Part shown: in pieces, positions 1 through 32,000 of the stretch
Layout of the letters: each line of letters begins with the position of its first letter
Numbering within the stretch: the stretch's first letter is position 1
From: Breznakia sp. PF5-3
GTDB taxonomy: Bacteria > Bacillota_I > Bacilli_A > Erysipelotrichales > Erysipelotrichaceae
Direction of reading: 5' to 3'
Assembly: GCF_029504745.1 (NCBI RefSeq)
Contig: NZ_JAQFIQ010000001.1
Location: 30,001-62,000, forward strand
DNA: 32,000 nt
The notes under the pieces: generated by a model
Seen by the model: the letters and a program-made list of their open reading frames with translations, nothing else
The model's database searches: none
Told to the model about the DNA's origin: nothing
Translations under genes and position numbers: made by a program

Positions 1-1
1 A

Positions 2-508
2 TTTCAATATGATTTTGAAATTGGAAGTTTAGCCAAAGAAAGTTTTTCTGATAGCGAACAACTAAGCAATGAAGAATTTGTATGGGTTTTATTAGCATAT
101 GCTTTAAAATATGAATTTTTTGATCAAATTAATGAACAGCGTTTTTGTCTTATGCAAGCACAAATTCTTATAGATAAAAAACATATATCTTTAGATATGG
201 ATATAACAGTATTTTTGAAACAAAAGTTAGCTTTTCTTAAAGAAGCAAAAAAAGCACTGTTGCGGCAAATTGTGATAATTCAAATATGTACGGTTGCTTT
301 GTTAATGGTCGTATTTATATTTTTGTTACATTATAATGTTATATATGTCTTAGGTATTACAATGGTTTTGACTGTTGCTAATTTGCTTATGATTTATCGT
401 AGAGTTTGGCGAACGTTTAGTGACAATCAACTCTTGCAATTGCAATCTTATGTACAAGATGAAGAATTACTTAACATAATTGAGAATAATAGAGAAGGAA
501 ATGAGTAA
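2..508 (+). CDS. hypothetical membrane protein, 5'-truncated by the window edge
   Basis: Reading frame 2 is open from nt 2 with no stop before the ORF-track ATG at 152, so the ORF probably continues upstream of the window. The C-terminal part has two hydrophobic helices (IVIIQICTVALLMVVFIFLL, VIYVLGITMVLTVANLLMI). No family recognised. Confidence 0.5.
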   Translation, partial: FQYDFEIGSLAKESFSDSEQLSNEEFVWVLLAYALKYEFFDQINEQRFCLMQAQILIDKKHISLDMDITVFLKQKLAFLKEAKKALLRQIVIIQICTVALLMVVFIFLLHYNVIYVLGITMVLTVANLLMIYRRVWRTFSDNQLLQLQSYVQDEELLNIIENNREGNE

Positions 509-537
509 ATTTCCTTTTTTTTGTGTATAATATACTT

Positions 538-1278
538 ATGAAAATAAGTTCGTTACAAAATTCTAAAATAAAATTATGGATGAAGTATCATCAAAAAAAA
601 TATCGTGATCAAGATCAACGGTTTTTAATAGAAGGGGAACATTTAATCAATGAGGCAATCCAAGCAAATTGTTTAGAGAGTTTGTTGATTCGAGATGGGA
701 AGACAAATCCTTTTGGCTTTGCTAATGATGTATATGAGGTAGAAGGATTCATCATGGATAAGTTGTCACAAAATGTTTCAAAAGTAGATTATATTGGTAT
801 TTGTACACATCCAAATATTATTTCTACTGAAAATAATAGATTGGTTTTTTTAGATGCAATACAAGATCCTGGAAATATGGGGGCAATTATTCGTAGTGCC
901 TATAGCTTTGGTTATGATGCTATTTTGGTGGGAAAGGATTGTGTTGATATCTATAATGAAAAAACGATTCGTTCAACCCAAGGAGCGCTGTTTCATTTGC
1001 CAATCAAGCGTGTGGATTTACTTGATGAAATAAAAGCATATCAAGCAAAAGGCGTGCACATGATTGCAACTGCATTAACAAATGCAATGCCTCTTGAACA
1101 AATCACATTTCATCAAAAACAGGGATTGATATTTGGTAATGAAGGTGCTGGTGTCAAAGCGGAAATACTGGCAGTTGCAGATACGATTACAAAAATAGAG
1201 ATGATAAATTTTGAATCCTTGAATGTAGGAGTTGCTGCAAGTATATGTATGCATTATTTAAGAAAGGGAAAAGCATGA
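538..1278 (+). CDS. TrmH/SpoU-family RNA 2'-O-methyltransferase (YsgA/RlmB-like)
   Basis: FLIEGEHLINEA near the N-terminus; SPOUT motifs DPGNMGAIIRSA and LIFGNEGAGV plus LNVGVAASI. It sits upstream of pheS-pheT as ysgA does in Bacillus. Start moved to the ATG at 538 (MKISSLQNSKIKLW), which matches the usual N-terminus of the family; the 523 GTG has no better support. Confidence 0.85.
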   Translation: MKISSLQNSKIKLWMKYHQKKYRDQDQRFLIEGEHLINEAIQANCLESLLIRDGKTNPFGFANDVYEVEGFIMDKLSQNVSKVDYIGICTHPNIISTENNRLVFLDAIQDPGNMGAIIRSAYSFGYDAILVGKDCVDIYNEKTIRSTQGALFHLPIKRVDLLDEIKAYQAKGVHMIATALTNAMPLEQITFHQKQGLIFGNEGAGVKAEILAVADTITKIEMINFESLNVGVAASICMHYLRKGKA

Positions 1279-2156
1279 TTTATAAAATAGAAAAGGATCA
1301 ACTTCATAAAGTAGATAAAGTAGCAAAACAAGGATTGTTTTTTATAGATAAGATAGAGTATTTAGATGGATATGAAGAGTATCCTAGATTTGTGGAATCG
1401 ATTCAAAACCATAATATAAGATTTGAGAGTCATCTTCATTTTGATATTCTTGTACTTCCGAATTCCATTCACATGCATAAATCAAAAAATCATATCTATG
1501 TTTATTTATCAAAAGATCGTTCTTTTTTCTGTGGAAATAAGAAATATTTTAGTTCATTTATTAAACAACTTCCTTTGGATGATGAAAGTATGAATATTGG
1601 GAATATCATTCAAAAGCTTTTACATAGTATTTCTGATGAAGTATATCATCATCTAAGCGATCTTGAAAACAAGGCTTTGCAATTGGAGGATCATGTTATC
1701 AATGATCCAATGATGAAAAATGCAAATAAAAATATTTTGGCATTTCGTAAAAATCTATTAAGAATGAAAAGAGATTATAATAATCTTTTGGATATTGTAG
1801 ATTCGTTAATTGAAAATGATAATGGTTTATTTATGGAACTTGATATAAAGCATTTTAATATAGAGAAAGATCGCTTAAATCGTAATTATAATCATCTTTT
1901 ATCATTGATGGAATATATTACTGAAATTCGAGAAGCTTATCAATCGGCTGTTGATAATCGATTGAATGATATTATGAAATTATTTACTATCATCAGTGCG
2001 ATTTTCTTGCCATTGACCTTGCTTGTTGGCTGGTATGGAATGAATTTACGTATGCCTGAATTGGATTGGGTATTTAGTTATCCACTAGTCATTGTTTTGA
2101 GTATTATTATTGTTGTATTCTGTATTTATTATTTTCGCAAGAAAAAATGGTTTTAA
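1275..2156 (+). CDS. CorA-family divalent cation (Mg2+/Co2+) transporter
   Basis: C-terminal signature WYGMNLRMPE (GMN motif) lies between two TM helices (IFLPLTLLVGW, PLVIVLSIIIVVFCIYYF). The N-terminal cytoplasmic domain is divergent. ATG at 1275 overlaps the upstream stop (ATGA) and follows GAAAGGGAAAAGC. Confidence 0.8.
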   Translation: MIYKIEKDQLHKVDKVAKQGLFFIDKIEYLDGYEEYPRFVESIQNHNIRFESHLHFDILVLPNSIHMHKSKNHIYVYLSKDRSFFCGNKKYFSSFIKQLPLDDESMNIGNIIQKLLHSISDEVYHHLSDLENKALQLEDHVINDPMMKNANKNILAFRKNLLRMKRDYNNLLDIVDSLIENDNGLFMELDIKHFNIEKDRLNRNYNHLLSLMEYITEIREAYQSAVDNRLNDIMKLFTIISAIFLPLTLLVGWYGMNLRMPELDWVFSYPLVIVLSIIIVVFCIYYFRKKKWF

Positions 2157-2181
2157 TAATATATTGTAATGGAGTTTGGTA

Positions 2182-2793
2182 ATGAACATTGAAAAAACAA
2201 TTCAAAATTTAGAAAAGCATAATTTTAAGGCCTATTTTGTGAAAGATAAAATAAGGTTATTTTCACTTCTAGATCAACTTTTAAAACCAGAGGTTAGTAT
2301 TGGATGTGGTGATTCAATGACACTAGAAACGCTAGGTGTATATGAATATTTGAGAAGTGGAGAGTATATCTTTTATGATAAATATAAAAAGAATTTATCT
2401 ACTGAGGATAAGCGTGCTTTGTATGTAAAGAATTTTTCGGCGGATGTTTTTTTCAGTAGTGCGAATGCGATTACAGAGGATGGGAAAATATTTAATATAG
2501 ATGGGAATGGTAGTCGGGTTGCACCAATCATTTATGGTCCGAAAAAGGTAATTATAATCTGTGGGAAAAATAAAATTGTTGCTGATGAAAAGGCAGCATA
2601 TAAGCGAGCGCGAAATATTGCAGCGCCACTGGATGCGAAGCGTTTGGGAAAGAAGACACCTTGTGCAATTACTGATGAGTGTGTGGATTGTCAAGCGAGC
2701 GATCGTATTTGTAATTCTTTTGTATTGTTAAGTGGACAATTTGTGAAAGATAGAATTAATATTATTATTGTTGATGAAGATTTAGGATATTGA
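2182..2793 (+). CDS. LUD (lactate utilisation, YkgG/LutC-like, DUF162) domain protein
   Basis: About 200 aa with the family-typical layout (GCGDSMT, SSANAITEDGKI, NIDGNGSRV) and a C-terminal Cys group (CAITDECVDCQASDRIC). ATG at 2182 follows GGAG. Family assignment is from memory of LUD-domain proteins. Confidence 0.65.
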   Translation: MNIEKTIQNLEKHNFKAYFVKDKIRLFSLLDQLLKPEVSIGCGDSMTLETLGVYEYLRSGEYIFYDKYKKNLSTEDKRALYVKNFSADVFFSSANAITEDGKIFNIDGNGSRVAPIIYGPKKVIIICGKNKIVADEKAAYKRARNIAAPLDAKRLGKKTPCAITDECVDCQASDRICNSFVLLSGQFVKDRINIIIVDEDLGY

Positions 2794-2804
2794 TTTGGAA
2801 AAGG

Positions 2805-2833
2805 TTGAAATAGCCTTTTTTTTATACTATAAT
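2805..2833 (+). promoter_or_regulatory. sigma-A-type promoter of the pheST T-box leader
   Basis: TTGAAA (2805-2810), 17-nt spacer, TATAAT (2828-2833). This places the predicted start just before Stem I of the T-box. Confidence 0.5.
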
Positions 2834-2837
2834 TATG

Positions 2838-3051
2838 ATAATGCGTTGAAAAGGACTAGTAATATAGCACTTTTTTTTAAGGGAATGATAGTCATAGACT
2901 GCGAGCTATCTAAAAGAAACTATATGAATTCACCTTTGAGTGAGATTAATGACCTCCCGTTTCATACGGTTATCATGTAATAGAGTGTGTCGCAAGATGA
3001 ATTAGGATGGTACCGCGCTGTTATGCGTTCCTATACTTGTGCTTTTTTTTT
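2838..3051 (+). promoter_or_regulatory. T-box leader RNA, Phe (UUC) specifier
   Basis: Conserved T-box sequence AATTAGGATGGTACCGCG at 3000-3017. Antiterminator-like fold: TAGGA 3003-3007 pairs with TCCTA 3029-3033, with a 7-nt bulge TGGTACC. Stem I specifier loop has AGTA (2858-2861) opposite GAA-TTC-A (2926-2932), closed by ATATAG 2862-2867 pairing with CTATAT 2920-2925. A T9 tract lies at 3043-3051, directly upstream of pheS. Confidence 0.9.
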
Positions 3052-3068
3052 GGCAGAAAGGATACATA

Positions 3069-4103
3069 ATGGAAAAGTTAGAAAAACTAAGAGCAGAAGG
3101 TTTACAGAAAATTGAAGCATGTAAATCTACAAAAGAACTACAAGATATTCGCGTAGCATATCTTGGTAAAAAAGGTTCGATTCAAGAAGTAATGAAAACG
3201 ATGAAGGACTTAAGCAAAGAGGAACGTCCAATTTTCGGACAACAGGTTAACGAAATTAAACAAGCGATTGAACAAGCAATTGAAGTTAAAAAAATTGGTT
3301 TGGAAGAAGCTGAAGTTAATGAAAAATTGAAAAATGAAAAGATTGATATTAGTCTAAGTGGACTAAAACCTAATCTTGGGAATTTGCATCCTCTAATCTT
3401 GGTTCAGCAAGAGTTGGAAGATTTATTTATAGGTCTTGGATATGAAATCGCAGAAGGTCCAGAGGTAGAGCTTGATTTATATAATTTTGAACGAGCAAAT
3501 ATACCAAAGGATCATCCTGCACGCGATATGCAAGATACATTTTATATAGATGCAGAGAAATTGCTTAGAACGCATACAACAGCTGTACAGATGCGTGTAT
3601 TAGAAGAAAATGCACCTACATTACCAATTAAAGTTGTATGTCCAGGGAAGGTTTATCGTAGAGATGATGATGATGCTACCCATTCACATCAATTTACACA
3701 ATTAGAAGGTTTGGTTGTTGGTAATGATATTCGCTTATCAGATTTGAAAGGAACACTAGAACTTGTTGCAAAACGCATGTTTGGTGAAAGTCGAAATATT
3801 CGGTTCCGTCCTAGTTATTTCCAATTTACAGAGCCTAGTGTAGAAGTTGATGTTTCTTGTCATATCTGTAATGGAAAAGGTTGTCCAACTTGTAAAGGTA
3901 CTGGTTGGATTGAAATTTTAGGAGCAGGAATGGTACATCCAAATGTATTGTCAATGGCAGGATACGATCCATTAGCTTGCAGTGGTTTTGCTTTTGGGAT
4001 TGGAATGGAACGTGTTGCTTTATTAAAATATGGGATTGATGATATTCGTCATCTTTATACAAATGATATTCGTTTTTTGAAAACATTTAATCGTTTTGAG
4101 TAG
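3069..4103 (+). CDS. pheS: phenylalanine--tRNA ligase alpha subunit
   Basis: Class II aaRS motifs ([23 protein letters not shown]-like [24 protein letters not shown]). ATG at 3069 follows AAAGGA. Downstream of the Phe T-box and upstream of pheT. Confidence 0.97.
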
Positions 4104-4114
4104 GAGGTAATGAA

Positions 4115-6505
4115 ATGTTAATTAGTAGAAAATGGCTAAATCAATATATGGGTTTAGGTGATATTACAATCAATGAATTAGCAGATAAAATTACTGCTGC
4201 TGGTTTAGAGGTTGAAGGAATTGAATATATGGCTGAAGGTACCAATTTAGTGATTGGAAAAATTCTTACAGCAAAACCACATCCTGATTCTGATCATTTA
4301 CAAGTATGTGAAGTTGATGTTGTGGATGAAGTTTTACAAATTGTTTGTGGTGCGCCCAACTGTAGAGCAGGATTAAATGTGATTGTTGCAAAAACAGGAG
4401 CAAAACTTCCAGAACTTGAAATTAAAAAGGGATTGATTCGAGGTGTTGAATCAAATGGAATGATTTGTAGTTTGCTTGAATTGGGGGTTGATGGAAAAAA
4501 CTTAAGTGATGAGCAAAAAGCAGGAATTGAAGAGTTAGCTGAGGATGCTCCAATTGGTGAAACGAAAGTTTTGGCATATTTAGGATTAGATGATGAAATA
4601 TTAGATATTGGATTAACACCAAATCGTAACGATTGTTTAGCTGCCTTTGCAATGGCAAAGGAAACAGGAGCAGTTTTAAATAAAGAGGTTACATTACCAA
4701 ACTATAAAGGACAATCTGATGGTGGATTACCAACAAAATTAGTAGTTCGATCAGAAACAGAAAAATGTCCTTTATATACTGGGAAAATTATTCGCAATCT
4801 TACGATTAAAGAATCTCCAAGCTGGATGCGTGATTTGTTGATGGCAAGTGGAATCAAATCAATTAATAATGTTGTTGATATATCTAATTTAGTGATGTTG
4901 GAGACAGGTCAACCTTTACATTTCTTTGATTTATCAAAATTAGAAAAAGAAGAAATTGTCGTCAAAGATGGAATGAATTGTAAATATACTGCACTTGATG
5001 GTATAGAATATCAAATAACAGAAGATGACATTATGATTACAATCCATGATAAACCTGTTGCAATTGGGGGAGTTATGGGTGGAGATGACTCTAAGATTGA
5101 TGATAATACAAAAGGGATCTTAATTGAAGCTGCAAGTTTTAATCATGTGGCTATTCGAAATACTGCCCGACGTTTAAACTTGAATACTGATTCTAGTATT
5201 CGTTATCAAAAGGGAATTGAGCCTAAAGCTCCATATATAGCAATGGATAGAGCAGTACAATTACTAGTAGAATATGCAGATGCAGATGCGATAGAAGAAA
5301 CTGCTTTTTCTGCTGATCTTACTATTGATGATGTAACATTTGATGTTTCATTACCACGTATTAATCACTTATTAGGAACAAGATTTGAAGAAAACCAAGT
5401 TATGGATGTATTGGAAAGATTAGATTTTCATCCAACCAAAAATGGTGATTTCATCAATGTTGTTATTCCATCGTATCGTCAAGATGTGAAAATTGAGGCA
5501 GATATTGCGGAAGAAATCATTCGTATTATAGGTTTTGATGATTTAGAATCTACAATGCCGATGATGAGTGATACGGCAGGAAAATTAAATAGACGCCAAC
5601 AATTAAGGAGAACATTACGTTCTATACTGTGTGATCAAGGCTTTTATGAAGCTACTTCTTATACTTTGGTAAGTGAAAAGATGTATAAAGATGCGATTAT
5701 GCCACTTGGTTCATATGAACAATTGGCTTCACCAATGAGTGAAGATCGTAAAATTATTAGGGGAAGTATCCTACCTAGTTTATTAAATTGTGTAGCTTAT
5801 AATAAAGCTAGATCATTGAAGAACGTTCCTTTCTTTGAGATTAGTACAGTTTATGGAAAAGATGTTATGGAAGAACGTCTAGCAATTGTTTTACAAGGTG
5901 CCTTACAAGAAAATAGATGGATGAAATATGAAATTTCACCAACATTTTATATGATGAAAGGAATGATTCAGGCGATATTGGAAAAGCTTGGATATAATGA
6001 ATCGCGTATTATAATTAAAGAAAATACGCTTGATACAACTCATTTTCATCCTTATCGAAGTGCTGTTGTCTATATTGGAAAAGATTTATTAGGAATTTTT
6101 GGAGTGATTCATCCAAATATGGCAAAAGCATATGAAGTTAGTGAATGTGTAATAGCAGAACTTAATTTAGAGGTTATCCTTGCAAACAAAACAAGTAAGG
6201 TAAAATATGAGGCTGTATCAAAATATCCACAAGTAGTTCGTGATTTAGCATTTGTTGTTGAAGAGAATTTAGCCGTTTCTGAAATAACAAAGGCGATAAA
6301 AAATTGTGGTAAAGCGATTATTAAAGATGTTGAAGTATTTGATGTTTATACAGGAGAGCATGTAGAGGATGGTTATAAATCAATTGCCTTATCTATTACT
6401 TTCCAAGCAAACGATCGTACCTTGACAGATGATGAAATCAACCAAGTTCATGATAAAATCTTAAGTGTTTTAAAAGATAAGTTGAATGCTGAATTGAGAG
6501 GTTAG
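4115..6505 (+). CDS. pheT: phenylalanine--tRNA ligase beta subunit
   Basis: 796 aa. N-terminal tRNA-binding domain (KPHPDSDHLQVCEVD), B3/4 and B5 regions, and a C-terminal FDX-ACB-like domain (VFDVYTGEHV). RBS GGAGG lies upstream. Confidence 0.97.
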   Translation: MLISRKWLNQYMGLGDITINELADKITAAGLEVEGIEYMAEGTNLVIGKILTAKPHPDSDHLQVCEVDVVDEVLQIVCGAPNCRAGLNVIVAKTGAKLPELEIKKGLIRGVESNGMICSLLELGVDGKNLSDEQKAGIEELAEDAPIGETKVLAYLGLDDEILDIGLTPNRNDCLAAFAMAKETGAVLNKEVTLPNYKGQSDGGLPTKLVVRSETEKCPLYTGKIIRNLTIKESPSWMRDLLMASGIKSINNVVDISNLVMLETGQPLHFFDLSKLEKEEIVVKDGMNCKYTALDGIEYQITEDDIMITIHDKPVAIGGVMGGDDSKIDDNTKGILIEAASFNHVAIRNTARRLNLNTDSSIRYQKGIEPKAPYIAMDRAVQLLVEYADADAIEETAFSADLTIDDVTFDVSLPRINHLLGTRFEENQVMDVLERLDFHPTKNGDFINVVIPSYRQDVKIEADIAEEIIRIIGFDDLESTMPMMSDTAGKLNRRQQLRRTLRSILCDQGFYEATSYTLVSEKMYKDAIMPLGSYEQLASPMSEDRKIIRGSILPSLLNCVAYNKARSLKNVPFFEISTVYGKDVMEERLAIVLQGALQENRWMKYEISPTFYMMKGMIQAILEKLGYNESRIIIKENTLDTTHFHPYRSAVVYIGKDLLGIFGVIHPNMAKAYEVSECVIAELNLEVILANKTSKVKYEAVSKYPQVVRDLAFVVEENLAVSEITKAIKNCGKAIIKDVEVFDVYTGEHVEDGYKSIALSITFQANDRTLTDDEINQVHDKILSVLKDKLNAELRG

Positions 6506-6511
6506 AAAAAA

Positions 6512-6540
6512 GTCGAAAGAAATCTTTCGGCTTTTTGTTT
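6512..6540 (+). terminator. intrinsic terminator after pheT
   Basis: GTCGAAAG / CTTTCGGC hairpin (one G-T pair) followed by TTTTTGTTTT. Confidence 0.7.
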
Positions 6541-6599
6541 TAATATTTCAATTATTTCGTTAGAATATATATAAGAATATAAAATACATGAGGTGAAAA

Positions 6600-7532
6600 A
6601 TGATTGTTACAGTTACAATGAATCCTGCTATAGATAAGACTGCAGAAGTTGATGAATTCATAGTTGGTGGTTTAAATCGATTGCAAAATACGTTGATAAA
6701 TCCTGGTGGAAAAGGGATTAATGTATCAAAGACGATACAACATTTAGGTGGCGAAAGTATTGCGATGGGTTTTGTTGCAGGTGCTAGTGGTAGATATATT
6801 GTAGATGCTTTAAATGATTATCATATTAAAAATAAGATGGTTGAAGTAGTGGGGAATACAAGAACGAATTTAAAAATTTTAAATAGTAAAATGAAACTTA
6901 CGGAATTAAATGAAGAAGGACCAATAATTACAAAAGAAGCTTTGGATTTACTATGTAATCAAATTATTCAAGATGTTAATCAAGATGATATTGTAGTTTT
7001 ATCTGGTAGTGTTCCTTCTACTGTGACAAAAGATATTTATGCTGAAATAATTCATAAGGTAAAGCAGAAGGGTGTAAAGGTAATTTTAGATGCTGATGGC
7101 GATTTGTTTAAAAACTCAGTGGTAGAAGTTCCAACAATAATAAAGCCGAATCGATATGAACTGTGTCAATATTTTAAAATTGATGAAAATTGTAGCTTAG
7201 AAGAACTATTAAATAAAGGAAAGCTATTTTTGGATGCTGGAATAGAAATGATTGTGATTTCTATGGGAAGTGATGGAGCAGTCTTTATGAATAATGATCA
7301 TACTGCAATCGTAAAAGGATTAAAGGTAGAAGCTCATTCAAGTGTAGGAGCAGGAGATGCAATGGTTGCAGGTATTGCATATGCTTTAGAGAGGAAATTC
7401 TCGTTTGATGATCTCATTAAGCTTTCTGTTGCAACGAGTGCTGGAGCGGTGATGACGAAAGGAACACAACCAGCAGATCGAAAAATAGTAGATGATTTGA
7501 TGAAAAAAGTACAGATTCAAAAAATTAAGTAA
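6600..7532 (+). CDS. pfkB: PfkB-family sugar-phosphate kinase, most like 1-phosphofructokinase
   Basis: N-terminus MIVTVTMNPAIDKT, GGKGINVS, and C-terminal ATP-site motif GAGDAMVAGIA. RBS GAGGTG. No fruR or fruA is adjacent in this window. Confidence 0.85.
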   Translation: MIVTVTMNPAIDKTAEVDEFIVGGLNRLQNTLINPGGKGINVSKTIQHLGGESIAMGFVAGASGRYIVDALNDYHIKNKMVEVVGNTRTNLKILNSKMKLTELNEEGPIITKEALDLLCNQIIQDVNQDDIVVLSGSVPSTVTKDIYAEIIHKVKQKGVKVILDADGDLFKNSVVEVPTIIKPNRYELCQYFKIDENCSLEELLNKGKLFLDAGIEMIVISMGSDGAVFMNNDHTAIVKGLKVEAHSSVGAGDAMVAGIAYALERKFSFDDLIKLSVATSAGAVMTKGTQPADRKIVDDLMKKVQIQKIK

Positions 7533-7542
7533 AAGAAATAGT

Positions 7543-7575
7543 AAAAAGACATATATTAAATAATGTCTTTTTATT
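7543..7575. terminator. bidirectional intrinsic terminator (pfkB / MerR regulator convergent pair)
   Basis: Perfect 8-bp stem AAAGACAT (7545-7552) / ATGTCTTT (7563-7570), with an A-run on the left and a T-run on the right. Confidence 0.7.
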
Positions 7576-8392
7576 GTTGTTCAACTTGAACAGAAATTTG
7601 GATAACATATTCCTCTTCTTTGTTAGTTTGTAAATGGTTTAAGATATCATATTCGTAGAAATCACCAATAACTTTCAAATGATATTCTTTTATATAATTA
7701 CGGATAATATCATATGTTTCACTCATTGATCGATATGTTCCTTTATGTTCAATTACAAGATACATTCCAGCAGGTTGTTCTTTCACAAAAGGAATATTTT
7801 TTCGTTTGTTTAAATAAGAGAAATATGCCAAATCTTTAAATTCATTTTGCAATACACCTTGGGCATCGTATATGATTCCATAAGACAAATCATCAGAAAT
7901 ATTGTGTTGTTGACAATATGCGATATGCTTACTTAAACAATCATAATAATCTTTATCATCTTTTGGTGATGAGGTAAATGGGGTGGTAATGATATATCCC
8001 AGATTCCAATGTTCTAGTCTAGGAACAAAGTAAGATGTATGTAAAGCTTTTTTAGTGTTTTTAATAATATGATTGATAGAATTAGTGAGTTCTGTAATAT
8101 ATTGTTTTTGTTTGTTTAATATATTCTTTTTTTCTTCAAGTATTTTAATAAAATTTTCACTATTCTGATGTTCCATAAATGCTTTGATTTCTTTTAAAGA
8201 ACTACCGCTTTCTCGTAATACAGAAATCAAATCAAAAGTTGAAAATTGATCAATGGAATAATAGCGATAGCCATTATTTTTAATGATGTTTGGTTTTAAT
8301 AACCCAATTTGATCGTAATGAAAAAGAGTGTTTTTTGTTGTGTTACACAACTTTGCAAATTCTCCTGTAGTTAATAAAACCGATGAGTGCAT
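7571..8392 (-). CDS. MerR-family transcriptional regulator with C-terminal GyrI-like (BmrR/AraC-effector-binding type) domain
   Basis: N-terminal MerR HTH (TTGEFAKLCNTTKNTLFHYDQIGLLKP...GYRYY), a coiled-coil linker, and a C-terminal half of about 150 aa typical of GyrI-like ligand-binding domains. Divergent from a MATE pump. RBS AAGGAGA. Confidence 0.85.
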   Translation of the reverse strand: MHSSVLLTTGEFAKLCNTTKNTLFHYDQIGLLKPNIIKNNGYRYYSIDQFSTFDLISVLRESGSSLKEIKAFMEHQNSENFIKILEEKKNILNKQKQYITELTNSINHIIKNTKKALHTSYFVPRLEHWNLGYIITTPFTSSPKDDKDYYDCLSKHIAYCQQHNISDDLSYGIIYDAQGVLQNEFKDLAYFSYLNKRKNIPFVKEQPAGMYLVIEHKGTYRSMSETYDIIRNYIKEYHLKVIGDFYEYDILNHLQTNKEEEYVIQISVQVEQQ

Positions 8393-8401
8393 AATTTCTC
8401 C

Positions 8402-8432
8402 TTGACTATATGGTAACCATATAGTTTATCAT
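8402..8432 (+). promoter_or_regulatory. MerR-type promoter/operator for the MATE gene (19-bp spacer containing a palindrome)
   Basis: TTGACT (8402-8407), 19-nt spacer, TATCAT (8427-8432). The spacer carries a perfect 10+10 bp inverted repeat, ACTATATGGT-A-ACCATATAGT (8405-8425). Confidence 0.7.
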
Positions 8433-8457
8433 AACATTTATTGGCTTTTATTGGCAA
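8428..8457 (-). promoter_or_regulatory. possible overlapping divergent promoter for the MerR regulator gene
   Basis: On the minus strand: TTGCCA (plus coordinates 8452-8457), 18-nt spacer, TATGAT (8428-8433). Transcription would run through the palindrome, which suggests autoregulation. Sequence-only guess. Confidence 0.3.
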
Positions 8458-8475
8458 TATGAAAAGGAGGTAATT

Positions 8476-9801
8476 ATGCAAAATTCAATTAGTAAAGAGT
8501 TTGATTTCAAATCACTTTTAATATTCGCGTTTCCAACAATTATCATGATGGTATTTATGTCTTTATATACGATTGTTGATGGTATTTTTGTTGCTCGTTA
8601 TGTAGGGAGTAATGCAGTTGCCTCGATTAATATCGTGATGCCAGTAATTAATTTATTGAATAGTATTGGAATTATGTTTGCATCTGGTGGTAATGCAGTA
8701 ATTTCAAAGAAAATAGGTGAGGGAAAAAGCGAAGAAGCAAATGAAGATTTTTCCTTTATCAATGTTGTTTGCTTATTGGTTGGTGTTATTATCGCAGTTG
8801 TTTGTTTCATTTTTATGGAGCCAATGTTTGGCTTGTTAGGCGCAAGTGAAACATTGTTGCCATTGTGTATGGAATATGGTTTTTTCTTTATCATATCAGC
8901 ACCCTTATCAATTATAAAATGTGTCTATGATCAATTATTGGTTACTGCAGGACATCCTAAGTTAGCATTAAAGACTTCAATTGTTGGAGGCGTTACCAAC
9001 ATTGTTCTAGATTATCTCTTTATTGTAATTTTTGGGTTTGGAATTGTCGGGGCTGCCATTGCTACAGTGATAGGACAAATTGTTGCTGTGTGGATTGCTG
9101 TTCAATTTTTTAGAGATTCTGAAAATACAATTCATTTTACAAAATTTAAAAAACGTTATCAAACGATTAAAGAAGCAATGATTAATGGATCTAGTGAAAT
9201 GGTATCTCAATTATCGTTTGCAATTACTACTGTAATTTTTAATTTGGGAATGATGAAGTACGCTGGCGAAAGTGGCGTAGCAGCAATTTCCATCATTTTA
9301 TATATTCAATTTATTATGATTGCTGTATTCATTGGTTTTTCCAATGGAATAGCTCCCGTTGTTGGATATTCTTATGGTAGTCAAAATCGAGCACAGTTAA
9401 AACGGATATATCGTTACTCTAATATTTTTATATGGTCTGTGTCTATTTTTGTCTTTATTCTTTCTCAATTAGGAGGAGAATGGATTATTCGTATTTTTAT
9501 TGGTAGCACAGATAGTGCTTATGCGTTATCTGTACATGGTTTATATTTGTTTTCCTTTTCTTTTATCTTCAATGGTTTTACAATTTTTTCATCTGGTTTT
9601 TTTACTGCATTATCCAATGGTCCAATTTCAGCAGCTATATCATTTTTGAAGAATTTGGTGTTCATTGTTGTCTTTGCCATTGTGTTACCACCACTTTGGG
9701 GAATTGATGGCTTATGGCTTTGTATTCCATTTGCAGAATTTGTAGCATTTTTTGTAGCTTTGTTTTTTCTGTTATGGAAGAAAAAAGAATACGGATATTA
9801 A
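8476..9801 (+). CDS. MATE-family efflux transporter
   Basis: 441 aa with about 12 predicted TM helices. The N-terminus (FPTIIMMVFMSLYTIVDGIFVARYVGSNAVASINI) is typical of the MATE/NorM/DinF family. Strong RBS AAGGAGG. Confidence 0.9.
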   Translation: MQNSISKEFDFKSLLIFAFPTIIMMVFMSLYTIVDGIFVARYVGSNAVASINIVMPVINLLNSIGIMFASGGNAVISKKIGEGKSEEANEDFSFINVVCLLVGVIIAVVCFIFMEPMFGLLGASETLLPLCMEYGFFFIISAPLSIIKCVYDQLLVTAGHPKLALKTSIVGGVTNIVLDYLFIVIFGFGIVGAAIATVIGQIVAVWIAVQFFRDSENTIHFTKFKKRYQTIKEAMINGSSEMVSQLSFAITTVIFNLGMMKYAGESGVAAISIILYIQFIMIAVFIGFSNGIAPVVGYSYGSQNRAQLKRIYRYSNIFIWSVSIFVFILSQLGGEWIIRIFIGSTDSAYALSVHGLYLFSFSFIFNGFTIFSSGFFTALSNGPISAAISFLKNLVFIVVFAIVLPPLWGIDGLWLCIPFAEFVAFFVALFFLLWKKKEYGY

Positions 9802-9836
9802 AAATCTGTTAGGTTATACCTAAACAGATTTTTTTA
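9801..9836. terminator. bidirectional intrinsic terminator (MATE / yjbQ-like convergent pair)
   Basis: AAAATCTGTTAGG ... CCTAAACAGATTTT hairpin (one bulge), followed by a T-run on plus and an A-run upstream. Confidence 0.7.
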
Positions 9837-10250
9837 TTCTCCGATAATTTTTATTAATACACGCTTTGTGCGTTTTCCATCAAATTCAAAATAGAAAATT
9901 TGCTCCCACGTGCCGAAATCTAATTCACCATCTGTAATTGCACAAACACTTTCACGTCCCATAATAGTTCGTTTAAGGTGTGCATCAGCATTGTCTTCAT
10001 AACCATTGTGTTGATATTGACTATATGGTTTTTCTGGTGCAATCCCTTCTAACCAACGTTCATAATCGTTATGCAATCCACCTTCATCATCATTAATAAA
10101 GACACTTGCGGTAATATTCATGGCATTTATTAGTACTAACCCTTCTTTGACTCCGCTTTCGCTAATTGCTTGTTGTACATCACGTGTGATATTTACTAGA
10201 CCTCGTCTATTAGGCAAATGAAAAGATAATTCTTTACGATAAGATTTCAT
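9834..10250 (-). CDS. YjbQ/UPF0047-family protein (secondary thiamine-phosphate synthase family)
   Basis: About 138 aa with family-typical segments ([61 protein letters not shown]). Start moved to the ATG at 10250, which is preceded by AAAGGAGGAACTT. The upstream ATG at 10286 has no RBS and lies almost at the predicted promoter. Confidence 0.8.
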
Positions 10251-10546
10251 AAGTTCCTCCTTTGTGATTTTCATGGAAGTATCCATAATGCTTTTCTTAT
10301 ATTATACACTACTTAACAGAATTGCTAATAGGAAACGTGTAGCTTTATAAAACAACTATATCAAATAGTATTTTGCAAATATAAAGTATTGTGAGATACT
10401 TTATAACTTTTTCAAAGCATTACCAAATATCACGAATTATTATCCGATTTTACCAGTTTTTACACAAGCATAGTTAACTATGATATACTTGTGGCATCAA
10501 ATAAAACTAATCAGTGGGGGATTCGATAAACTTGGAGGAAGATGAA

Positions 10547-10870
10547 ATGAAAAAAAATAAAGTAATTATAGCTTCAACAGCAATTTTTCTTTTACTTGTT
10601 TTAACATTGATATCTATTAATAGTGAAGCAGTTAGGTATCCGAGATTAGATGATTCAATGGTTGAAGTTCTATGGACGTATGAAAAAGGTGAATCCGTTG
10701 TTTTAAATCCAGGAGATAATCTATATTATTTAGATGGGACTATCGTAAAGCCTAGCAAAATAGAAGAGGAAGATATCTATTATTATAATTTATCATCGGG
10801 AAAGTACAAAGGGACGATAATGGATAGTGTAAGTGGAGAGTTAGTGGAAATATCGATAATTATAAATTAA
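10547..10870 (+). CDS. small hypothetical secreted or membrane-anchored protein
   Basis: ATG at 10547 is preceded by GGAGGAAG. N-terminus MKKNKVIIASTAIFLLLVLTLISINSEA resembles a signal peptide or anchor. It has its own strong terminator. No family recognised. Confidence 0.5.
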   Translation: MKKNKVIIASTAIFLLLVLTLISINSEAVRYPRLDDSMVEVLWTYEKGESVVLNPGDNLYYLDGTIVKPSKIEEEDIYYYNLSSGKYKGTIMDSVSGELVEISIIIN

Positions 10871-10875
10871 CTTAG

Positions 10876-10924
10876 TCTTGTTCTTGATTCTTGGAAATAT
10901 AAATCAAGAACAAGATTTTCTTTT
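10876..10924 (+). terminator. strong intrinsic terminator
   Basis: Perfect 14-bp stem TCTTGTTCTTGATT (10876-10889) / AATCAAGAACAAGA (10902-10915), followed by TTTTCTTTT. Confidence 0.85.
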
Positions 10925-10959
10925 GTATGCTAATAATAAGTTATTTAAAAATAAATTAC

Positions 10960-10987
10960 TTGTATCTATTTGTAATTATGCTATACT
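10960..10987 (+). promoter_or_regulatory. promoter of the lysine-riboswitch operon
   Basis: TTGTAT (10960-10965), 16-nt spacer, extended -10 TGCTATACT (10979-10987). Confidence 0.5.
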
Positions 10988-11002
10988 ATAAACAAATATA
11001 AA

Positions 11003-11206
11003 TGATAGAGGCGCAATTCGTTATTATCATATCTGGAGAAGGCATTCGTTAGACAGATGATGAGAGGAACAATTGCCGAATGTATGTTATTGGCAAATAG
11101 CATATGTGGGATTATAGTGAATAACTGTAATACTGTCTACGTGAGTAGGGGTGCTATCTTAATGATGTTTTTATGTCAATAAGAGGAATCCTTATTGGCT
11201 TTTTTT
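11003..11206 (+). promoter_or_regulatory. lysine riboswitch (L-box) with terminator expression platform
   Basis: Conserved L-box elements AGAGGCGC (11007-11014), CTGGAGAA, TTGCCGAA, GTGGGATTA and ACTGTC. A hairpin (about 11175-19999 region, CAATAAG ... CTTATTG at 11177-11197) plus a T-run (11200-11206) lies immediately upstream of lysA. Confidence 0.9.
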
Positions 11207-11222
11207 ATGGAGGTAAGAGGAA

Positions 11223-12497
11223 ATGTTGAAAATTGGAAATGTTGGTTGTGATGAATTATTACATGTTTGTGGTAGTCCATTATATGTATATGATGAAAAA
11301 GTAATAGAAGATAAGTTGCAAGAATATCAAACTTATTTTAAAAGTGATAAGTTTGAAACGGAAATAGTATATGCTTCAAAAGCGTTTACTTGTGGAGCAT
11401 TGTTAAAGAAGCTAGCCGCTTTCCAATGTAGCATTGATGTTGTAAGTGGTGGGGAGTTATATGTTGCTGAGAGAGCAGCTTTCAATCCTGATAAGATTTA
11501 CTTTCATGGAAACAATAAAACGGATGATGAAGTGAAGATGGCGCTTACTTATGGAGTGAAAACTTTGGTTATTGATAATGTGTTTGAAGTGGAAAAAATT
11601 TTAAGTATAAGCAAAGCTATGAAAAAACATGTACATGTCTTAATTCGTATCAATCCAAAGATTGAGGCACATACACATGAATACATTATGACTGCGACGA
11701 GTGATTCAAAATTTGGAATAAGCATTGATGAAATAGAAGATATAGTTTCTATGATTAACATGATTGAAGCAAGTGAATATGTAACTTTTGATGGGTTTCA
11801 TTCACATATAGGTTCGCAGATTTTTGAAGCCCATGCATTTATTGGAGCAATTGATAAAATGGTTGTATTTGCTAAAAAAATCAAAGATATTACTGGTGTG
11901 AACATAAAGACATTGAATATTGGTGGTGGATTTGGAGTACGCTATACAGATGAAGATACACCATTATCAACGCCAGAGATGTGTAAAGCTCTTATTCAAG
12001 CTATAGAAATAGCATGTGACAACAACAATATTACTTTTGATAAGGTTTGTATGGAACCGGGAAGAAGTATTGTAGGTGAAGCCGGTTATACTTTATATGA
12101 AGTTGGATTTACTAAAAAAACACAAAACAAAGAGTTTGCATTTATCAATGGAGGAATGGCGGATAATATCCGTCCCGCTTTATATGAAGCAAAATATGCT
12201 TGTGATATTGCAAATAAAATGGATGAAACAAAAGAATATCGCTATGAGATTGCAGGAAAGTGTTGTGAGAGCGGGGATATATTAATTCATGACGTTTTAT
12301 TACCGAAAGTTGAGACAGGGGATATACTCGTTACTTATACGACTGGAGCATATGGATATTCAATGGCTAGTAATTATAATCGTTTGAATCGTCCTGCTGT
12401 AGTATTTGTAAAAGATGGAAAGGTTCGCCAAGTGCTTCGTCGTGAGACTTATGAAGATCAAGTACGCTTGGATGATGAACGGGAAATAAAATTGTGA
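11223..12497 (+). CDS. lysA: diaminopimelate decarboxylase
   Basis: 424 aa fold-III PLP decarboxylase (YASKAF, HSHIGSQ, GGGFG, EPGRSIVG, CESGD). First gene after the L-box. Confidence 0.95.
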   Translation: MLKIGNVGCDELLHVCGSPLYVYDEKVIEDKLQEYQTYFKSDKFETEIVYASKAFTCGALLKKLAAFQCSIDVVSGGELYVAERAAFNPDKIYFHGNNKTDDEVKMALTYGVKTLVIDNVFEVEKILSISKAMKKHVHVLIRINPKIEAHTHEYIMTATSDSKFGISIDEIEDIVSMINMIEASEYVTFDGFHSHIGSQIFEAHAFIGAIDKMVVFAKKIKDITGVNIKTLNIGGGFGVRYTDEDTPLSTPEMCKALIQAIEIACDNNNITFDKVCMEPGRSIVGEAGYTLYEVGFTKKTQNKEFAFINGGMADNIRPALYEAKYACDIANKMDETKEYRYEIAGKCCESGDILIHDVLLPKVETGDILVTYTTGAYGYSMASNYNRLNRPAVVFVKDGKVRQVLRRETYEDQVRLDDEREIKL

Positions 12498-13294
12498 TTT
12501 CGTTTTCGAAATATCATGGTTGTGGTAATAGTTTTATTATTGTAGATTATGATGATATTGAAAAGTATGATATAGCAACACTGGCAATGCACATGTGTAA
12601 TGCAGAGATAGGAATTGGTGCAGATGGCTTTATCATTGTTAAGGATTCACCATTAACAATGATATTCTATAATCAAGACGGAAGTAGAGCACCGATGTGT
12701 GGGAATGGAATTCGATGTTTTGCAAAGTATGTAAAGGATAAACATTATGTTAGTGATAATACCTTTGAAGTATTGACAGGTGCAGGAAATTTAATAGTAA
12801 ATTGTATAGATGATAAATATGAGATTATGATGGGAATACCACACTTTGATAACACATTGTTGAAACTGAGAAAAGATGTAAATTTATATTCGTATTCATT
12901 ATTAGAATATGAATTAAGTAGTGTTTTCCTAGGAACAATTCATACCGTATTATTTGTTGATTCATTTGATGATATCGATATAAAAGCAGTTGGTGAAGAA
13001 ATATGTAATCATGAATTGTATAAAGAAAAGACAAATGTGAATTTTGTGAAAGTAATTGATCGTAAAAATATTTGTGTATTTACTTATGAGAGAGGAGTTG
13101 GGATTACAAAAGCATGTGGAACGGGATGTTGTGCAAGTTTTGTAATTGCGCATCACTTCAATAAAGTTGATAATTGTGTAAATGTACATCTTGAATATGG
13201 AATGTTAACAATTGAATATGATAATAAAAAGGTGATGATGAAGGGTCCTGCAACATTTGTTGCTAAGGGACAATATAACATAGAGGAGGAATAA
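12494..13294 (+). CDS. dapF: diaminopimelate epimerase
   Basis: FSKYHGCGNSFIIVD N-terminus, with both catalytic Cys contexts (MCGNGIRCF and ACGTGCCAS). The GTG start overlaps the lysA stop (GTGA). Confidence 0.93.
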   Translation: MISFSKYHGCGNSFIIVDYDDIEKYDIATLAMHMCNAEIGIGADGFIIVKDSPLTMIFYNQDGSRAPMCGNGIRCFAKYVKDKHYVSDNTFEVLTGAGNLIVNCIDDKYEIMMGIPHFDNTLLKLRKDVNLYSYSLLEYELSSVFLGTIHTVLFVDSFDDIDIKAVGEEICNHELYKEKTNVNFVKVIDRKNICVFTYERGVGITKACGTGCCASFVIAHHFNKVDNCVNVHLEYGMLTIEYDNKKVMMKGPATFVAKGQYNIEEE

Positions 13295-13297
13295 ATT

Positions 13298-14173
13298 ATG
13301 TTAGTAAAAGGAAGCATTGTAGCGCTTATAACGCCGTTTAATGAGAATGGTAGTGTGAATTTTAATAAGTTAGGGGAATTGATAGAATTTCATGTTAAAA
13401 ATAAAACAGATGCATTATTAGTGTTAGGGACAACAGGGGAAACACCAACGTTATCACATGAAGAAGATGACTCAGTGGTAAAATATACAATTGAAAAGGT
13501 AGATGGAAGGTTGCCAATATATGTAGGAGCTGGATCAAATAACACAACAACACAGTTAACATATTGTAAGAAATATGAAAAGATGGGTGCAGATGCACTG
13601 TTAGTTATTGCTCCATATTATAATAAAGCCAATGAAGAAGGGATGTATCTACATTTTAAAACAGTAGCAGATGAAGTGAATATACCATTAATCTTATATA
13701 ATGTTCCTGGTAGAACAGGATGTTCTATTTCTTATTCAGTGGTAAAACGGTTAGCGACACACAAAAATATTGCCGCGATTAAAGAAGCAAGTGGTGATAT
13801 ATCTTATTTAGCAAAAATCTCTAAATTAGCAAGTGAAGATTTTTATGTTTATTCAGGAAATGATGATATGGTAGTACCAGCAATGTCATTGGGTGGTAGT
13901 GGTGTGATTTCAGTATCAGCTAATATCCTTCCAGAAGCAATGCATAATATGGTAACTTATTATTTAGAAGGTAAAACCGATGAAGCACTACATTTACAGT
14001 TGAAGTATCTTGATTTAATCAATGCTTTGTTCATAGAGACAAATCCAATTCCAGTTAAAGAAGCAATGAATCAATTGGGAATGGAAGTTGGAGGTTATCG
14101 TTTGCCGCTTACATATATGAGTGATGCTAATCGTGAAATTCTTATTAATGAATTAAAAGTAATGGAGGATTAA
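13298..14173 (+). CDS. dapA: 4-hydroxy-tetrahydrodipicolinate synthase
   Basis: GSIVALITPF, GTTGE, YNVPGRTG and the active-site Lys context AAIKEASGD. RBS GGAGGA. Confidence 0.95.
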   Translation: MLVKGSIVALITPFNENGSVNFNKLGELIEFHVKNKTDALLVLGTTGETPTLSHEEDDSVVKYTIEKVDGRLPIYVGAGSNNTTTQLTYCKKYEKMGADALLVIAPYYNKANEEGMYLHFKTVADEVNIPLILYNVPGRTGCSISYSVVKRLATHKNIAAIKEASGDISYLAKISKLASEDFYVYSGNDDMVVPAMSLGGSGVISVSANILPEAMHNMVTYYLEGKTDEALHLQLKYLDLINALFIETNPIPVKEAMNQLGMEVGGYRLPLTYMSDANREILINELKVMED

Positions 14174-14174
14174 A

Positions 14175-14888
14175 ATGAAAGTAGCACTTATTGGTTATGG
14201 AATGATGGGAAAAGTGATTGAGAAAAAACTGCTTGATCGAGGACATACAATTTCTGGAATTGTAAGTTTGGGGATGATAGAAGATATTAATGAAATTAAA
14301 GAGCCAATGGATGTAATCATTGATTTCTCACATCCAAATAATTTAGATATGCTATTGTCTTATGCAATGGCTAATCAAATACCTTTGGTGATAGCAACAA
14401 CAGGATTTAGTGATGATCAAATTGCAAAGATTTATGAAAGTGCGAAGCTAGCACCAATTGTATATACGGCAAATTTTTCATTAGGAATTACCGTTATGGA
14501 AGAAGTATTACGTACAATCACACCAATTTTAAAAGATAGTTTTGATATTGAAGTTATAGAAAAACATCATAATCAAAAAATTGATGCACCTAGTGGAACC
14601 GCTAAAATGTTGGTAAATGCAATTAATGAGGATAATGACTATGATATTGTATATGGACGTGAAGGAATGGTGAAGCGTGGAAATGAAATCGGTGTACATG
14701 CCATTCGTGGTGGAAGTATTGTTGGTGAACACAGTGTTATTTTTGCAGGTGAAGACGAAGTGTTTGAAATCAAACATGAAGCACATTCAAAAAGCATTTT
14801 CGCAAATGGTGCAGTTAAGGCAGCTGAATTCTTGGTGGGGAAGAAAGCTGGAATTTATAATATGCATGATGTATTGTTTACAAAATAA
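14175..14888 (+). CDS. dapB: 4-hydroxy-tetrahydrodipicolinate reductase (short form)
   Basis: N-terminal GYGMMG Rossmann motif and the signature [24 protein letters not shown]. Confidence 0.9.
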
Positions 14889-14899
14889 AGGGGGAGCGT

Positions 14900-15595
14900 A
14901 TGGAAGCTCAAGATATTATTGGTTTTATAAAAAATGCAAAGAAGGTAACACCTGTAAAAGTGTATTTGAAAACAAAGAAGAAACTCGTTTTTAGTGGCTG
15001 TCAGGTATTTGGCAGTGAAAAAAGTCCAATCGTTATAGGGGACTGGGAAATTATACGACCATTATTAGAAAAATATAAACAAGATATTGAAGATACTTAC
15101 ATTGAAAATGATTGTCGCAATTCAGCAATTCCAAAATTAGATATTAAAAACATCAATGCCCGAATTGAACCGGGCGCTATTATTCGAGACCAGGTAGAAA
15201 TTGGTGATAATGTAGTCATTATGATGGGGGCTATTATTAATATTGGTGCAAAGATTCAAGAAAATACGATGATTGATATGGGATGTGTTTTAGGTGGTCG
15301 AGCAGAGGTTGGAAAAAACTGTCATATTGGTGCTGGTACCGTGTTGGCTGGTGTTGTTGAACCAGCTAGTGCAACTCCTGTTATTATTGAAGATGATGTT
15401 GTTATCGGTGCGAATGCGGTTGTAATTGAAGGGGTTAGAATTGGAAAAGGTAGTGTTGTAGCAGCAGGAAGTATTGTTTTAGATGATGTTGCTCCTGGCT
15501 TGATGGTGGCAGGTTGTCCTGCTCGTGTAATCAAAGCAGTGGACGATAAAACAGCCAGTAAAACAGGCTTAGAATTAGCCCTAAGAGCATTATAA
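14900..15595 (+). CDS. dapH: 2,3,4,5-tetrahydropyridine-2,6-dicarboxylate N-acetyltransferase (acetylase-branch DAP pathway)
   Basis: Aligns along its length with my recollection of B. subtilis DapH/YkuQ ([34 protein letters not shown], and hexapeptide repeats [18 protein letters not shown]...[15 protein letters not shown]). Confidence 0.93.
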
Positions 15596-15631
15596 AAACC
15601 TGAAGTTATGCATTAACCTCAGGTTTTTTTG
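15594..15631. terminator. bidirectional intrinsic terminator (dapH / RNase J convergent pair)
   Basis: AACCTGA (15597-15603) / TCAGGTT (15619-15625), with an A-run upstream and T7 downstream. It overlaps the last codons of the RNase J gene. Confidence 0.65.
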
Positions 15632-17435
15632 TTGTTTTCTTTTTTGGTTTTGGTTTCGCTTTTACTTTTGTATGCTTTGATTGCATTTCTTCAATTGCTT
15701 CCTTTGAATTCAAAATAACGGGAATGACAATTGGATTACGATGCGTTTTCTTATATAAGAATGGTTCTAATGTTCCACGCACAGTATTTTTAATCGCTCC
15801 AAAAGTGATTTTGGTTTGCATTTTTTCTTTCAATGCATCAAATACAACTTGTTCTGCTTCTTTTATAAGCGATTGAGAATCTTTAATAAACACAAAACCT
15901 CTTGTAACGATTACGGGTTTGCTCAACACTTGACTCTTACGAGAATCAATAGGGATGATTACGGATACCAATCCATTATCAGCTAAGACTTTACGGTCTT
16001 TTAAGACAGCAGTAGAAATCCCTGAAATATCGTTTCCATCAACATAAATATCATCAGCTTGAAAGCGTTCAGGACTTAAGAATACTTTTCCTTTACGCAT
16101 AATTAAGCAATCTCCGTTTGCTAAAGTAAAGATATGGTCTTTAGCGACACCTGTTTCTTCACCACTTGCAGCATGCTGTTTCAGCATCTTATATTCACCA
16201 TGTATTGGCATAAAGTATTTTGGTTTCATTAGTTGTAACATTAGTTTTTGTTCATCTTGTGAAGCATGTCCTGTAGTATGTAAATTATTTAAAATAGAAT
16301 TTGTAAGGACATTAGCACCATGACGATATAATTTATTGATAACTTGATTTACACTATTGCTATTACCAGGAATAGGACTAGATGAAAATACGATTGTATC
16401 ATTTGGTCTTAATTTAATCTGACGATGTGTACCAGCTGCAATTCTAGATAAAGCCGCCAATGGTTCACCTTGTGATCCTGTACACACGATACAAGTTTTT
16501 TCTGGTGGATAAGAGTTTAATTGATCTGGAGTTAACAAGTTAGAATCTTTAATTTTGATTTTCCCTTGTTTTCTACCAACTTCAAGAACATTTTCCATAC
16601 TCCTACCAAAGACAGCAACTTTACGTCCACATTTTACAGCAGCATCTAAAATCTGTGCTAAACGATAAACGTTTGAAGCAAATGTTGCGACGATAATTCT
16701 TCCATCAGTCTTTTTGAATACATCTAAAATTGAAGAAGCTACTTTCTTTTCGCTGATTGAGAATCCCTCAACACCAGAATTGGTTGAATCACTCAATAAT
16801 AAATCAACACCAATTTGACCGATATAAGCCATTTTTTGGTATTCTGAATTTGTACCCACAGGCGTTAAATCAAATTTAAAATCTCCAGTATGTACAATTC
16901 TACCATTTGGTGTATTGATAATAATTCCTAAAGAATCAGGAATCGAGTGAGTAGTATCGAAGAAACCACATGTAAAATTTTTCATCTTCACTTTTGAATC
17001 GCAATTAATTTGACGAATTTTTGTTCCTCTGATTTTTCTTTCATCAAGCTTTTTTTGAATTAGAGCAGATGCAAATTGTGGTGCATAAATTGCATCAATT
17101 TGCACACTTTGTAATAAATAGGGAATACCTCCAATATGATCTTCATGACCATGAGTTATAACCAATACTTTTTTCTTTTTATTATTTTCAATTAAATGGG
17201 TCATTTCAGGAATAACTGCATCCACACCCAATAATTCTTCATCCGGAAAACGCACTCCACAATCGACAATCAAAATCTCATTGCCTTGTTCTATACAATA
17301 CATATTTTTACCGACTTCACCTAAACCTCCTAAGGCATATACTAGGGTGTCATCATTTTTGATTTTAAACCTATTATGTTGTGATTGGTTTGTATTTTTA
17401 GATTGCGTTTTCGGTGTTTTTTTAACTTCTTTCAT
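15606..17435 (-). CDS. rnj: ribonuclease J (beta-CASP metallo-beta-lactamase RNase)
   Basis: GGLGEVGKNMY, HGHEDHIGG, the beta-CASP region and C-terminal domain. 609 aa with K/N/Q-rich N- and C-terminal extensions. RBS GAAAGGAGAG. Confidence 0.95.
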   Translation of the reverse strand: MKEVKKTPKTQSKNTNQSQHNRFKIKNDDTLVYALGGLGEVGKNMYCIEQGNEILIVDCGVRFPDEELLGVDAVIPEMTHLIENNKKKKVLVITHGHEDHIGGIPYLLQSVQIDAIYAPQFASALIQKKLDERKIRGTKIRQINCDSKVKMKNFTCGFFDTTHSIPDSLGIIINTPNGRIVHTGDFKFDLTPVGTNSEYQKMAYIGQIGVDLLLSDSTNSGVEGFSISEKKVASSILDVFKKTDGRIIVATFASNVYRLAQILDAAVKCGRKVAVFGRSMENVLEVGRKQGKIKIKDSNLLTPDQLNSYPPEKTCIVCTGSQGEPLAALSRIAAGTHRQIKLRPNDTIVFSSSPIPGNSNSVNQVINKLYRHGANVLTNSILNNLHTTGHASQDEQKLMLQLMKPKYFMPIHGEYKMLKQHAASGEETGVAKDHIFTLANGDCLIMRKGKVFLSPERFQADDIYVDGNDISGISTAVLKDRKVLADNGLVSVIIPIDSRKSQVLSKPVIVTRGFVFIKDSQSLIKEAEQVVFDALKEKMQTKITFGAIKNTVRGTLEPFLYKKTHRNPIVIPVILNSKEAIEEMQSKHTKVKAKPKPKKKTTKKPEVNA

Positions 17436-17471
17436 TAAACTCTCCTTTCAAACACCTTTATTTCTTAGAGT

Positions 17472-17499
17472 ATTATAACATAATTTCTAAAATATCCAA
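17472..17499 (-). promoter_or_regulatory. probable promoter of the RNase J gene
   Basis: On the minus strand: TTGGAT (plus 17494-17499), 16-nt spacer, extended -10 TGTTATAAT (plus 17472-17480). Confidence 0.45.
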
Positions 17500-17527
17500 A
17501 AGAAATAACTCTTTCTGATATCTTAAA

Positions 17528-17556
17528 ATATAAAAATAGAGCATAGCGCTCTATTC
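17528..17556 (-). terminator. intrinsic terminator after def
   Basis: The minus strand reads ATAGAGC-GCTAT-GCTCTAT followed by TTTTTATATTTT. The hairpin overlaps the def stop codon. Confidence 0.6.
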
Positions 17557-18105
17557 AATTACGATTGCATCATTAAGTGTAGAGGGGTCTTTTATTTCAT
17601 CAATATGATCATAATATAAAATACCATCTAAATGATCAATTTCATGTTGTAAAACGATCGCAACATAACCTCTAGCTCTAAATTGAACTTCTTTTCCACT
17701 CAAAAGGTCATATCCTTTTACTGTGATTCGTGCATAACGAGGAACAATTCCTTCGTGAAAATCATCGACTGATAAACAACCCTCTCCATTTGCTAGATAA
17801 GAGTGTTGAACAGAGTGAGAGATAATCTTAGGGTTTGCGAGAGCATACTCTGTTGTCTTATCTTCTTCGTGAACAACGACAGCAATCATTCGTTTTAGTT
17901 CACCTAGTTGAATTGCTGCTAAACCTACAGCAGGTCGTAAATCATATTTTTCTGCTAATTCAGGGTCTGTTGAATCCATTACAAACTGATGCATTGCTTT
18001 AAGCAATGTAGCATCTTTTTTTGATAATGGAATCTTTACTTCTTCTGATTTTTCTCTGATTAAAGGATCACTATCCTTAATAACTTCATTCATTGTAATT
18101 CTCAT
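17551..18105 (-). CDS. def: peptide deformylase
   Basis: Three signature motifs: GLAAIQLG, EGCLS, HEIDHLDG. RBS AGGTGA. Confidence 0.95.
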   Translation of the reverse strand: MRITMNEVIKDSDPLIREKSEEVKIPLSKKDATLLKAMHQFVMDSTDPELAEKYDLRPAVGLAAIQLGELKRMIAVVVHEEDKTTEYALANPKIISHSVQHSYLANGEGCLSVDDFHEGIVPRYARITVKGYDLLSGKEVQFRARGYVAIVLQHEIDHLDGILYYDHIDEIKDPSTLNDAIVIE

Positions 18106-18224
18106 TGTTTCACCTACTCTTATGTTATTTTATATAAAAAATGATAAGAATGGAAGTATTTAGAATATATTTATTTAAAAAAACAACAAAATAAGGTAAA
18201 ATGTATCTTAGGTGATATAAATTC

Positions 18225-19448
18225 ATGAAGAAGATTAGAAGTTTTTTACAATTAAGAATGCCAGCAGGTTATGATAAAGGGATTCATGCCGCTGTGATCA
18301 TATTGATGCTATTTGGTAGCATTATGGTTATTTCCACTAGTGTAGGTGAAAGTGTCAAAGATTCCATGGTTGTTGTGAAGACGATTTTCAAACAGCTAAT
18401 TTTTGTGATTCTATCCTATTTTGTGATGAGTAAAATAGCCGTTAATTTTTTCAAGTGGAAGCGACAGAAAAATTTTGATAATAAGTTTTTAGTGCTAGGA
18501 ATTATTGTTTTTGGATTGCTTGTAGCAACCTTAGCGTTTCCTGGAGCTAATGGTTCGAAAGCTTGGATTTATTTACCATTTGGTTTGGGTACGATTCAAC
18601 CAAGTGAATTTGCGAAAACATATTTGATTATTTTAATGGGGCTTACAGCCAATCATTTTGGTAATAAGCGTGTTGATTTAATTCAATATATGAAACGACC
18701 TGTAATTTTCTTTATCATGTTTATTATAATTATATTTATTCAACCGGATTTGGGTACGTTAATTGTGTTGGGATTGTTATTTGCTATTTGTTTTATTATT
18801 CCATCCCATGGGAATTTGGCACCATCACAGAAAATTGTAAAGTTCGCTCTATTTGGTTTTGTTGTTTTGCTAGGGTTGACATTAACGGATTTTGGAATTA
18901 AATTGATGGGTAATATCTTTGGTGAAGGATATAAGATACGACGCTTTACAGATGCTGCTAACCCTTTTGAAAATATGTATGATACAGGATATAACTTAGT
19001 ATATAGTCTTTATGCCATTGCTAATGGAGGAATAACAGGATTAGGGATAGGTGGAAGTGAGCAAAAGTTTGGATATCTTCCAGAGGCACAGACAGATTTT
19101 ATTATTTCTGTAACGATTGAAGAGTTGGGGTTGTTTGGATTTTTGTTAATTGTTTTATGTTATGCAGTGATACTGTATCGATTGATTTATTATGCTAAAC
19201 GAACAAAAAGCGATGGTTATCGGCTTATTCTGATAGGTTGTGCTTCCTATTTGGCAATTCACTTTATTTTGAATGTAGGAGGTGTAAGTGCTTTGTTGCC
19301 GCTTACAGGTGTACCACTATTATTGATATCTGCAGGAGGAAGTTCTATGCTTTCTATCTCGATGCTGTTAGGTGTTTGTCAATCTATTATCTCAATGACT
19401 AAAAGTCAGGCTAAACGAGCAGCAGAACAAAGGAATCCATTCCGATGA
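18225..19448 (+). CDS. FtsW/RodA/SpoVE (SEDS) family peptidoglycan glycosyltransferase
   Basis: 407 aa with about 10 TM helices. Family motifs include IQPSEFAKT, QPDLGT, PEAQTDFI and a GGSSMLS-type C-terminus. Confidence 0.9.
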   Translation: MKKIRSFLQLRMPAGYDKGIHAAVIILMLFGSIMVISTSVGESVKDSMVVVKTIFKQLIFVILSYFVMSKIAVNFFKWKRQKNFDNKFLVLGIIVFGLLVATLAFPGANGSKAWIYLPFGLGTIQPSEFAKTYLIILMGLTANHFGNKRVDLIQYMKRPVIFFIMFIIIIFIQPDLGTLIVLGLLFAICFIIPSHGNLAPSQKIVKFALFGFVVLLGLTLTDFGIKLMGNIFGEGYKIRRFTDAANPFENMYDTGYNLVYSLYAIANGGITGLGIGGSEQKFGYLPEAQTDFIISVTIEELGLFGFLLIVLCYAVILYRLIYYAKRTKSDGYRLILIGCASYLAIHFILNVGGVSALLPLTGVPLLLISAGGSSMLSISMLLGVCQSIISMTKSQAKRAAEQRNPFR

Positions 19449-19996
19449 GAATTACGGCAGGAGAGTATCGTTCTAGACGATTAAAAAGCCTCGATGGTGA
19501 TTCAACAAGACCTACTAGTGATAAGGTGAAAGAGGCGATTTTTTCAAGTATTGGTCCATATTTTGATGGTGGAGTTTTACTTGATTTATTTGGTGGAAGT
19601 GGTGGCATTACTTTAGAGGCAATATCAAGGGGTATGGAAGAAGCATATGTTTGTGATAAAAATAAAAAAGCAATAGAAGTAATTAATGAAAATGTAAGAG
19701 CATTGGATGTTCATAATTGTGTGAAAATTATTCAAGGTGATTATAAAGCTACCTTACAAAAACTAGTGGATGAGAAATTTGATATTGTTTTTTTGGATCC
19801 ACCATATGCAATGGATGTCAGTGAAGAAATCATAGCTTTTTTAATACAGAATGAAATGCTCTATGCACATAGTATTATTATTGTTGAAAGCAAGGCAGAC
19901 AAATCATTTTCTATACCATATAAAGATTTAGAAATATATAAAGAGAAGCATTACGGAATTAGTAAAGTAACATATTTTAGAGGAAAGAGAAGATGA
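19445..19996 (+). CDS. rsmD: 16S rRNA (guanine966-N2)-methyltransferase
   Basis: MRITAGEYRSRRL, RPTSDKVKEAIF, LDLFGGSGG and DPPY motifs. ATGA overlap with the upstream gene, and the classic rsmD-coaD pairing. Confidence 0.9.
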   Translation: MRITAGEYRSRRLKSLDGDSTRPTSDKVKEAIFSSIGPYFDGGVLLDLFGGSGGITLEAISRGMEEAYVCDKNKKAIEVINENVRALDVHNCVKIIQGDYKATLQKLVDEKFDIVFLDPPYAMDVSEEIIAFLIQNEMLYAHSIIIVESKADKSFSIPYKDLEIYKEKHYGISKVTYFRGKRR

Positions 19997-20469
19997 AAAA
20001 AGCAATTTATCCAGGGAGTTTTGATCCCATAACAAAAGGACATATGGATATTATAAAACGATCAGCAAATATTTTTGATGAGGTAATTGTAGTATTAATG
20101 CGCAATCCAAATAAAACATATCTATTTAATGAAAAAGAACGATTGGATATGATTTGTGAATGTTGTAAGGATTTAAAGAATGTACACTGTGATATAGGGA
20201 GTGGTTTAAGTATTCATTATGCTCGTGATCATCATGCTGAGGTAATGATTCGAGGAATTAGGGCTGTACAAGACTATGAATATGAATTGAGAAATGCTAC
20301 AGCAAACATGTGGATTGATGACAAAATTGAAACTTGCTTTTTTATGGCAAAGCCTGAATATTCGTTTTTATCAAGTAGCAGTGTAAAAGAAATTGCATCT
20401 TTTGGTGAAGATGTATCTAGATTTGTGGATCCATATGTAATAACTAAATTAAAGGAAAAATACAAATAG
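19993..20469 (+). CDS. coaD: pantetheine-phosphate adenylyltransferase
   Basis: YPGSFDPITKGHMDII (HxGH-type nucleotidyltransferase motif) and SSSSVKEIA. ATGA overlap with rsmD. Confidence 0.95.
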   Translation: MKKAIYPGSFDPITKGHMDIIKRSANIFDEVIVVLMRNPNKTYLFNEKERLDMICECCKDLKNVHCDIGSGLSIHYARDHHAEVMIRGIRAVQDYEYELRNATANMWIDDKIETCFFMAKPEYSFLSSSSVKEIASFGEDVSRFVDPYVITKLKEKYK

Positions 20470-20477
20470 TGCTTATA

Positions 20478-20530
20478 AAGAGAACCATGGAAAATGATAT
20501 GAAAGAAGAAAACATTTTCTTGGTTCTTTT
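20478..20530 (+). terminator. intrinsic terminator after coaD (long imperfect hairpin)
   Basis: AGAACCA (20481-20487) pairs with TGGTTCT (20521-20527), and GAAAATG pairs with CATTTTC, followed by TTTT. Confidence 0.6.
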
Positions 20531-20641
20531 TACATGCCTTTAAAATATAGGGATATAAGTAGTTTCATTTTTATATCATAACATATATAATGTAACAATA
20601 CAGAGTATCATGTGGTTATCAAAGAAAAAGGAGATAACGAT

Positions 20642-20992
20642 ATGAAAGATACTTTATTGGCAAAAGATTTATTGAATGGTGTATGGGAAGGGGATACAGC
20701 AACTGTGAAACGAGCAATTTTAAACGGTGCAGATCCAAATTGGATTTTCAATGGGTATCCGATTTTAGTGCATGCTGTTTATACACAGAATTTGGAAATT
20801 ATGAATATTTTGGTAAGTCATGGAGCAACACAACTATCAGAAGCATTGGGATTTGCTCTTGAATATGGATTGGGTAATATGGTATGGCCTCTTGCTTTTC
20901 AAGGTATTGTACCAAAGCAATATAAAGTAAATGAGAAGTTTGGTGAATTTCCATCACGTTTTGCTCCATCCAGCATTCAATATCAACATTAG
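20642..20992 (+). CDS. small ankyrin-repeat protein
   Basis: 116 aa from the ATG at 20642 (RBS AAAGGAGA). GYPILVHAVYTQNLEIMNILVSHGA fits the ANK consensus (G-TPLH-A------v--LL--GA). It is preceded by a partial repeat ending in NGADPN. The stop lies 9 nt before the WYL regulator start. Confidence 0.55.
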   Translation: MKDTLLAKDLLNGVWEGDTATVKRAILNGADPNWIFNGYPILVHAVYTQNLEIMNILVSHGATQLSEALGFALEYGLGNMVWPLAFQGIVPKQYKVNEKFGEFPSRFAPSSIQYQH

Positions 20993-21001
20993 GAGGTTAT
21001 T

Positions 21002-21946
21002 ATGAATCGAAGTGCACTAACTATAAAAATGCTGAACTATTTAAAAGCAAATGATATTGTTTCTAGAGAAGAATTAGCAATGTATTTAGAAACAAATATT
21101 CGTAATATTTCAGAATTCAAAAAAGAATTGGAAGTTGCAGGTTATCATATAGAAAGCATTAGTGGAAAATATGGAGGTTATCGGTTAGCTGAAGATAGTC
21201 TCATTCCTACGATAGCTTTAGATGATAAAGAAGTTATGGCATTAAATGATGCTTCAAAATTTTTAAAGAACCGCAACTTTCATCAATTAACTTCCTTTGA
21301 TAGTGCTTTGCTGAAGATAAAAAATAATTTACGTGATACAGCGATTAGTAGTGATATTCACTACTTGTTTTATCAAAGTGCTTCTAGTGTGACTAATGAC
21401 TATGAAAAATTACTAATGGATGCGAAAAATAGAAGGATTACAGTAGCATTATCTTATCGTAAATTAAATGCAGACAACTGGGAAAAACGATTGTTACAAC
21501 CATATGAGTTAATTTATAGTGATGAAGGGAACTACTTATTAGCTTATGATGTAACGTTAGGAAAAAAGCATATGTTTAAGACCTTTAAAATATCAGAATT
21601 AAGAATGAAAGATATCATTCTTAGTAATCGTTTTTTTGTAAGAGAACAAGATTTCAAAATAGAAGATTATATTGGAAAGCAAAGTATTCTTAAAGAAACT
21701 TATGAGGTAGAATTAGAGATTTATGGAAGTCATGCCATTTTGCTATATGAACAAAATATTGGCTTATTGGCAAATAAGAAGATGAAAGATAATGTTTTAC
21801 ATCTACAATTTGTAATGGAAAATAAAATGCGTATTCTTGAATTTATTCTTTCATTGGGAAAGGATTGTAAAATAATTTCACCAAATAGTATAAAAAATGA
21901 AGTAATTTCTATTTTAAAATATTCTTTAAGACAATATATGATATAA
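21002..21946 (+). CDS. wHTH-WYL-domain transcriptional regulator (BrxR/CapW/PafBC-like architecture)
   Basis: N-terminal HTH_11/DeoR-like wHTH (ALTIKMLNYLKANDIVSREELAMYLETNIRNISEFKKELEVAGYHIES). Central WYL-like domain (ITVALSYRKLNADNWEKRLLQPYELIYSDEGNYLLAYD...FKTFKISELR). C-terminal extension of about 90 aa. RBS AGGAGG. Confidence 0.8.
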   Translation: MNRSALTIKMLNYLKANDIVSREELAMYLETNIRNISEFKKELEVAGYHIESISGKYGGYRLAEDSLIPTIALDDKEVMALNDASKFLKNRNFHQLTSFDSALLKIKNNLRDTAISSDIHYLFYQSASSVTNDYEKLLMDAKNRRITVALSYRKLNADNWEKRLLQPYELIYSDEGNYLLAYDVTLGKKHMFKTFKISELRMKDIILSNRFFVREQDFKIEDYIGKQSILKETYEVELEIYGSHAILLYEQNIGLLANKKMKDNVLHLQFVMENKMRILEFILSLGKDCKIISPNSIKNEVISILKYSLRQYMI

Positions 21947-21967
21947 TATACTGCGTTGAGGTTAGAT

Positions 21968-23410
21968 ATGAAGCATGTTTCAGATATAAAAAAATATGAG
22001 CGATGTGAAAAGTTGCTGTGGTGTTCTAAACGACATCCACAGCCTTTTCAAGCATATATAGTATATAATGAAAATATCATTGATCTTAGTTTAAAAAGAT
22101 TACATATTGAATCCTTTTTTATGGGACAAGCGAATGATGAAAACAGCGCTTTTTTTACGCATAAAGAACAATATACAAATTTTATAAATATGCGATTCGA
22201 ATATCAAGATTTGCGAGTGAAAATACCAATCATGATAAAAGTAGATGATGGTTATCATGTATATTATCCATATGCAACATGTTTTCCTAAAGAAGGAGAA
22301 GCGCAAACCATGGCGGATAATGAGTGGGTATTAAATAATTTAGGTATTCAAGTAACTAAACGATTTTGTATTCATTTAAATTGTAATTATATTCGTCATG
22401 AAGATTTGAATCTTGAAGAATTACTATTGGTTCAGGATTTTTTATTCAACGATCGTAATCGTCCAGCAAGTAAGATTGATGAGCTTGTGAAAGCAAAAGG
22501 AAGAGATTTAACACCAATTCTTTCGAAGATGGATGAGGTATTGAAAAAAGATGAAATCATAAAGCCACGTACGAATATATGTACAAGAAGAAATAAGTGT
22601 ATGTATTTTGATTATTGTTTTGAAGAAAAGAAGGATACAAGTATTTTTCATCTTGTATCTTCTGCGAAGAAATTTGAATTATATGAACAGGGAATCAAAA
22701 CGATTGATGAACTTGATTTTGATTGTATAGAAGGGACAAGACATCAATTTGCACAATATATGGCTGCGAAGAAAAATGCATTATTTTTTGATGGATTAGC
22801 AGTTGAAGGTTTTTTTAAACAGGTGACTTATCCGATATCGTATTTGGATTTTGAATGGGAAACATTTGCGTTTCCGCCATATGAAAATATGCATCCATAT
22901 GATGTATTAACTTTTCAATATTCTTTGCATATTGAACATCAAGATGGGGGATTAAAGCATAAAGAGTTTTTGGGCAAGAATGATTGTCGCATTGACTTTA
23001 TAGAGAAGCTTATTGAAGATATACCAAAACAGGGAAGTATTATCTGCTACAATGTAGAAGGTGCTGAAAAATTAAGGTTAAAACAATTAGCTAAACAATT
23101 TCCACAATATGAGAAGCCATTAAAGGCAATCTGGGAGCGAATGGTAGATTTAGCAACTCCATTTAGCTCGGGGCTTATTTACGACAATCAAATGGCTGGG
23201 ATGTACTCACTGAAGAAATTGGTTTCTATTTTTACGGATTATTCATATGATGATTTAGAAATATCTCATGGAATGGACGCAGTTAGGAAATATGTGAATC
23301 TTCAAAATGATGCAGATCCAGAAATTATCGATAGTTTATTGAAATACTGTGCTATGGATACCTATGCTATGTATCTGATTTATCATTGGATTTTAGAGCA
23401 ACTTAAGTAA
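21968..23410 (+). CDS. DUF2779-like protein: Cas4/RecB-like Cys-cluster N-terminal half plus DEDD-type exonuclease-like C-terminal half
   Basis: ATG at 21968 is preceded by GAGGT. N-terminal SDIKKYERCEKLLW plus CTRRNKCMYFDYC (nt 22580-22618) give a 1+3 Cys pattern like Cas4/AddB Fe-S nucleases. C-terminal YLDFEWET (DxE, nt 22847-22855), YNVEGAEKLRL, MYSLKKLV and YCAMDTYAMY (nt 23345-23362) resemble DnaQ-like exonuclease motifs, as I recall them for DUF2779 proteins. Confidence 0.7.
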   Translation: MKHVSDIKKYERCEKLLWCSKRHPQPFQAYIVYNENIIDLSLKRLHIESFFMGQANDENSAFFTHKEQYTNFINMRFEYQDLRVKIPIMIKVDDGYHVYYPYATCFPKEGEAQTMADNEWVLNNLGIQVTKRFCIHLNCNYIRHEDLNLEELLLVQDFLFNDRNRPASKIDELVKAKGRDLTPILSKMDEVLKKDEIIKPRTNICTRRNKCMYFDYCFEEKKDTSIFHLVSSAKKFELYEQGIKTIDELDFDCIEGTRHQFAQYMAAKKNALFFDGLAVEGFFKQVTYPISYLDFEWETFAFPPYENMHPYDVLTFQYSLHIEHQDGGLKHKEFLGKNDCRIDFIEKLIEDIPKQGSIICYNVEGAEKLRLKQLAKQFPQYEKPLKAIWERMVDLATPFSSGLIYDNQMAGMYSLKKLVSIFTDYSYDDLEISHGMDAVRKYVNLQNDADPEIIDSLLKYCAMDTYAMYLIYHWILEQLK

Positions 23411-23437
23411 AGATATGAAAATATCTTTTTCTTTTTT
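23410..23437 (+). terminator. weak intrinsic terminator candidate after the DUF2779-like gene
   Basis: AAGATAT-GAAA-ATATCTT followed by TTTTCTTTTTT. The stem is only 7 AT-rich bp, so read-through into the next gene is plausible. Confidence 0.35.
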
Positions 23438-23498
23438 AGAGTGTGTATTTTAAACGTGTTTTTATGTGAATTATGCTATAATATTTTAGAGGTGAAAG

Positions 23499-24467
23499 AT
23501 GCCAAATTTAATAACGCATACAATCTTTTGTGAAGAAGTATATAAAAATATTAGTAATGAAAAATATAAATCAATTATTAAGAATAACCGAAAAGAATAT
23601 CTAATTGGTACCAATGGACCGGATTATTTGTTTTTTCATGGTGCATTTCCAATTTATAAGAAACAAGATATGACAATATCTGATATTGGTACGAAATTAC
23701 ATCGCAAAAAAATCAATGCATTTTATAAGAGTGCAATAAAAACTTATCGTGCTCAAAAATCTGGATATGTAAAGGATGCTATGGCTTCCTATATTATAGG
23801 GCATTATTTACATTGGCAATTGGATAGTATTATGCATCCATATGTTGTTTATTTTACTGGATTTGGTGGAGTGAATAATAAAATGTATCATCATCGTTTT
23901 GAATCAATGATGGACACGATAAATTTGAAAAATTATCGTAATGAAACAATTAAAACGTATGAAACTTACAAACTATGTAAACGTAGTAAGTACTCTGTTA
24001 AAGCTATTAGCAATGTTTATATTCCAGCTGTCAAAGAATGTTTTGATATCGAACTTGATCAAGATATCATTAAACAAGCATTGATGGATTGGGAAAAAGC
24101 ACAACGATACTTATACGACCCTAAGAAAGTTAAATATAGGTTATTGAAGTTTGTAGAGTTTATAACAAGAAAACCAGGATTGAGTGGAAATGTAGTTACA
24201 CCTGATATTGATATACGCTATGATGTGATGAATGAAGAACATCGTCAATGGAAACATCCTTGTACTGGTGAGATATCAACAGAAAGTGAAGATGATTTAT
24301 TTCAAAAAGCTATTGAAAATGCAAATATTGGTTTGGCGTATTTGTTTGATGCATTGGACAAAAAGCCGATGAAACCTCTTTTGGATTTTATTGATAATAA
24401 ATCATATTCTAATGGCATTAAAGGAAAAATGCCACGATTATATCAAGATGTTATTTATGATAAATAA
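23499..24467 (+). CDS. zinc-dependent phospholipase C-like family protein
   Basis: N-terminus MPNLITHTIF, GTNGPDYLFF, and His/Asp-rich HYLHWQLDSIMHPYV match the pattern I associate with bacterial 'zinc dependent phospholipase C family' proteins. RBS GAGGTG. No signal peptide. Confidence 0.6.
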   Translation: MPNLITHTIFCEEVYKNISNEKYKSIIKNNRKEYLIGTNGPDYLFFHGAFPIYKKQDMTISDIGTKLHRKKINAFYKSAIKTYRAQKSGYVKDAMASYIIGHYLHWQLDSIMHPYVVYFTGFGGVNNKMYHHRFESMMDTINLKNYRNETIKTYETYKLCKRSKYSVKAISNVYIPAVKECFDIELDQDIIKQALMDWEKAQRYLYDPKKVKYRLLKFVEFITRKPGLSGNVVTPDIDIRYDVMNEEHRQWKHPCTGEISTESEDDLFQKAIENANIGLAYLFDALDKKPMKPLLDFIDNKSYSNGIKGKMPRLYQDVIYDK

Positions 24468-24583
24468 AAAAACGGGAAGATGCCCCGTTGCACTTTAATT
24501 ATACCATAATTTAACATGATTAAAAGACTATTATTTCGGTAGATATCCGATATAATATAGACAAAGAATAGGAGGTACTGATT

Positions 24584-25114
24584 ATGAAAGTACAAATTTA
24601 CGGAAAGAACATTACAGTAACACCAGCGATTGCTGATAAGATTGAGACGAAGCTCAATTTTCTAGAAAAGTATTTCATCATTGATGATGATGTTACTGCA
24701 CATGTTGTGGTTAGAGTTTATCCACTGGGGCAAAAAATTGAGGTAACGATACCAACTAAAGTTGCAGTTTTAAGAGCTGAGGTAACAAATGAAGATTTAT
24801 ATGCTGCAATTGACTTAGTTATTGATAAATTAGAAGACCAAATTAGAAGACAAAAAACAAGATTATCTAGAAAAGGGAAAGATAAATTAGCATTAGCATT
24901 CATTGATGAAGATGTTGCAGAAGATGAATATGAAGATGAAGAAGTGGTTCGTACAAAAACGATTGCTCCTGATTTGATGGATGTAGATGAAGCGATTATG
25001 AGAATGGAGATGTTAGGACATTCATTCTTCATTTATACAGATAATGAAACAGAAGATGTAGCTGTTGTTTACAAACGTGACAATGGTGGATATGGATGTA
25101 TTGAAACAGAATAA
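24584..25114 (+). CDS. hpf: ribosome hibernation promoting factor (long HPF)
   Basis: MKVQIYGKNITVTPAIADKIETKL with a sigma-54-modulation/RaiA-type N-domain, an acidic linker, and a C-terminal dimerisation domain (MDVDEAIMRMEMLGHSFFIYTD...VVYKRDNGGYG). RBS AGGAGG. Confidence 0.93.
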   Translation: MKVQIYGKNITVTPAIADKIETKLNFLEKYFIIDDDVTAHVVVRVYPLGQKIEVTIPTKVAVLRAEVTNEDLYAAIDLVIDKLEDQIRRQKTRLSRKGKDKLALAFIDEDVAEDEYEDEEVVRTKTIAPDLMDVDEAIMRMEMLGHSFFIYTDNETEDVAVVYKRDNGGYGCIETE

Positions 25115-25140
25115 CACCTGAATATTCAGGTGTTTTTTTA
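25114..25140 (+). terminator. intrinsic terminator after hpf
   Basis: ACACCTGAATATTCAGGTGT palindrome followed by T7. Confidence 0.85.
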
Positions 25141-25209
25141 TTCTATAGGAAAAATTCAATGATAATTTATGATATACTTATAAATACTATGGGTAAAAGA
25201 GGTGTTGGT

Positions 25210-26361
25210 ATGATAGTAAGAGAAGATGTACAAAGTTTATTAGATGAAGTTATGTCCAATCGAAGGCATTTACATATGTATCCTGAAATAGCACTTAATA
25301 CGCCGAATACGGAAGCATTTATTGTTGAAAAATTGAAATCATATGGTTTTGAAATTGTTGAACAAGGTATAGCAGAACATGGTGTAGTGGGTTATTTATG
25401 GGTAAACGATGAGCCTGCTATTGGGTTTCGTAGTGATATGGATGCACTTCCAATGTTTGAAGAAAATGATGTGTCTTATAAGTCGACAAATGATTATGCT
25501 CATATGTGTGGACATGATGGACATATGGCTGCGTTGTTAGGATTGGCTAAATATCTATCTGCACATAAAGACAAATTAAAAACTAGTGTTTGCTTCGTGT
25601 TTCAACCAGGAGAAGAAGGACCTGGAGGATCTAAGATTATGATTGAAGAAGGGTTGTTTAAAAAGTATCCTATGCGTTGTATCTTTGGCACACATGTAAT
25701 GGGTGAAGTTGCTGAAGGTGTGATTGCATCACGTTCTGGAGCAATGATGGCACGAAATGGGGAAGTGAAGGTAAAGATAAAAGGAAAAGGCACACATGGT
25801 GCTACACCACAGTTAGGGAAAGATGCAATTGTGGCAGGAGCAGCTTTTGTAAATCAGATACAGACAATTATATCTAGAAGTATTAGTCCACTTAATAGTG
25901 GTGTGGTTTCAATTGGATCATTTCATGGTGGTAGTGCAGAAAATATTATTGCAGAGATTGTTCAAATGGAAGGAACAATACGTTCTTTTGATGATGAAAC
26001 ATATGCACTTATAAAAGAGCGATTAATATCGATAGGAAAAGGAATAGCTTATTCTTATGATGTTGATGTTGATGTCGAAATAATAGATTATTATTTAGTT
26101 GTCGAAAATGATGAAGCTTTATTTAATACATTAAAAAATGTAATTGGCGATGAGTTTTATGAAGTAGAACCGAAAATGGCTGCTGAAGATTTCTCTTTCT
26201 ATCAAAAGGAAGTGCCAGGATTGTTTTATTATGTTGGAACTGGTAGTGATACATATAATCAACATCTACATAATGCAAGATATAATTTTGATGAAAAAGT
26301 ATTGTTGAATGTGATTGAAACAAATTTACGTTTACTTGAGGCTTTGGAGGCAATTGCATGA
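25210..26361 (+). CDS. M20-family amidohydrolase (aminoacylase / possible N-acetyl-diaminopimelate deacetylase)
   Basis: RRHLHMYPE, HMCGHDGHMAALLG, QPGEEGPGG and GTHGATPQLG motifs of M20D amidohydrolases. Start moved to the ATG at 25210 (AAGAGGTG upstream). Confidence 0.85.
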   Translation: MIVREDVQSLLDEVMSNRRHLHMYPEIALNTPNTEAFIVEKLKSYGFEIVEQGIAEHGVVGYLWVNDEPAIGFRSDMDALPMFEENDVSYKSTNDYAHMCGHDGHMAALLGLAKYLSAHKDKLKTSVCFVFQPGEEGPGGSKIMIEEGLFKKYPMRCIFGTHVMGEVAEGVIASRSGAMMARNGEVKVKIKGKGTHGATPQLGKDAIVAGAAFVNQIQTIISRSISPLNSGVVSIGSFHGGSAENIIAEIVQMEGTIRSFDDETYALIKERLISIGKGIAYSYDVDVDVEIIDYYLVVENDEALFNTLKNVIGDEFYEVEPKMAAEDFSFYQKEVPGLFYYVGTGSDTYNQHLHNARYNFDEKVLLNVIETNLRLLEALEAIA

Positions 26362-27077
26362 TTGATACACATTGTCATATTTTATGGGGAGTTGATGATG
26401 CATCTGCTATTCGTTCACATTCTTTGGATATGGTTCGTATTGCAATTGATGATGGTATTGAAACCATTGTTGCAACAAGTCACATTAAATATCCCATTTA
26501 TCCAAATACGATTGAAGTCCTTAATACAGCATTATATGAACTTTTGGATGCGATGGATGAAGAAGGTTTAGAACTTAATATTGTGATAGGGGCAGAGAAT
26601 TTTGTAAATCATCGAACAATTGCTTTATTAGATGAAAATAAGTTTGTAACATATAACGATGCTGGAAAATATATGTTAGTGGAATTTTCTTGGACTAAAA
26701 ATATATTTGATGATCCAACTAGATATTTAAAAAAGATTTTACAACAGGGAATTATCCCAGTAGTTGCTCATCCAGAACGATATGAATGGGTACATGAAGA
26801 TATAGAGATTGTTCGCTCTTGGCGTGATATGGGCTGTTTAATGCAAGTTAATCGCACAAGTGTATTAGGTCTAGACAAGATGAAACAAGCTAATATCTTC
26901 GCTAAAAAGCTTCTAGAAGAGGATTTAGTTGATATCGTTGCAAGTGATGCACATCGACCATTTGCATCTCGTTATCCAAAACTAAAAGATGCATATAGAT
27001 TTATAGAAAAGCATTATGGTAAGAAACGAGCGGATTTGTATTTTATAGAAAATCCAAAAAAACTTATAAGTGAATAA
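26358..27077 (+). CDS. CpsB/YwqE-type PHP-domain protein-tyrosine phosphatase
   Basis: MIDTHCHILWGVDD, VATSH, VAHPERY, MQVN and VASDAH align with my recollection of S. pneumoniae CpsB along the whole length. The ATG overlaps the upstream stop (ATGA). Confidence 0.85.
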   Translation: MIDTHCHILWGVDDASAIRSHSLDMVRIAIDDGIETIVATSHIKYPIYPNTIEVLNTALYELLDAMDEEGLELNIVIGAENFVNHRTIALLDENKFVTYNDAGKYMLVEFSWTKNIFDDPTRYLKKILQQGIIPVVAHPERYEWVHEDIEIVRSWRDMGCLMQVNRTSVLGLDKMKQANIFAKKLLEEDLVDIVASDAHRPFASRYPKLKDAYRFIEKHYGKKRADLYFIENPKKLISE

Positions 27078-27110
27078 AAAAACAGGGCTGAGGTTAATCA
27101 GCTCTGTTTT
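27076..27110. terminator. bidirectional intrinsic terminator (phosphatase / HIT convergent pair)
   Basis: CAGGGCTGA (27083-27091) / TCAGCTCTG (27098-27106), flanked by an A-run and a T-run. Confidence 0.75.
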
Positions 27111-27496
27111 AGTAATTTTTGTAATGCTTCTAAATCTTGTTTTGGACTTTCTTTAAATTCAATTACACAATCATCAGTATCGGAATAACGTGGAATTACA
27201 TGAACATGGAAATGAAAGACGCTTTGTCCAGCTACTTCATTTACATTGCTAAGAATATTAATTCCACTACATCCTAGATGCAACATTGCTTGATTGGCAA
27301 TTTTTTGAGCGACATCCATAACATGGTGTAAATCTTCTTGATTACAGTCTAGAAAATTTTCATAATGTTTTTTAGATATCACTAATGTGTGTCCTTTTGT
27401 AACTTGCGATATATCAAGAAAGGCAAGCACATGTTCATCTTCATATAGTTTATATGAAGGAATTTCATTATTAATGATTTTGCAAAACAAACACAT
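27098..27496 (-). CDS. HIT-family (Hint-like) nucleotide hydrolase
   Basis: CLFCKII N-terminus and the histidine-triad motif HFHVHVIP. Confidence 0.9.
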   Translation of the reverse strand: MCLFCKIINNEIPSYKLYEDEHVLAFLDISQVTKGHTLVISKKHYENFLDCNQEDLHHVMDVAQKIANQAMLHLGCSGINILSNVNEVAGQSVFHFHVHVIPRYSDTDDCVIEFKESPKQDLEALQKLLKQS

Positions 27497-27501
27497 AAAG
27501 A

Positions 27502-28413
27502 TTATCTTTCGTATTTTTTGCTAGTAGATAGCAGTGTTTCATAAACATTAATATCGTGGATTGAATAATCATATTTTTGTAAATAGTATTGGAAAGCTTG
27601 ATCTGCCAATGACAATTCTGTGCTTCCGTTTTCATCCGTCGTTGTAGTATCAATACTAATATCTTTCATTGCTGTAATTGCATCTTCTTTGAATTTGCTT
27701 GGTTTTACATTTGTAACACGAACTACATAATATGTCCCAGCATTTGTATCTTGCAATAATTTGTCAATAACCGTATTATTTTTCTTTGTGCTTTCGATAT
27801 TATTCCACACAACATCAGGTAATCCACTGTGTGTAGTATATACTTTTTCACTACCATCATAAGTTGTAGTATCACCATATTCTTTTGCAATTTTAGCGAA
27901 GTCACTTTTCTTTTCTTTTGCAGCATCTAATGCTTTTTGAGCTTTATCAGCATCTGAAATTTCAATGATTTCAACTTTACGAGGTTTGAAGCGACCTGAT
28001 AATTCTTTAAAATTATCTTTCACATAAACCGATGTAAGTTTTGTTACTCTAGTGTTTAGTAATACAACATCTTTATAAAATGCTTCCTCTGTATCGTATC
28101 CTGCATTTTGATATGTCTTCTTCCATTCGTCACCATATGTTTCTTTATAACTCTTTAAAGTTTCTTGAGCTTCTTTTTCAATCTCATCAGTAACAGGAAC
28201 AAGCTTTTCAACTAAAATCTCATTCATTTTTTGTTCGATTGGAGTAACATTACCTTTGGCAACTAGACCATCGTAAATATCACCTTTGGTAATTTCTTCA
28301 TCACCAATTTTAACTAATACTTTATCATCATTTTTCACTTGTGTAGTAGCATCGCTACATCCACCAACAAATAGTAGACATCCACAAAAAACAGCTAATA
28401 ATTTTTTCTTCAT
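27502..28413 (-). CDS. lipoprotein, PrsA/SurA-like foldase paralog with apparently degenerate parvulin domain
   Basis: Lipobox signal MKKKLLAVFCGCLLFVGGC. The SurA-N-like region and a parvulin-like segment align to the neighbouring PrsA-like protein, but the positions of both catalytic His are substituted (VEIIEIS, GTYYVVRV). Confidence 0.65.
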   Translation of the reverse strand: MKKKLLAVFCGCLLFVGGCSDATTQVKNDDKVLVKIGDEEITKGDIYDGLVAKGNVTPIEQKMNEILVEKLVPVTDEIEKEAQETLKSYKETYGDEWKKTYQNAGYDTEEAFYKDVVLLNTRVTKLTSVYVKDNFKELSGRFKPRKVEIIEISDADKAQKALDAAKEKKSDFAKIAKEYGDTTTYDGSEKVYTTHSGLPDVVWNNIESTKKNNTVIDKLLQDTNAGTYYVVRVTNVKPSKFKEDAITAMKDISIDTTTTDENGSTELSLADQAFQYYLQKYDYSIHDINVYETLLSTSKKYER

Positions 28414-28425
28414 TTTGGGACCCTC

Positions 28426-29436
28426 CTATTTCTCAACACCGATATATTTTAATAAATCGGCTTTTAAATCTTTGTCTTTAACTTCAATTTTTAATTTTTT
28501 TGCTTTTTCCCATACAATTTGTTTTTTCAAATTAGGGTAATATGTTTGAATGGCAGATACTAATGAATCGTTGTATTTGTCTTCTTTCAACATTTTCTTT
28601 TTATCTGTTGTTACAACTTTGATTAGGTGATATCCATATTCTGTTTTTACCCATTGACTTACTTCACCTGATTCTAATTTCCAGGCAGCATTTTTAAACT
28701 CTTCTACAAGGGTTCCACTCTTTAACTGAATACCAAGGCTTCCACTTTCTTTTGCAGAACCTTCATCATCAGAATATTTTTTTGCAACTTTTCCAAAGCT
28801 ATCTTTTTCTAAAGCTTTTTCAATTTCTGCCATACGAGCTTTTTCTGTTTCACTTGGATTGGCAGGATCACTCATTTTCACAAGAATATGAGAAATAACT
28901 CTTGGTGAAGATTTTTCATATACTTCATCAAATAAGTCTTTATGATCATTTATATAATCACTAACTAATTTCTTAGCTTTTTCTTGATCTAAGAAATATT
29001 GTTCAAAATCATCAACTCCATCATAACCCAATTGTTTTAGCTGTGATGTAATGTATGTTTCATAATTATCACCATAGCCACTTTTGTAAGACGCCTCCAT
29101 TGTTTTGAAATTATTGTTTGCTGTTTCTTCCATCTTGTCGGTAGTCTTAACACTTTGTTCAATAACATTACGTTCAATCAGCGTATATGTTAGTTGTACA
29201 CCACTTGTGGCTTCATTGTCACCAGATGCATTTTCAAATAATGCTTTGTAATACTCATCTGCTGTGTAATTTTTGTTTGCTAATGTAAATATGACATCTT
29301 TTCCCTTACTACTTTTTGCAGCGATGGTGTCCTTATTTGTATCCCATGCAAAGAAGATCGCCATGCTGACAAAAATCGCCCCTACTAAGATTACAAACCA
29401 AAATTTTTTTAGAATTTCTTTTATATTGTAATTCAT
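28426..29436 (-). CDS. PrsA-like parvulin-type peptidyl-prolyl isomerase, N-terminally membrane anchored
   Basis: N-terminal TM helix (FWFVILVGAIFVSMAIFFAW). Parvulin domain motifs: VISHILVK, DDEGSAKESGSLG, EEFKNAAWKL and YGYHLIKV. RBS AGGAGGA. Confidence 0.8.
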   Translation of the reverse strand: MNYNIKEILKKFWFVILVGAIFVSMAIFFAWDTNKDTIAAKSSKGKDVIFTLANKNYTADEYYKALFENASGDNEATSGVQLTYTLIERNVIEQSVKTTDKMEETANNNFKTMEASYKSGYGDNYETYITSQLKQLGYDGVDDFEQYFLDQEKAKKLVSDYINDHKDLFDEVYEKSSPRVISHILVKMSDPANPSETEKARMAEIEKALEKDSFGKVAKKYSDDEGSAKESGSLGIQLKSGTLVEEFKNAAWKLESGEVSQWVKTEYGYHLIKVVTTDKKKMLKEDKYNDSLVSAIQTYYPNLKKQIVWEKAKKLKIEVKDKDLKADLLKYIGVEK

Positions 29437-29613
29437 GATTTCCTCCTAAAAAATCTGCTTGCGTTATCTATGCGCAAGATATATTATAATGTAATTTAGT
29501 GATAAATGCTAGTCTTGGCAAAAAAACATTTAATTTCACAAATTTAGTCATAAAGATTGCATAAGATGCGTTAGTCCGTTAAAATTATAAAGATGAAAGG
29601 AATGATCGTATAA

Positions 29614-30417
29614 ATGAGAAAACTTGTAATTAAGGATTTATATGTAAGTATAAATGATATACAAATTCTAAAGGGAGTGAATTTGGAGATAAATAACCAT
29701 GAGATACATGCACTGATGGGACCAAATGGACAAGGGAAAAGTACATTGTTATCAGCTATTATGGGAGACCCAAAGTATCGAATTGATAGTGGGGAAATCT
29801 GGTATGATGACAAAGATGTTTTATCTATGAGTGTGGACGAGAGAAGTCGCGCTGGAATTTTTTTAGGGATGCAATATCCTTCAGAAATTCCAGGGGTGAA
29901 TAATTCTGACTTTTTGCGTGCAGCGATGAATGCACGATTAGAAAAGCCGATTTCATTATTTAAATTTATTCGTGAAATGGAACATGCGGTAGATGATTTA
30001 GGTATGAAGAGTGATATTGCTCATCGTAATTTAAACGAAGGATTTTCTGGTGGGGAAAAGAAACGTAATGAAATCATTCAAATGAAATTATTAAAACCAC
30101 AATTTGCAATGTTGGATGAGATTGATTCTGGTTTGGATGTGGATGCTTTGAAAATCGTTGCTGATGCGGTACAAGATTTATATGATACACAAGATTTATC
30201 ATTATTAATTGTTTCACATTATGAACGCTTCTTAGATTTAACCAAACCTACTCATGTGCATATTTTACTGGATGGTAAAATTGTTGAGTCTGGGGACTAT
30301 GAATTGGTTTCAAAAATTGATAACGAAGGGTATGAATGGCTTTATACAAAATATGGGGTTGAAAAGCCAAGTGAAAAACCTGCACTAGTATTAGAATCAT
30401 GTGGAGCTAATCGCTAA
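29614..30417 (+). CDS. sufC: Fe-S cluster assembly ATPase SufC
   Basis: LVIKDLYVSI, Walker A GPNGQGKST, ABC signature FSGGEKKRNEI and Walker B AMLDEIDSGLD. Followed by sufD and sufS. Confidence 0.95.
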   Translation: MRKLVIKDLYVSINDIQILKGVNLEINNHEIHALMGPNGQGKSTLLSAIMGDPKYRIDSGEIWYDDKDVLSMSVDERSRAGIFLGMQYPSEIPGVNNSDFLRAAMNARLEKPISLFKFIREMEHAVDDLGMKSDIAHRNLNEGFSGGEKKRNEIIQMKLLKPQFAMLDEIDSGLDVDALKIVADAVQDLYDTQDLSLLIVSHYERFLDLTKPTHVHILLDGKIVESGDYELVSKIDNEGYEWLYTKYGVEKPSEKPALVLESCGANR

Positions 30418-31211
30418 TGGAAAAGATTACAGAAAAGACAACAATCGAAATCCAAAAAGATGGATACTATGAATATACAGTCGAGACAATTGAAACATTG
30501 TCTTTTCATGTTTTAAAGAATGTACATGCAGAGATTAAACTTATATTAAAAGGATCTCTTGAATTACAACAGGATATTTTGTTAGAACCTTCAAGTTCAT
30601 TGCATATGTTATCAATGAATGAATGTAAAGATTCTAAAATGAATCTTACATATCATTTGAAAAAAGATAGTGAATTGAAAATCGGGTATTATGAATTGAA
30701 TGAAAACACTTGTGATTTAAAAGCGAAATTCTATTTAGAAGAAAATGGTGCTAGTGTGGATGTTGTAACTACATCGATTACAAGTGCAAAGAAAATCTAT
30801 GATATAGGATGTATTCACATTGCTGCAAACACAAATAGTAATATGAGTAATTATGAAATCAGTAAGCAACATGCGAATTATAAAATAACTGCGTGTGGAA
30901 CGATTAAGAAGGGTGCATATCAGAGCAAGTCGCATCAAACAAGTAGAATTTTAACGCTTCATGAAGATCAAAGAAGTGAAGCAATTCCAGTTCTATTAAT
31001 TGATGAAAACGACGTAGAGGCATCTCATGCAAATAGTATGGGTAAGATGAATGCAGAAGATTTATATTATCTACAAAGTAGGGGAATTAGTGATGAACAA
31101 GCAAAAGAATTACTTACGATGTCTTACTTGTTACCAATTACTGACGTTTTAGATAATGAAGAAGTGAACGCAGAACTAGTAACAATGATTCGTAGTAGGA
31201 TGGGTTTATAA
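30417..31211 (+). CDS. sufD: SufD/SufB-family Fe-S assembly protein (short form)
   Basis: C-terminal conserved region (VEASHANSMGKMNAEDLYYLQSRGISDEQAKELL). Sits between sufC and sufS. The ATG overlaps the sufC stop (TAATG). It is only 264 aa. Confidence 0.8.
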   Translation: MEKITEKTTIEIQKDGYYEYTVETIETLSFHVLKNVHAEIKLILKGSLELQQDILLEPSSSLHMLSMNECKDSKMNLTYHLKKDSELKIGYYELNENTCDLKAKFYLEENGASVDVVTTSITSAKKIYDIGCIHIAANTNSNMSNYEISKQHANYKITACGTIKKGAYQSKSHQTSRILTLHEDQRSEAIPVLLIDENDVEASHANSMGKMNAEDLYYLQSRGISDEQAKELLTMSYLLPITDVLDNEEVNAELVTMIRSRMGL

Positions 31212-31213
31212 TT

Positions 31214-32000
31214 ATGAAAATAGATGCAATACGTAAAGATTTTCCAATGTTTAAAAATAAGTCAAAGAAAGGATATGATTTGATTTATTTTGATAATGCA
31301 GCAACTACATTTAAACCTATGAAAGTTATTGAGGCTGTCAATGAATATTATACGAAATATAGTGTTAATGCACATCGAGGAGATTATGAATTAAGCTATA
31401 AAGTAGATACATTATATGAAAGTGTGCGGGATACAGTAGCATCTTTTATTAATTGTGATCGTAAGGAAGTAGTATTTGTATCCGGTACAAGTGCAGCTTT
31501 AAACCAAATAGCTTTTGGGTTTGGTCAAAACCAATTAAAACCTGGAGATGTAGTATTGAGTGATGAAGCAGAGCATGCATCAAATTATTTACCATGGCAG
31601 CATGCTTGTGAAACAACAGGGGCTACACTAGAATTTATTGAATTAGATGAACATGGATATGTAACAATTGAAACTTTTAAAAAGGCAATTCATAGTGGTG
31701 TGAAGATTGTTTCAATTGCACATGTTACCAATGTGTTAGGATGTGTATTAGATATTAAAGAAATATCTCGTATTGCACATGAACATGGAGCTATTGTTGT
31801 CGTAGATGGTGCGCAATCAACGCCCCATATGCCAGTAGATGTTCGTGACTTAGATTGTGACTTTTTCGCTTTCTCAGCACATAAATTATGTGGACCAACT
31901 GGAACAGGTGTTTTATATGGGAAATATGAATTGTTAGAAGCTATGGAACCATTGATGTTAGGTGGTGGAAGTAATGCGCGCTATGATATGTGTGGAAATT
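31214..32000 (+). CDS. sufS: cysteine desulfurase SufS, 3'-truncated by the window end
   Basis: Not in the ORF track because there is no stop in the window. The frame is open from the ATG at 31214: MKIDAIRKDFPMF...IYFDNAATTFKP...NAHRGDYELS...FVSGTSAALN...HASNYLPW...HVTNVLG...DGAQS...DFFAFSAHKLCGPTGTGVLYG, a typical class V aminotransferase/SufS. Confidence 0.9.
   Translation, partial: MKIDAIRKDFPMFKNKSKKGYDLIYFDNAATTFKPMKVIEAVNEYYTKYSVNAHRGDYELSYKVDTLYESVRDTVASFINCDRKEVVFVSGTSAALNQIAFGFGQNQLKPGDVVLSDEAEHASNYLPWQHACETTGATLEFIELDEHGYVTIETFKKAIHSGVKIVSIAHVTNVLGCVLDIKEISRIAHEHGAIVVVDGAQSTPHMPVDVRDLDCDFFAFSAHKLCGPTGTGVLYGKYELLEAMEPLMLGGGSNARYDMCGN

Follow-up and report, generated by a model that had tools for sequence, protein, structure and literature searches.

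DriD of Caulobacter crescentus is a homodimeric wHTH-3HB-WYL-WCX activator of an SOS-independent DNA-damage response and carries an NYL motif (PMC9186387). Its site, ATACGAC-N7-GTCGTAT, overlies the -35 position and keeps a constant distance to the -10 element, in promoters without a -35 element (PMC13004042). PafBC of mycobacteria and Arthrobacter is a WYL activator of a LexA-independent DNA-damage regulon and is itself activated by single-stranded DNA (ssDNA), while CapW and BrxR are repressors of CBASS and BREX systems, respectively. The ligand of CapW was shown to be ssDNA (PMC11662680), and ssDNA sensing has been reported for both activator-type and repressor-type WYL factors (PMC11662680, PMC9186387). 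The DUF2779 protein has no assigned function, as a preliminary description of the locus studied here had stated, although its two-domain architecture had already been described computationally (PMC3985635; PMC13621843), and DUF2779 is quasi-essential in the minimal cell JCVI-syn3.0 (PMC13621843).

Here we describe an operon in which an ankyrin gene, a WYL regulator gene and a DUF2779 gene follow one another in a 32-kb window (the whole stretch of 32,000 nucleotides analyzed) from Breznakia sp., order Erysipelotrichales. On balance, we favor the reading that this ank-wyl-duf2779 operon is autoregulated and answers ssDNA arising from DNA damage or replication stress, with the DUF2779 protein serving as a 3'-5' exonuclease. 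The observations of the preliminary description were partly confirmed and its interpretation is partly supported.

Layout and inheritance of the operon

The operon comprises three real open reading frames on the same (+) strand, encoding a small ankyrin-repeat protein (20642-20992), a wHTH-WYL-WCX regulator (21002-21946) and the DUF2779 protein (21968-23410), and the tight packing described earlier holds, with gaps of 9 and 21 nt. Its upstream boundary is the coaD intrinsic terminator (20478-20532, + strand; -16.7 kcal/mol, z -4.5, followed by a T-run), which had been correctly recognized. The weak hairpin noted at the 3' end is likewise present as an AT-rich stem-loop with a T-run (23409-23437, + strand, stem-loop 23409-23428; centroid -5.7 kcal/mol, z -1.4), probably a leaky terminator that ends the operon in the Breznakia genome. 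Beyond it lies a gene for a Zn-dependent protein of the PLC/P1-nuclease superfamily with invariant His/Asp/Glu residues (23499-24467, + strand; Pfam Zn_dep_PLPC, 39.6 bits), which in the window has a promoter of its own (TGcTATAAT, 23474-23482). A Zn_dep_PLPC gene stands directly 3' of DUF2779 in 37 of 75 loci, often with an overlap of 4-8 nt, and is translationally coupled to DUF2779 in many relatives.

The adjacency of regulator and DUF2779 gene, on which the earlier proposal was built, proved to be inherited. Among 73 species-level loci with enough upstream sequence, a WYL gene precedes DUF2779 on the same strand in 64 (within 150 nt in 56), and the further a species' DUF2779 protein has diverged from that of the window, the further its WYL protein tends to have diverged too (Spearman 0.81, n = 66). 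The ank gene adjoins the WYL gene on the upstream side in 42 loci. The gene order FtsW-RsmD-CoaD-Ank-WYL-DUF2779-PLPC is common to Breznakia species and one divergent lineage and, with HPF at its end, is the ancestral order in Breznakia and this more distant lineage, so the block does not interrupt a run of housekeeping genes as had been supposed. Across the order the operon keeps a fixed syntenic core-genome position among FtsW, RsmD, CoaD and HPF, with one copy per locus. The impression that it is more AT-rich was also not borne out: its GC content of 30.4%, compared with 32.0 ± 1.3% in windows of the same size (11.8% of which are equally low), is ordinary and its composition not unusual.

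In IMG/VR (2.9 million viral contigs), neither the DUF2779 clade nor the WYL subfamily nor the operator had a relative, tblastn against 50,697 phage records returned no match, and PADLOC-DB 2.0 gave no effector or system match beyond a generic WYL model (8.5e-24 with the regulator) and a sub-threshold Cas4 match of the DUF2779 protein (E 0.0023). Given the WYL-DUF2779 linkage, the housekeeping neighbors, the ordinary GC content and the lack of viral relatives in these searches, the operon is an old, vertically inherited chromosomal unit and not an inserted island.

The operon is confined to Erysipelotrichales and their close relatives, and only the Erysipelotrichales clade of DUF2779 is linked to a WYL regulator; elsewhere DUF2779 genes have housekeeping or repair genes around them and no WYL gene, and at a few loci distant members are neighbored by XseA, SSB or OGG. 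The anticipated association of DUF2779 with WYL regulators is found in this clade, and no PADLOC system was detected in the operon. Other repair neighbors, too, were seen at few loci. In L002, the annotated one among three loci (L002, L003 and L005) with a WYL-DUF2779 gap of ~1 kb, the operon contains or adjoins PolC and a gene of the LexA-like HTH_3-S24 type, and in L021 RecN adjoins DUF2779. Some Campylobacterota plasmids carry distant DUF2779 genes.

The encoded proteins

The regulator (314 aa) was identified from the outset as a wHTH-WYL protein, and it matches Pfam WYL (PF13280) with 31.2 bits against a cut-off of 21.8 and WCX (PF25583) with 24.3 bits, just above the cut-off of 23.9, the latter in agreement with full-length Foldseek alignments to DriD and PafB. 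At the N terminus, a Rrf2 HTH match of 23 bits is below cut-off, and orthologs give HTH_11/Rrf2 matches. In a moderately confident structure model (pLDDT 80.7, pTM 0.39), the wHTH is formed by helices 3-16, 22-29 and 33-45 with a beta wing at 50-62, and the linker by predicted helices 75-90, 96-110 and 129-144, with residues 111-126 disordered (pLDDT < 50). A profile search of the PDB ranked PafB (1.3e-9) and DriD (about 1e-6) above BrxR (5e-4) and CapW (0.02), and Foldseek placed DriD (2.4e-14) and PafB (8e-14) above CapW (3.5e-7) and BrxR (2e-6). The NYL motif is found at N177-Y178-L179 (191-193 in DriD), the RWHVR motif described for CapW/BrxR repressors is absent from the sequence, and Y152, R163 and Y178 align with the DriD ssDNA contacts Y168, R178 and Y192. 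Sequence profile, predicted fold and NYL motif all bring the regulator nearest to DriD and PafBC, DNA-damage activators that sense ssDNA, rather than to the defense repressors BrxR and CapW, and it probably senses ssDNA as well.

The DUF2779 protein, estimated earlier at about 480 aa, has exactly that length when started at the ATG at 21968, the start indicated by ortholog alignment and a GAGG Shine-Dalgarno. An N-terminal Cas4-like Fe-S domain is predicted to be followed by a C-terminal DEDDy 3'-5' exonuclease domain. The DUF2779 match (PF11074, residues 292-414) has an E value of 4e-40 (137.3 bits against a cut-off of 23.3), and an RNase_H_2/DEDD region scores 29.6 bits against a cut-off of 22. 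In line with the Cas4 and DnaQ folds expected earlier, the best PDB matches of the confident structure model (pLDDT 91.5) are Cas4 (4r5q) and exonuclease domains of family-B polymerases. For the N-terminal half, 4r5q is the top fold match with a probability of 1.00, but with an E value of 2e-3 and low TM-scores. The C-terminal domain is structurally closest to DNA exonucleases, namely family-B polymerase proofreading domains and TREX1/2.

The protein had been taken for a dual nuclease with a Cas4/RecB-like Fe-S region and a DnaQ-like region, a label that describes its architecture and not its chemistry, because the PD-(D/E)xK catalytic residues are missing. Cysteines C13, C205, C211 and C217, the predicted Fe-S cluster ligands, do not vary within the clade and reach 95-98% conservation across the family (151 sequences). 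The DEDDy residues D294/E296 (ExoI), E367 and D394 (ExoII) and Y460/D464 (ExoIII) are conserved at 99-100% in 151 sequences, with Glu instead of Asp as the ExoII acidic residue; the domain is intact by its residues and is a predicted 3'-5' exonuclease. The Cas4-like triad, in contrast, reads P87/Y100/Y102 in the window protein, and each of the 21 clade members has P/[FY]/x at these positions; D/E/K, the triad of other DUF2779 proteins, is present in 66 of 130 family representatives. Within the clade D6, E35 and E109 never vary, and the Cas4-like domain may have a relocated active site despite the lost canonical triad. RecC contains an inactivated nuclease-like domain, and by analogy the Cas4-like domain may serve only DNA binding.

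The first gene encodes a protein of 116 aa whose own Pfam Ank_2 match, at 24.5 bits, is below cut-off. Its earlier assignment as a small ankyrin protein is upheld by its orthologs, 22 of 28 of which match Ank_2, and by an ortholog profile that retrieves ankyrin structures (E 1.8e-15). The C-terminal tail, GIVPK...FG.YPSRFAP, is conserved. This protein is likely a protein-binding modulator.

Operator and promoter

A 25-bp candidate palindromic operator, ATCATAACAT-ATATA-ATGTAACAAT (20575-20599; 7-N7-7 core 20577-20597), precedes ank. Its family has the consensus ATTGTwACAT-N5-ATGTwACAAT, and the conserved palindrome occupies the position expected for a -35 element. Scanned with a PWM of the palindrome, the 32-kb window contains this site as its sole match of at least 10 bits (23.4 bits), and 1.16 Mb of orthologous loci contain 39 matches of at least 15 bits, 34 of them at an operon head. 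A relaxed form was found at about 45 Ank-headed operons, and about 24 of the 38 exact matches in metagenomes are at operon heads. Three Merdibacter species have a second copy ahead of a 70-aa ORF; otherwise, strong copies were confined to operon heads in the 1.16 Mb of loci and the metagenomes, and no wider regulon was found there. As strong copies occur only at the operon head, the circuit appears to be local, unlike the multi-gene regulons of DriD and PafBC.

The operator suggested earlier, an inverted repeat GATATAA/TTATATC, does exist, but the window contains 140 perfect 7-bp inverted repeats with spacers of 3-20 nt; at chance level and absent from orthologous promoters, this candidate was rejected. 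The TATAAT at 20586-20591, previously read as the -10 element, makes the spacer region of the conserved palindrome in the window resemble a -10, and this hexamer does not hold to TAnnnT across promoters (AATAAT, AATGAT and GATAGT also occur). The positionally invariant -10 element is TATCAT (20606-20611, + strand), 8 nt past the operator core, and every one of the 33 operon-head sites has a TAnnnT hexamer at exactly this spacing. A consensus promoter scan detected no canonical sigma-70 promoter at the operon head, no -35 consensus lies upstream of the -10, and roughly a third of the operon promoters have a TGn extended -10. The distance from DriD box to -10 is the same 8 nt by our own reading of the oligonucleotides printed in PMC13004042, where the figure is not stated. 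Judged by its sequence, the operon promoter has the layout of DriD-activated promoters, and the WYL protein presumably binds the palindrome. Downstream of the -10, a predicted 5'-UTR stem-loop surrounds the Shine-Dalgarno (20612-20641, + strand; arms 20615-20620/20633-20638; -5.7 kcal/mol, z -4.6), and 20 of 30 distinct orthologous UTRs have an equivalent hairpin whose arms differ in sequence.

The proposed circuit and known systems

In the circuit that we favor, the regulator would take up ssDNA through its WYL domain as a wHTH-WYL-WCX dimer of the DriD/PafBC class, and would then bind the 7-N7-7 palindrome, which takes the -35 position and is separated by 8 nt from the invariant -10 downstream, to aid initiation by RNA polymerase at a -35-less promoter in a DriD-like manner. 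Induction would yield more regulator, ankyrin protein and DUF2779 protein. The triad-less Cas4/AddB-like domain would probably only hold DNA ends or ssDNA, and the DEDDy domain would be the working 3'-5' exonuclease, trimming 3' ssDNA or damaged ends and so removing the inducing signal and closing a feedback loop. A part may also fall to the PLC/P1-like zinc hydrolase, whose gene joins the operon in many relatives.

It is possible, if rather doubtful, that the same operon answers the same signal through a CapW/BrxR-style repressor, in which case the WYL protein would sit on the palindrome, mask the -10-like spacer hexamer or the -35 and be freed by ssDNA, with the same outcome, induction. BrxR and CapW typically act at palindromes of 20-30 bp, and a local autoregulated circuit resembles theirs and not a broad regulon. 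Repression by occlusion is conceivable because a perfect TATAAT fills the spacer in the window copy and about a third of the -10 elements bear a TGn extension, which could permit activator-independent transcription. The spacer hexamer nevertheless varies among orthologous promoters, while the box geometry and the fixed spacing to an invariant TAnnnT match DriD promoters. In the protein comparisons, DriD and PafB outrank CapW and BrxR by five to eight orders of magnitude in sequence profile and fold, the regulator has NYL and not the RWHVR said to be conserved in the repressors, and its linker is predicted to contain three helices in the moderate-confidence model.

The preliminary description had offered defense and DNA damage as two options for an inducible module. 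The damage option fits, since the regulator is closest to DriD/PafBC and the promoter has the DriD-type layout (PMC13004042), whereas an anti-phage module, its nuclease effector kept silent by the WYL regulator until infection, is improbable. Many wHTH-WYL-WCX regulators do govern defense operons, PADLOC WYL models match this one, a heading on 'immunity connections' covers DUF2779 in PMC13621843, and there are the distant plasmid-borne genes of Campylobacterota. Yet the single-copy, syntenic core position across the order, the ordinary GC content, the PADLOC result for effectors and systems, and the IMG/VR and phage-record searches all speak against defense, as do a regulator nearer to damage activators than to defense repressors, the loss of the endonuclease-type site, and the housekeeping or repair surroundings, free of WYL genes, of DUF2779 outside the clade. 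The operon has the appearance of a small DNA-damage circuit, not of a phage-defense island. We also consider it unlikely that DUF2779 is a constitutive housekeeping enzyme, such as a 3'-5' exoribonuclease or a replication-associated exonuclease, with WYL sensing RNA or another ligand unrelated to damage. Quasi-essentiality in JCVI-syn3.0 would also fit such a role, as would the impairment of a Mycoplasma bovis DUF2779 transposon mutant in cell culture, the translation/RNA neighbors RsmD, HPF (adjacent even in a distant relative) and RNase J, and the Sm-like fold of WYL domains, first proposed as RNA binders. A dedicated ligand-sensing regulator and a -35-less promoter, however, argue for conditional and not constitutive expression; DriD binds ssDNA, but not ssRNA saturably, and the C-terminal domain most resembles DNA exonucleases.

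Compared with known systems, the regulator shares with DriD, its best Foldseek match, the domain order and a degenerate NYL motif, and the operon shares a 7-N7-7 pseudo-palindromic box over the -35 position of a promoter without a -35, fixed in its distance to the -10, and, as we infer, autoregulation. The DriD regulon also includes nucleases (recJ, bapE). Activation and ssDNA binding are assigned here by analogy with DriD. Unlike DriD, the regulator has only 14-17% sequence identity to it, the box is TGTwACA and not ATACGAC, no multi-gene regulon was detected in the scan of operon loci and metagenomes, and the target is a putative DUF2779 exonuclease with a co-transcribed ankyrin protein in a low-GC Bacillota host. 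PafB, the best PDB sequence-profile match, has the same wHTH-WYL-WCX organization, but PafBC is a heterodimer or a fusion of both halves, needs RNA polymerase for DNA binding, recognizes a short non-palindromic motif at about -26 and controls about 150 genes, in contrast to a single gene, a palindromic site and a local target here. CapW and BrxR share the wHTH-WYL-WCX homodimer architecture, a palindromic operator before their own operon and a local circuit, although their sequence and fold similarity to the regulator is much weaker, RWHVR is missing, and the operon, in the core genome and not in an island, has no downstream defense genes. The DUF2779 protein has the four-cysteine pattern of the Cas4/AddB/RecB family (one N-terminal Cys plus C-x5-C-x5-C), but differs in having no catalytic D, E and K, a DEDDy fusion, no helicase partner and no CRISPR context. 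With MMSYN1_0389 of JCVI-syn3.0, a member of the same family, it shares the two-domain architecture and an intact DEDDy set with the ExoIII tyrosine; MMSYN1_0389 is reported with D/E/K but two of the four cysteines, whereas the Erysipelotrichales clade has four cysteines and no D/E/K. The operon offers a lead on a family of genes close to essential in a minimal synthetic cell.

Operon layout and ancestry

Three tightly packed genes on the same strand, with gaps of 9 and 21 nt, were present between the strong coaD intrinsic terminator (20478–20532; −16.7 kcal/mol, z −4.5) and a weak hairpin followed by a T-run (23409–23437), which form the 5′ and 3′ boundaries of the block, as the preliminary description had stated. 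The genes encode an ankyrin-repeat protein (ank, 20642–20992, 116 aa), a wHTH-WYL-WCX regulator (wyl, 21002–21946, 314 aa) and a DUF2779 protein (PF11074; duf2779, 21968–23410, 480 aa). The ankyrin protein alone fell just short of the Pfam Ank_2 cut-off; an Ank_2 match was found in 22 of 28 orthologs, and the ortholog profile matched ankyrin and DARPin structures with E-values down to 1.8e-15. The rest of the window is housekeeping, including pheST behind a T-box leader upstream of pheS (2837–3035; 93.6 bits, barely reaching the gathering score), a lysine riboswitch (10998–11164; 85.6 bits) upstream of a lysA-dapF-dapA-dapB-dapH cluster, RNase J, def, ftsW, rsmD, coaD, hpf and others. Two impressions that had suggested an insertion were not borne out. 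The GC content of the block (30.4%) lies inside the normal range of the window, so a higher AT content is not significant, and the block does not interrupt its housekeeping surroundings, as the order FtsW-RsmD-CoaD-Ank-WYL-DUF2779-PLPC(-HPF) is common to Breznakia species and a divergent metagenomic lineage.

Linkage was assessed by scanning one genome per GTDB species, which gave 80 loci with DUF2779 identities of 36–72%, all from Erysipelotrichales except a few records titled Bacteroidota or unclassified. For 73 loci the sequence reaches 1.5 kb or more upstream; among them, a WYL gene lay on the same strand within 150 nt upstream of DUF2779 in 56 and at 0.35–1 kb, with something inserted between, in 8 more; the other 9 had no WYL gene upstream. 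The ankyrin gene was directly 5′ of the WYL gene in 42 loci. Similarities of the DUF2779 and WYL proteins to those of the window decay in parallel across species (Spearman 0.81, n = 66). The ank-wyl-duf2779 block is an old operon and not an island.

The inserted segments differ between loci. In L002, a LexA-like gene (HTH_3 plus Peptidase_S24; 6979–7608, minus strand) is placed divergently between WYL and DUF2779, and PolC is immediately 5′ of the WYL gene; in L003 and L005 the WYL–DUF2779 gap is of the same size (~1 kb). The gap in L031 holds an unrelated 235-aa ORF, and that in L017 contained no ORF of at least 70 aa and no Rfam match. RecN adjoins DUF2779 in L021, a locus without a WYL gene. 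The DUF2779 profile matches ~6,000 clusters at 50% identity, and DUF2779 genes outside the Erysipelotrichales clade have no WYL neighbor, being surrounded by housekeeping or repair genes such as those for XseA, SSB, OGG and HPF. The LexA-like/PolC, RecN and XseA/SSB/OGG neighbors, each from few loci, weakly back a role in DNA damage. A more distant DUF2779 protein (P0229, L083:6001–8243) with a degenerate nuclease triad and without the first conserved cysteine has no WYL gene and is still followed by hpf, so the DUF2779–HPF adjacency may predate the WYL linkage.

Mobility of the clade operon was considered and rejected. A search of 2.9 million viral contigs found no clade DUF2779, WYL-subfamily member or operator, tblastn against 50,697 phage records gave 0 matches, and only distant DUF2779 relatives (27–31% identity) were found on plasmids (30 of 72,556). 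These plasmids are mostly from Campylobacterota (Arcobacter, Aliarcobacter and Helicobacter) and mostly non-mobilizable, and their DUF2779 copies are the sole mobile-element association seen for the family.

The DUF2779 protein and its zinc-hydrolase neighbor

The DUF2779 protein, which is 100% identical in sequence to a Breznakia sp. PF5-3 record, matched its Pfam family with an E-value of 4e-40 and has an RNase-H-like/DEDD C-terminal half. Its profile gave nothing useful against the sequences of solved structures. The structure model was confident (pLDDT 91.5). In the PDB, its N-terminal part was closest in fold to Cas4 (4r5q) and its C-terminal part to the exonuclease domains of family-B polymerases and to TREX1/2, with probability 1.0 and weak E-values. 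This Cas4-like plus DEDD architecture has been described computationally (PMC3985635; PMC13621843), and DUF2779 is quasi-essential in the minimal synthetic cell JCVI-syn3.0 (PMC13621843).

Over 151 family members, the cysteines C13, C205, C211 and C217 were 95–98% conserved and the DEDDy residues D294, E296, E367, D394, Y460 and D464 were 99–100% conserved. The PD-(D/E)xK triad reads D/E/K in 66 of 130 representatives, which are distant members, and in 0 of 21 aligned members of the clade, where the positions are occupied by P87, F/Y100 and Y/F102; the alignment looks sound because the segments agree in their beta-hairpin pattern. All but one of the sampled representatives with a degenerate triad have a WYL gene upstream, and the sampled D/E/K representatives have none. 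The protein had been described as dual-nuclease-like, which holds for the two-domain architecture and the retained DEDDy residues but not for the Cas4-like site, whose triad is replaced in the clade. Because the cysteines and DEDDy residues are kept while the triad is lost, the protein is best described, from its sequence, as a putative Fe–S DNA-binding pseudo-nuclease module fused to a predicted active 3′–5′ exonuclease.

Directly 3′ of DUF2779 in 37 of 75 loci, and 1–6 kb downstream in 20 more, is a gene for a zinc-dependent PLC/P1-nuclease-superfamily protein (Zn_dep_PLPC; 23499–24467 in the window). Its start overlaps the DUF2779 stop codon by 4–8 nt in many species (L042, L044, L047 and others), which suggests translational coupling; the window gene has its own TGcTATAAT promoter at 23474–23482. 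Neither the single sequence nor the profile gave a useful sequence match in the PDB. The invariant residues H7, D42, H68, H105, D109, H113, H131 and E135 are those expected of a trinuclear-zinc PLC/P1-nuclease-type site, and the protein may be a partner nuclease.

Operator and promoter at the operon head

Comparison of the upstream regions revealed a palindrome with the consensus ATTGTwACAT-N5-ATGTwACAAT. The window copy, ATCATAACATATATAATGTAACAAT (20575–20599), is the sole match scoring 10 bits or more in the 32 kb. The orthologous loci, 1.16 Mb in all, contain 39 matches scoring 15 bits or more, of which 34 are at the operon head; the palindrome stays there even if the ankyrin gene has become detached from the WYL gene. 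About 45 operons headed by the ankyrin gene, among them the Holdemanella and Absicoccus operons, contain the palindrome in a relaxed form, [GT]ACAT-N5-ATGT[AC]. The inverted repeat GATATAA/TTATATC (20552–20558/20571–20577), which the preliminary description had put forward as the operator, exists, but the window contains 140 such 7-bp repeats, as expected by chance, and it is absent from orthologous promoters.

A consensus scan of the operon head found no canonical promoter. A TAnnnT hexamer lies exactly 8 nt after the 21-bp (7-N7-7) core of the palindrome at 33 of 33 sites (TATCAT, 20606–20611, in the window), and a −35 element at a 17-nt spacer would sit within the palindrome, where there is nothing TTGACA-like. 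Right after the −10 element, and therefore at the extreme 5′ end of the mRNA, begins a stem-loop (20612–20641; z −4.6) that encloses or pairs with the Shine–Dalgarno sequence of the ankyrin gene. Equivalent hairpins with differing arm sequences were found in 20 of 30 distinct orthologous leaders, and the stem-loop could make the mRNA more stable or dampen its translation.

When metagenomes were scanned for exact matches to the operator-plus-−10 pattern, 38 loci were recovered, about 24 of them at Ank-WYL-DUF2779 heads and the remainder unrelated. A wider regulon was not adopted, as the matches off operon heads precede unrelated or non-coding sequence. Merdibacter species have a second operator copy, ATTGTGACA-N7-TGTCACAAT, downstream of hpf (L036:14226–14250, L038:15086–15110 and L052:14232–14256); it precedes a 70-aa ORF upstream of spoIIGA-sigE-like genes in L036 and an 87-aa ORF in L038, both without a Pfam match, and the small ORF is a possible extra regulon member. 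Two of the metagenome contigs matched off operon heads (L114 and L118) encode HTH proteins, 314 and 318 aa long, that are related to each other and have no relation to the operon. In each, a very similar palindrome, TTGTAACAT-N5-ATGTTACAA, lies 15–17 nt before the ORF, and another family of regulators may use it as an operator.

Proposed circuit and regulator class

Factors of the wHTH-WYL-WCX type include PafBC and DriD, which are activators of SOS-independent DNA-damage responses, and CapW and BrxR, which repress defence operons; ssDNA is sensed by both groups (PMC11662680, PMC9186387, PMC13004042). We lean, by a modest degree, toward a circuit in which the WYL regulator would sense ssDNA arising from damage or replication stress and, at the palindrome, induce ank-wyl-duf2779, whose exonuclease would process 3′ ssDNA or ends and thereby remove the inducing signal. 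The same circuit run by a CapW-like repressor is considerably less probable; activator and repressor modes alike predict induction by ssDNA, and the sequence and structure comparisons of the regulator place CapW and BrxR behind PafB and DriD. A phage-defence module, one of the two roles originally envisaged, is improbable. What the preliminary description said would refute its proposal was found only in part: the homologs sit in conserved core positions without neighboring defence islands, but their linkage to a WYL regulator is strong. Similarly small odds attach to an enzyme of housekeeping or RNA processing that is expressed constitutively, the regulator then having an unrelated ligand.

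Neither WYL regulators nor the architecture of DUF2779 is new; in the searchable literature we found no account of the Ank-WYL-DUF2779(-PLC-like) operon that spans the order, of its promoter of DriD type or of the clade-specific loss of the Cas4-like triad. As a tentative overall reading, ssDNA might be monitored in Erysipelotrichales by a circuit devoted to that task and independent of the SOS response; such a circuit would apparently be the first of the DriD-like kind in Bacillota. In it, a WYL activator would drive an Fe–S half-dead nuclease that removes the inducing ssDNA with its only working activity, the 3′–5′ exonuclease, with the ankyrin protein and the PLC/P1-like zinc hydrolase as partners. 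If true, DUF2779, which is without an assigned function in JCVI-syn3.0, would be an ssDNA- or DNA-end-processing enzyme, and the operon would carry DriD/PafBC-type damage sensing into low-GC Gram-positive gut bacteria. The main value is a pointer to the function of a widespread family with quasi-essential status in a minimal cell. The tie to an ssDNA-sensing-type regulator in one lineage provides a hypothesis, concrete and testable, of what this uncharacterized family does. One operator with one operon also offers a simple system for studying WYL activation, and the clade-wide loss of the triad with retention of the Fe–S cysteines is a natural experiment on the non-cutting role of the Cas4-like domain.

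The regulator matched Pfam WYL (31.2 bits) and WCX (24.3 bits) and the PADLOC WYL profile (8.5e-24). Its single sequence retrieved nothing useful from solved structures, whereas a profile of 31 orthologs matched PafB (1.3e-9), PafBC (2e-8), DriD (about 1e-6), BrxR (5e-4) and CapW (0.02) in the PDB. The AlphaFold model (pLDDT 80.7) was closest to DriD (2.4e-14) and PafB (8e-14), followed by CapW (3.5e-7) and BrxR (2e-6). The regulator shares the degenerate NYL motif of DriD (N177-Y178-L179) and lacks the RWHVR motif of CapW and BrxR, and its Y152, R163 and Y178 align opposite the DriD ssDNA contacts Y168, R178 and Y192. The combination of profile, fold, NYL motif, contact alignment, box geometry and spacing leads us to favor a DriD-like activator, as predicted from sequence and model. 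The DriD site, ATACGAC-N7-GTCGTAT, overlies the −35 position of promoters that have no recognizable −35 element, and its distance from the −10 element does not vary (PMC13004042); like the operon palindrome it is a 7-N7-7 box, and that distance, unstated in that paper and read from the oligonucleotides printed there, including the 'optimised −35' variant, is 8 nt, as here.
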